Shown: positions 1 to 64,000 of the stretch, piece by piece | Position numbering within the stretch: position 1 is the stretch's first letter | Layout of the letters: every line of letters begins with the position of its first letter | Assembly: GCA_963749075.1 (NCBI GenBank) | Contig: CAVVLJ010000023.1 | Coordinates: 1-64,000 of the forward strand | DNA length: 64,000 bases | Reading direction: 5' to 3' | DNA from: an uncultured Pseudomonadota bacterium | Lineage (GTDB): Bacteria > Pseudomonadota > Alphaproteobacteria > JACZXZ01 | Program-made: the position numbers and the translations under genes | The notes under the pieces: model-generated | Seen by the model: only the letters and a program-made list of their open reading frames with translations | What the model was told of the DNA's origin: nothing | Database searches by the model: none

Positions 1-55
1 GGCCGCGGCGCCGGGCGGCATTGCCGGCCAACGTATGACGACGCGGCGGCGAGTT

Positions 56-132
56 AGGAGTGTAGCTCAATTGGCTAGAGCACCGGTCTCCAAAACCGGC
101 GTGGGGGTTGCGAGCTCCCTCCACTCCTGCCA
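56..132 (+). tRNA. tRNA-Trp (CCA anticodon); variable loop and T-arm look corrupted
   Basis: AGGAGTG...CACTCCT acceptor stem plus GCCA end, D-arm GCTC..GAGC, anticodon stem CCGGT-CTCCAAA-ACCGG; usual position before secE. T-loop reads GGTTGCGAGCTCC rather than GGTTCGAGTCC. Confidence 0.9.
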
Positions 133-233
133 AGCCGAGAAGCGGAGGGTGCTGCGTGCGGGGGCCGCGCGTCTTCGGGCGCGGGATGCGCCGGCGGCTG
201 CGCCCTCCTTTCTGTGCGTTGGAATCCTGAGCG

Positions 234-434
234 ATGGCGAAAGTCAGCCCCGCCGAGTTCATTCAGCAGGTCCGCCAGGAGATGGCGAAGGTCACCTGGC
301 CGAGCCGCAAGGAAGCGTTGGTAACGACGGGCATGGTGTTTGTGATGGTGTTCTTCGCCGCGATGTTCTTCTTCGTGGTCGACCAGGGGCTATCGCTCGG
401 CATCCGCATGCTCCTCGGCGTGGGGAGCTCGTGA
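234..434 (+). CDS. secE: Preprotein translocase subunit SecE
   Basis: [12 protein letters not shown] motif plus one TM helix; lies between tRNA-Trp and nusG. Confidence 0.97.
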
Positions 435-965
435 TGGCGGCGCGTTGGTTCGTCTTGCACGTCTATTCCGGCTTCGAGAAGAAGGTGGCCCAGTCGATCC
501 GCCAGCAGGCCAAGCAGAACGGCCTCGAGGACGAGATCGAGCAGGTCATGGTTCCGGTCGAGGAGGTCATCCGAGGTGCGCCGCGGCAGCAAGGTGCAGA
601 GCGAGCGCAAGTTCTTCCCGGGTTACGTGCTGCTCAAATGGAGATGACCGACGAGACCTGGCATCTCGTCAAGAACACGCCGAAGGTGACCGGCTTCCTC
701 GGCGACAAGGGCAAGCCGATCCCGATCAGCGAGTCGGAGGCGAACCGCATCCTGCACCAGATGCAGGAGGGGGTGGAGCGGCCCAAGCCCTCGATCACCT
801 TCGAGATCGGCGAGCAGGTGCGCGTGTGCGACGGGCCCTTCACCTCCTTCAACGGGCTCGTCGAGGAGATCGACGAGGAGCGCGCCCGGCTCGAAGGTCT
901 CGGTCTCGATCTTCGGGCGCTCGACCCCGGTCGAGCTCGAGTACTCGCCGGTCGAGAAGGTGTGA
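434..965 (+). CDS. nusG: Transcription termination/antitermination factor NusG (apparent indels at ~571, ~637, ~893)
   Basis: [30 protein letters not shown] region [14 protein letters not shown]; pieces split across frames. Confidence 0.93.
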
Positions 966-1071
966 GGTCGGCCGGGAGTCCGCATTCGTCGCCGTGCAGG
1001 CGAACCATCGCGGGAGGTCCGCCTCCGCCGGGACCGCGGTCCATTTCGGAAGCGAACTGTCGAGTCGAGCG

Positions 1072-1503
1072 ATGGCAAAGAAGATCGACGGCTATATCAA
1101 GCTGCAGGTGCCGGCGGGGAAGGCGAACCCCTCGCCACCGATCGGCCCCGCCTTGGGCCAACGCGGCCTCAACATCATGGAGTTCTGCAAGTCGTTCAAC
1201 GCGGCGACCCAGGAAGAAGATGGAGCCGGAGATGCCGCTGCCGGTGGTCATCACGGTGTACTCGGACCGCTCCTTCACCTTCCAGATCAAGTCGCCGCCC
1301 GCGAGCTACTTCCTCAAGAAGGCGGCCGGGCTCGAGAAGGGCACCGCGACCGCGGGCCGCGGGGTGTCGGCAAGGTGACGAAGGCGCAGCTCCGCGAGAT
1401 CGCCGAGAAGAAGATGGCGGACCTCAACGCCAACGATCTCGAGGCGGCCTCGCGCATGCTGGCGGGAACCGCCCGCTCGATGGGCCTCGAAGTGGTGGAG
1501 TGA
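1072..1503 (+). CDS. rplK: 50S ribosomal protein L11 (compensating indels at ~1212 and ~1365)
   Basis: [29 protein letters not shown] ... [12 protein letters not shown]; the middle ([21 protein letters not shown]) is in another frame. Confidence 0.95.
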
Positions 1504-1506
1504 GCC

Positions 1507-2214
1507 ATGGCACAGGGCAAGCGTCTCAGGGCGGCCTATGAGAAGATCGACCGCGACCGCTTCTACGGGCTCCCGGAGGCGGTCAAGATCCTCAAGGAAG
1601 CCGCCGCCAAGAAGATCGACGAGACCGTCGAGCTGTCGATGAACCTCGGCATCGACACGCGCCACGCGGACCAGCAGGTGCGCGGCGTGGTCTCCCTCCC
1701 CCACGGCACCGGCAAAGGCGTGCGCGTGGCGGTCTTCGCCAAGGGCGAGAAGGCGAACGAGGCCAAGGCGGCGGGCGCCGATATCGTCGGTGCCGACGAC
1801 CTGGCCGAGAAGGTGCAGAAGGGCGAGATCGACTTCGAGCGCGTGGTCGCCACCCCCGACATGATGGCGGTGGTGGGCAAGCTCGGCAAGATCCTCGGCC
1901 CCCGCGGCCTGATGCCGAACCCCAAGCTCGGCACCGTCACCATGGACGTGGCCAAGGCGGTGCGCGACACCAAGGCCGGGCAGGTGCAGTACCGCGCCGA
2001 GAAGGCCGGCATCGTGCACGCGGGCATCGGCAAGATGAGCTTCTCCGAGGACGCCATCATGGACAACGTGAAGGCGTTCTACGACGCGGTCGCGCGCGCC
2101 AGGCCGTCCGGCGTCAAGGGCAACTATATAAAGAAGGTGTCGCTGAGCTCGACCATGGGGCCTGGGCTCAAGCTCGACGTAGCGACCTTGGGCGGGCCTC
2201 AGGGCCACGCCTAG
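1507..2214 (+). CDS. rplA: 50S ribosomal protein L1
   Basis: [16 protein letters not shown] motif; synteny. Confidence 0.99.
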
Positions 2215-2302
2215 CGTATAGAGGAGATTCCCCGTCCGGGGCGAGTTGCGCCGGGCGGAGATAGGGGACCCAAGGGAGGCTCGCCTCCCCGCCGGTCTCC
2301 GA

Positions 2303-2380
2303 CCTGTCCGAGACTGCAGGTGCCGCGGGAGCCTGCGCTCCCCCGGCATAAAGGCAAGAGCCGCCGCCTGCATAGACGGG
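2303..2380 (+). promoter_or_regulatory. L10 leader (autoregulatory RNA upstream of rplJ)
   Basis: CCTGTCCGAGACTGCAGG...CCTGCATAGACGGG nested stems in the rplA-rplJ intergenic region, resembling the known L10 leader architecture. Confidence 0.75.
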
Positions 2381-2543
2381 AGTTTCCATCCCGCCCTCGC
2401 GCGCCGGGAGAGGCACGCGAAGACGGGCTTGAACTTCTGGGGCAGGGTCAGCCGGACCCCGGGCTTCACCCGAGGGTCCATCGCAACCGGCCGCCGCCGC
2501 TCGCCAATTGGAGCGTAGGCGGCCATCAGGAGCGGAGAAGACG

Positions 2544-3062
2544 GTGCAACGTACGGAGAAGGAGGAGCTGGTCGCTTCCCTGAACCGCGCCTTCAGCGAG
2601 GCCGTGGCGGTGGTATTGACGCGCCAAAGCGGCCTCAGCGTCGCCGAGATACGGATCTTCAGGCGGGAGGTGCGGGCCGCAGGCGGCCGCTTCAAGGTGG
2701 CCAAAAACCGTCTTGCGCGCCGCGCCTTGTCCGGGACCCGGTACGAGGGTCTCGCCGATCTCCTCACGGGGCCAACCGCGATCGCCTTCTCGAGCGATGC
2801 GGTGGCCGTCGCCAAGGTGGCCGTCGACTTCTCGAAGACGAACGAGAAGCTGGTGATCGCCGGAGGAGCGCTCGGCGAGCGCGTACTCGACCCGGAAGGG
2901 GTCAAGGCCCTTGCAGCACTGCCGTCCCTCGACGAGCTGCGCGGCAGGATCGTGGGCTTGCTGAAGGCGCCCCAGACCAAGATCGCGCGCGTGCTGCAGG
3001 CTCCGGCCGGCAAGCTCGCCCGCGTGATCGGGGCATATGCCAAGCAAGGTGCGGCCTCGTAG
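2544..3062 (+). CDS. rplJ: 50S ribosomal protein L10
   Basis: GTG start; FKVAKNRLARRAL, LLTGPTAIAF, LPSLDELRG. Confidence 0.97.
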   Translation: MQRTEKEELVASLNRAFSEAVAVVLTRQSGLSVAEIRIFRREVRAAGGRFKVAKNRLARRALSGTRYEGLADLLTGPTAIAFSSDAVAVAKVAVDFSKTNEKLVIAGGALGERVLDPEGVKALAALPSLDELRGRIVGLLKAPQTKIARVLQAPAGKLARVIGAYAKQGAAS

Positions 3063-3107
3063 GACAACCTCGCAACCCGGAAGTTCAAGCTCAGGAGAGA
3101 TCGTGTC

Positions 3108-3482
3108 ATGGCTAATCTGGAAAGTCTGGTTGAGGAGCTCTCGAAGCTCACCGTGCTCGAGGCGGCGGAGTTGGCGACGCTGCTCGAAGGCAAGTGGGGC
3201 GTCAGCGCAGCTGCCGCCGTCGCAGTGGCCGCGGCTCCTGCCGCGGGTCCCGCTGCCGCGGCCGAGGAGCAGACCGAGTTCACCGTCGTGCTGGCCGCGA
3301 TCGGCGAGAAGAAGATCAACGTGATCAAGGAGGTCCGGGCGATCACCAGCCTCGGCCTCAAGGAGGCCAAGGACCTCGTCGAGGGCGCGCCCAAGGCGGT
3401 CAAGGAGGGGGTGTCCAAGGACGAGGCGGCCAAGCTCAAGAAGCAGCTCGAGGATGCGGGCGCCAAGGTCGAGATCAAGTGA
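3108..3482 (+). CDS. rplL: 50S ribosomal protein L7/L12
   Basis: Ala-rich hinge; [20 protein letters not shown]. Confidence 0.99.
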
Positions 3483-3496
3483 GACGGCGCGCGCAA

Positions 3497-3529
3497 GTGG
3501 CCCTCTCTCCCGCGCGGGAGAGGGGGCAC
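3497..3529. repeat. CCCTCTCTCCC-GCGC-GGGAGAGGGGG hairpin (REP-like; possible attenuator)
   Basis: Inverted repeat between rplL and rpoB, similar to other CCCTCTCCC/GGGAGAGGG hairpins in the window; no U-tract. Confidence 0.5.
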
Positions 3530-3665
3530 GCGCGCGGACGAGAGATAACGCCGAGCGCGGGCGCCTGAACGGGCGCTCGCGCGCGTGATTTGCCGGAGCC
3601 CGGCATTGCCGGGCGCCGGAGCTGCCGGCCCGACGGCGAGCCGGCGACCCAAGCGAGGAGCAGTG

Positions 3666-7832
<4,167 letters not shown>

Positions 7833-7852
7833 GCTTTGTGTGGACGGAATGA

Positions 7853-12115
<4,263 letters not shown>

Positions 12116-12151
12116 GTCGGCGCAGACGAAGCGGGGCATGGCGATTCGTTG

Positions 12152-12180
12152 TGGACAAGCGGTCTACCCCAATGTATGGT
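12152..12180 (+). promoter_or_regulatory. Putative sigma70 promoter for the inserted two-gene cassette
   Basis: TGGACA-N17-TATGGT about 40 nt upstream of ORF 12220. Confidence 0.45.
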
Positions 12181-12219
12181 AGTGTCTATGCCGTAGGCCT
12201 ACTACAGATTGGACGCTGA

Positions 12220-12432
12220 ATGGAGCTCATGGACAGCCAGACCGAAACGGCCATCCGTCTACTGACGCGGCTCGCCTACGGTAACGTCGCCCTTGTGCGC
12301 GAGGCGCTCGTGAAAAATGAGGGGAAAGACGTAGACGCGATTATTCAATACGTTCGTAAACACCGCAGGGGCGGCCCTCCGGCGATCCATGTGCCGGACC
12401 ATGAGCCGCCTGGGGGCGCGCCGGCTGGATAG
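12220..12432 (+). CDS. Small hypothetical protein (67-70 aa), predicted three-helix UBA-like bundle
   Basis: GGAG before the ATG at 12229; amphipathic pattern AIRLLTRLAYGNVALVREALVKNEGKDVDAIIQYVRKH; less GC-biased codons. Confidence 0.6.
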   Translation: MELMDSQTETAIRLLTRLAYGNVALVREALVKNEGKDVDAIIQYVRKHRRGGPPAIHVPDHEPPGGAPAG

Positions 12433-12471
12433 CGCGCCCATCCGAGCGGCTGGGGGCCGGGGAGTCAGGGG

Positions 12472-13272
12472 ATGACCGTCGTCCTCGCCACAGTCGCGGC
12501 GATCTTCCTGATGATGCCCGGCTTTGCCTTCATCGCCGGCGTCAATGTCACCGACAAGAATATTCGCGAGATTGTCTTCCGCGGCACCCCGGCGGAGGTC
12601 GCCTATGTCGTCGCTGTCTCGCTCGTTGTGCATCTCGCTTTTGCGCTCATTTGCCCCCGCAGTTTCAGCCTCGGCGCGCTTTCCGTCGATTATGCAAGGA
12701 ACGCCGCGGCCCAAGCGGCAGGCGCAACGCAAGCCGCCGCCGACTTGCCGCGAGCCGTCCTTGACGCCCTCGCCTACGTGTCCGGCTCCGCGGTGGCTGG
12801 TTTTCCCTTCGGCCTATTGTTCGGGTTCCTGGTTCGGTGGAAGCGGCCGAAATTCTTTGTGAAGCACAGATGGATGCTCGGACTCGCCGGGGCCTCGGGC
12901 GACAACGCGGTCTACGTTCGCGCACTCACGGCCCCGGCATTCTCCCGGGGCAAGAAGCTTGGCGATGGCGCCATCATGGTCGAAGGCACCATCCGCGACT
13001 GCTACTTCGCAGCGGATGGCACGCTTCTCTATCTCGTATTCAGCAGCTTTGTCGAAGCGGCCGTCGATCTGACGAGCCCGCCTTTTCTTGACCGGCCGCC
13101 GCGGGCGGTTGCAACGGTACCTTTGGTACAGTCCGGGACCTCGTTGGGCGCGATGGACCATCTGATCCTGGAAGGGCGCCATGTTGCCGCCGCGCGATAT
13201 GAGTTCGTTCCGACCACCGGGCTTAAGGGCGGGACCGCGGCACTCAGCCGAGCGGTCGAAGACGAACTGTAA
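12472..13272 (+). CDS. Hypothetical membrane protein (about 3 N-terminal TM helices plus a soluble C-terminal domain; DUF6338-like architecture)
   Basis: IFLMMPGFAF N-terminal TM, further hydrophobic helices, C-terminal VEGTIRDCYF..LLYLVF; atypical codon use. Confidence 0.7.
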   Translation: MTVVLATVAAIFLMMPGFAFIAGVNVTDKNIREIVFRGTPAEVAYVVAVSLVVHLAFALICPRSFSLGALSVDYARNAAAQAAGATQAAADLPRAVLDALAYVSGSAVAGFPFGLLFGFLVRWKRPKFFVKHRWMLGLAGASGDNAVYVRALTAPAFSRGKKLGDGAIMVEGTIRDCYFAADGTLLYLVFSSFVEAAVDLTSPPFLDRPPRAVATVPLVQSGTSLGAMDHLILEGRHVAAARYEFVPTTGLKGGTAALSRAVEDEL

Positions 13273-13309
13273 CCGCCGGACTTCGTGTGCCGTGCCGTCC
13301 CTCCGGACT

Positions 13310-13340
13310 GGGGCGAACCCGCATCGCGGTTCGCCCCCTC
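13310..13340 (+). terminator. Hairpin after the inserted cassette
   Basis: GGGGCGAACC-CGCATCGC-GGTTCGCCCC followed by CTCTTT. Confidence 0.5.
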
Positions 13341-13391
13341 TTTCGCAGGCGCGAGAGGGGGCGATAGGGGGGCGCCGGCCGCATCCGGCGC

Positions 13392-13420
13392 TTGACGCGC
13401 GGCTCCGCCTTTCATAGTAT
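13392..13420 (+). promoter_or_regulatory. sigma70 promoter of the str operon
   Basis: TTGACG-N17-TAGTAT followed by a GC-rich discriminator GCGGCGCC. Confidence 0.75.
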
Positions 13421-13628
13421 GCGGCGCCTTTGGCTGGGGGTCGGTGGTAGGCGGCTCTGCCTAGACGCAACTCCCGGGTTGCACAAGCCCGAACACAACT
13501 TTCACTACGCCGCTCGCGGGTTGGCGAAAGAACCCGCCGAGAGCGAGGCTGTCGCCTTCGCTCATGTCGTGTTGCACGGGATCGACCGGAACGGTCCGGC
13601 GAAGGGTCTACAAGAGGGTTGGAAGCGC

Positions 13629-14000
13629 ATGCCGACGATCAACCAGCTCATCCGCAGCGCGCGCCGGCCGCAGCGGGCGAAGAACAAGGTGCCGGCCCTC
13701 CAGCGCTGCCCGCAGAAGCGCGGCGTGTGCACGCGCGTCTACACGACGACGCCCAAGAAGCCCAACTCGGCGTTAAGAAAGGTGGCCAAGGTGCGGCTCA
13801 CCAACGGCTACGAGGTGGTGAGCTACATCCCGGGCGAGGGCCATAATTTGCAGGAGCACTCGGTCGTGCTCATCCGCGGCGGGCGCGTCAAGGACCTGCC
13901 CGGCGTGCGCTATCACATCATCCGCGGCACGCTCGACACCCAGGGCGTGGGCGACCGCCGCCAGCGCCGCTCGAAGTACGGCGCCAAGCGGCCGAAGTGA
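13629..14000 (+). CDS. rpsL: 30S ribosomal protein S12
   Basis: [28 protein letters not shown]. Confidence 0.99.
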
Positions 14001-14018
14001 CGAGGGAGGGAGCACCGC

Positions 14019-14489
14019 ATGTCCCGCCGCCGCCGCGCTGAGAAACGCGAGGTTCTGCCCGATCCCAAGTTCGGCGACCGCGTGCTCAGCAAGTTCATGA
14101 ACAGCCTGATGTACGAGGGCAAGAAGTCGGTCGCCGAGGGCGTCGTCTATTCGGCGCTCGAGACGATCGAGAAGAAGACCGGCCAGGACCCGGTCAAGAC
14201 CTTCCGCGACGCGCTCGACAACGTGCGGCCGGCGATCGAGGTGCGCTCGCGCCGCGTCGGGGGTGCTACCTACCAGGTGCCGATCGAGGTGCGCCACGAG
14301 CGCAGCCAGGCCCTCGCCATCCGCTGGCTCATCGGGGCCGCGCGCGCTCGCTCGGAGTACACCATGATCGAGCGCCTCTCGAACGAGCTCCTGGACGCCG
14401 CCAACAACCGGGGCTCCGCCGTCAAGAAGCGCGAGGACACGCACCGCATGGCCGAGGCCAATCGCGCCTTCTCCCATTACCGCTGGTAG
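14019..14489 (+). CDS. rpsG: 30S ribosomal protein S7
   Basis: [24 protein letters not shown]. Confidence 0.99.
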
Positions 14490-14512
14490 CCGCCAAGGAC
14501 GCCGCAACAGCC

Positions 14513-16588
<2,076 letters not shown>

Positions 16589-16636
16589 GCCGCCGGCCGA
16601 GAAAACGCGACATCCTGCGAAACGGAGAAGAGCCAA

Positions 16637-17827
<1,191 letters not shown>

Positions 17828-17890
17828 CGAGTACCAGAGCGGCCAGGGTCCGGTCTCCCGCAGCCCAAGTCGCAGAAACGGAACGCCACG

Positions 17891-18199
<309 letters not shown>

Positions 18200-18210
18200 A
18201 GGACATGGAG

Positions 18211-18939
18211 ATGCGTACCGGGCTCATCGCACAGAAGGTCGGCATGACGCGCCTCTTCACCGAGGCGGGCGAGCATGTTCCGGTCACCGTGCTCAAGGTG
18301 GAGGGCTGCCAGGTCGTGGCCCAGCGCACCGAGGAGAAGGACGGCTACACCGCCCTTCAGCTCGGCGTCGGCCGTCCCAAGATCAAGAACGTGACGAAGC
18401 CCCAGCGCGGCCACTTCGCCAAGGCGAAGGTCGAGCCCAAGCGCAAGCTCGCCGAGTTCCGCGTCAGCGTCGACGCCCTCATCGAGGTCGGCGCCGAGCT
18501 CACCGTCGAGCATTTCCTCGCCGGCCAGTTCGTCGACGTGTGCGGCACCACCATCGGCAAGGGCTTCGCCGGCGTCATCAAGCGCCACCACTTCGGCGGC
18601 CTGCGCGCGAGCCACGGCGTCTCCGTCTCGCACCGCAGCCACGGCTCGACCGGCAACCGGCAGGATCCCGGAAAGGTGTTCAAGAACAAGAAGATGGCGG
18701 GCCACATGGGCGACCGCCGGCGGACCACGCTGAACGTCCGCGTGGTGGCGACCGACGCCGCGCGCGGCCTCCTCCTGATCGCCGGCGCCGTCCCCGGGGC
18801 GCCGGGCGGCTACGTCCTCGTGCGCGACGCGGTCAAGCGGCCGGCGCCCAAGGAGCTGCCCTTCCCGGGCGCCCTGCGCCCGCCGGCCGCCTCCGAGGCA
18901 GCACCCGCCGCCGCGGCCAGCGAGGGTGCCCGGTCATGA
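18211..18939 (+). CDS. rplC: 50S ribosomal protein L3
   Basis: [33 protein letters not shown] (3' end of the 14719..18939 ORF). Confidence 0.98.
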
Positions 18940-19556
18940 AGACCCCGGTCATCGATCTCGACAACAAGTCGACCGGCGAGCTCGAGCTCGACGAGGGCGT
19001 CTTCGGCCTGGTGCCGCGCAAGGACATCCTCGCGCGCGTCGTCAACTGGCAGCTCGCCAAGCGCCGCCGCGGCACCCACAAGACCAAGGGCATCTCCGAG
19101 ATCAGCGGCACCACCAAGAAGCCCTACCGCCAGAAGGGCACCGGCAACGCGCGCCAGGGCAGCCTGCGCTCGCCGCAGTTCCGCGGCGGTGCCGTGATCT
19201 TCGGACCGCTCGTGCGCAGCCACGCCTTCGACCTGCAGAAGAAGGTGCGCAAGCTCGGCCTCAAGATGGCGCTCTCCGCCAAGCTCTCCGAGGGCAAGCT
19301 CGCCGTGCTCGAGACGGCCTCGCTCAAGGAGGCGAAGACGCGGCTCCTCGCCGGCAAGCTCGGCAAGCTCGGCTGGGCCTCGGTGCTCATCATCGACGGC
19401 GCCGAGCTCGACGAGGGCTTCGCGCGCGCGGCGCGCAACATCCCCGGCGTCGACGTGCTGCCGCAGCAGGGCGCCAACGTCTACGACATCCTGCGCCGGG
19501 ACACTCTCGTGCTGACCCGCGCCGCGGTCGAGAAGCTGCAGGAGAGACTGCGATGA
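18936..19556 (+). CDS. rplD: 50S ribosomal protein L4
   Basis: [15 protein letters not shown]. Confidence 0.98.
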
Positions 19557-19873
19557 AGCGCTACTCCGGCAAGGTCACGATCAGCCGCGAGCGCATGTAC
19601 GAGCTCGTCCGCGCGCCGGTGATCACCGAGAAGACGACGCGCGGCTCGGAGCACAACCAGGTGACCTTCCGCGTGCCGCTCGACGCCAGCAAGCCCGAGA
19701 TCAAGGCGGCCGTCGAGGGCCTCTTCAAGGTCAAGGTCAAGGCGGTGAACACGCTGCGCGTCGCCGGCAAGGTGAAGCGCTTCAAAGGCCGGCTCGGCCG
19801 ACGCTCGGACTTCAAGAAAGCGATCGTCTCGCTCGCCGAGGGGCAGACGATCGACGTGACCACGGGCATCTGA
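19553..19873 (+). CDS. rplW: 50S ribosomal protein L23
   Basis: [23 protein letters not shown]. Confidence 0.97.
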
Positions 19874-19892
19874 GGGACGGGGGCGCGGTACG

Positions 19893-20723
19893 ATGGCACT
19901 CAAGACCTTCAATCCGGTGACGCCCGGGCGCCGCGGCCTCGTCATGGTCGACCGCTCGGAGCTGTGGAAGGGCAAGCCGCTTAAGCGCCTGACCGAGGGC
20001 AAGACCTCGACCGGCGGACGCAACAACCACGGCCATACCACCTCGTGGCACAAGGGCGGCGGGCACAAGCAGCGCTACCGCATCGTCGATTTCGCGCGCC
20101 GCGCCAAGATGGGCATGCCGGCCACCGTCGAGCGTCTCGAGTACGATCCCAACCGCACCGCCTTCATCGCCCTCATCCGCTACGAGGACGGCGAGCAGAG
20201 CTACATCCTGGCACCCCAGCGCCTCCAGGCGGGCGACCGCGTGGTCGCCGGCGAGAAGGAGGACATCAAGCCGGGCAACGCCATGCCGCTCGCCAGCATC
20301 CCGGTCGGCACCATCGTGCACAACGTCGAGATGAAGATCGGCAAGGGCGGCCAGCTGGCGCGCGCCGCCGGCAGCTACGTGCAGCTCGTCGGCCGCGATG
20401 CGGGCTATGCGCTGCTCAAGCTCGGCTCGGGCGAGGTTCGCATGGTGCGCGCCGAGTGCATGGCGACGATCGGCGCCGTCTCCAACCCCGACCACGGCAA
20501 CATCAAGATCGGCAAGGCGGGCCGCTCGCGCTGGCTCGGCCGCCGGCCGGTGGTGCGCGGCGTCGCCATGAACCCGATCGACCATCCGCACGGCGGCGGC
20601 GAGGGCCGCACCAAGGGCGGCCGCCATCCGGTCACCCCCTGGGGCATCAAGACCAAGGGCAAGCGGACGCGCAAGAACAAGGCGACGGGCAAGTACATCG
20701 TGCGCCGCCGCTACCAGAAGTAA
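19893..20723 (+). CDS. rplB: 50S ribosomal protein L2
   Basis: [21 protein letters not shown]. Confidence 0.99.
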
Positions 20724-20735
20724 GGGAGCTCAAGC

Positions 20736-21014
20736 GTGGCTCGATCAGTTTGGAAGGGACCGTTCGTCGACGGCTTTCTCCTCAAGAAGGCCGAGAAGTC
20801 GCGCGAGTCGGGGCGCAAGGAGATCATCCGGACCTGGGCGCGGCGCTCGACCATCCTGCCGCAGTTCGTCGGCCTTACCTTCGGCGTCCACAACGGCCAC
20901 AAGTTCATCCCCGTGCTGGTGACCGAGAACATGGTGGGCCACAAGCTCGGCGAGTTCGCGCCCACCCGGACCTTCTACGGCCACGCCGCAGACCGCAAGT
21001 CGAAGAGGGAATAG
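20736..21014 (+). CDS. rpsS: 30S ribosomal protein S19
   Basis: [23 protein letters not shown]. Confidence 0.99.
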
Positions 21015-21015
21015 C

Positions 21016-21411
21016 ATGGGCAAGCGCGCGCGCGAGCGAAGGCTCCCCGAGAACGAGGCGATGGCCTTCGCGGGCTCCATCCGCACGAGCCCGCGCAAGC
21101 TCAACCTGGTGGCGGGCTCCATCCGCGGCCTCTCGGCCGAGAAGGCGCTGGCCGAGCTCACCTTCTCGACGCGGCGCATCGCGCGCGACGTGAAGAAGGT
21201 GCTCGCCTCGGCCATCGCGAACGCCGAGAACAACCACCAGCTCGACGTGGACCGCCTCTACGTCGCCGAGGCGACGGTCGGCAAGGCACTCGTCTTGAAG
21301 CGCTTTCACGCCCGCGCCCGCGGCCGCGGCGCCCGCGTCGAGAAGCCGTTCAGCAACCTGCGCATCATCGTCCGCGAGATGAGCGAAACGAAAGCCGGGG
21401 AGACGGCCTGA
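21016..21411 (+). CDS. rplV: 50S ribosomal protein L22
   Basis: [24 protein letters not shown]. Confidence 0.98.
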
Positions 21412-22088
21412 TGGGTCACAAAGTCAATCCGACCGGGCTCCGGCTCGGCATCAACCGGACCTGGGACAGCCGCTGGTTCGCCGACCACGATTACGCCCAT
21501 CTCCTCCACGAGGACCTGAAGCTCAGGAGCTACCTCCATGAGCGCCTGGCCCAGGCGGGGGTGGCGCGCGTGGTGATCGAGCGGCCGGCCAAGAAGGCGC
21601 GCATCACCATCCATACCGCGCGCCCCGGCGTGGTGATCGGCAAGAAGGGCGCCGACATCGAGAAGCTGCGCCAGGACCTCGCCAAGATGACCGCGAGCGA
21701 GGTGCATCTCAACATCGTCGAGATCCGCAAGCCCGAGCTCGAGGCGCGCCTCGTGGCCGAGAACATCGCCCAGCAGCTCGAGCGCCGCGTCGCCTTCCGC
21801 CGCGCCATGAAGCGCGCGGTGCAATCGGCCATGCGGCTCGGCGCCCAGGGCATCCGCATCACCTGCGGCGGCCGGCTCGGCGGGGCGGAGATCGCGCGCG
21901 TGGAATGGTACCGCGAGGGCCGCGTGCCGCTCCATACGCTGCGCGCCGACATCGATTACGGGACCGCCACGGCGAAGACGACGTACGGCACCTGCGGGGT
22001 CAAGGTGTGGATCTTCAAGGGCGAGATACTGACGCACGACCCCATGGCGCAGGACAAGCGGCTCGCCGAGCAGCAGGTCGCGCGCTGA
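21411..22088 (+). CDS. rpsC: 30S ribosomal protein S3
   Basis: [27 protein letters not shown]. Confidence 0.99.
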
Positions 22089-22109
22089 GGGATTGAAGGA
22101 TAGGACGCG

Positions 22110-22529
22110 ATGTTACAGCCGAAGCGAACCAAGTACCGCAAGCAGCACAAGGGCCGCGTCAAGGGGCTGGCCTCCGCCGGCACCGCGCTCAACTTCGGCG
22201 CCTACGGGCTCAAGGCGATCGAGCCGGCGCGCGTCACCGCGCGCCAGATCGAGGCGGCGCGGCGCGCCATCTCGCGCCACATCAAGCGCGTGGGGCGCGT
22301 CTGGATCCGCATCTTCCCCGACATCCCGGTGAGCAAGAAGCCCGCCGAGGTGCGCATGGGATCGGGCAAGGGGACGCCTGAGTTCTGGTGCTGCCGCGTG
22401 CATCCGGGCCGCATCCTCTTCGAGATGGACGGCGTGCCGCGCGACATCGCCCAGAAGGCTATGGCGCTGGCGGCGGCCAAGCTGCCGGTCAAGACCCGCT
22501 TCGTGGCGCGGCTCGGCGAGGAGCGCTGA
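22110..22529 (+). CDS. rplP: 50S ribosomal protein L16
   Basis: [20 protein letters not shown]. Confidence 0.99.
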
Positions 22530-22532
22530 GCG

Positions 22533-22748
22533 ATGGCGGACGCCCAGGAGCTGCGGCTCAAGACCACCGACGAGCTCGAGGCCGAGCTCCTCGGCTTGCG
22601 CAAGGAGGCCTTCAACCTGCGCTTCCAGAAGGCGAGCGGCCAGCTGGAGAACACCGCGCAGGTGCGCCGCGTGCGGCGCAGCATCGCACGCATCAAGACG
22701 GTCCTCGGCGAGCGCCTGGCTGCTGCCGAGCGCAAGAAGGCCTCGTAG
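22533..22748 (+). CDS. rpmC: 50S ribosomal protein L29
   Basis: [20 protein letters not shown]. Confidence 0.97.
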
Positions 22749-22757
22749 GAGAACGCG

Positions 22758-23009
22758 ATGGCAAAGCGAGTGGTAGAGGGCGTCGTGGTGAGCGACAAGG
22801 CGGACAAGACGATCGTCGTGCGCGTCGACCGCCGGGTGCAGCACCCGATGTACAAGAAGTACATCGTGCGCTCGAAGAAGTTCATGGCCCACGACGAGAC
22901 CAACCGCTTCAAGGTGGGCGACGTGGTGCGCATCCGCGAGTGCCGCCCGCTCTCCCGGCGCAAGCGCTGGGAAGTGGTGACGGACGAGCAGCCGCAGCCG
23001 GCGCCATAG
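22758..23009 (+). CDS. rpsQ: 30S ribosomal protein S17
   Basis: [22 protein letters not shown]. Confidence 0.98.
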
Positions 23010-23043
23010 CCGGCGGCCGGGAAGAGAGAAGGGGCGTAAGACC

Positions 23044-23412
23044 ATGATTCAGATGCAGACGAACCTGGAGGTCGCCGACAATTCGGGCGCGCGCCGGGTG
23101 CAGTGCATCAAGGTGCTGGGCGGCTCCAAGCGCAAGTTCGCCTCGGTCGGCGACGTGATCGTCGTCTCGGTCAAGGACGCCATCCCGCGCGGCCGCGTCA
23201 AGAAGGGCGACGTGCACCGCGCCGTGATCGTGCGCACGGCCAAGGAGATCCGCCGCGTGGACGGCAGCGCCATCCGCTTCGACCGCAACGCGGCTGTGCT
23301 CATCACGCCCCAGGGCGAGCCCATCGGCACGCGCATCTTCGGACCCGTGACGCGCGAGCTGCGCGCCAAGAAGTTCATGAAGATCATCTCCTTGGCGCCT
23401 GAGGTGCTGTGA
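23044..23412 (+). CDS. rplN: 50S ribosomal protein L14
   Basis: [23 protein letters not shown]. Confidence 0.99.
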
Positions 23413-23729
23413 TGGCGTGGAAAGTGAAGAAGGGCGACCAGGTGGTGGTGCTCACCGGTCGCGACAAAGGCAAGCGCGGCGAGGTGCTCAAGGTGCTGCG
23501 CGAGGATGCGCGCGTCCTCGTCCAGGGCATCAACGTGATGAAGCGCCACACCCGCCCGTCGCCCAAGACGAGCGGCGGCATCGTCGAGCAGGAGGCGCCC
23601 ATCCACGTCTCCAACGTGGCGCACCTCGACCCCAAGGACCAGAAGCCGACGCGCGTCGGCTTCAAGTTCCTCGAGGACGGCCGCAAGGTGCGCTATGCCA
23701 AGCGCTCCGGCGAGATCATCGACAGATAG
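23412..23729 (+). CDS. rplX: 50S ribosomal protein L24
   Basis: [25 protein letters not shown]. Confidence 0.98.
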
Positions 23730-23738
23730 GCGGACGTC

Positions 23739-24281
23739 ATGGCTGCGAGATTGCGCGAGCATTACGAGACCGTGGTCAAGCCGGAGCTGATGAAGCAGTT
23801 CAGCTACCGCAACCCCATGGAAGTGCCGAAGCTCGAGAAGATCGTCATCAACATGGGCGTCGGCGAGGCGATCGGCGACAGCAAGCGCATCACGGTCGCC
23901 GCCGAGGAGCTGGCGCGCATCTCGGGCCAGCGCCCGCTGGTCACCGCGGCGCGCAAGTCGATCGCCAACTTCAAGCTGCGCGAGGGCCAGAAGATCGGCT
24001 GCAAGGTGACGCTGAGGAGCGAGCGCATGTACGAGTTCCTCGACCGGCTGGTGACGATCGCGCTGCCGCGCGTGCGCGACTTCCGCGGCCTCTCGGACAA
24101 GAGCTTCGACGGGCGCGGCAACTACACCTTCGGGCTCAAGGAGCAGATCGTGTTCCCCGAGATCGACTACGACAAGATCGACCAGATCCGGGGCATGGAC
24201 ATCACCATCGTGACGACGGCCAAGACGAACCAGGAGGCGCTCGCGCTTCTCAAGGGGTTCGCCATGCCGTTCGGCGGCTGA
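23739..24281 (+). CDS. rplE: 50S ribosomal protein L5
   Basis: [25 protein letters not shown]. Confidence 0.99.
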
Positions 24282-24301
24282 ACCTCGACGGAGGTCTGAG
24301 C

Positions 24302-24607
24302 ATGGCGAAGAAGAGTTCGATCGAGAAGAACAAGCGGCGGGAGCGGCTGGTCAAGCAGTACGCGGCGCGGCGCGCGCGCCTCAAGGAGACCGCCAACGAC
24401 GAGCAGAGGCCGGCGGAGGAGCGTTTCGCCGCTCGCCTCAAGCTCGCCGAGCTGCCGCGCAACAGCGCGCCGGTGCGCGTGCGCAACCGCTGCGCCTTCT
24501 CCGGCCGCGCGCGCGCCTACTATCGCAAGTTCAAGCTCTCGCGCATAGCACTCCGCGACTTGGCCGCGTCCGGGCAGATCCCGGGCATGGTCAAGTCGAG
24601 CTGGTAG
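24302..24607 (+). CDS. rpsN: 30S ribosomal protein S14 (long, zinc-independent type)
   Basis: [25 protein letters not shown], 101 aa. Confidence 0.98.
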
Positions 24608-24620
24608 AGGAGAGCGGTTG

Positions 24621-25019
24621 ATGTCCTATAGCGATCCCCTTGGCGATCTCTTGAGCCGCATCCGCAACGGCCAGCGCGCGAAGAAGCCGACGGTGTCGAG
24701 CCCGCATTCGCGCCTGAGGATGAACGTGCTCGACGTGCTGAAGCGCGAGGGCTACATCCGAGGCTACGCGGAGCACGAGGAGCGGCCGGGCATCGTGGCG
24801 CTGGAGATCGAGCTCAAATATCACGAGGGCGAGCCGGTCATCCGCGAGATCGAGCGCGTCTCCAAGCCGGGCCGCCGCGTCTATTCCAAGATCAAGGATC
24901 TGCCGCGCGTGCACGGCGGCCTCGGCATCGCCATCCTCTCGACGCCGCGCGGCGTGATGTCGGATTCGGACGCGCGCGCCGCCAATGTCGGCGGCGAAGT
25001 GCTCTGCCAGGTCTTTTAG
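24621..25019 (+). CDS. rpsH: 30S ribosomal protein S8
   Basis: [27 protein letters not shown]. Confidence 0.98.
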
Positions 25020-25027
25020 GTGCCATG

Positions 25028-25561
25028 ATGTCGCGCGTCGGAAAATATCCCGTGGCGGTGCCGAGCGGCGTCAACGTCGAGATCGCCGGTGCCGTCGTGA
25101 CGGCCAAGGGCAAGCTCGGGCAGCTGAGCCTCGCCATCCCCGACGAGGTGGAGGCGCGGCTCGAGGCGGGCAAGGTGTGGGTCAAGACGCGCGCCGAGGG
25201 CAAGCGCGCGCGCATGATGTGGGGCACCACCCGCAGCCTGATCAACAACATGATCGCCGGCGTCTCCAAGGGCTTCACGGTCAACCTCGAGATCCAGGGC
25301 GTGGGCTACCGCGCCGCCGTGCAGGGCAAGAACCTGCAGCTCCAGCTCGGCTACAGCCATGACGTGGTGTTCCCCATCCCCGACGGCATCGCCATCAAGT
25401 GCGAGCGGCCGACCCTGATCTCGATCAGCGGCAGCGACCGCCAGCGCGTCGGCCAGGTGGCGGCGGAGATCCGCGCCAAGCGCGGCCCCGAGCCCTACAA
25501 GGGCAAGGGCATCCGCTACGAGGGCGAGCAGGTAAGGCGCAAGGAAGGCAAGAAGAAGTAG
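25028..25561 (+). CDS. rplF: 50S ribosomal protein L6
   Basis: [23 protein letters not shown]. Confidence 0.98.
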
Positions 25562-25570
25562 GGACGTGCC

Positions 25571-25933
25571 ATGAAACCCGTCACGGATCGCTCGGGACGC
25601 CGCACGCGGCGCGTCCGCATCCGCCTCGCGCGCAAGGCGGGCGGGCGCGTGCGCTTGTGCGTGCACCGCTCGAGCAAGAACATCTACGCCCAGGTGATCG
25701 ACGACGCCAAGGGCGTTACGCTCGCCCACGCCTCGAGCCTCGACAAGGACTTGAAGGAGCAGCTCAAGAAGGGCTCCGACGTGGACGCGGCCAAGGCGGT
25801 CGGCAAGCTGATCGCCGAGAGGGCACTCGCCCGCGGCGTGAAGCAGGTCGTCTTCGACCGCGGCGGCTATCTCTATCACGGCCGGGTGAAGGCGCTCGCC
25901 GATGCGGCCCGCGAGGGCGGGCTGGCGTTTTAG
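25571..25933 (+). CDS. rplR: 50S ribosomal protein L18
   Basis: [27 protein letters not shown]. Confidence 0.98.
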
Positions 25934-25947
25934 GGGCAAGGGAAACG

Positions 25948-26529
25948 ATGGCAAGGAATGTCGGTCAGCGCGAATCGCGCGAGGACAGCGAGCTCGTCGA
26001 GAAGCTCGTCAGCATCAACCGCGTCGCCAAGGTGGTGAAGGGCGGCCGGCGCTTCGGCTTCGCCGCGGTGGTGGTGGTCGGCGACGGCAAGGGCCGCGTC
26101 GGCCATGGCGCCGGCAAGGCGCGCGAGGTGCCGGAGGCGATCCGCAAGGCGACCGAGCAGGCCAAGCGCTCGCTCGTACGCGTTCCCTTGCGCGAGGGCC
26201 GCACCCTCCACCACGACGTGATGGGGCGCTACGGCGCCGGACGCGTGGTGGTGCGCTCGGCCGTTCCCGGCACCGGCATCATCGCGGGCGGCCCCATGCG
26301 GGCCATCTTCGAGTGCCTGGGCGTGCAGGACGTTGTCGCCAAGTCGATCGGCTCGACCAACCCGCACAACATGATCAAGGCGACCTTCGACGCGCTCGGC
26401 AGCATCATGGCGCCCCGCTTCGTCGCCGCCAAGCGCGGCAAGAAGGTGAGCGAGATCATCGGCCGGCGCGCAGGTGCGCCCGAGCCGGCGGCGGCCCCAG
26501 GGGCGGCACCAGGGGCGGTGAAGGAGTAG
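25948..26529 (+). CDS. rpsE: 30S ribosomal protein S5
   Basis: [22 protein letters not shown]. Confidence 0.98.
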
Positions 26530-26532
26530 GCG

Positions 26533-26733
26533 ATGACCGGAACGAAGAAGACCGTCACCGTGACGCAGGTCAGGAGCCCGATCGGCCGCCAGGACTATCA
26601 GCGCGCGACGCTCATCGGCCTCGGCCTCAACAAGATGCACCGCACGGCCGTGCTCGAGGACACCGCCTCGGTGCGCGGCATGATCAAGCGGGTGCGCCAC
26701 CTCCTCAAGGTCGGCGGCGAGGAGCGCGCGTAA
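26533..26733 (+). CDS. rpmD: 50S ribosomal protein L30
   Basis: [22 protein letters not shown]. Confidence 0.96.
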
Positions 26734-26756
26734 GCGCCAAGGATCGGAACAGGACC

Positions 26757-27263
26757 ATGAAGCTGAACGAGCTCTCCGACAATCCGGGCGCGCACAAGAT
26801 GAGCAAGCGCGTGGGGCGCGGCATCGGCTCCGGCAAGGGCAAGACCGCGGCGCGCGGCGGCAAGGGCCAGACCGCGCGGAGCGGCGTCTCGCTCCTGGGC
26901 TTCGAGGGCGGCCAGATGCCGCTCCACCGGCGCCTGCCCAAGCGCGGCTTCAAGAAGCCCTTCCGCAAGCGCTACAGCATCGTCAACCTCGGGCGGCTGC
27001 AGCAGGCGATCGAGGCCGGCAAGCTCGATGCCGCGAAGCCGCTCGATCCCGCGGCACTGGCAGCCGCGGGCGTCATCGGGTCGCCGCGCGACGGCGTGCG
27101 GCTCCTTGCAAAGGGCGAGCTCAAGGCCAAGATAACCATCGAGGTCGCCGGCGCCTCCAAGAGCGCCATCGCGGCGGTGGAGAAGGCCGGCGGCAAGGTG
27201 GTCGTCACGGCACCACCGGCGGCGGCCGGGGCGGCCGAGAGCGCCCCCGCAGCCAAGGCCTAG
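26757..27263 (+). CDS. rplO: 50S ribosomal protein L15
   Basis: [30 protein letters not shown]. Confidence 0.98.
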
Positions 27264-27290
27264 GTCCCACCCGTCCATCGGGAGTCCGCT

Positions 27291-28634
27291 ATGGCGTCTG
27301 CCGCCGAACAGCTTGCCGCGAACATCAACCTCGGCGCCTTCGCCAAGGCGACCGAGCTCAAGAGACGCATCTGGTTCACGCTCGGCGCGCTCATCGTCTT
27401 CCGGCTCGGCACCTACATCCCGGTGCCGGGGATCGATCCGGCGGCGCTCAGCGACGTGTTCAACGCCAACTCGCACGGCCTGCTGGGCATGTTCGACATG
27501 TTCTCGGGCGGCGCCTTGAGCCGCATGAGCATGTTCGCGCTCAACGTGATGCCCTACATCTCGGCCTCCATCATCATGCAGCTCCTGACCGCCATCTCGC
27601 CGACCATCGAGGCGCTCAAGAAGGAGGGCGAGCAGGGGCGCAAGAAGATCAACCAGTATTCGCGCTACGGCACCGTGGTCCTCGCCGCCTTCCAGGCCTA
27701 CGGGCTCTCGATCGGGCTCGAGGGCATGACGAGCAGCCACGGGCCGGCGGTGCTCGATCCCGGCTTCTTCTTCCGCATGACGACGGTGCTCTCGCTCACC
27801 GGCGGCACCCTCTTCCTCATGTGGCTCGGCGAGCAGGTGACGGCGCGCGGGGTGGGCAACGGCGTCTCCCTCATCATCTTCGCGGGCATCGTGGCGCGCC
27901 TCCCCCCGGCCATCGCCAATACCCTCGAGCTCGGCCGCACGGGTGCCATCTCGAGCTTCGTCATCGTCATGCTCATCGTCATGGCGGTGGCGGTGATCGC
28001 CGCCATCGTCTTCATGGAGCGCGCCCAGCGGCGCATCGTCGTGCAGTACCCCAAGCGCCAGATGGGGAGCCGCGTCTTCGGCGGCGAGAGCTCGCACCTG
28101 CCGCTCAAGCTCAACGCGTCGGGCGTCATCCCGCCGATCTTCGCGAGCTCGCTCCTGCTCCTCCCGGTGACGATCACCGGCTTCTCGGGCGCCCAGGGGC
28201 CGGAATGGCTCGCCGACATCACGGCCTATCTCGGCCACGGCCGGCCGCTCTACATGATCGGCTACGTCGGCCTCATCGTCTTCTTCTGCTTCTTCTATTC
28301 CTCGATCGTGTTCAACCCGAACGACACTGCCGACAACCTCAAGAAGTACGGCGGCTTCGTGCCCGGCATCCGCCCCGGCAAGAACACCGCCGATTACCTG
28401 AGCTACATCCTGACGCGGCTCACCGTGATCGGCGCCGGCTATCTCTCGATCATCTGCGTGCTGCCCGAGTTCCTCATCTCGCAATATTCGGTGCCCTTCT
28501 ACTTCGGCGGCACCAGCCTCTTGATCGCGGTCTCCGTGACCATGGACACGGTGGCCCAGATCCAGGCGCATCTCTTGGCCCACCAGTACGAGGGCCTGAT
28601 CAAGAAGTCGAAACTGCGCGGACGGCGCGGATGA
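27291..28634 (+). CDS. secY: Preprotein translocase subunit SecY
   Basis: Ten-TM pattern, PYISASII, IRPGKNT, FGGTSLLI. Confidence 0.99.
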   Translation: MASAAEQLAANINLGAFAKATELKRRIWFTLGALIVFRLGTYIPVPGIDPAALSDVFNANSHGLLGMFDMFSGGALSRMSMFALNVMPYISASIIMQLLTAISPTIEALKKEGEQGRKKINQYSRYGTVVLAAFQAYGLSIGLEGMTSSHGPAVLDPGFFFRMTTVLSLTGGTLFLMWLGEQVTARGVGNGVSLIIFAGIVARLPPAIANTLELGRTGAISSFVIVMLIVMAVAVIAAIVFMERAQRRIVVQYPKRQMGSRVFGGESSHLPLKLNASGVIPPIFASSLLLLPVTITGFSGAQGPEWLADITAYLGHGRPLYMIGYVGLIVFFCFFYSSIVFNPNDTADNLKKYGGFVPGIRPGKNTADYLSYILTRLTVIGAGYLSIICVLPEFLISQYSVPFYFGGTSLLIAVSVTMDTVAQIQAHLLAHQYEGLIKKSKLRGRRG

Positions 28635-29281
28635 ATCTGCTGCTCTTGGGCGCTCCCGGCTCGGGCAAGGGCACGCAGGCTAAGCGGCTCGAGGAGAAGT
28701 ATCGACTCGTCCAGCTCTCGAGCGGCGACATGTTGCGCGCCGCCGTGAAGGCGGGGAGCGAGATCGGCCGCAAGGCCAAGGCGATCATGGAGCGGGGCGA
28801 GCTGGTGCCCGACGAGGTGGTGATCGCCATCATCGCCGAGCGCATCGCACAGCCCGACTGCAAGAAGGGCTTCGTCCTCGACGGCTTTCCGCGCACCACG
28901 GCGCAGGCCGAGGCGCTCGACCGCATGCTCGCGGAGAAGCGCCTCACCCTCGATCACGTGATCGAGCTCAAGGTCGACGAGGCGGCGATCACGCGGCGCA
29001 TCGTCGGGCGCTACAGCTGCGCCGTCTGCGGCTCCGGCTACCACGACGAGTTCCACAAGCCGGAGGTGGCCGGCGTGTGCGACGTGTGCGGCGGCAAGAG
29101 CTTCACCCGCCGCGCCGACGACAATGCGGAGACGGTCGCCTCGCGCCTCGCCGCCTATCGCGCGAGCACGGCGCCCATCCTCCCCTATTACGACAAGCGC
29201 GGCGTGCTCAAGCGGGTCGACGGCATGGCGCCCATCGACGAGGTGAGCCGCGCCATCGAGGCGATCCTGAATGGCGGATAA
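28631..29281 (+). CDS. adk: Adenylate kinase (zinc-lid type)
   Basis: GAPGSGKGTQA, LDGFPRT, lid CAVC...CDVC. Confidence 0.98.
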   Translation: MNLLLLGAPGSGKGTQAKRLEEKYRLVQLSSGDMLRAAVKAGSEIGRKAKAIMERGELVPDEVVIAIIAERIAQPDCKKGFVLDGFPRTTAQAEALDRMLAEKRLTLDHVIELKVDEAAITRRIVGRYSCAVCGSGYHDEFHKPEVAGVCDVCGGKSFTRRADDNAETVASRLAAYRASTAPILPYYDKRGVLKRVDGMAPIDEVSRAIEAILNGG

Positions 29282-29285
29282 GCTG

Positions 29286-29313
29286 TTGACTTACGCCGGT
29301 TTGGACCTATAAT
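29286..29313 (+). promoter_or_regulatory. sigma70 promoter of the alpha operon
   Basis: TTGACT-N16-TATAAT upstream of rpsM. Confidence 0.75.
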
Positions 29314-29386
29314 CCGGCTGCCCTTCCGGCTACTCTGCCGGTGGGGCGTTTCGTCGTGGCCGAAGCGGCCTTGGGGAGAGTGGAAC

Positions 29387-29761
29387 GTGGCGCGAATTGC
29401 CGGCGTGAATATCCCGACCCAGAAGCGGGTCCAGGTGGCTCTCACCTACATCTACGGCATCGGAGCGACCAAGGCGGGGGAGATCTGCGCCAAGGTCGGC
29501 ATCCCGAGCGAGCGCCGCGTGAGCGAGCTGACCGAGCAGGAGGTCATCCGCATCCGCGAGGTCATCGACCGCGAATACCAGGTCGAGGGCGACCTCAGGC
29601 GCGAGACGGCGATGAACATCAAGCGCCTGCTCGACCTCGGCTGCTACCGCGGGCTCAGGCATCGCAAGGGCCTTCCGGTGCGCGGCCAGCGCACCCACAC
29701 CAACGCGCGCACCCGCAAGGGCAAGGCGCGTCCCATCGCCGGCAAGAAGAAGGCCGTGTGA
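29387..29761 (+). CDS. rpsM: 30S ribosomal protein S13
   Basis: [24 protein letters not shown]. Confidence 0.99.
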
Positions 29762-29790
29762 GTTCAGGCGCGTAAGGATCAGGACGGATC

Positions 29791-30180
29791 ATGGCCAAGA
29801 CAGCAGCCCCGCGGCGACGCCGCGAGCGGAAGAACATTACCTCGGGCGTCGCCCATGTGAACGCGACGTTCAACAATACCGTGGTCACCATCACCGACGC
29901 CCAGGGCAACGCCATCGCCTGGTCGTCCTCGGGCTCGCAGGGTTTCAAGGGCTCGCGCAAATCGACCCCCTACGCCGCCCAGATGGCGGCCGAGGATGCC
30001 GGGCGCAAGGCGATGGAGCACGGCATGAAGACGCTCGAGGTCGAGGTGCGCGGGCCGGGTGCGGGACGCGAGTCGGCGCTCCGCGCGCTGCAGAACGTCG
30101 GCTTCAACATCACGGCCATCCGCGACGTGACGCCGATCCCCCACAACGGCTGCCGCCCGCCCAAGCGCCGCCGGGTGTGA
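29791..30180 (+). CDS. rpsK: 30S ribosomal protein S11
   Basis: [28 protein letters not shown]. Confidence 0.99.
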
Positions 30181-30297
30181 CGAGTGTGCCGCCGGCAGCG
30201 CGCCGGCAGCGAACGGCCGGCGCGCTGCGTCCGGGCGGCCGGGGCGAGAGAACGAAATGCGGACAAGGGTCCGCGCTCCAACCGAGAGGTTGCTTCC

Positions 30298-31314
30298 GTG
30301 ATTCAGAAAAATTGGACCGAATTGATTAAGCCCTCCAAGCTCGAGATCCAGGCCGGCACGCGCGCCGACCGCTCGGCCACCGTGGTGGCCGAGCCGCTCG
30401 AGCGCGGCTTCGGCCTGACGCTCGGCAACGCGCTCCGCCGCGTGCTGCTCTCCTCGCTCCAGGGGGCGGCCGTGACCTCGATCCAGATCGAGGGCGTGCT
30501 GCACGAGTTCTCCTCGCTGCCCGGCGTCCTCGAGGACGTGACCGACATCGTCCTCAACATCAAGTCGATGGCGCTCACGATGCACGGCGAGGGGCCGAAG
30601 AAGATCCACCTGCGCGCGAGCGGCCCCGGCGAGGTCACCGCCGGCCAGGTCGAGACCGGCCACGACATCGAGGTGCTCGACCGCGACCACGTGATCTGCA
30701 CCCTCGACCAGGGCGCCAAGATCTCGATGGAGATGACGGTCGAGAGCGGCAAGGGCTACGTCGCGGCAGGCACGAACCGCGCCGCCGACGCGCCCATCGG
30801 GCTCATCCCGGTCGATGCCATCTTCAGCCCCGTGCGCCGCGTCTCCTACAAGGTCGAGAACACCCGCGTGGGCCAGGTGACGGACTACGACAAGCTCTCG
30901 ATGACGGTCGAGACCAACGGCGCCGTCAAGCCCGAGGACGCCGTGGCGCTCGCCGCTCGCATCCTCCAGGAGCAGCTCAAGCTCTTCATCAACTTCGAGG
31001 AGCCGGTGAGTGCGCGCGAGGAGGAGCGGCCGGCCGAGCTCCCCTTCAACAAGAACCTCTTGCGCAAGGTCGACGAGCTCGAGCTCTCGGTGCGCTCGGC
31101 CAACTGCCTCAAGAACGACAACATCATCTACATCGGCGACCTCGTGCAGAAGACCGAGGCCGAGATGCTGCGCACGCCCAACTTCGGCCGCAAGTCGCTC
31201 AACGAGATCAAGGAGGTGCTCTCCCAGATGGGGCTCCATCTCGGCATGGAGATCCCGGGCTGGCCGCCGGAGAACATCGAGGATCTGGCCAAGCGGCTCG
31301 AGGAGCCGTACTGA
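30298..31314 (+). CDS. rpoA: RNA polymerase alpha subunit
   Basis: [43 protein letters not shown]. Confidence 0.99.
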
Positions 31315-31341
31315 GCGCCGGACTGAGGGAGGACGCGAGCG

Positions 31342-31767
31342 ATGCGCCATCGTCGGAGCGGGCGGAAGCTCAACCGCACCACCAGCCACCGCAAGGCGAT
31401 GTTCGCCAACATGGCGGCGGCCCTCATCAAGCACGAGCAGATCACCACCACGCTGCCCAAGGCCAAGGACCTGCGGCCGGTGGTCGAGAAGCTCATCACG
31501 CTCGGCAAGCGCGGCGGCCTCCACGCGCGGCGCCAGCTCCTCGCCGTGCTCCATGACCGCACGCTCGCCGAGAAGCTCATGACGGCACTCGCCGAGCGCT
31601 ACAAGAGCCGCCCCGGCGGCTACACGCGGGTGCTGCGCGCGGGCTTCCGCTATGGCGACGCGGCGGCCATGGCGATCATCGAGCTCGTCGACCGCGACAA
31701 GGACGCCAAGGGCCAGGACTCCGGCCCCAAGCCCGAGGCCGCCGAGGGCGAGGCCAAGGCCGCCTGA
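31342..31767 (+). CDS. rplQ: 50S ribosomal protein L17
   Basis: [20 protein letters not shown]. Confidence 0.99.
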
Positions 31768-31823
31768 GCGGGGGGCTCGGCAACGTACGCCGAGCTCCAC
31801 GGATCCGCCTTCCACCCTGATCT

Positions 31824-31849
31824 CCCTCTCCTCCTGAAGGAGGAGAGGG
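31824..31849. repeat. CCCTCTCCTCC-TGAA-GGAGGAGAGGG hairpin (REP-like or terminator)
   Basis: Perfect 11-bp stem after rplQ. Confidence 0.55.
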
Positions 31850-31931
31850 CGCGCTCGGCAGGCTGCCCCCAGGGCTGCGAAGTTGCTAAATTGGCGTGGC
31901 AGGCGCTGGGCGTGACGGAAAGCGGATTGCC

Positions 31932-33365
31932 ATGGCATCGAGCGATATTTGGCATCAGAGAAGGGCGGGGCTCTTCCTACTTGCGCTCGCCGCCGCGGGC
32001 TTCGTCCTTGGCGGCGCGGCCGAGGCTGCGGGCAAGATAGCCCCCGAGAGCCGCCAGCAGATTACCTACAGCTTTGCGCCCGTGGTGAAGAAGGCAGCGC
32101 CCGCGGTCGTCAATATCTACACGCGCACCGTGGTCGAGCAGCAGCCGAGCTCGCCCCTCTTCGCCGACCCCTTCTTCCGCCGCTTCTTCGGCCAGGGCCT
32201 GGGCGCCCCCGAGCGGCACGTGCAGAACGCCCTCGGCTCCGGCGTGATCGTAGCACCCGAGGGCATCATCGTGACCAACCAGCATGTGGTCAAAGACGCC
32301 CAGGAGATCACCGTGGTGCTCTCCGACCGCCGCGAGTTCGCGGCCAAGCTGATCGGCTCGGACGAGCGCGCGGACGTGGCCGTGCTCAAGATCGACACCC
32401 ACGGCGAGCCGCTGCCGGCGCTCGAGTTCGGCGATTCGGATGCCGTCGAGGTGGGCGATCTCGTGCTCGCCATCGGCGACCCGTTCGGCGTCGGGCAGAC
32501 GGTGACGAGCGGCATCATCTCGGCGCTGGCGCGCACCACCGCCGGCATCAACGACTTCAACTTCTTCATCCAGACCGACGCGGCGATCAATCCCGGCAAC
32601 TCGGGCGGCGCACTCGTCACCATGGACGGCAAGCTGATCGGCGTGAACACGGCGATCTTCTCCGGCTCGGGCGGCTCGATCGGCATCGGCTTCGCCATTC
32701 CCTCCAACATGGTGCGCTCGGTGGTGCGCAGCATCCGCGAGGGCGGCAAGCTGGTGCGGCCGTGGTTCGGTGCGGAGGGCGAGACCGTCACCTCCGACTT
32801 GGCCGGCACGCTCGGGCTCTCGCGCCCTGCGGGCGTGCTCATCAACGACATCTTCAAGGGCGGACCGGCGGCCGCGGCCGGCCTCAAGCCCGGCGACGTC
32901 ATCCTCAAGATCGATGGCCGAGCGGTCGAGGACGCGGACGCGCTGCGCTACCGCATCGCCACCAAGCCGGTCAACACCAGGGCCGAGCTCACCGTCTACC
33001 GCCACGGCCGGCAGCTCGATGTGGCGATCGCCCTCGCCGCACCGCCCGAGACGCCGCCGCGCGATGCATCGCTGCTCGCCGGCCATTCGCCGCTTGCCGG
33101 CGCCACGGTCGAGAACCTCTCGCCCGCCGTCGCCGACGAGCTCGGCATCGACGCCTTCCTCCACGGCGTCGTGGTGAGCCATGTCGCGGCCGGCACGCCG
33201 GCGGCCAACCTCGGCGTCAAGCCGGGCGACGTCATCCTGCGCGTCAACGGCGCCGAAATGCGCCTCGTCGGCGATCTCAAGGCCGCCGTCGCCGCCTCCG
33301 CGAGCAGCTGGCGGCTCACGCTCCGCCGCGGCGAGCGCGTGCTCAACGTGGTGGTCGACAGTTGA
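31932..33365 (+). CDS. DegP/DegQ (Do-family) periplasmic serine endoprotease with two PDZ domains
   Basis: Signal peptide; TNQHVV, DVAVLKI, INPGNSGG catalytic triad; two PDZ repeats. Confidence 0.95.
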   Translation: MASSDIWHQRRAGLFLLALAAAGFVLGGAAEAAGKIAPESRQQITYSFAPVVKKAAPAVVNIYTRTVVEQQPSSPLFADPFFRRFFGQGLGAPERHVQNALGSGVIVAPEGIIVTNQHVVKDAQEITVVLSDRREFAAKLIGSDERADVAVLKIDTHGEPLPALEFGDSDAVEVGDLVLAIGDPFGVGQTVTSGIISALARTTAGINDFNFFIQTDAAINPGNSGGALVTMDGKLIGVNTAIFSGSGGSIGIGFAIPSNMVRSVVRSIREGGKLVRPWFGAEGETVTSDLAGTLGLSRPAGVLINDIFKGGPAAAAGLKPGDVILKIDGRAVEDADALRYRIATKPVNTRAELTVYRHGRQLDVAIALAAPPETPPRDASLLAGHSPLAGATVENLSPAVADELGIDAFLHGVVVSHVAAGTPAANLGVKPGDVILRVNGAEMRLVGDLKAAVAASASSWRLTLRRGERVLNVVVDS

Positions 33366-34660
33366 CGAGCCTCTTCCAGGCCTCCGCACCTCGGCCGCTG
33401 GCGGACCGGCTGCGCCCGAAGAGTCTGGCCGAGGTGGTGGGCCAGGACCATCTGCTCTCGCCCGAGGGCCCCATCGGCCGCATGGTGGCGTCCCGCCGCC
33501 TCGCCTCGATCATCCTCTGGGGCCCGCCCGGCTCGGGCAAGACGACCATCGCGCGCCTCTTGGCGCAAGTCAGCAAGCTGCAATTCGAGCTGCTCTCGGC
33601 CGTGTTCTCCGGCGTGGCGGAGCTGCGCAAGATCTTCGAGGCGGCGAGGAAGCGCCGCGAAATGGGCGAGGGCACGCTCCTCTTCATCGACGAGATCCAC
33701 CGCTTCAACCGCGCCCAGCAGGACGGCTTCCTGCCTTACGTCGAGGACGGCACGGTGACGCTCGTGGGCGCCACCACCGAGAACCCCTCCTTCGAGCTCA
33801 ATGCCGCCCTCCTCTCGCGCTGTCAGGTTCTGGTGCTGCGCCGCCTCGACGATGCGGCGCTCGAGACCCTGCTTCAGCGCGCCGAGGCGGCCGAGGGCCG
33901 CGCGCTGCCGCTCGATGCGGAAGCGCGCGCCACGCTGCGCGCCATCGCCGACGGCGACGGGCGCTACGTCCTCAACTTGGCCGAGGAGCTCTTCGCGCTT
34001 GAGCCCGCGGCACCCCTCGACACTCAGGCCCTCATGCGCGCCGTGCAGAAGCGCGCGCCCCTTTACGACAAGGCGCAGGAGGGCCACTACAACCTCATCT
34101 CGGCCCTGCACAAGAGCCTGCGCGGCTCGGACACGGACGCCGCCCTCTACTGGCTCGCGCGCATGCTGGCGGGCGGCGAGGACCCGCGCTACGTGGCGCG
34201 CCGCCTCACGCGCTTCGCCGTCGAGGACGTGGGGCTCGCGGACCCGGCTGCCCTCCTCCAGGCCATCGCCGCCTGGGAGACCTATGAGCGGCTCGGCTCG
34301 CCGGAGGGCGAGCTGGCGCTCGCCCAGCTCGTCATCTATCTCGCGACGGCGCCCAAGTCGAATGCGGCATACGTAGCACTCGCCGCCGCCAGCCGGTCGG
34401 CGCGGGAGACCGGCTCGCTGGCACCTCCCATGCACATCCTCAATGCGCCGACGCGGCTCATGCGCGATCTCGGCTACGGCAAGGGCTACGAGTACGACCA
34501 CGACACGCCGGAGGCCTTCTCCGGCCAGAACTACTTCCCCGACGGCATGGCGCGCGCGACCTTCTACGAGCCCGCCGAGCGCGGCTTCGAGCGCGAGATC
34601 AGGAAGCGCCTCGATTATTGGACGAAGCTGCGCGAGAAGAAGGCGCGGGGCGAGGGGTGA
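33362..34660 (+). CDS. rarA: Replication-associated recombination protein A (MgsA/RarA)
   Basis: TTG start; PLADRLRP, GPPGSGKTT, FIDEIHRFN, ISALHKSLRGSD. Confidence 0.96.
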   Translation: MTSLFQASAPRPLADRLRPKSLAEVVGQDHLLSPEGPIGRMVASRRLASIILWGPPGSGKTTIARLLAQVSKLQFELLSAVFSGVAELRKIFEAARKRREMGEGTLLFIDEIHRFNRAQQDGFLPYVEDGTVTLVGATTENPSFELNAALLSRCQVLVLRRLDDAALETLLQRAEAAEGRALPLDAEARATLRAIADGDGRYVLNLAEELFALEPAAPLDTQALMRAVQKRAPLYDKAQEGHYNLISALHKSLRGSDTDAALYWLARMLAGGEDPRYVARRLTRFAVEDVGLADPAALLQAIAAWETYERLGSPEGELALAQLVIYLATAPKSNAAYVALAAASRSARETGSLAPPMHILNAPTRLMRDLGYGKGYEYDHDTPEAFSGQNYFPDGMARATFYEPAERGFEREIRKRLDYWTKLREKKARGEG

Positions 34661-35655
34661 GCGGCGCCGTCGAGAGGCGCGTGGTGGCGGCCGACGAGGC
34701 GGGCCTGCGCCTCGACCGCTGGTTCAAGCGCCATTACCCCACGCTTCCCCACGGCCGGCTCGAGCGGCTCCTGCGCACGGGCCAGGTGCGCATCGACGGC
34801 CGCCGCGCCAAGGCGGGCGCCAGGCTCGACGCCGGCCAGAGCGTGCGCGTGCCGCCGCTCGAACCGAGCGCGCCGGCGCTGGCGCGGGAGCGGGAAGTGA
34901 GCGAACGCGAGGCGAGGCTCCTCGAGAGCTACGTGCTCTACCGCGACGACGACGTACTCGCGCTCAACAAGCCGCCGGGGCTTGCCGTGCAGGGCGGCAC
35001 GGGGACCGGCCGGCACCTCGACGCCATGCTCGACGCCTTGCGCTTCGGCTCGGCCGAGCGGCCGCGCCTCGTCCACCGCCTCGACCGCGACACGAGCGGC
35101 GTGCTCCTCATCGCGCGCAACGCCCTTGCCGCAACGAGGCTCGGCGAGGCCTTCCGCGATCGCACCACGCGCAAGATCTATTGGGCCGTCACGGTCGGCC
35201 TGCCCAAGCCGCTCCAGGGCAGGATCGACCTCCCCATCGCGAAGAAGGCCGCCGCCCGCGGCGGCGAGCGCATGGCGCCCGACGCCGAGGAGGGCCAGCG
35301 CGCCGTCAGCTACTACCGCGTGCTCGACCACCTCGGCCGCAAGGCGGCCTGGGTGGCGCTCTGGCCGGTGACCGGGCGCACCCACCAGCTCCGCGTCCAT
35401 ATGGCGGCAATCGGCACGCCGATCCTGGGCGACGGCAAGTACGGCGGCAAGGAGGCCTTCCTCGCGGGCGAGGCGATGCCGCGCGAGCTCCATCTCCATG
35501 CCCGCGCCATCGCGCTGCCGCATCCCCGCACCGGCCGCCCGCTGGCACTCCAGGCGCCGCTCCCCGAGCACATGCGCGCCACCTGGCGCCTCTTCGGCTT
35601 CGCCCCCGAGACCCACGAGGACCCCTTCGCCGAGCTCGAGGTGCGGTCGCTCTAA
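34657..35655 (+). CDS. RluA/RluC-family pseudouridine synthase
   Basis: S4-like N-terminus RLDRWF, NKPPGL, HRLDRDTSG, TGRTHQLRVH. Confidence 0.95.
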   Translation: MSGAVERRVVAADEAGLRLDRWFKRHYPTLPHGRLERLLRTGQVRIDGRRAKAGARLDAGQSVRVPPLEPSAPALAREREVSEREARLLESYVLYRDDDVLALNKPPGLAVQGGTGTGRHLDAMLDALRFGSAERPRLVHRLDRDTSGVLLIARNALAATRLGEAFRDRTTRKIYWAVTVGLPKPLQGRIDLPIAKKAAARGGERMAPDAEEGQRAVSYYRVLDHLGRKAAWVALWPVTGRTHQLRVHMAAIGTPILGDGKYGGKEAFLAGEAMPRELHLHARAIALPHPRTGRPLALQAPLPEHMRATWRLFGFAPETHEDPFAELEVRSL

Positions 35656-35680
35656 GCTCGGTATCGCGGATGCGCAGTCC

Positions 35681-35781
35681 ACCCCCCTCCCCAACCCTCC
35701 CCCTCAAGGGGGGAGGGGGAAGTTCGGCGGTACGCCAAGCACTTTCCCTCCCCCCTTGAGGGGGAGGGTAGGGTGGGGGGT
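35681..35781. repeat. Composite palindromic REP/RIME-like element (two inverted hairpin arms)
   Basis: ACCCCCCTCCCCAACCCTCCCCCTCAAGGGGGGAGGGGGAAGT ... ACTTTCCCTCCCCCCTTGAGGGGGAGGGTAGGGTGGGGGGT; second copy at 54740-54839. Confidence 0.9.
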
Positions 35782-35803
35782 CCAATTCCAGCGATGGCGA
35801 GCA

Positions 35804-36742
35804 TTAAACCGGCTTCGCGGCCGAAGAGGCGACGGTCCATGGTGCCGCTCCCGCCGTGAAGCGGCGCACGAGGAAATCGAGGAGCACGGCGACCCGGACC
35901 GCGCGCGGACCGCCTGCCGGCGTGAGGATGTTGAGCGCCAGCGGCGGTGCTGCCCAGTCCTGGAGGACGGCGACGAGGCGTCCGTCCTCGACGGCCTGCC
36001 AGGCGAGGAAATCCGGCTGGAGTGCGATCCCGGCGCCGGCTTCGAGCGCGAAGCTCAGCGCCTCGGCGTTGGTGGCACTGAGCCGGGGCTTGATCGCGAC
36101 GGCCTCCTCGCTGCCGTCGGCGGCGGTGAAGCGCCAGGTCTCGCCACTCGTGAGATAGCTGTAGGCAAGGCAATCGTGGTCCTTGATGTCCCGCGGCCGC
36201 TGCGGCGTGCCGTGGTGCTGGAAATAGGCCGGCGTGCCCACGACGAAGCGGCGCACCGGGCAGAGCCGGCGGGCGATCATGCTCGAGTCCGGCAGATCGG
36301 CAATGCGCAGCGCCACGTCGATGCCGCCCGCGACGAGGTCCACGAGGCGGTCGTCGAGCTGGAGATCGACCGAGACCTCGGGATAGCTTGCTAAGAAATC
36401 CGGCAGTGCCGGCGCCAGGTGGCGCATTCCGAACGACATGGGTGCCGCGAGGCGCACGCGGCCGCGCGGCGTCGCCGACTTGGCCTGGGCCTCCGCCTCG
36501 ACCGCCTCGCCCTCGGCGAGGATCTGCGCCGCCCGCACCGCCAGCACGCGGCCGGTCTCGGTCAGCGACAGGCGGCGCGAGGTGCGGTGGATGAGCCGCT
36601 CGCCCATGCGCGCCTCGAGCCGCTTCAGCGCCTTCGACACGGTAGCGCCGGACAGGCCGAGCTCGGCGGCGGTCCGCGCGAAGGAGCCGGTTTCCGCCAC
36701 CTTGGCGAAGATCGCCCAGGCTTCGAGGTCTGGAAGCGGCAT
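35804..36742 (-). CDS. LysR-family transcriptional regulator (CrgA-like)
   Basis: HTH IFAKVAETGSFARTAAELGLS, LEARMGERLIHRTSRRLSLTE; divergent from pirin. Confidence 0.95.
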   Translation of the reverse strand: MPLPDLEAWAIFAKVAETGSFARTAAELGLSGATVSKALKRLEARMGERLIHRTSRRLSLTETGRVLAVRAAQILAEGEAVEAEAQAKSATPRGRVRLAAPMSFGMRHLAPALPDFLASYPEVSVDLQLDDRLVDLVAGGIDVALRIADLPDSSMIARRLCPVRRFVVGTPAYFQHHGTPQRPRDIKDHDCLAYSYLTSGETWRFTAADGSEEAVAIKPRLSATNAEALSFALEAGAGIALQPDFLAWQAVEDGRLVAVLQDWAAPPLALNILTPAGGPRAVRVAVLLDFLVRRFTAGAAPWTVASSAAKPV

Positions 36743-36754
36743 GGCAGGACCCCA

Positions 36755-36790
36755 AAAATGGAAACGATGACATTCCATCCTTTCTATTTT
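36755..36790. promoter_or_regulatory. Putative LysR binding site in the divergent promoter
   Basis: AT-rich dyad ATGGAA-ACGATGACA-TTCCAT between LysR and pirin. Confidence 0.5.
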
Positions 36791-36863
36791 CACGGGCACC
36801 GTCCAGCACCAAATTAGGCGCAACAGGCGGCCGAGGCCGCGACCCCTTGGAGGAGCATCCGAC

Positions 36864-37562
36864 ATGATCGAGCGCAGGCCGTTCGCCGCCTTGGGCGGAG
36901 CCGACCACGGCTGGCTCAAGGCCAAGCACCATTTCTCCTTCGCCGGCTACTACGATCCCGAGCGCATGCACTGGGGCAATCTCAGGGTCTGGAACGACGA
37001 CGAGATCGCCGCCAAGACGGGCTTCCCGCCGCATCCCCATGCCGACATGGAGATCATCACCTACGTCCGCGAGGGCGCCATCACCCATCGCGACTCGATG
37101 GGCAACACGGGCCGCACCGAGGCGGGCGACGTGCAGGTCATGTCGGCCGGATCGGGCGTGCGCCACTCGGAATACAATCTCGAGGACGAGACCACCCGTC
37201 TTTTCCAGATCTGGATCGAGCCGACCACGCGCGGCGGGTCGCCGTCCTGGGGCGCCAAGCCGTTCCCCAAGGCCGACCGCTCGGGCCAGTTCGTGACGCT
37301 GGCGAGCGGCTTTGCCGAGGACAAGGAAGCCCTGCCGATCCGCACCGACGCGCGCGTCATGGGGGCGACCGTCAAGGCCGGCGAGCGCGTAACGCTCGCC
37401 CTCGACCCCGAGCGGCACGCCTATCTCGTACCGGCGACGGGCGCCCTCGAGGTGGGCGGCGTGCGCATCGAGGCGCGCGACGGTGCCGCGATCACCGGCC
37501 TCGACAGCGTGGAAATTGTCGGGATTGACGACGCGGAGGTGGTCCTCGTCGACGCCGCCTGA
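36864..37562 (+). CDS. Pirin family protein (YhhW-like)
   Basis: HHFSFAGYYDP, HPHADMEIITYV, QVMSAGSGVRHSE. Confidence 0.95.
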   Translation: MIERRPFAALGGADHGWLKAKHHFSFAGYYDPERMHWGNLRVWNDDEIAAKTGFPPHPHADMEIITYVREGAITHRDSMGNTGRTEAGDVQVMSAGSGVRHSEYNLEDETTRLFQIWIEPTTRGGSPSWGAKPFPKADRSGQFVTLASGFAEDKEALPIRTDARVMGATVKAGERVTLALDPERHAYLVPATGALEVGGVRIEARDGAAITGLDSVEIVGIDDAEVVLVDAA

Positions 37563-37650
37563 GGGCCGGAGCGAGCGCAGCAGACCAGGCTCGGTCCGTC
37601 GCAAGAGCAATCCCTATCGCACGCGAAACCATTCGAACCGGAGAAGCCGC

Positions 37651-38298
37651 ATGTCGTATCAACAGATGATCAGCCCGTCGAACTGCGCGCTTGCGCTGAT
37701 CGACTTCCAGCCGGCCATGTTCCAGGGCGTGCAGAGCCACGACCGCAAGGTCATCGTGGACAACGTCCAGGTGCTGGCGCGCACGGCCAAGACCTTCAAG
37801 CTGCCGGTCGTCATCAGCACGGTGGCCAAGGACAGCTTCTCGGGGCCGTTCATGCCGGAGGTGACCGAGGGCGTCTTCCCGGGCCACGCCGTGATCGACC
37901 GCACCTCGATCAATTCCTGGCTCGATCCCAACTTCCGCAAGGCGGTCGAGGCGACCGGGCGCAAGCGCATCGTGGTGGCCGGTCTGTGGACCAGCGCCTG
38001 CGTGAGCTTCCCGACCTTCGACATGCTGGCCGCCGGCTACGAGGTCTTCTTCGTCGCCGACGCCTGCGGCGACACCTCGCACGAGGCGCACGAGCGCGCG
38101 GTTCAGCGCCTCATCCAGGCGGGTGCCGCGCCGATGAGCGCTCTCCAGTTCGTCTTCGAGCTGCAGCAGGATTGGGCGCGCGCCGAGACCTACGACGCCA
38201 TCATGGAGATCCTCAAGGACTTGACACCCTACGGCATCCAGGTGCGTTTCTCGAAATGGGCGCTCGGCGAGCACGCTTCGGAAGCGGGCAAGGCGTAA
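37651..38298 (+). CDS. Isochorismatase-family hydrolase (YcaC-like)
   Basis: LIDFQP, RTSINSW, AGLWTSAC. Confidence 0.92.
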   Translation: MSYQQMISPSNCALALIDFQPAMFQGVQSHDRKVIVDNVQVLARTAKTFKLPVVISTVAKDSFSGPFMPEVTEGVFPGHAVIDRTSINSWLDPNFRKAVEATGRKRIVVAGLWTSACVSFPTFDMLAAGYEVFFVADACGDTSHEAHERAVQRLIQAGAAPMSALQFVFELQQDWARAETYDAIMEILKDLTPYGIQVRFSKWALGEHASEAGKA

Positions 38299-38342
38299 GC
38301 CGTCTCCCGACGCGCCGCCGCCCAACCGCCGGAGACCCGCTC

Positions 38343-40236
38343 ATGACCCGCCCCAACGACGCGCCCGACCTCATCCTTCATCGCGGCCTCTTCGCCACGC
38401 TCGACCGCTCGAACCCCGCTGCCAGCGCGGTCGCGATCAAGGACGGCACCTTCGCCGCGGTCGGCCGCGAGCAGGACGTGATGCTGCTCGCCGGGCCCGC
38501 AACCAAGGTCATCGACCTCAAAGGCCGCCGCGTATTGCCGGGCCTCATCGACAACCATCTCCACATCATCCGCGGCGGCCTCAACTTCAACATGGAGCTG
38601 CGCTGGGATGGGGTGCGCTCGCTCGCCGACGCGATGGCCATGCTCAAGCGCCAGGTGGCGGCGACCCCGCCGCCGCAATGGGTGCGCGTCGTGGGCGGCT
38701 TCACGGCGCATCAGTTCGCCGAGAAGCGGCTGCCGACGATCGACGAGCTCAATGCCGTAGCACCCGAGACGCCGGTCTTCATCCTCCACCTCTACGACCG
38801 CGCGCTTCTGAACGGTGCCGCTCTCCGCGCCGTGGGCTATACCAAGGACACGCCCGAGCCGCCCGGCGGCGAGATCGTCCGCGACGCCGCGGGCAATCCG
38901 AGCGGGCTCCTGCTCGCCAAGCCGAACGCGGCGATCCTTTATGCCACTTTGGCGAAGGGGCCGAAGCTGCCCTTCGAGTACCAGCTCAACTCCACGCGCC
39001 ATTTCATGCGCGAGCTCAATCGCCTGGGCGTCACGGGCGCCATCGACGCGGGCGGCGGCTTCCAGAACTATCCCGAGGATTACGCCGTGATCCAGAAGCT
39101 GGCCGATGACGGGCAGCTCACCATCCGCCTCGCCTATAACCTCTTCACCCAGAAGCCCAAAGGCGAGAAGGACGATTTCCTCAACTGGACGCGAACGTCG
39201 AAATACAAGCAGGGCGGCGACTATTTCCGCCACAACGGTGCCGGCGAGATGCTGGTGTTCTCCGCCGCCGACTTCGAGGATTTCCGCGAGCCGCGGCCGG
39301 ACATGCCGGCCGAGATGGAGGGCGAGCTCGACGCCGTCGTCCGCATCCTCGCGGAGAACCGCTGGCCCTGGCGGCTCCACGCCACCTATGACGAGACGAT
39401 CAGCCGGGCGCTCGACGTCTTCGAGCGCGTCGACCAGGACATCCCGCTCGCGGGGCTCAACTGGTTCTTCGATCATGCCGAGACGATCTCGGACCAGTCG
39501 ATCGACCGCATCGCAGCGCTTGGCGGCGGCATTGCCGTGCAGCACCGCATGGCCTATCAGGGCGAGTATTTCGTCGAGCGCTACGGCCCGGGCGCTGCCG
39601 AAGCGACGCCGCCCGTGGTGCGCATGCTGGAGAAGGGCGTCAAGGTCTCGGCCGGCACGGACGCCACCCGCGTCGCCTCTTACAACCCCTGGGTCTCGCT
39701 CGCCTGGCTCGTCACCGGCCGGACGCTCGGCGGCCTCGCCCTCTATCCACGGCGCAACTGCCTCGACCGCGAGACGGCGCTCAGGATGTGGAGCGAGAAC
39801 GTGACCTGGTTCTCGGGCGAGGAGGGCAGGAAAGGGCGCATCGAAGTGGGCCAGCTTGCCGACCTCATGGTGCCCGACCGGGATTATTTCGCCTGCGCCG
39901 AGGAGGAGATCGCCGCACATCGCGTCAGACCTCACCGTCGTCGGCGGCAAGGTGGTCTACGGCGCCGGCGACTTCCGGCGCCTCGACGACGCCCCGCCGC
40001 CGCCCGCGATGCCGGACTGGTCGCCGGTGCGAACCTTCGGCGGCTATGGCGCCTGGGGCGACAAGCGTGCTGCCGGCCAGGTGCCGGCAATGCGCGAGGC
40101 GGCCGCGGCGTGCGGCTGCGCCCATCGTTGCAGCATTCACGGCCATGACCACGCCGCCGCCTGGTCCGGCCGCATTCCCGCAGCCGACCTCAAGAGCTTC
40201 TGGGGTGCGCTCGGCTGCGCCTGCTGGGCGGTTTGA
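38343..40236 (+). CDS. YtcJ-like amidohydrolase (amidohydrolase 3), +1 frameshift at ~39916
   Basis: PGLIDNHLH, RLHATYDETI, FDHAET, AGTDATRV; C-terminus (LTVVGGKVVY..LGCACWAV) lies in ORF 39856..40236. Confidence 0.9.
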
Positions 40237-40251
40237 GAGGAGAGAAATTCC

Positions 40252-41139
40252 ATGCGCATGAGCAGCGCCCTTCTGTTGATCGCCGGCCTGGCCTGTATCG
40301 GGGCAACTGCTGCCGCCAAGCCCGCAACGCCGGTTGTCGCGGTCGGCCCGCAGTACGACACGACGCATGTCTATGTCGCACCCGAGGATTTCGAGCGCTT
40401 CGTCGCAAGCCTCTTGGCGACGTTCGGCGGCACCGCGTCGAAGGAGGGCGTCTTCACCGTCACCCCGACGCCGAGCAGCACCATGTCCCAGCTGGTGCTC
40501 ACGCCTGTCGGCACGCTCTCCGTCTTCGGCTTCAAGACGCCGGTCCCCTATCCGTTCGGCGCGGAACGCACGGGCTATCTGGTCACCGACCTCGATTTGG
40601 CGGCCCGCGTCGCCCGCGCCGGCGGCGCCGACGTGCTCGTGACGCCGTTCAACGATCCCATCGGCCGCGACGTCATCATCCAGTGGCCCGGCGGCGTCGG
40701 CATGCAGCTCTATTGGCACACGACGAAGCCCTCCTATGCGCCGCTCGCGACCGTTCCGGAAAACCGCGTCTACGTGTCCGCCGACCGGGCCGCCGCGTTC
40801 GTTCGCGGCTTCGTGGCTTTCGCGCACGGCAAGATCGTCTCCGACGACGCCCATGCGCCCGGCGTCGAGATCGGGCGCCCGAAGGAGAGCTACCGGCGCA
40901 TCCGCATCGAATCGACGTTCGGCAGGATGACCGTGCTGGTGACCGACGGCCATCTCCCCTATCCCTACGGCCGCGAGCTCACCGGCTACGAGGTCGCGAA
41001 GCTCGCGGACACCCTTGCCAAGGCGAAGGCGGCCGGGGCGGTCGTGCTGGCGGGCCCTTACAGCGCCGATCATCGCGACGCCGCGATTCTGCAGTTCCCC
41101 GGTGGCTACATCGCCGAGATCCACGCTCCCGCCGGCTGA
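40252..41139 (+). CDS. Secreted glyoxalase/VOC-like protein
   Basis: Signal peptide; VGPQYDTTHVYV; duplicated GY.V..L and FPGG motifs. Confidence 0.75.
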   Translation: MRMSSALLLIAGLACIGATAAAKPATPVVAVGPQYDTTHVYVAPEDFERFVASLLATFGGTASKEGVFTVTPTPSSTMSQLVLTPVGTLSVFGFKTPVPYPFGAERTGYLVTDLDLAARVARAGGADVLVTPFNDPIGRDVIIQWPGGVGMQLYWHTTKPSYAPLATVPENRVYVSADRAAAFVRGFVAFAHGKIVSDDAHAPGVEIGRPKESYRRIRIESTFGRMTVLVTDGHLPYPYGRELTGYEVAKLADTLAKAKAAGAVVLAGPYSADHRDAAILQFPGGYIAEIHAPAG

Positions 41140-41152
41140 GCCCGGCGCGGTC

Positions 41153-42547
41153 GTGCCGCGGCGCACCTTCCTGGTCGTGCTGTTGGCTCTCTTTGCAAGA
41201 GAGACGCCCGTCCTGGCCGACGATGCCGCGGCAGTGCGGCCGGCGATCATGTTCTACCGCTGGCAGGAGGATTGGTCGGCGTTGGCGGACCCGGCGCTGC
41301 GCACCGAGCCGTTCGACGCTCTCAAATACATCCCCCTGGCGCCCGACGATCCCAAGAGCTACGTCTCGCTGGGCGCCAATCTGCGCGAGCGCTTCGAGTC
41401 GGTCGACGCGCCGTCCTTCGGTATCGGCAAGCAAGCCGGCGAGAGCTACCTTCTCCAGCGCTTCCAGATTCACGCGGATGTCCGTCCGGACGAGAACTGG
41501 CAGATCTTCGCCCAGCTCGAGGACGCGCGCGCGCCCTGGAAGGCTACGCTCACTCCCGTCGACGAGGACCAGCTCGATCTCGCCCAGGCCTTCGTCGCCT
41601 ATTTCGCTCCGCTTGCCGGCGGCGAGCTCAAGGTCAAGATCGGGCGCCAGGAGATCGGCTTCGACCTGCAGCGCTTCGTCTCGGTCCGCGACGGCCCGAA
41701 CGTGCGCCAGGCCTTCGATGCGGCGTGGGTGGACTGGGAGACGGACCCCTGGCGGGTCATCAGCTTCTGGGGCCATCCGGTGCAATATCGCAGCGTCAGT
41801 CCATTCGACGATTTCTCCAACGGTCATTTCCAGTATGGCGGCTTCAGGGTCGAGCGCAAGGACGTGGGGCCGGGAAAGCTCTCCGCCTATTACTCGCGCT
41901 ATGAGCTGGACGGCGCCAAATATCTTTACGCCGCCGGCAACGAGCGGCGCGACATCGGCGACGTGCGCTACGCGGGTGCGGCGAGCGGCGTCGACTGGGA
42001 CCTCGAGGCCATGGGCCAGGGAGGCAATGTGGGTGACGCCCGCGTGCGCGCCTGGGCGCTCGGCGCATTGACCGGCTACACCTTCTCGCACGTGGGCTGG
42101 ACGCCGCGCCTGGGCCTCCAGGCGGACGCCGCCTCGGGCGACCGCCATCCCGGCAGTGGCACGCTCGGGACCTTCAATCCGCTCTTCCCCAACGGCTACT
42201 ACTTCACGCTCGCCGGCTTCACCGGCTATACCAACCTCATCCACCTCAAGCCGTCGCTCACGGTGAAGCCCACGGGGAAGCTGACGCTCCTCGCGGCCCT
42301 CGGCCTGCAATGGCGCGAGACGGCGGCCGACGCCGTCTACACCCAGCCCGATGTCCCCGTGCCGGGCACCGCCGGGAAGCCGGGGCGCTGGTCGGGCGCC
42401 TATGGGCAGCTCCGCGCCGATTGGGCGGTGACGCGCAACCTTGCCGCTGCCGTGGAGGCCGTCCATTACGAGATCGGTCAGGCCATCAGGCGCGCCGGCG
42501 GCCACGATTCCGACTATCTCGGCGTCGAGCTCAAGTTCGGCTGGTGA
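41153..42547 (+). CDS. Alginate-export (AlgE-like) family outer-membrane beta-barrel
   Basis: RWQEDWS, GRQEIGF..RDGPNVRQAFD, GTFNPLFP; terminal aromatic residue (FGW). Confidence 0.85.
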   Translation: MPRRTFLVVLLALFARETPVLADDAAAVRPAIMFYRWQEDWSALADPALRTEPFDALKYIPLAPDDPKSYVSLGANLRERFESVDAPSFGIGKQAGESYLLQRFQIHADVRPDENWQIFAQLEDARAPWKATLTPVDEDQLDLAQAFVAYFAPLAGGELKVKIGRQEIGFDLQRFVSVRDGPNVRQAFDAAWVDWETDPWRVISFWGHPVQYRSVSPFDDFSNGHFQYGGFRVERKDVGPGKLSAYYSRYELDGAKYLYAAGNERRDIGDVRYAGAASGVDWDLEAMGQGGNVGDARVRAWALGALTGYTFSHVGWTPRLGLQADAASGDRHPGSGTLGTFNPLFPNGYYFTLAGFTGYTNLIHLKPSLTVKPTGKLTLLAALGLQWRETAADAVYTQPDVPVPGTAGKPGRWSGAYGQLRADWAVTRNLAAAVEAVHYEIGQAIRRAGGHDSDYLGVELKFGW

Positions 42548-42566
42548 GATGACGGGCTCGCGCGCG

Positions 42567-43802
42567 TCACCGACCTGCTGACCCGGCCTCCTTGAGCGGC
42601 GCGCGCAGCGGCCACGTGAGCGGGATGACGAGGAGGACGACCGCGGCGACGACGGCTAAGGTCGAGGGCACGCCGATGCGGTCGCTCAAGAAGCCGTAGA
42701 GCAGGGGCGAGAGCGCGCTGCCGCCGATCCCGAGGGTATAGAAGAGGCCGAAGGCGCGGGCGCGCCGCTCGCGCGGCGCCAGCTCGGCGACCGTGCCGTA
42801 GAGCACCGAGGAGGTGCCGTTGAGCGCAACGCCGATGAGCGGCAGCAGCACGAGCGCCTGGGCGACCGAGAGCGGCAGGAGGGCGAGGATGAGGAGCGTG
42901 GTCGCACACTCGGTCAGGATCACCGTGCGCAGGATGCCGACCCGGTCGGCCACCAGGCCGCAGACGAACTTGCCCGCCGCACCGCCTGCGAAGACGAGGG
43001 CCATGGCGAGACCGAGGGTCGGCAGCGTCGCCCCCTTGGCATTGAGGAGGAAGGGGAGGAGGACGAGGAAGCCGCTGCGCGTGCCGTTGTCGAGGACGCC
43101 GATCGCGGAGAGTGCCGCGAAACCGCGGTAGGTGCCCGGCGACCCGGTGCCCGCACCTGGCTCCGCTGCCGTCTCCTCCTTGGCACGCGCCGCCTCGGCG
43201 CGCGGCGCCAGTACCCAGAGGCCGGCGAGTGCCGCCGCCAGCACGGCAGCCCCCATGGCCATGCTGGTGGCGCGCCAGGCCATGAGGGCGATGAGCCAGG
43301 CGGCGAGCGCCGGCAGCGCCGCCTTGCCCACGTCGCCCGCGAAGTTGTAGGTGCCGAGGGCTGCGCGCAAGCCCCGCCCGTCATAAGCGCGGGAGATCAG
43401 CGAGGAGCCGATGGGATGCTGCACGCTCGAGCCGGCGCCGCTGAGCACGAGCGAGAGGGCGAGTGCCGCGAAGCCGCCCGACCAGCCGGCGAGCACGAAG
43501 CCACCGCCCGCGAGCGCCGTGCCGAGGAGGAGGAGCGTGGCGGCGCTGCCGCGCTCGGCGAGCATCCCGGCCGGGACCTGGAGGCCGGCGAGCGCTCCCG
43601 AATAGAGCGTCTTCAAGAGGCCGATCTCGGCAAGCGAGAGGCCGAAGGCGCCCTGCCAGATGGGGAAGAGCACGTAGAGCACGTTGCCGAGGCCATCATG
43701 CAGCACATGGGCGCCGCAGCAGGCCGCGAGCGCGCGCCGCTTCGCGGCAGTGTTGGCTAGGCGCGATGATTCGGCGTCGTCGAGTGCAGCGGCCATTGTC
43801 AT
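42567..43802 (-). CDS. MFS transporter
   Basis: About 12 hydrophobic helices; AGSSVQHP, GLVADRVG motif A. Confidence 0.92.
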   Translation of the reverse strand: MTMAAALDDAESSRLANTAAKRRALAACCGAHVLHDGLGNVLYVLFPIWQGAFGLSLAEIGLLKTLYSGALAGLQVPAGMLAERGSAATLLLLGTALAGGGFVLAGWSGGFAALALSLVLSGAGSSVQHPIGSSLISRAYDGRGLRAALGTYNFAGDVGKAALPALAAWLIALMAWRATSMAMGAAVLAAALAGLWVLAPRAEAARAKEETAAEPGAGTGSPGTYRGFAALSAIGVLDNGTRSGFLVLLPFLLNAKGATLPTLGLAMALVFAGGAAGKFVCGLVADRVGILRTVILTECATTLLILALLPLSVAQALVLLPLIGVALNGTSSVLYGTVAELAPRERRARAFGLFYTLGIGGSALSPLLYGFLSDRIGVPSTLAVVAAVVLLVIPLTWPLRAPLKEAGSAGR

Positions 43803-43926
43803 CGAAATGAAACATAAAGCCCCGCGTTACGCCACTGGAAAGCATGCCGGGGCATTCCCATGGCGGCTCACGGACGCCGCCGCCGCCGCTTGCGCTCCGC
43901 CTGCGAATTGCCCCACATAGGACGCC

Positions 43927-44604
43927 ATGACGGCCGCCACCTCCCTGCGCCTTGCGGTGTTCGACTGCGACGGCACCCTCGTCGACAGCCAGCACACGAT
44001 CTTCGCCTCGGTCGCCGCCGCTTTCGAGTCGCTCGGGCTCGCCCCGCCGAGACCTGAGGAGTCGCGTCGCGTCATCGGCCTGCCGCTCGCGGCGGCGCTC
44101 GCCGCCCTCATCCCGGAAGGCGCCGGCATCGACGCGGCCCAGGCGGCCGAGCGCTACCGCGAGGCCTTCATGGCATTGCGCAGCCGCGGCGAGGTCGCGG
44201 AGCCGCTCTTCCCCGGCGTCAGCGATGCCCTCGATGTGCTCGCTGCCGCCGGCTACCTCCTCGGCATCGCCACCGGCAAGAGCCGCCGCGGCCTCGAGCG
44301 CACTCTCGGCGGCCACGACCTCCTCGGCCGCTTCGCGACCTTGCAGACGGGCGACAGCGGTCCCGGCAAGCCGAGCCCGGAGATGCTGCTGCGGGCGCTC
44401 GGCGAGACGGGGGTCGAGGCCGCGGCTTGCGTGATGATCGGCGACACCACCTTCGACGTGCTCATGGCGCGCGCCGCGCGGGCGCGCTCGGTCGGCGTCG
44501 GCTGGGGCTATCACGCCATCGAGGAGCTCGCCGCCGCGGGTGCCGACCGCATCGTCCATGCAGCACCCGAGCTGCCCGCGGCGGTGCGCGGGCTGGTGCC
44601 GTGA
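43927..44604 (+). CDS. HAD-IA family hydrolase (phosphoglycolate phosphatase-like)
   Basis: FDCDGTLVDS, ATGKS, KPSPEM, MIGDTTFD. Confidence 0.93.
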   Translation: MTAATSLRLAVFDCDGTLVDSQHTIFASVAAAFESLGLAPPRPEESRRVIGLPLAAALAALIPEGAGIDAAQAAERYREAFMALRSRGEVAEPLFPGVSDALDVLAAAGYLLGIATGKSRRGLERTLGGHDLLGRFATLQTGDSGPGKPSPEMLLRALGETGVEAAACVMIGDTTFDVLMARAARARSVGVGWGYHAIEELAAAGADRIVHAAPELPAAVRGLVP

Positions 44605-45311
44605 GCGGTGCCGCGCGGCGGCGTACCTATCGGGCGGCCGCGGTCGTCGAACTTGCCACCGGTTTCGGCGTGGCGCTCGACGGCAAGCCGCTCCATACGC
44701 CGCGTGGCACTCCCATGGTGCTGCCGGCCAAGGCACTCGCGGAGGCGGTGGCCGAGGAGTGGCAGGCGCAGGCCGCCGAGATCGACCCGCTCGCCATGCC
44801 GCTCACCCGCCTCGCCGGCGCGGCCATCGACCTCGTGGCACCCCGGCGCACCGAGATCGCGGCGCGCACCGCCGCCTACGGCGAGAGCGATCTCCTCTGC
44901 TACCGCGCCGAAGGGCCGGAGGAGCTGGTGCGGCGCCAGACTGCTGCTTGGCAGCCGATCCTCGATTGGGCGGAGCGGCGCTTTGCCGCCCCCTTGCGCG
45001 TGACGGCGGGCGTCGCCCCGGTCAAGCAGCCGGAGCTGGCGGTCGCCGCCCTGCGCGCCGCGGTCGAGGCCCTCGACGACATGCGTCTCGCCGCCCTTGC
45101 CGCCGCCACCGCCGCCTCAGGCTCCCTTCTCCTCGCCCTCGCCCTGGCCGAAGGCGAGATCGACGCCGAGGCCGCCTGGGCCCTCTCCCAGCTCGACGAG
45201 AGCTACCAGGCCGAGCTCTGGGGCGAGGACGCCGAGGTCACGCAGAAGCGCGCGGCGCTCAAGGCCGATATCGCCGCGGCCGCGCGCTTTCTGGCTCTCC
45301 TCGAACGTCTC
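44601..45311 (+). CDS. ATP12 (F1-ATPase assembly chaperone) family; no stop at the expected end, end coordinate approximate
   Basis: [42 protein letters not shown]; the frame stays open to 46424. Confidence 0.85.
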
Positions 45312-45414
45312 GAGAGGCTCCTGGCCTTCGTCCGCGTGCCATGCTATCTGCAAAGCCTGCTGCACCAAGGGTGCGCGCGCCTCTCAGCGTGCGCCGGAGC
45401 GGGCGAGGGGTGCC

Positions 45415-46947
<1,533 letters not shown>

Positions 46948-46979
46948 GGGGACATTACCTATCGATAGCCACGATAGGA

Positions 46980-47028
46980 GCCCTCATCCTGAGGAGGCCG
47001 TGAAGCGGCCGTCTCGAAGGATGAGGGC
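46980..47028 (+). repeat. Left palindromic repeat flanking the GIY-YIG gene
   Basis: GCCCTCATCCTGAGGAGGCCGTGAAGCGGCCGTCTCGAAGGATGAGGGC. Confidence 0.9.
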
Positions 47029-47060
47029 GGGAACGCGGAGGCCATTACGGGTGTTGGCGA

Positions 47061-47359
47061 ATGGCTGCCTATCTCTATATTCTCCGCTGCAGCGACGGTT
47101 CCTACTACGTGGCAGTACCCGAACCAGCCTCGAGATACGGGTCGCCGAGCATAATGCCGGCCGCTTCGGCGGCTATACCAAGCGGCGGAGGCCCGTCGCG
47201 CTGATGTTCCATCAGGAATTCGGCCGCATCGAGGACGCGATCGCGGCCGAGCGTCAGGTCAAGGGCTGGCGACGGGAGAAGAAAGAGGCTTTGATGCGAG
47301 GGCAGTTCGCGGCGTTGCCTGCCCTTGCCAAGCGTGGTGCGTCCAAAGGGCGGTCGTGA
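47061..47359 (+). CDS. Small GIY-YIG nuclease (YhbQ/UPF0213-like) with a 1-nt deletion at ~47110 (pseudogene or sequence error)
   Basis: Manual translation from ATG 47061: MAAYLYILRCSDGSYYV, continuing in the 47000..47359 frame as GSTRTSLEIRVAEHNAG..YTKRRRPV..AIAAERQVKGWRREKKEAL. Confidence 0.85.
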
Positions 47360-47373
47360 GAAATCCCGACCAC

Positions 47374-47424
47374 GCCCTCGTCCTTCGAGACGCGATCCGT
47401 TGGATCGCTCCTCAGGACGAGGGC
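47374..47424 (-). repeat. Right palindromic repeat (inverted copy) flanking the GIY-YIG gene
   Basis: Reverse complement is GCCCTCGTCCTGAGGAGCGATCCAACGGATCGCGTCTCGAAGGACGAGGGC. Confidence 0.9.
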
Positions 47425-47474
47425 TTGGGCCTCACGGCACAGGAGTCGTCGCCCTCTAATGAGGGAGTCGGCAA

Positions 47475-47837
47475 ATGACGAGCGCAGACCCGGCCAAGAT
47501 CACCGCGTACCACGCCCACGTCTACTACAAGGACGCGGCCGAACGCGCGTTCGCGGCCGAACTCCGCGAGGAGGTGGCACGCCGCTTCCAGGCAACGCTC
47601 GGGCGCTGGCACGATGTGCCGGTCGGGCCGCACCCGATTGCCATGTACCAGATCGCCTTTGCCACCGTGGAGTTCGCCCGCCTCGTCCCCTGGCTCGCGC
47701 TCAACCACGGCGGCCTCTCGGTGCTCATCCACCCGGAGACCGGCGACGACCCGACCGACCATTCCGAGCACGCCCTCTGGCTCGGCGAGAAGCTCCCCCT
47801 CGACATCGAGTACCTGCGCCGCCTCGGCCGCAGATGA
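47475..47837 (+). CDS. DOPA 4,5-dioxygenase family protein
   Basis: YHAHVYY, VGPHP, LSVLIHPETG, HALWLG. Confidence 0.9.
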   Translation: MTSADPAKITAYHAHVYYKDAAERAFAAELREEVARRFQATLGRWHDVPVGPHPIAMYQIAFATVEFARLVPWLALNHGGLSVLIHPETGDDPTDHSEHALWLGEKLPLDIEYLRRLGRR

Positions 47838-47872
47838 GCCGGGATGGCAAAGCGGTTGAGCCCTCTCGGAGC

Positions 47873-47892
47873 CCTATGGTATCAACTATAGG
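47873..47892. promoter_or_regulatory. Palindromic operator upstream of the PLP-enzyme operon
   Basis: CCTATGGT-ATCA-ACTATAGG (one mismatch), AT-rich, overlapping a likely -10 region. Confidence 0.45.
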
Positions 47893-47936
47893 ACGATGAC
47901 AAGATAGACCGATCGCCGGGGACCTCCGCCAACACC

Positions 47937-49436
<1,500 letters not shown>

Positions 49437-49448
49437 AGGAGGAGGCGC

Positions 49449-50402
49449 TTGGTCGAACCCTATCTGGAGCTGCGCAGGAGGACCGCCGCGCGCGACCGCA
49501 GCCTGCGCGAGAAGGTGATGTCGCTCGAGGCGGCGGCAGCCTTGGTGCCGGACGGCGCCCTCGTCGGCATCGGCGGCAGCACGCTCTCGCGTACGCCGAT
49601 GGCGATGGTGTGGGCGCTCATCCGCGCCGGGCGCCACGGGCTCAAATGCGCGCGCGGCATCAGCTCGAGCGAGGGCGAGCTCCTCTTGGCATCGGGTGCC
49701 GCCAACCACATCGTCACCAGCTGGTTCAGCCAAGGCATCGTCTGGGGCGTCTCCAGGATCATGCGCCTCTATACGGAGTCCAAGCGCGCGCGCTTCGAGG
49801 AGTGGAGCCACATGGCGATGGGCCTGCGCTTCCGCGCGGGTGCCATGGGCGTCCCCTTCCTCCCCATGCGCTCGATGATGGGATCGGACGTGATTGGCCG
49901 CCTGCCCGATGCGCACCTCATGGACTGCCCCTTCACGGGCGAGAAGCTCGTGCTGGTGCCGGCGCTCAACCCGGACGTGGCGCTCATCCACGTGCAGCGC
50001 TGCGACGCCTACGGCAACGCCCAGATGGACGGCCTGCAGTTCCTCGACATCGACCTCGCGATGGCCGCCGAGCGCGTCATCCTCACGACCGAGCGCATCG
50101 TCTCGAACGAGCAGATCCGCCGCGCCCCCGACGAGACCAAGATCCCCTTCTTCACCGCCGACGCGGTCGTCGAGGTGCCCTTCGGCTCGGCACCCCACGA
50201 GTGCTACGGCGTCTACGAGCCCTTCTTCAAGCACCTCGACATGTACGCCGGCCTCTTGCGCAAGGACCCGGAGAAGGGCATCGCCGACTATCTCGCGCGC
50301 TATTTCTACGGACCTGAGAGCTGGGCCGACTATCTAGCCCTTCTCGGCGTCGAGGAGATGCTCGACGCGGCGCGCCGCGGGAGGAGCATCTATGACGATT
50401 GA
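49449..50402 (+). CDS. Family I CoA-transferase alpha subunit (GctA/CatI-like)
   Basis: KVMSLEAAAALVPDG, RFRAGAMGVPFLP, ALNPDVALIHVQRCDAYGN. Confidence 0.9.
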   Translation: MVEPYLELRRRTAARDRSLREKVMSLEAAAALVPDGALVGIGGSTLSRTPMAMVWALIRAGRHGLKCARGISSSEGELLLASGAANHIVTSWFSQGIVWGVSRIMRLYTESKRARFEEWSHMAMGLRFRAGAMGVPFLPMRSMMGSDVIGRLPDAHLMDCPFTGEKLVLVPALNPDVALIHVQRCDAYGNAQMDGLQFLDIDLAMAAERVILTTERIVSNEQIRRAPDETKIPFFTADAVVEVPFGSAPHECYGVYEPFFKHLDMYAGLLRKDPEKGIADYLARYFYGPESWADYLALLGVEEMLDAARRGRSIYDD

Positions 50403-51183
50403 GGCGATGGGCAAGGCGCGGCCACGGCCCTATACGGCGAGCGAGCTCCTGGCCGTGATGGCGAGCCGCCTGCTCGAGGACGGGCAGGTGGTGTTCGCGG
50501 GCGTCGGCATCCCACTCCTGGCAGCAACCCTCGCCCAGCGCCTCCACGGCCCCGGGCTCACCATCCTCTTCGAGGGCGGCACCATCGGCGCCTTCGTCGA
50601 GCCCGGGCAATTGCCGCCCTCGACCAACGAGCAGCGCTGCACGCGGCGCGCCAACATGGTGCTCGCCAGCACCGACGTGCTCCTCCTCCTCCAGCGCGGC
50701 TACGTCGACGTGGGCTTCATGGGCGGCGCCCAGATCGACCGCCACGGCAACCTCAACAGCTCCTTCATCGGCGACCCCGACAACCCGACGACGCGCCTTC
50801 CCGGCACCGGCGGCGGCAACGACATCGCGAGCTTGACGCAAATGATCGTCGCCATGAAGCACGAGAAGCGCCGCTTCGTCGACAAGGTCGATTTCATCAC
50901 CAGCCCCGGCTTCATCGCGGGCGGCACCTCGCGACGCGACGCCGGGCTCATCACGGGCGGGCTCTACCGCGTCGTCACCGACCTCGCGGTCATGGGCTTC
51001 GCCGAGGAGAGCCGCGAGATGCAGATCCTGGCGCTCCATCCGGGCGTCAGCGTCGAGGAGGTGCGGGACAACACTGGCTTCCCTCTCCTCGTGGCCGACG
51101 ACCTCGCCACCACCGAGCCGCCGAGCGAGCGCGAGCTCGCGACCCTCCGCCACCTCGACCCGGACAAGCTCTATATCGCGTAG
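50392..51183 (+). CDS. Family I CoA-transferase beta subunit (GctB/CatJ-like)
   Basis: VFAGVGIP, ILFEGG, GGAQIDRHGNLN, LPGTGGGND. Confidence 0.9.
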   Translation: MTIEAMGKARPRPYTASELLAVMASRLLEDGQVVFAGVGIPLLAATLAQRLHGPGLTILFEGGTIGAFVEPGQLPPSTNEQRCTRRANMVLASTDVLLLLQRGYVDVGFMGGAQIDRHGNLNSSFIGDPDNPTTRLPGTGGGNDIASLTQMIVAMKHEKRRFVDKVDFITSPGFIAGGTSRRDAGLITGGLYRVVTDLAVMGFAEESREMQILALHPGVSVEEVRDNTGFPLLVADDLATTEPPSERELATLRHLDPDKLYIA

Positions 51184-51204
51184 CAGGCTCTCCTCCCTCT
51201 CCCT

Positions 51205-51272
51205 CCCCTTCTCCCTCTCCCGCAAGCGGGAGAGGGAAGGGGCCCATCGCAGAGCGATGGGAAGGGTGAGGG
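51205..51272. repeat. RIME/CIR-like palindromic element (half unit)
   Basis: CCCTCTCCCGC-AA-GCGGGAGAGGG followed by CCCATCGC-AGA-GCGATGGG and AAGGGTGAGGG. Confidence 0.8.
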
Positions 51273-51305
51273 ATCGCACATACCTCTCCTACTATAGGAA
51301 CCGCC

Positions 51306-52259
51306 ATGCCAGGCCTGTCGAACACCTTCGGAATCGCCATGCGCAACTTCACGGCCTTTCCCGAGCTGCCGGATGCCCCGGCGCTCGTCGACTACGGCGT
51401 GCGCATGGAGGAGCTCGGCTTCGATTCCCTCTGGGTGTGGGACCACGTGCTCCTCGGCGTCGCGCCGCATTTCCCCATCATCGAGGCGTTGACGCTCCTG
51501 ACCGCGGTCGCGGCGCGCGCGCACCGCATCAAGCTCGGCACCGGCGTGCTCGTGCTGCCGGTGCGCAACCCCGTGCTGCTCGCGAAGCAGCTCTCGAGCC
51601 TCGACCTCATCTCCCAAGGCCGCCTCATCCTCGGCCTCGCCACGGGCTGGTACAGGCGCGAGTTCGACAGCTTGGGCGTGCCCTTCGAGAAGCGCGGCAA
51701 GATCATGGACCAGAGCCTCGAGATCATGACGCGGCTGTGGACCGAGGACCTGGTCGCCGGCAGCTACCCGCCCTACGAGATGAAGGCGGCGGTGATGTTC
51801 CCCAAGCCCTTCCAGCGCCCGCGCCCGCCCATCCTCATCGGCGGCTACGTGGACCGCGTGCTCAAGCGCGCCGCGACCGCGGGCGACGGCTGGCTCACCT
51901 ATTTCTACACGCCCGAGAGCTTCGCGCGCTCCTGGCGCAAGGTGTGCGACTTCGCCCAAGAGGCGGGGAAGGACCCAGGAGCGCTCCTCAACGCCAACCA
52001 GCTCCCCATCATGGTGGGGAAGTCGCGCGCCGGGGTCGAGGCGCCGATGATGGAGTGGCTCACCAAGGAGTGGGACTACGCGGCGTGGAGCGAATCGACC
52101 AAGGACTCGGCGGTCATGGGCACCGTCGACGAGTGCGTGGCCCAGCTCAAGGCCCAGCTCGCGGCGGGCGTGCAGAAGCTCATCTTCGTGCCCTACCAGT
52201 ACCGCTCAGACCAGATCGAGATCATCGCCAAGGAGATCATTCCGCGGCTGAGGAGCTAG
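51306..52259 (+). CDS. Luciferase-like (LLM) oxidoreductase, possibly F420-dependent
   Basis: GFDSLWVWDH, IKLGTGVLVLPVRNP, GRLILGLATGW, PPILIGG. Confidence 0.9.
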   Translation: MPGLSNTFGIAMRNFTAFPELPDAPALVDYGVRMEELGFDSLWVWDHVLLGVAPHFPIIEALTLLTAVAARAHRIKLGTGVLVLPVRNPVLLAKQLSSLDLISQGRLILGLATGWYRREFDSLGVPFEKRGKIMDQSLEIMTRLWTEDLVAGSYPPYEMKAAVMFPKPFQRPRPPILIGGYVDRVLKRAATAGDGWLTYFYTPESFARSWRKVCDFAQEAGKDPGALLNANQLPIMVGKSRAGVEAPMMEWLTKEWDYAAWSESTKDSAVMGTVDECVAQLKAQLAAGVQKLIFVPYQYRSDQIEIIAKEIIPRLRS

Positions 52260-54681
52260 CGCGCTCGTAGTGCCGCGCGGGCGTATTGACGAGCTCTGCG
52301 AGCGGGACGGCGGCGAAGGAGGTGGCGCGGCGCTCCACGGCGGCGCTGCCATAGAGCGTCGTGCGCTGCACCGGCTCGCGGCCGGCGGCGACGATCATCG
52401 CCTCCATGGCGGCGGGCGACATCTCCTGGCCGTGCACGGCGCCCGCCGCGCGGGTGATCGTCTCGTTCATGAGCGTGCCGCCGAGGTCATTCACGCCGGC
52501 CTTGAGGCAGGCCGAGACGCCGCGCGGGCCGAGCTTCACCCAGGAGGCCTGGATGTTCGTCACGTGGGGATGGAGGGCGAGGCGGGCGACCGCGTGCATG
52601 AGCACGGCCTCGCGGAAGGTGGGGCCGCGCCGCGCGCGTCCCTTGAGGTAGATCGGCGCCTCCATGTGCACGAAGGGGAGCGGGACGAACTCGGTGAAGC
52701 CGTGGGTGCGCATCTGGAGCTCGCGCACGCGGAGGAGGTGGCGCGCCCAATGGAGCGCCCGCTCCACGTGGCCGAACATGATGGTGGCGGTGCTCCTGAG
52801 CCCGAGCGCGTGCGCCGCCTCCATGACCGCAAGCCACTCGGAGGTCGTGACCTTGTCGGGGCAGATGACGGCGCGCACCTCGTCGTCGAGGATCTCGGCG
52901 GCGGTGCCGGGGAGCGTGCCGAGTCCGGCCTCGCTGAGCGCTGCCAAGAAGTCGGGCACGGCCATCTTGAGGGTGGCCGCCCCCTGGCTCACCTCGAGCG
53001 GCGTGAAGGCGTGCACGTGCATGCCCGGTGCCGCCGCCTTGACGGCGCGGCAGATGTCGAGATAGGTGGCACCGGTATATTCCGGATGGATGCCGCCCTG
53101 CATGCACACTTCGCTGGCGCCGCGCTGCCACGCCTCGCGCGTGCGCCGCGCGATCTCCTCGAGATCGAGGGCATAGGGCCGGCCGCGCAGGTTCTCGCTC
53201 AGCTTCCCCTTGGAGAAGGCGCAGAACTGGCAGCGGAAATAGCAGACGTTGGTGTAGTTGATATTGCGGTTGACGACGTAGCTCACGCGCTTCCCGTTGA
53301 CCGCCGCGCGCAGCTCGTCGGCGGCGGCGGTGACGGCGGTGAACTCGGGTCCCCGCGCCGCGAAGAGGCGCACCACCTCCGCCTCGGCGAGCGTCTCGCC
53401 GCGCGTGGCGCGCGCGAGGATGGCGGCGAGGCCGCGCTCGATCTTGGCCGGGCGGGGTGCGGCGATGAGCGCCAGCTCCCGTTCGGGCACCGGCACGTCG
53501 GCACCCGGCCACCAGCCGTCCGGCCGCGCCAGCCCGTCCGCATCGCTGAGCTGGCGCACCGCGGGCGCCAGGCCCGCGTCGATCCAGCGCGCAGGTTCTT
53601 GCGCGTAAGCCGGATAGACGGCCAGGCGCTCGACGAGCTCCTTGCCGCCGGCGTTGGTCTCGCGTTCGAGTGCCGCGAGATGCGGCCAGGGCGCCTCGGG
53701 ATTGACGTGGTCGGGGGTCACCGGCGAGACGCCGCCCCAGTCGTTGATGCCGGCACGGATGAGGGAGGCAAGCGCTGCCGGGCTGAGGTTGGGCGGCGCC
53801 TGGATGTTCATCTCGCCGCCGAGCACGAGGCGTGCCACGGCGATGGTCCAGAGATGCTCCTCGAGCGTGGCGTCGGGAGCGCTGGCCATGCGCGTCGCCG
53901 GCTTGGCGCGGAAGTTCTGGACGATGATCTCCTGGAGGTGGCCGTAGCGGTCGTGGAGCTCGCGGAGCGCGAGGAGCGCATCGATGCGCTCGCGCCGCGT
54001 CTCGCCGATGCCGATGAGGATGCCCGAGGTAAAAGGCACCGCCGCCAGGCCTGCGAGCCGGATGGTCTCGAGGCGCACGGCGGGACGCTTGTCGGGCGAG
54101 CCGAAATGCGGCCCGCCGCGCGCGCATAGCCGCTCGGCGCTCGCTTCCAGCATGATGCCCTGCGAGACCGAGACCCGGCGCAGGGCTGCCAAGTCGCCGG
54201 CCGTGAGCACGCCGGGATTGGCGTGGGGCAAGAGGCCCGTCTCCTCGAAGACGAGACGCGCCGCCTCGACGAGATAGGAGATCGTGGTGGCGTGGCCGAG
54301 GGCCTCGAGCTCGCGCCGTGCCACGGCATAGCGCAGCTCGGGCTTGTCGCCGAGCGTGAAGAGCGCCTCCTTGCAACCGGCGGCGGCGCCCGCGCGGGCG
54401 ATGGCGAGCACCTCCTCGCGGCCGAGATAGGCGCTCTCCCCGCGGCGCGGCGGGCCTGCGAAGGTGCAATAGTGGCAGACGTCGCGGCAGAGCCGGGTGA
54501 GCGGGATGAAGACTTTGCGCGAATAGGAGATGCGGTTGCCGTGTACGCGGTCCCTCAGCGCGGCCGCTGCCTCCATGAGAGGCTCGAGCTCGCCGCAGGC
54601 GGCGAGCTCAAACGCCTCCTCCGGAGTGGGCGCGCGTCCATGGGCCAACTCGCGCAACAGGCTTCTCAGAGCGTGATCCAT
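52237..54681 (-). CDS. fbiC: Bifunctional FO synthase (CofG-CofH fusion)
   Basis: Two radical SAM motifs CRDVCHYC and CYFRCQFC; GINDWGGVSP, PGTAAEILDDEVR, NDLGGTLMNE. Confidence 0.95.
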   Translation of the reverse strand: MDHALRSLLRELAHGRAPTPEEAFELAACGELEPLMEAAAALRDRVHGNRISYSRKVFIPLTRLCRDVCHYCTFAGPPRRGESAYLGREEVLAIARAGAAAGCKEALFTLGDKPELRYAVARRELEALGHATTISYLVEAARLVFEETGLLPHANPGVLTAGDLAALRRVSVSQGIMLEASAERLCARGGPHFGSPDKRPAVRLETIRLAGLAAVPFTSGILIGIGETRRERIDALLALRELHDRYGHLQEIIVQNFRAKPATRMASAPDATLEEHLWTIAVARLVLGGEMNIQAPPNLSPAALASLIRAGINDWGGVSPVTPDHVNPEAPWPHLAALERETNAGGKELVERLAVYPAYAQEPARWIDAGLAPAVRQLSDADGLARPDGWWPGADVPVPERELALIAAPRPAKIERGLAAILARATRGETLAEAEVVRLFAARGPEFTAVTAAADELRAAVNGKRVSYVVNRNINYTNVCYFRCQFCAFSKGKLSENLRGRPYALDLEEIARRTREAWQRGASEVCMQGGIHPEYTGATYLDICRAVKAAAPGMHVHAFTPLEVSQGAATLKMAVPDFLAALSEAGLGTLPGTAAEILDDEVRAVICPDKVTTSEWLAVMEAAHALGLRSTATIMFGHVERALHWARHLLRVRELQMRTHGFTEFVPLPFVHMEAPIYLKGRARRGPTFREAVLMHAVARLALHPHVTNIQASWVKLGPRGVSACLKAGVNDLGGTLMNETITRAAGAVHGQEMSPAAMEAMIVAAGREPVQRTTLYGSAAVERRATSFAAVPLAELVNTPARHYERASSSAAE

Positions 54682-54739
54682 TCTCGGCGATCTTTCGGCT
54701 GAGGCGGCGCCTAGGGGCGACTCTCGCGAGTTTGAGCGT

Positions 54740-54839
54740 CACCCCCACCCCTACCCTCCCCCTTCAAGGGGGAGGGGGAAGTCATGAAAACGCCCGCATC
54801 TCCCCTCCCCCCTTGAGGGGGAGGGTAGGGAGGGGGGTG
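54740..54839. repeat. Second copy of the composite palindromic REP/RIME-like element
   Basis: CACCCCCACCCCTACCCTCCCCCTTCAAGGGGGAGGGGGAAGT...CCCTCCCCCCTTGAGGGGGAGGGTAGGGAGGGGGGTG. Confidence 0.9.
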
Positions 54840-54850
54840 CATCTTGCGCA

Positions 54851-54902
54851 CATGAGTAGGCATACTAATGCATTCTTATAGCCCCCTCGCGCCCGCGGGC
54901 AA
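54851..54902 (-). promoter_or_regulatory. Putative fbiC promoter with a downstream palindromic operator
   Basis: Minus strand TTGCCC-N16-TATAAG; dyad CATGAGTAGGCATACTAATG at 54851-54870. Confidence 0.45.
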
Positions 54903-54953
54903 GGCCCGGGGGGGCCTCGCCATGCCAGGTTTGCGGGGCTGCCATGCGCCGCG

Positions 54954-55286
54954 CTAGCGCAGCGGCGAATAGCTAGCCGGAGAGAGGAAGACGTTCGAGC
55001 TTTTGGCCACCAGCGGTCCGCCGGACTTCTGGGCGAAGGCGGCGCGCTTCTCCTTCCACTCGGGATCGGCGTAGAAGGCCTCCCATTTCTCGTTGCGCTC
55101 GTTCATGCTGTCGAAGGCCAGGATGTAGACGAGCGTCGCCTCGTCGTCGCCCACCACCGGCTGCCAGGCCCCCACGAGATGCATGCCGTGCTTCTTGAAG
55201 ACCGGCACGGCGATGTCCTTCATCAGCTCGTGGAGCGCCGGGAGCTTGCCCGGCAGGCATTCGTAGCGGCGCAGCTCGTAGATCAT
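54954..55286 (-). CDS. NIPSNAP family protein
   Basis: MIYELRRYECLPGK, LVYILAFDS..R..KWEAFYADPEW, FLSPASYSPLR. Confidence 0.9.
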   Translation of the reverse strand: MIYELRRYECLPGKLPALHELMKDIAVPVFKKHGMHLVGAWQPVVGDDEATLVYILAFDSMNERNEKWEAFYADPEWKEKRAAFAQKSGGPLVAKSSNVFLSPASYSPLR

Positions 55287-55330
55287 CGCACGTTCTCCCT
55301 CTCCATGTGAGTGTCGCCACTCCGCGCGCC

Positions 55331-56323
55331 TCAGGCGTTGACGCGCGGAATGACCTCCTCGGCGAACATCTGCATCTGCTCCAGGCGCTCGGCCATGCTG
55401 TCGCCCGAGACGTGCAGCACGTTGAAGTGCGCAACACCCGCGGCGGCCACGGCGCGGATCTTCTCGCTCACTTCCTCGGGCGTGCCGATCCAGTTGGCCG
55501 CCAGCACGGGCTCGAGCGGCTGGCGGCGCTGCTCGAGGCGGAACTTGCCTTGGCGGCTCGCCGTGTAGGCCGCGACAGCCTTCTCCCGCGTGGAGGCCAG
55601 GCGAATCTCGCCCTCGGCGATGAGATCGATGTCGGCGAGGCTGCGGCCGTGCTTCTCGCAGACCGGCTTCAGCGCCTCGAGCCGCTCGCGCGCCGCCGCC
55701 GCCGCGACCATGATGCCGAGGCCGTGGTGCGCCACGCGCTCGAGCGCCTCGGGCGTGCGGCCGGGCACATAGATGGGAAAGGGATTCTGGATGGGCTTGG
55801 GGTCGAGGCGGATGTCGCGGAACTCGGTATATTCGCCGGAGAACTGCACCTTGCCATTGCCGGGCGAGAGGAGGAGGCGCAAGGCCTCGATGCATTCCTC
55901 GAGCAGCGTGCCGCGGCGCGCCTTGCGGTCGCGCGGCTTGATCGCGACGTACTCGTCCCGGCACATGCCGAGACCGAGGCCGAGGAGGAAGCGGCCGTTG
56001 CTGAAATTGTCCAGCGTCGCCGCCTCCTTGGCGAGGATCACGGGGTCCCGCAAGGGGGCGAGCAGCACGCCCGTGCCGAGCTTGATCGTCTTGGTGCGCG
56101 CGGCGCAGAAGGCGAGCGTCACCATCGGCTCGTACCAGTTGGGCGGGAGCTTGTCCGGCACGCCGTAATCGGGCGTTGCGGTCACGAAATCGGTCGCCCA
56201 GACCGCGTTGTAGCCGAGCCGCTCTGCGGCCACTACGGTCTCGACGATCTCCTCTGGCCCCGCGAAGGGAACCGGCACGAAGACGCCCTCGCGGCAGGTG
56301 GGAATCTCGATATCGAAGATCAT
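55331..56323 (-). CDS. Luciferase-like (LLM) oxidoreductase
   Basis: AERLGYNAVWATD, IKLGTGVLLAPLRDP, SNGRFLLGLGLG. Confidence 0.9.
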   Translation of the reverse strand: MIFDIEIPTCREGVFVPVPFAGPEEIVETVVAAERLGYNAVWATDFVTATPDYGVPDKLPPNWYEPMVTLAFCAARTKTIKLGTGVLLAPLRDPVILAKEAATLDNFSNGRFLLGLGLGMCRDEYVAIKPRDRKARRGTLLEECIEALRLLLSPGNGKVQFSGEYTEFRDIRLDPKPIQNPFPIYVPGRTPEALERVAHHGLGIMVAAAAARERLEALKPVCEKHGRSLADIDLIAEGEIRLASTREKAVAAYTASRQGKFRLEQRRQPLEPVLAANWIGTPEEVSEKIRAVAAAGVAHFNVLHVSGDSMAERLEQMQMFAEEVIPRVNA

Positions 56324-56486
56324 TCGGCCTCCCGATGTCCGTATGGTGCGGACATTTCCGTCGCTCGCCACAGCCTGGATGCTATATACGATGCGAAGCG
56401 CAGTCGTTGTCGCGGCAAGTCTCGTCCCCTCCGGCCTTGGCACACACCGGAGCAGCGATCTTCGCACGCGGGAAAGTCGGGCGAAA

Positions 56487-56510
56487 ATAAATAGTTTTGA
56501 TCTTCGATAC
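56487..56510. promoter_or_regulatory. Putative LysR box (T-N11-A) in the LLM/LysR divergent region
   Basis: ATAAATAGTTTTGATCTTCGATAC, AT-rich; similar to 61702-61727. Confidence 0.5.
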
Positions 56511-56579
56511 CGGAATGCTTGAAGCGTCGCCGGCGGCCGGGGCCGCGCCGCTCGCCATTGCCCCGGCAGGCGGGAAGCC

Positions 56580-57515
56580 ATGAATATCGTTCTGGCCCAG
56601 ACCTTCCTCGAGATCGTCTCGAGCGGCAACTTCAACAAGGCGGCCGACCGCCTGCACGTGACGCAATCGACCGTCACCATGCGCATCAACGCGCTCGAGG
56701 ACATCCTCGGCCAGAAGCTCTTGATCCGCAACCGCGCCGGCGTCGAGCTCACCACCACGGGATCGAAGTTCCGCCGCTACGCCGAGATGCTCGTGCAGAT
56801 CTGGCATCAGGCGCGCCAGGAGATCGCGCTGCCGTCGGACTTCGAGGCCGTGTTCAACATCGGCATCGATCCGCACCTGTGGGAGGGCCCGGGCCGCCAC
56901 TGGCTGCTCTGGATGCGCCGCGAGCTGCCGCAGATCGCCCTCTCCGTGCGGGTCGGCGATTCCCACGCGCTCCTCCACTGGCTCTCCCAGGGCCTCCTCG
57001 ACTTCGCCCTCGAATACAACCCCCAGGCCCGCCCAGGTCTGCGCGTCGACAAGCTCTTCGACGACCGCCTGGTCGTCGCCTCGACGGTGCCGCGCGAGCC
57101 CGTGCGCTGGCACCCGCTCTACGTCTATGTCGACTGGGGCGAGGATTTCCGCAAGACGCACTCGGCCACCTTTCCGGACGAGGAGACGCCCGGCGTCACC
57201 ATCGCGCACGGCGATTGGGCGCTGCGCTTCATCTACGATTACGGCGGCTCGGGCTATTTTCCCTTGCGCCAGATCGAGACGGAGCTCGCGGAAGGCCGCC
57301 TCCACATCGTGCGGTCGCCCGAGTTCCGCCGCACCGTCTACGCCGTCTATTTCGAGCGCACGCTGCAGATCGAGTGGTTCCGCAAGGCCTTCGAGGGCTT
57401 GCGGGCCCTCTGCGAGCCCTATGCGCTGGCAAGCGGGCCCGACGCCGCTCCCGGGAAGCGCGCGGCCCGGCGTCCGCGGCGGCGGCGCAAGGAGGCCCGG
57501 GTCCGGCAAGTCTAA
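56580..57515 (+). CDS. LysR-family transcriptional regulator (HdfR-like)
   Basis: TFLEIVSSGNFNKAADRLHVTQSTVTMRINALE. Confidence 0.94.
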   Translation: MNIVLAQTFLEIVSSGNFNKAADRLHVTQSTVTMRINALEDILGQKLLIRNRAGVELTTTGSKFRRYAEMLVQIWHQARQEIALPSDFEAVFNIGIDPHLWEGPGRHWLLWMRRELPQIALSVRVGDSHALLHWLSQGLLDFALEYNPQARPGLRVDKLFDDRLVVASTVPREPVRWHPLYVYVDWGEDFRKTHSATFPDEETPGVTIAHGDWALRFIYDYGGSGYFPLRQIETELAEGRLHIVRSPEFRRTVYAVYFERTLQIEWFRKAFEGLRALCEPYALASGPDAAPGKRAARRPRRRRKEARVRQV

Positions 57516-57517
57516 GA

Positions 57518-58333
57518 TCACCGCCGGCTGTTCATGCTGATGACGAGGAAGAGGGCGAGGCCCACGGTCGAGATCAGCGTCGAGGCCGCCATCACCGAGG
57601 GATCACTCTTGAGATAGAGGGAATCGAGCATGACCTTGGGCACCGTGCCCGCGTCGAGGCCGCCCAAGAAGATCGGCATCACCACGTCGTCGAAGGACGT
57701 CATGAAGGCGAGAACGGCGCCGGCCGCGACGCCCGGCATGAGGAGCGGCAGGACGACGTAGCGGAAGCTCTTGACCGGCGTTGCACCGAGCGTGCGCGCC
57801 GCGCGCTCGAGATCGCGGTCGCGCCGCCTGATGGTCGAGGTGACGGCGATGACCACGAAGGGCATGGCGATGACCGTCTGGGCGAGCGCCACGCCGAGGC
57901 GCGTGCCGACCAGTCCGAAGGGGGCGAAGACCGCATAGATCGACATGCCGAGCGACATGTAGGGCACGGCCAAGGGCGCGAGGAAGAGGATCAAGAGGGC
58001 GTCGCGCACGATCGGGTGGGGCACGCGGCTGATGGCATAGGCGCTGATCGTGCCGACCGTCGTCGCGATGAGTGCTGTGAGGGCGCCGATGACGAGGGTG
58101 TTGGCGACCGCCTCCGTCCAGTAGGAACCGCTCAGGACCTCGAGGTACCAGCGGAGCGAGAAGCCCACGGGCGGGAAGGCCATGAACTCGTCGGAGGTGA
58201 AGGAGACGCTCGCCGCCACGAGGAGCGGCAGCACGAGGAAGACGAAAACGAGCACGAGCCCCGCTCTTGCCGTCCAGCGGCCCAGCCGGCTGAGCGCCGC
58301 TTGCATGACAGCGCTCGGTCGGGCGGCGCTCAT
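57518..58333 (-). CDS. ABC transporter permease (PotC-like)
   Basis: FSLRWY, LERAARTLGA (EAA loop), FMTSFDD. Confidence 0.92.
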   Translation of the reverse strand: MSAARPSAVMQAALSRLGRWTARAGLVLVFVFLVLPLLVAASVSFTSDEFMAFPPVGFSLRWYLEVLSGSYWTEAVANTLVIGALTALIATTVGTISAYAISRVPHPIVRDALLILFLAPLAVPYMSLGMSIYAVFAPFGLVGTRLGVALAQTVIAMPFVVIAVTSTIRRRDRDLERAARTLGATPVKSFRYVVLPLLMPGVAAGAVLAFMTSFDDVVMPIFLGGLDAGTVPKVMLDSLYLKSDPSVMAASTLISTVGLALFLVISMNSRR

Positions 58334-59193
58334 TCGCGGCCGTAGACGTCGCTCAGGCCCGTCACCCGCACATAGACCGCGGCTCCGAGGATCGAGATCA
58401 AGACCACGATCGAGGAGAGCGCCGAGCCCAGGCCCCAGAGCCCGAGATTGAGTGCCAAGTCGCGGATCTCCATGACGATGGTCGTCTGTGCGGCGCCGCC
58501 GAGCACGGCCGGCACCACGTAGAAGCCGAGCGAATAGACGAAGATCAGCATGGTGCCCGCGATCAGCCCCGGGCGGGTGAGCGGCAGGAAGATCTCCCAG
58601 AAGGCGCGGAACGCGGAGGCGCCGAGCGTGCGCGCGGCGGGCACCAGATGCACGCCCACCCGCATCATCGAGCCGAGGAGGATGAGGGTGATGAAGGGCA
58701 ACATGACATGGACCATGCCGACGATCACCCCCGTCTCGTTATAGACGAGCGGGATGGGTTGGCGCGAGACGCCGAGCCCCATGAGCGTCTCGTTGATGAG
58801 CCCATGGTCGCCCAGCACGACGAGCCACGAGAAGGTGCGCGGGACGGTGCCGACGGCGTAGGAGAAGAGCACCAGTCCGAGCATGAGCTGTCGGCTCCGT
58901 CCGCGCGCGCGGAAGATCGCATAAGCCGTAGGATAGCCGACGAGTAGGCAGCCGAGCGTGGCGCCCACCGCGGAGAAGATCGAATTCCACAGCACGCGCA
59001 GATAGAGCGAATCGCTGAAGATGGCGCGGTAGTTCTCCAGGCCTGTTTGCGGATCGGTGAGGCTGCTCCAGAACATGAGCGCGATGGGGGCGATGAAGAG
59101 GAAGCCCATCACCGCCATGCCCGGCGCCAGCCAGGCATAGCTCCTCACGTCGCGCAAGCTGGGCCAGAGACGCAATCCGGCGCTCCTCCGCAT
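58330..59193 (-). CDS. ABC transporter permease (PotB-like)
   Basis: GLENY, GYPTAY, AARTLGAS, PAVLGG (C-terminal part of ORF 58330..60369). Confidence 0.9.
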   Translation of the reverse strand: MRRSAGLRLWPSLRDVRSYAWLAPGMAVMGFLFIAPIALMFWSSLTDPQTGLENYRAIFSDSLYLRVLWNSIFSAVGATLGCLLVGYPTAYAIFRARGRSRQLMLGLVLFSYAVGTVPRTFSWLVVLGDHGLINETLMGLGVSRQPIPLVYNETGVIVGMVHVMLPFITLILLGSMMRVGVHLVPAARTLGASAFRAFWEIFLPLTRPGLIAGTMLIFVYSLGFYVVPAVLGGAAQTTIVMEIRDLALNLGLWGLGSALSSIVVLISILGAAVYVRVTGLSDVYGRE

Positions 59194-60290
59194 CACGGCG
59201 GGCGATCGACGACCACCGAGCGGTCCGGAAAGAGACCGATCGTGGCGGCCGTCCCGGGTTCCAGGATGGCGCCCGCCTCCTCGTTGCTCTGCGCCCTGAG
59301 GGTGATGCCGGCTTCGGCCGCGCGCAGCGCGTAAAGGGTGTGGGAGCCGTTGTAGAGCGCTTCCGTGATCTCGCAGACGACGGCGAGGCTGCCGCTCCCG
59401 GCGGCAGGCTTCATGGCGACGTTCTCGGGCCGGACGACGATGGTGACGGGCGTCCCGGCCGCGAGCTCGCCATGCGTCCTCACCCGATCGTGCGGGAGCC
59501 GCCAGTGGCCGAAGCTGGAGCTGACCGTGACGGTGCCGTCGTCCACGCGAACGACCTCGCCGTCGATCAGGTTGGCATCGCCGATGAAGCTCGCAATGTA
59601 GCGCGACGAGGGCAGGCGGTAGAGGCGGTCGGGCGAATCGACGTCGACGATGTTCCCGTTCCGCATGACCGCTACGCGGTCGGAGAGCGCCAGTGCCTCG
59701 GACTGGTCGTGGGTGACGTAGATGATGGTGACGCCGACGCGGCGGTGAAGCGCCTTGAGCTCGCCCTTCATGTAGTCGCGCAGGTTCTTGTCGAGTGCCG
59801 AGAGCGGCTCGTCGAGCAGCAGGAGCTTGGGGTCGAAGACCAGCGCGCGCGCGAGGGCCACGCGCTGCTGCTGGCCGCCGCTGATCTGGCTGGGGCGGCG
59901 TGCGCTCAAGCCCTCGATGCCGGCGAGCTTCATGATGTCCGACACCTTGGCGGCGATCTCGGCCGTCGGCAGCCGCCGCATGCGCAAGGGGAAGGCGACG
60001 TTCTGCCACACGGTCATGTGCGGGAAGAGGGCGTAGTCCTGGAACACCATGCCGATGCCGCGAGCCTCCGGCGGCAGCCCGGTGGTGTCGCGGCCGTCGA
60101 TGAGGACCTGCCCGGACTGGGGCTCTTCGAGGCCCGCGATGAGCCGCAAGACCGTGCTCTTGCCGCTGCCCGACGAGCCCAGCATCGAGAGGAACTCGCC
60201 AGCGCGAACCGCAAGGGAAATGCCCCGGACCGCGGGGACCTCGCCGAATTTCTTCGTCAGGCCGCTGATGACGACCGAAGCACCGGGCAT
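59193..60290 (-). CDS. ABC transporter ATP-binding protein (PotA-like, TOBE domain)
   Basis: GSSGSGKST, ISGGQQQR, LLLDEPLSALD, YVTHDQ. Confidence 0.95.
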   Translation of the reverse strand: MPGASVVISGLTKKFGEVPAVRGISLAVRAGEFLSMLGSSGSGKSTVLRLIAGLEEPQSGQVLIDGRDTTGLPPEARGIGMVFQDYALFPHMTVWQNVAFPLRMRRLPTAEIAAKVSDIMKLAGIEGLSARRPSQISGGQQQRVALARALVFDPKLLLLDEPLSALDKNLRDYMKGELKALHRRVGVTIIYVTHDQSEALALSDRVAVMRNGNIVDVDSPDRLYRLPSSRYIASFIGDANLIDGEVVRVDDGTVTVSSSFGHWRLPHDRVRTHGELAAGTPVTIVVRPENVAMKPAAGSGSLAVVCEITEALYNGSHTLYALRAAEAGITLRAQSNEEAGAILEPGTAATIGLFPDRSVVVDRPP

Positions 60291-60436
60291 GCACGCACTC
60301 TCGACAGCGACAAGAGAGGAGCAACGCGGCCGACGGTGAGGTGCGCTGCGGCACGGACGCGCACAGCACCGCCGCCGATGCCTCTCACTCTACTATGAGC
60401 GACGCTCGGAACCAAACACCGCCCGCCGGTCGGGCC

Positions 60437-61540
60437 TTACTTCACCCGCCAGCCGTCGTACTTCTGCTGCAGGCGGGCCTGGTTCTCGGCGTAGTAGTCG
60501 CGGTCGAGATGCACCATCTCGTTGATGTGGGTGATGGCGACCGAGTTCTTCTCCTGCTCGGTCATGCGCTTCGCCACGTCCGGCACCGCGGGGGAAGTCG
60601 GCCAGGTGCGGATGAACTTGAGCTCATCGTCCTCGTCGAAGAAGAGATTGAGGAACTGGTGCGCCTCGCGCACGTACTTCGAGTCCTTGGCGATGCCGAC
60701 GGCCGGGCTGAAATAGAAGCCCTGGTTGTACACCACATTGACCGGCTTGCCCGCGAGGTGTGCCGCGATGAAGTCGGTCGACCAGGTGAGCACCATGCTG
60801 ATCTCATTCTGGTACAGCATCTGGGCGACCTGATCGCTCGCCTGCGTGTTGTGGAAGACGCGGATGTTGGGGCGCAGGCGGTCGAGCATCTTGAAGGCGC
60901 GGTCCTCGTCGAGCGGATAGAGCTTGTCGGGTGCCACGCCGTCGGCCATGAGGGCCGCCTCGAGCACGCCGCCGACCCAGGTGCCGAGCGAGCGCGGGCC
61001 GGGGAAGTTCGCCACGTCCCAGAAGTCGCGCCAGGAATTGGGCGGCTTGCTCTTGTAGGCGTCGGTGCGGTAGCCGATCTGGTAGACGGTGATGTAGGGC
61101 GATACGGCATAGGGCGACTTGGTGCCCGGCAGCGCCGCCTTGGCGTTGGGCAGCCAGTCGTAATTCAGTTTCTCGACCAGACCCTCCTTGCCCGCGCGCA
61201 ACGGCTCCACCTCGTCGTCGAACCAGATCAGGTCGTAATGCTCGGGGTTGCCGTGCGTCATCGCGGTCTGGAATTTGCCGTAGCTGAAGGGCGTCACGTC
61301 CTTGATCTCGATGCCCGTGGCCGCCTTGAAGGGGTCCTCGAAGCCGGCGCGGATGCCCTTGCCGAAGCCGCCGCCCCAGGTGAGGAAGATGAGCGGGCCC
61401 TTGTCCGAGGCGGCGCGTGCCGCCCGCCAGGACGAGAGAATGCTCGGCAGCAGGAGTGCCGTGCCGCCCGCCGCCGTCGCGCGAAGCAGCCCGCGCCGCG
61501 AGATTGCGGTGCCCGTGGGCTCGTCTTTTTTTGTCGTCAT
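60437..61540 (-). CDS. Tat-exported solute-binding protein (PotD-like)
   Basis: ISRRGLL twin-arginine signal; TWGG, SWRDFWDVANFPGPR, ALMADGV..LYPLD. Confidence 0.9.
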   Translation of the reverse strand: MTTKKDEPTGTAISRRGLLRATAAGGTALLLPSILSSWRAARAASDKGPLIFLTWGGGFGKGIRAGFEDPFKAATGIEIKDVTPFSYGKFQTAMTHGNPEHYDLIWFDDEVEPLRAGKEGLVEKLNYDWLPNAKAALPGTKSPYAVSPYITVYQIGYRTDAYKSKPPNSWRDFWDVANFPGPRSLGTWVGGVLEAALMADGVAPDKLYPLDEDRAFKMLDRLRPNIRVFHNTQASDQVAQMLYQNEISMVLTWSTDFIAAHLAGKPVNVVYNQGFYFSPAVGIAKDSKYVREAHQFLNLFFDEDDELKFIRTWPTSPAVPDVAKRMTEQEKNSVAITHINEMVHLDRDYYAENQARLQQKYDGWRVK

Positions 61541-61701
61541 GGATGCTCCCTGTTCTGCGTGCTCGGCGGGCCCTCTCCCATCGCTCGGGCGAATGCCGGC
61601 GCGGGTGCGAGAGCCCGGCTCGAGAGCTCGATGTGCGCCGCGCGCGTGCCGCATGGCCGCCACGGGCATTACAGCTCGTATCCAACGGGGGCTACATGTG
61701 T

Positions 61702-61721
61702 AAATCGAAATATTTTGATTT
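61702..61721. promoter_or_regulatory. AT-rich palindromic operator upstream of the ABC operon
   Basis: AAATCGAAATATTTTGATTT near-perfect dyad. Confidence 0.55.
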
Positions 61722-61779
61722 CGAAATTCAAGTTTCTTGATTCGGCCCTCGTTGGCGCGGGCTTCTCGGGCCGTGCCGG

Positions 61780-62676
61780 CTAGCCGCCCGAGGCCGCGGG
61801 ATCGAGCAGGTCGCTGAGCCCGTCGCCGAGCATGTTGAAGCCGAGCACCGCGAGAAAGATCATGGCCGCCGGCGCGAGCACGAACCAGGGTGCGGTCTCG
61901 AGGTACTGGAAACCCACCTGCACCATCGAGCCCCAGGTCGCGGTCGGCGGCTGCGCGCCGAGACCGATGAAGCTCACGCTCGATTCCGTGATGACGGCGA
62001 AGCCGACGCCCAAGGTGGCCTGCACGATGACCGGGTTGATGGCGTTGGGCAGCATGTGGCGGAAGAGCACGCGCCAGGGCGGCACGCCGACCGCGTGTGC
62101 CGCGAGGATATAGTCGCTGTGCTTGAGGGAGAGGACCTGCCCGCGCACGAGGCGCGTGAAGGTCGGCACCGAGACGACCGCGATGGCGATCATGGCATTG
62201 AGCAGCCCCGGCCCGAGCACGGCCGCGATGGTGAGCGCCAGCACGAGCGGCGGCAGCGCCATGAGGCTGTCGAGGAGGCGCATCATGGCCTCGTCGATCG
62301 CCCCGCCCGCGTAGCCCGAGACCAGTCCGAGCGGCACGCCGATCGAGACCGCGATGAGCACCGCGGCCACGCTGACGGCGAGCGAGAGGCGAGCCGCGTA
62401 GATGACGCGCGTCGCGATGTCACGGCCGAGATCGTCGGTGCCGAGGGGGTGCGCCTCGCTCGGCGCCTCCAGCATCGCGCGGTAATCGATCTCGTCGGGC
62501 CCGTAGCGCGCGAGCTCGGGCGCCAGGATCGCGGCGCCCACCTCGAGGATCACCAGCACGATGCCGGCCGCGGCGAGCCGGTTGGCGAAGAGCCTGCGCC
62601 ACGCCGCGGCGAAGCCGCCGCGCCGCCTGAGCCGCCATGCGCGCGTTGTTGCCTTGGCGGCGAGCTGGCGCTCCAT
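61780..62676 (-). CDS. Peptide/nickel ABC permease (DppC/OppC-like)
   Basis: HPLGTDDLGRD, RLVRGQVLSLK, RHMLPN, GFNMLGDGL. Confidence 0.94.
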   Translation of the reverse strand: MERQLAAKATTRAWRLRRRGGFAAAWRRLFANRLAAAGIVLVILEVGAAILAPELARYGPDEIDYRAMLEAPSEAHPLGTDDLGRDIATRVIYAARLSLAVSVAAVLIAVSIGVPLGLVSGYAGGAIDEAMMRLLDSLMALPPLVLALTIAAVLGPGLLNAMIAIAVVSVPTFTRLVRGQVLSLKHSDYILAAHAVGVPPWRVLFRHMLPNAINPVIVQATLGVGFAVITESSVSFIGLGAQPPTATWGSMVQVGFQYLETAPWFVLAPAAMIFLAVLGFNMLGDGLSDLLDPAASGG

Positions 62677-62685
62677 CGCCGGCCC

Positions 62686-63639
62686 TCAGGCCTGGCGCGT
62701 GCGCGGGTCGAGCAGGCCGTAGCTCACGTCGACCGCGAGGTTGGCCAGCACGACGACGAACGTGATGAGCAGTACCACCGCCTGGACCACGGGATAATCG
62801 CGGCTCAGGATGCCGTCGACGAGGAGGCGGCCCAAGCCCGGCACGCCGAAGATCGTCTCGGTCACCACGGCGCCGCTGAAGAGCGTGCCGAGCTGGATAC
62901 CGAGGACGGTCACCACCGGCAGCATGGCGTTCCTGAAAGCGTGGCGCAGGATGACCCGGCCTTCCCGAAGGCCCTTGGCGCGCGCGGTCTTGATGTAGGC
63001 GTGCCCGAGCACGTCGGCGAAGCTCGAGCGGCTCTGCCGCATGGCGATGGCGCCGACGCCCAGGCTCAAGGTCACCGCCGGCATGAGCGAGGTCCTGAAG
63101 CTTTCCCACGGGTCGGCGAAGAGGGAGACGTAGCCCGAGGGCGGCAGCCAGTGCCACTTGAGCGCCACGAAGTAGATGAGAACGCCGCCCACGAGGAAGT
63201 AGGGCATGGCGGCGCCCGCCAAGGCCGCGACCGTGCCGAGCCAGTCCTTCCAGGAGTTGGGGCTCGCCGCGGCGAGGACGCCGAGCGGGATGCCTATGAG
63301 GAGGGCCAAGAGCCAGGCGCTGAGGCCGATCTGCACCGTCGGCAGGATGCGCGGCTCCATGAGATGCCAGACGCGCTCGCGGCTCTGGATGGAGCGCCCG
63401 AAGTCGCCGGAGAGCAGCTTCGCCATCCAGCCGGCGTATTGCGCGTAGAGCGGCCGGTCGAGGCCGCTCTCGGCGCGCAGATCCGCGACGGTCTCGGCGC
63501 TGACCTCGCCCTGCGCCTGCCCCAGCATCAGCATGACCGGGTCGCCGGGGAGGAGGCGCATGAGAAAGAAGACGATGATCGAGGTCAGGAAGATGACCGG
63601 GATGGTGGCGAGAAGACGCCTGAGGATATATGCCGCCAT
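62686..63639 (-). CDS. Peptide/nickel ABC permease (DppB/OppB-like)
   Basis: YILRRLL, GLDRPLYAQY, YIKTARAKGL, RDYPVVQA. Confidence 0.94.
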   Translation of the reverse strand: MAAYILRRLLATIPVIFLTSIIVFFLMRLLPGDPVMLMLGQAQGEVSAETVADLRAESGLDRPLYAQYAGWMAKLLSGDFGRSIQSRERVWHLMEPRILPTVQIGLSAWLLALLIGIPLGVLAAASPNSWKDWLGTVAALAGAAMPYFLVGGVLIYFVALKWHWLPPSGYVSLFADPWESFRTSLMPAVTLSLGVGAIAMRQSRSSFADVLGHAYIKTARAKGLREGRVILRHAFRNAMLPVVTVLGIQLGTLFSGAVVTETIFGVPGLGRLLVDGILSRDYPVVQAVVLLITFVVVLANLAVDVSYGLLDPRTRQA

Positions 63640-63657
63640 GCCGTCTCGCTCTCGCCT

Positions 63658-63988
63658 TCAGGGCACCTCGAGAAGCTCGAAGATGTCGGTATCGGTGCGC
63701 GAGAAAAGGAGGACGAGTCCCGCCGGGGTCTTCTCGTAGACGCGCGTCTCGGCGCCCTCGTAGACGAGCGGCGGGCGCTCCGGGCTGAGGCGGAAGTTCT
63801 CCATGTCCTCGCGCGTCTCCCAGGCCGTGATGCTGTAGCCCTTGAGCGGGTCCTTGCTCGAGAAGAGGATGTCGCGCGCGACGAAGCCCTTGGCCTTCCT
63901 CGCGAGCTCGGTGTTCTTCTTGAGGAGCGCCAAGGCCTGCTGCTTATTCTCTTCCGCAACGATATGCAAGGTGATCATCGTCACCATG
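63658..63988 (-). CDS. Antibiotic biosynthesis monooxygenase (ABM)-like protein
   Basis: KAKGFVARDILFS..GYSITAWETREDMENF ferredoxin-like pattern; start uncertain at the window edge. Confidence 0.7.
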
Positions 63989-64000
63989 GCCGGCACCTCT

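Follow-up and report, generated by a model that had tools for sequence, protein, structure and literature searches.

Why should the gene for a small GIY-YIG protein lie between two hairpin repeats set in opposite orientation? A sequence-only reading of the 64-kb stretch of DNA analysed here (the window) had proposed that a stand-alone nuclease recognises and spreads its own hairpin family. We consider it probable that the locus belongs to a widespread system of two parts, a single-domain GIY-YIG nuclease of ~95-110 aa and a cognate REP-like DNA hairpin. The hairpin brackets the gene in inverted orientation and is also found dispersed, often as inverted pairs. The features of the window copy are collected in Table 1.

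Table 1. Features at the nuclease/hairpin locus of the window, with the evidence for each.
Feature	Position	Strand	Evidence
Dyad CCTATCG-N7-CGATAGG, between pccB stop and left hairpin	46960-46982	.	Fold -5.9 kcal/mol, z -4.4
Left hairpin repeat, long form	46980-47028	+	Pattern match, fold, covariance model 63 bits (copy in training set)
GIY-YIG gene codons 1-17 (MAAYLYILRCSDGSYYV), first frame	47061-47111	+	Family HMM positions 1-19, E 4.4e-7
Frameshift site, one base missing	47109-47113	+	Alignments with orthologs; HMM frame switch
GIY-YIG gene codons 18-99 and stop, second frame (GSTRTSLEIRVAEHNAG...ERQVKGWRREKKEAL...)	47111-47359	+	Pfam PF01541, E 8.2e-8
Right hairpin repeat, long form, inverted	47374-47424	-	Pattern match, fold, covariance model 46.7 bits (not in training set)

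Two hairpins of one family were indeed found around the gene in opposite orientations, with the sequences first reported. The basal stem of the left hairpin (GCCCTCATCCTGAGG / TCTCGAAGGATGAGGGC) is interrupted by a GA bulge and by an A/G mismatch, and its apical stem-loop is GGCCG-TGAAG-CGGCC. The right hairpin has the same basal stem except for a G-C pair replacing an A-T pair, and its apical stem-loop is GCGATCC-AAC-GGATCGC. The outer arms (CTCATCC/GGATGAG in the left hairpin, CTCGTCC/GGACGAG in the right one) establish that the compensatory A-T to G-C change claimed for the outer stem is real. The core, which had been described as asymmetric and invariant, turned out to be largely base-paired, GAGG facing TCTC with one G-T pair among them; in the ssDNA fold the unpaired remainder is the A/G mismatch and the 2-nt GA bulge. 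Folding energies as ssDNA were -20.9 kcal/mol (z -5.9) for the left hairpin and -25.6 kcal/mol (z -8.6) for the right. The pattern TCCTGAGGAG-N8-30-GTCTCGAAGGA had exactly two matches in the 64 kb and none in 100 shuffles. We also built a covariance model from 43 hairpin copies, including the left window hairpin but not the right one; its next best match in the window after these two scored 18.2 bits. Neither this model nor the rule scan described below detected further copies in the remaining ~63.5 kb. The flanking hairpins are the sole copies in the window, so a dispersed target in this genome has no example there.

The GIY-YIG gene between them has 99 codons (47061-47359, with the ATG at 47061 and the stop codon at 47357-47359) and is split between two frames. 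The family HMM changed frame within the gene: its positions 1-19 matched the first reading frame and positions 18-96 the second (144 bits). At the frameshift the window reads GTGGC, compared with GTGGGC and GTAGGA in the orthologs at loci L002 and L003. Because these orthologs read one base more, and given the HMM frame switch, the 1-nt deletion proposed earlier is confirmed. Either a recent mutation inactivated the window copy or the assembly is wrong by one base; being frameshifted, the copy may do nothing. Its two frames retain 37/37 columns that are invariant in a 20-sequence family alignment (read by eye), and the catalytic tyrosines and glutamate are present across them, with the interruption falling between Y16 and G18. 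PF01541 was the sole Pfam domain found in the window protein. There were 729 database homologs, the best 84% identical, with lengths of 94-144 aa among the matches listed (120 of 729).

To describe the gene-hairpin association beyond the window we used a survey of 78 loci with 84 homologous gene copies, in records whose titles span several phyla. Hairpins were called by the rule arm-TGAG-N2-48-TCGAA-arm, needing 4/5 inner arm pairs, which gave 281 matches in the 78 loci and 4 in reversed-sequence controls. A stricter rule (at least 6/7 arm pairs) gave 122 matches versus 1 in the control, and missed many copies with A/C mismatches. Hairpin density was 3.45/kb (164 matches) within 150 nt of the gene versus 0.095/kb (117 matches) elsewhere, a 36-fold difference. 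Within 150 nt, 75 of the 84 gene copies had at least one hairpin and 46 had hairpins on both sides; widening the limit to 500 nt raised these numbers to 76 and 49 (58%). The specific link between nuclease and hairpin family that had been suspected is supported by the density near the gene and by the 75 copies with a close hairpin. Where hairpins were present on both sides, the layout of the window, + upstream and - downstream, was the commonest (33/46). Dispersed hairpins occurred in 47/78 related loci, with none beyond the gene in the other 31; pairs of dispersed copies were arranged as -+ (67), +- (30), ++ (16) or -- (6). Hairpin type follows the protein tree: hairpin class changed 22 times on it versus 47.6 times in shuffles, with 0/200 shuffles as low, a result which kinship alone can produce. 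Three locus proteins with a UPF0213-HMM score nearly equal to or above their family score (L069, L071, L078) had no flanking hairpin.

Across the loci, the hairpin has a basal stem that is conserved and bulged, topped by a loop of 13 nt or by an inserted apical stem-loop that varies freely. The commonest 5' arms were CTCATCC (80 copies) and GTCATCC (38 copies). Among 113 distinct copies, the closing pair was C-G in 98 and G-C in 12. Perfect apical stems of at least 4 bp were formed by 79/113 inserts versus 47/2260 shuffles, and these stems used 49 different arm sequences. The covariation score was 0.238 for the true pairing, compared with 0.108 in shuffles, of which 0/500 reached the observed value, and 0.064-0.104 for slid pairings. 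The closing-pair swaps, the perfect apical stems and covariation above shuffles support selection on hairpin structure, as had been proposed from the window pair. The hairpins could also act as RNA.

The earlier reading knew of no established mechanism for such a pairing, a statement that no longer holds because Chenal et al. 2025 (Nat Commun, PMC11893778) described both the architecture and the cleavage. In their report, Ssn are small GIY-YIG proteins flanked by SRM hairpin repeats; they are hairpin-directed ssDNA nucleases that bind and cut ssDNA beside the hairpin and are inactive on dsDNA, RNA and the reverse strand. The NTS-ssnA-NTS architecture and the analogy with IS200/IS605 and REP were already drawn there, and the construct and primer names give Y6, Y17 and E64 as the mutated residues of Neisseria SsnA. 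Ssn were recognised by having cd10448 as their top CDD match together with a blastp E<1e-10 against SsnA of Neisseria (CAX49033.1), and SRM by the pattern HGTCWYN(0-2)YYVSBRHN(0-5)WNVSBRGN(0-2)RNCYNB (PMC11893778). In the literature searched, GIY-YIG genes with flanking hairpin repeats appeared only in Chenal et al. 2025. A short-motif literature search returned GTCTCGAAGG or its complement in none of the matches listed.

The present system shares with Ssn/SRM a single-domain GIY-YIG protein of ~95-100 aa (99 codons and PF01541 only in the window), a gene bracketed by its own 20-50 nt hairpin-forming inverted repeats that are also dispersed, a repeat beginning with C[G/C]TCAT, and catalytic tyrosines and glutamate that align between both families. 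Flanking on both sides is similar or higher here, at 58% versus the 42% reported for Ssn/SRM (PMC11893778). The hairpins themselves differ, those described here having a bulged basal stem plus a 13-nt loop or variable apical stem-loop. The published SRM pattern has no match at them, and was found within 500 nt of the homologous genes in 0/84 copies, whereas the positive control, an Azospirillum Ssn gene, gave 4 matches. One match in the window (63589-63618) lies far from the gene and is at chance level (0.77 expected). The locus looks like a distinct variant of the Ssn-type hairpin/GIY-YIG pairing, in which cleavage would be expected by analogy.

Where the protein family belongs was addressed by comparing one homolog, P0003, with both candidate relatives. 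It was 38% identical to an SRM-flanked Azospirillum Ssn (BLASTP), with the GIY-YIG tyrosines and E64 opposite the matching residues, and 41% identical to B. subtilis YazA; hhalign likewise aligned the catalytic tyrosines and glutamate with those of the Azospirillum Ssn. The best outside profile match was UPF0213 (hhalign E 5.7e-25), as were the nearest solved structures (1zg2 BH0048, E 4e-12; 1ywl EF2693, E 2.5e-10). By profile scores (65 and 61 bits for UPF0213/YazA versus 50 and 47 bits for the canonical Ssn set) the family is nearer UPF0213/YazA. On the family's own HMM, members scored 144-210 bits and UPF0213 members 48-70 bits; family members in turn reached 33-78 bits with the UPF0213 HMM and 34-60 bits with an HMM made from 120 canonical Ssn relatives. 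A quick tree placed seven canonical Ssn rows on a separate branch with 99% support. As judged from sequence, the family is a cluster separate from canonical Ssn and may lie outside the published Ssn clade, the UPF0213/YazA profile scoring higher. An NCBIfam scan of three family proteins gave no match. One member matched 1,553 representative clusters at E<=1e-10, a number that may include neighbouring small GIY-YIG families. Hairpin partners are not known for UPF0213 proteins, and in one record yazA lies between trmNF and rsmI with 0 matches in its flanks, which were scanned for the SRM pattern only. A bolder reading, which we offer tentatively, is that a second small GIY-YIG lineage, near UPF0213, became paired independently or ancestrally with its own hairpin as a ~400-450 bp unit that duplicates whole; this would be a nuclease propagating or maintaining REP-like repeats without an HUH transposase.

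How the two-part system would work can be sketched from Ssn/SRM. The protein would bind the hairpin once the DNA is single-stranded. It would read the basal stem, C[C/G]TCATCC-TGAG ... GTC(TC)GAA-GGATGAGG, including the bulge or loop, and would tolerate any apical stem. The single strand would then be cut adjacent to the hairpin. We infer ssDNA binding, cleavage and any role in hairpin spreading from this analogy.

Other repeat systems are alike in layout and differ in enzyme. As in RAYT (TnpA-REP) REPtrons, a nuclease gene lies between REP-like hairpins in inverted orientation, copies dispersed in the related loci are frequently arranged as inverted pairs, and inheritance is largely vertical among close relatives; the enzyme, however, is GIY-YIG rather than an HUH/Y1 transposase, and its repeats are tagged C[C/G]TC, not GTAG. 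IS200/IS605 elements use a Y1 transposase of the HUH class, and the hairpins at their two ends lie on the same strand. Hairpins at both ends, ssDNA logic and the lack of a target-site duplication are common to these elements and the present unit, but the window enzyme is GIY-YIG and its hairpins are on opposite strands. GIY-YIG homing endonucleases of the I-TevI type have a separate DNA-binding domain, while the window protein is single-domain. The CGTC-tagged REPs of Di Nocera et al. 2013 (PMC3733652) are mainly alphaproteobacterial, mostly inverted dimers and were reported to have no dedicated transposase; they carry the tag CGTC/TGTC/CCTC, stems of 8-9 bp that open with AT, loops of 4-5 nt and a CCA tail. 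Compared by description, our hairpins share the 5' tag CGTC or CCTC followed by a stem beginning with AT, but the stem is bulged, the loop is 13 nt or an extra stem-loop, and the tail misfits. Of five short hairpin substrings, none (0/5) occurs in the main text of that paper (PMC3733652).

The surroundings of the gene bear on whether the unit moves. In L002 and L003 the GIY-YIG gene lies directly downstream of pccB, as in the window, and the window protein is 95% and 84% identical to theirs, respectively. In L002 the module is also followed by the DOPA dioxygenase gene, and the downstream hairpin of this locus aligns as the ortholog of the right window hairpin. Because the same upstream gene is found in all three, the module at the pccB junction is, on alignment, vertically inherited in the window's lineage, and for this reason it resembles a domesticated RAYT/REP-type system more closely than an active insertion sequence. 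The sequence-only reading had counted vertical conservation of the locus with no empty site against its own proposal. That proposal is partly supported: the gene-hairpin link, the selection on hairpin structure and the paralog boundaries described below speak for it, and the pccB placement kept in two relatives partly speaks against it.

We also considered whether hairpin-gene-hairpin (~440 bp) is an autonomous mobile element, a 'non-HUH REPtron' whose GIY-YIG enzyme cuts the terminal hairpins and moves or copies the unit, with solo hairpins mobilised in trans. Two gene copies were present in 6/78 loci, and in three of these (L016, L020, L066) the stretch that the paralogs share breaks off no more than ~25 nt from the outer ends of the hairpins (9929-10347 versus hairpins at 9931-10345 in L016; 9919-10347 in L020; 9920-10371 in L066). 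In L022 and L024 the unit is bounded by inverted repeats that reach 10-15 nt past the hairpin. Broken copies are seen repeatedly (the window copy, those in L045 and L077, the second ones of L020 and L057, and the two-piece match H2), contexts vary between lineages, with a neighbouring gene common to only 45/3081 locus pairs, and a canonical Ssn gene lies between sufB and sufC in Azospirillum. Against mobility, the post-pccB site is kept in the window, L002 and L003, and nine further groups of loci have close neighbouring genes in common. The L016/L020 duplication is probably old, because the paralogs are 76-77% identical and both genomes have the identical two-copy layout with a shared intervening gene. 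No target-site duplication was detected in the window, in agreement with the first description, or in 20 units arranged + / -. DNA hydrolysis is the activity of GIY-YIG enzymes, which are not known to carry out strand transfer. On balance we regard an autonomous element as unlikely. In L004 and L006 the module lies on different sides of an MNT-HEPN-like gene; this was not counted for mobility because either gene may have moved.

Still less probable is that the hairpins regulate the expression of their own gene, whether as RNA or as DNA, by stabilising the transcript, terminating it or serving as an operator, with the nuclease serving an unrelated UPF0213-like cellular role. The closeness of the family to UPF0213/YazA fits this, as do hairpins set tightly on the gene, 32 nt before the ATG and 14 nt after the stop codon. 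However, 117 hairpins are over 150 nt away from any gene copy, commonly in inverted pairs; a promoter/terminator scan found nothing at the hairpins, which are followed by no T-run; and an Rfam scan of 46500-47900 at E<=1 gave no match. Coincidence, with a generic intergenic REP family happening to lie beside a small gene, draws on the preference of REP-like repeats for intergenic DNA (PMC3733652) but is already disfavoured, and very improbable, given the 36-fold density excess, the 76/84 copies with a hairpin within 500 nt over records of several phyla, and a window whose only two copies flank the gene.

If the nuclease/hairpin system is as we propose, hairpin-guided ssDNA nucleases would extend beyond the published Ssn/SRM pairing to a separate lineage of GIY-YIG proteins whose recognition hairpin is different and modular. 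The nuclease would be a candidate enzyme for an alphaproteobacterial repeat that is very common and is often mistranslated as part of ORF tails; related CGTC-type repeats were left without an enzyme in the 2013 survey (PMC3733652). Such enzymes might also supply additional orthogonal enzyme-site pairs as ssDNA tools with a new cutting specificity, and would broaden the question of how non-HUH nucleases keep populations of REP-like repeats. For annotation, database homologs carry a translated hairpin as an N- or C-terminal tail, and the hairpins account for these spurious extensions of family proteins.

The scan for promoters and terminators gave one weak promoter-like site (47054-47081) overlapping the ATG of the GIY-YIG gene, and a single minus-strand site resembling a terminator within the end of pccB. 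The extra dyad reported at the left end exists, but it is absent from the alignments of the orthologous loci L002 and L003 and so is probably outside the nuclease/hairpin system. At its position, both loci have a hairpin-family-like copy instead.

The sequence at 46940-47430 was as the sequence-only reading had described it, and its features are collected in the following table.

Features of the nuclease locus and its immediate surroundings in the window
Feature	Position	Strand	Remarks
pccB-like carboxyltransferase gene	ends 46947	+	upstream neighbour
Dyad CCTATCG-N7-CGATAGG	46960-46982		between pccB stop and left hairpin; z -4.4
Left hairpin, 49 nt	46980-47028	+	one family with right hairpin
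GIY-YIG gene	ATG 47061, stop 47357-47359	+	two reading frames
Right hairpin, 51 nt	47374-47424	- (reverse orientation)	one family with left hairpin
DOPA 4,5-dioxygenase family gene	47475-47837	+	downstream neighbour

The pattern TCCTGAGGAG-N8-30-GTCTCGAAGGA had two matches in the 64 kb, which were the two flanking hairpins, and none of 100 shuffles contained a match. Folded as ssDNA, the left hairpin gave -20.9 kcal/mol (z -5.9) and the right -25.6 kcal/mol (z -8.6). A covariance model of 43 hairpin copies, with the right window copy left out of the training set and filters off, scored the left hairpin at 63 bits and the right at 46.7 bits; the next best score in the window was 18.2 bits. A GC-rich palindrome at 10421-10459 matched the model weakly on both strands (18.2 and 14.3 bits) and is probably a generic hairpin. 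The compensatory A-T to G-C change claimed for the outer arms was found (left CTCATCC/GGATGAG, right CTCGTCC/GGACGAG). The supposedly asymmetric core, however, turned out to be mostly paired, GAGG with TCTC, leaving an A/G mismatch and a GA bulge. The dyad stands where two orthologous loci, L002 and L003, have an outer copy resembling the hairpin family, and is dissimilar to that copy.

The first frame of the GIY-YIG gene reads MAAYLYILRCSDGSYYV and the second carries on as GSTRTSLEIRVAEHNAG...ERQVKGWRREKKEAL... up to the stop. Its sole Pfam domain was PF01541 (GIY-YIG, E 8.2e-8). The family HMM matched with positions 1-19 in frame one (E 4.4e-7) and 18-96 in frame two (144 bits), and found no second gene copy in the 64 kb. 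At the frameshift site the window has GTGGC, against GTGGGC in L002 and GTAGGA in L003, so one base is missing in the window. In the two frames, read by eye, every one of the 37 invariant columns of a 20-sequence family alignment was still present; hence the gene either broke recently or was misassembled at a short run of G. Further broken copies were the second copies in the related loci L020 and L057, those in L045 and L077, and a two-piece plasmid match (H2). Broken copies in relatives may be assembly errors, as most come from metagenome-assembled genomes. L045 (10040-10065) has an independent 2-nt loss at the same YYV/G codons as the window's 1-nt loss, and the short G run there may be a hotspot or a place where assembly goes wrong repeatedly.

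We scanned species-representative genomes with the gene, which yielded at least 516 relatives; the best 80 were kept, giving 78 loci with 84 gene copies, all chosen by gene match, so that every locus contains the gene. A strict long-form hairpin motif had 113 matches, 71 within 150 nt of the gene (1.49/kb) and 42 elsewhere (0.034/kb), and flanked 33 of the 84 copies. Loci without strict matches have a shorter relative of the hairpin, CCTCATCC-TGAGC[C/T]TGTCGAA-GGATGAGG. With a general rule (TGAG-N2-48-TCGAA, arms complementary at 4/5 or more bases), 281 matches were found in the 78 loci versus 4 in reversed sequences, 164 of them near the gene (3.45/kb) and 117 far from it (0.095/kb). By this rule 75 of 84 copies had at least one hairpin within 150 nt, 46 had them on both sides and 9 had none; under the 500-nt criterion in the text of Chenal et al. 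(2025, PMC11893778) the counts were 76/84 and 49/84. Where both sides were occupied, 33 of the 46 copies had the orientation seen in the window (+ upstream, - downstream), with 8 -+, 3 -- and 2 ++. Matches occurred in loci titled Alphaproteobacteria and also in loci titled Chloroflexi, Spirochaetota, relatives of Bacteroidota and others. Hairpins far from genes were often inverted pairs (67 -+, 30 +-, 16 ++, 6 --). This nuclease lineage and its structured hairpin form a specific, conserved pairing.

The C-terminal frame matched 729 database proteins. Annotated tails of such proteins (e.g. ...PSRR...SSG, ...PSFET...SSG) are translated hairpin, as is one N-terminal extension (...HPEERP...RLEGR...); the hairpin-derived tails of the homologous proteins P0004, P0009, P0013, P0016, P0048, P0054 and P0077 are annotation artefacts.

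In the 113 distinct long-form copies the core-closing pair was C-G in 98 and G-C in 12, and the pair next to it was T-A (83), C-G (16) or T-G (8). The position after that was an A/C mismatch in 56 copies and A-T in 51, so the outer stem is often shorter than in the window. In 79/113 copies, compared with 47/2260 shuffles, the apical insert folded into a perfect stem of 4 bp or more; the arms had 49 different sequences and the loops were mostly GCA or GAA. Among 43 copies of equal length, 75.4% of cells paired versus 67.6% in shuffles (0/500 as high), and the covariation score was 0.238 versus 0.108 shuffled (0/500 as high) and 0.064-0.104 with the pairing slid. Four apical pairs were each altered on both sides in 9-14 of these sequences, and the outermost five pairs were unpaired in most copies. 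The part conserved in sequence is C[C/G]TCA[T/C]CC-TGAG...GTC(TC)GAA-GG..., and the apical stem is kept as structure only. Purifying selection thus acts on the basal sequence and the apical structure, a pattern that fits a protein reading the basal part.

A small GIY-YIG nuclease with flanking hairpin repeats is a kind known since 2025, and the statement in the sequence-only reading that no mechanism was established is out of date. The text of Chenal et al. (Nat Commun 2025, PMC11893778) describes Neisseria SsnA, a 94-aa single-domain GIY-YIG protein that binds a hairpin repeat, NTS, and makes its cut upstream of this repeat, in ssDNA only and on one strand only. Among its homologs (cd10448 clade), 71% have one or more flanking Ssn-related motifs (SRM) and 42% have them on both sides, and the authors likened NTS-ssnA-NTS to an insertion sequence, to IS200/IS605 and to REP/RAYT. 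The published SRM pattern matched within 500 nt of none of our 84 gene copies. Its sole match in the window (63589-63618) is what chance would give (0.77 expected in each shuffle). The first bases of our hairpin resemble the Azospirillum SRM (CGTCATCCCCGCG...) and the CGTC/CCTC tag and AT-start of the CGTC REPs in the text of Di Nocera et al. (2013, PMC3733652), which are mostly alphaproteobacterial and were described there without a dedicated transposase. Among the papers listed in the literature searches there was no description of this lineage with its hairpin, which the published SRM motif misses; the hairpin is set apart from SRM and REP by the text of the two papers, whose figures and supplements may show closer variants.

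We compared the family with canonical Ssn (the Azospirillum Ssn and its 120 best relatives) and with UPF0213 (the 120 best relatives of B. subtilis YazA).

Median scores (bits) of three protein sets against the three family HMMs
Protein set	Window-family HMM	Ssn HMM	UPF0213 HMM
Window's GIY-YIG family	191	50	65
Canonical Ssn	47	160	38
UPF0213	61	41	156

Profile alignment with hhalign gave E 5.7e-25 for the family and UPF0213, 1.2e-18 for the family and Ssn, and 1e-14 for Ssn and UPF0213. The homolog P0003 was 38% identical to the Azospirillum Ssn (46.6 bits) and 41% to YazA (62.4 bits), and the nearest solved structures were UPF0213 proteins. In a quick tree (85 rows, 93 columns, many forks unresolved) seven canonical Ssn rows formed their own branch with 99% support, and YazA, with a long branch, grouped among members that lack hairpins. 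Judged by these comparisons, the family is a distinct lineage, with UPF0213 at least as close as canonical Ssn. Hairpin class (short or long variants) clustered on the protein tree (22 changes versus 47.6 shuffled; 0/200 as low), a clustering that kinship alone can produce. Azospirillum lipoferum 4B, one of the 29 genomes that defined SRM according to the text of PMC11893778, carries on plasmid AZO_p3 (L079, 2855-3471) a canonical Ssn-type GIY-YIG gene flanked on each side by SRM pairs (4 pattern matches) and located between sufB and sufC; this looks like an insertion into the suf operon.

pccB lies directly upstream in the window, L002 and L003 (95% and 84% amino acid identity), and the window and L002 have two downstream genes in common. 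Their proteins are sisters in the quick tree and their downstream hairpins are nearly identical, apical stem included; the upstream apical stems differ in each of the window, L002 and L003, and L002 has extra outer hairpin partners at the place of the window's unrelated dyad. Ten groups of loci had close neighbouring genes in common, and just 45 of the 3081 locus pairs had any neighbour in common. Over short distances, then, the module is inherited vertically, and over long ones it occurs in different contexts.

By analogy with Ssn, the nuclease would bind the hairpin in ssDNA and cut beside it. If it cut upstream of the hairpin, the inverted copies would direct opposite-strand cuts just outside each module end, which would be compatible with excision or copying of the unit. 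We consider such an Ssn-like role, with largely vertical, RAYT-like inheritance, to be the probable one. That the module is instead an actively mobile element seems unlikely to us. In L016 (76%), L020 (77%) and L066 (85%, inverted) the homology between paralogs breaks off no more than about 25 nt from the outer ends of the hairpins, and the unit ends are inverted repeats, both in favour of a discrete unit; no target-site duplication was found at the unit ends. A purely regulatory hairpin is quite improbable, and mere coincidence of gene and hairpins highly improbable.

In L022 (9890-9900 / 10350-10360) and L024 (~9850 / ~10330) the end inverted repeat runs 10-15 nt past the hairpin arms, and the repeated element there seems to have an extra tail. 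L016 (7606-10347) and L020 (9919-12704), from different Pelagibius genomes, each have two module copies about 2.3 kb apart with a common gene in between, the second copy being frameshifted in L020. L004 (9252-10530) and L006 (10001-11265) have in common an upstream gene ending ...YVKNQGLGFEVPYLL..., which we suspect to encode a restriction-type enzyme. Judging from ORF translations read by eye, the two loci also have an MNT-HEPN-like gene, with the GIY-YIG module on one side of it in L004 and on the other in L006. L004 has this gene intact; in L006 it is broken and hairpin pairs bracket it, an arrangement that suggests rearrangement at the hairpins.
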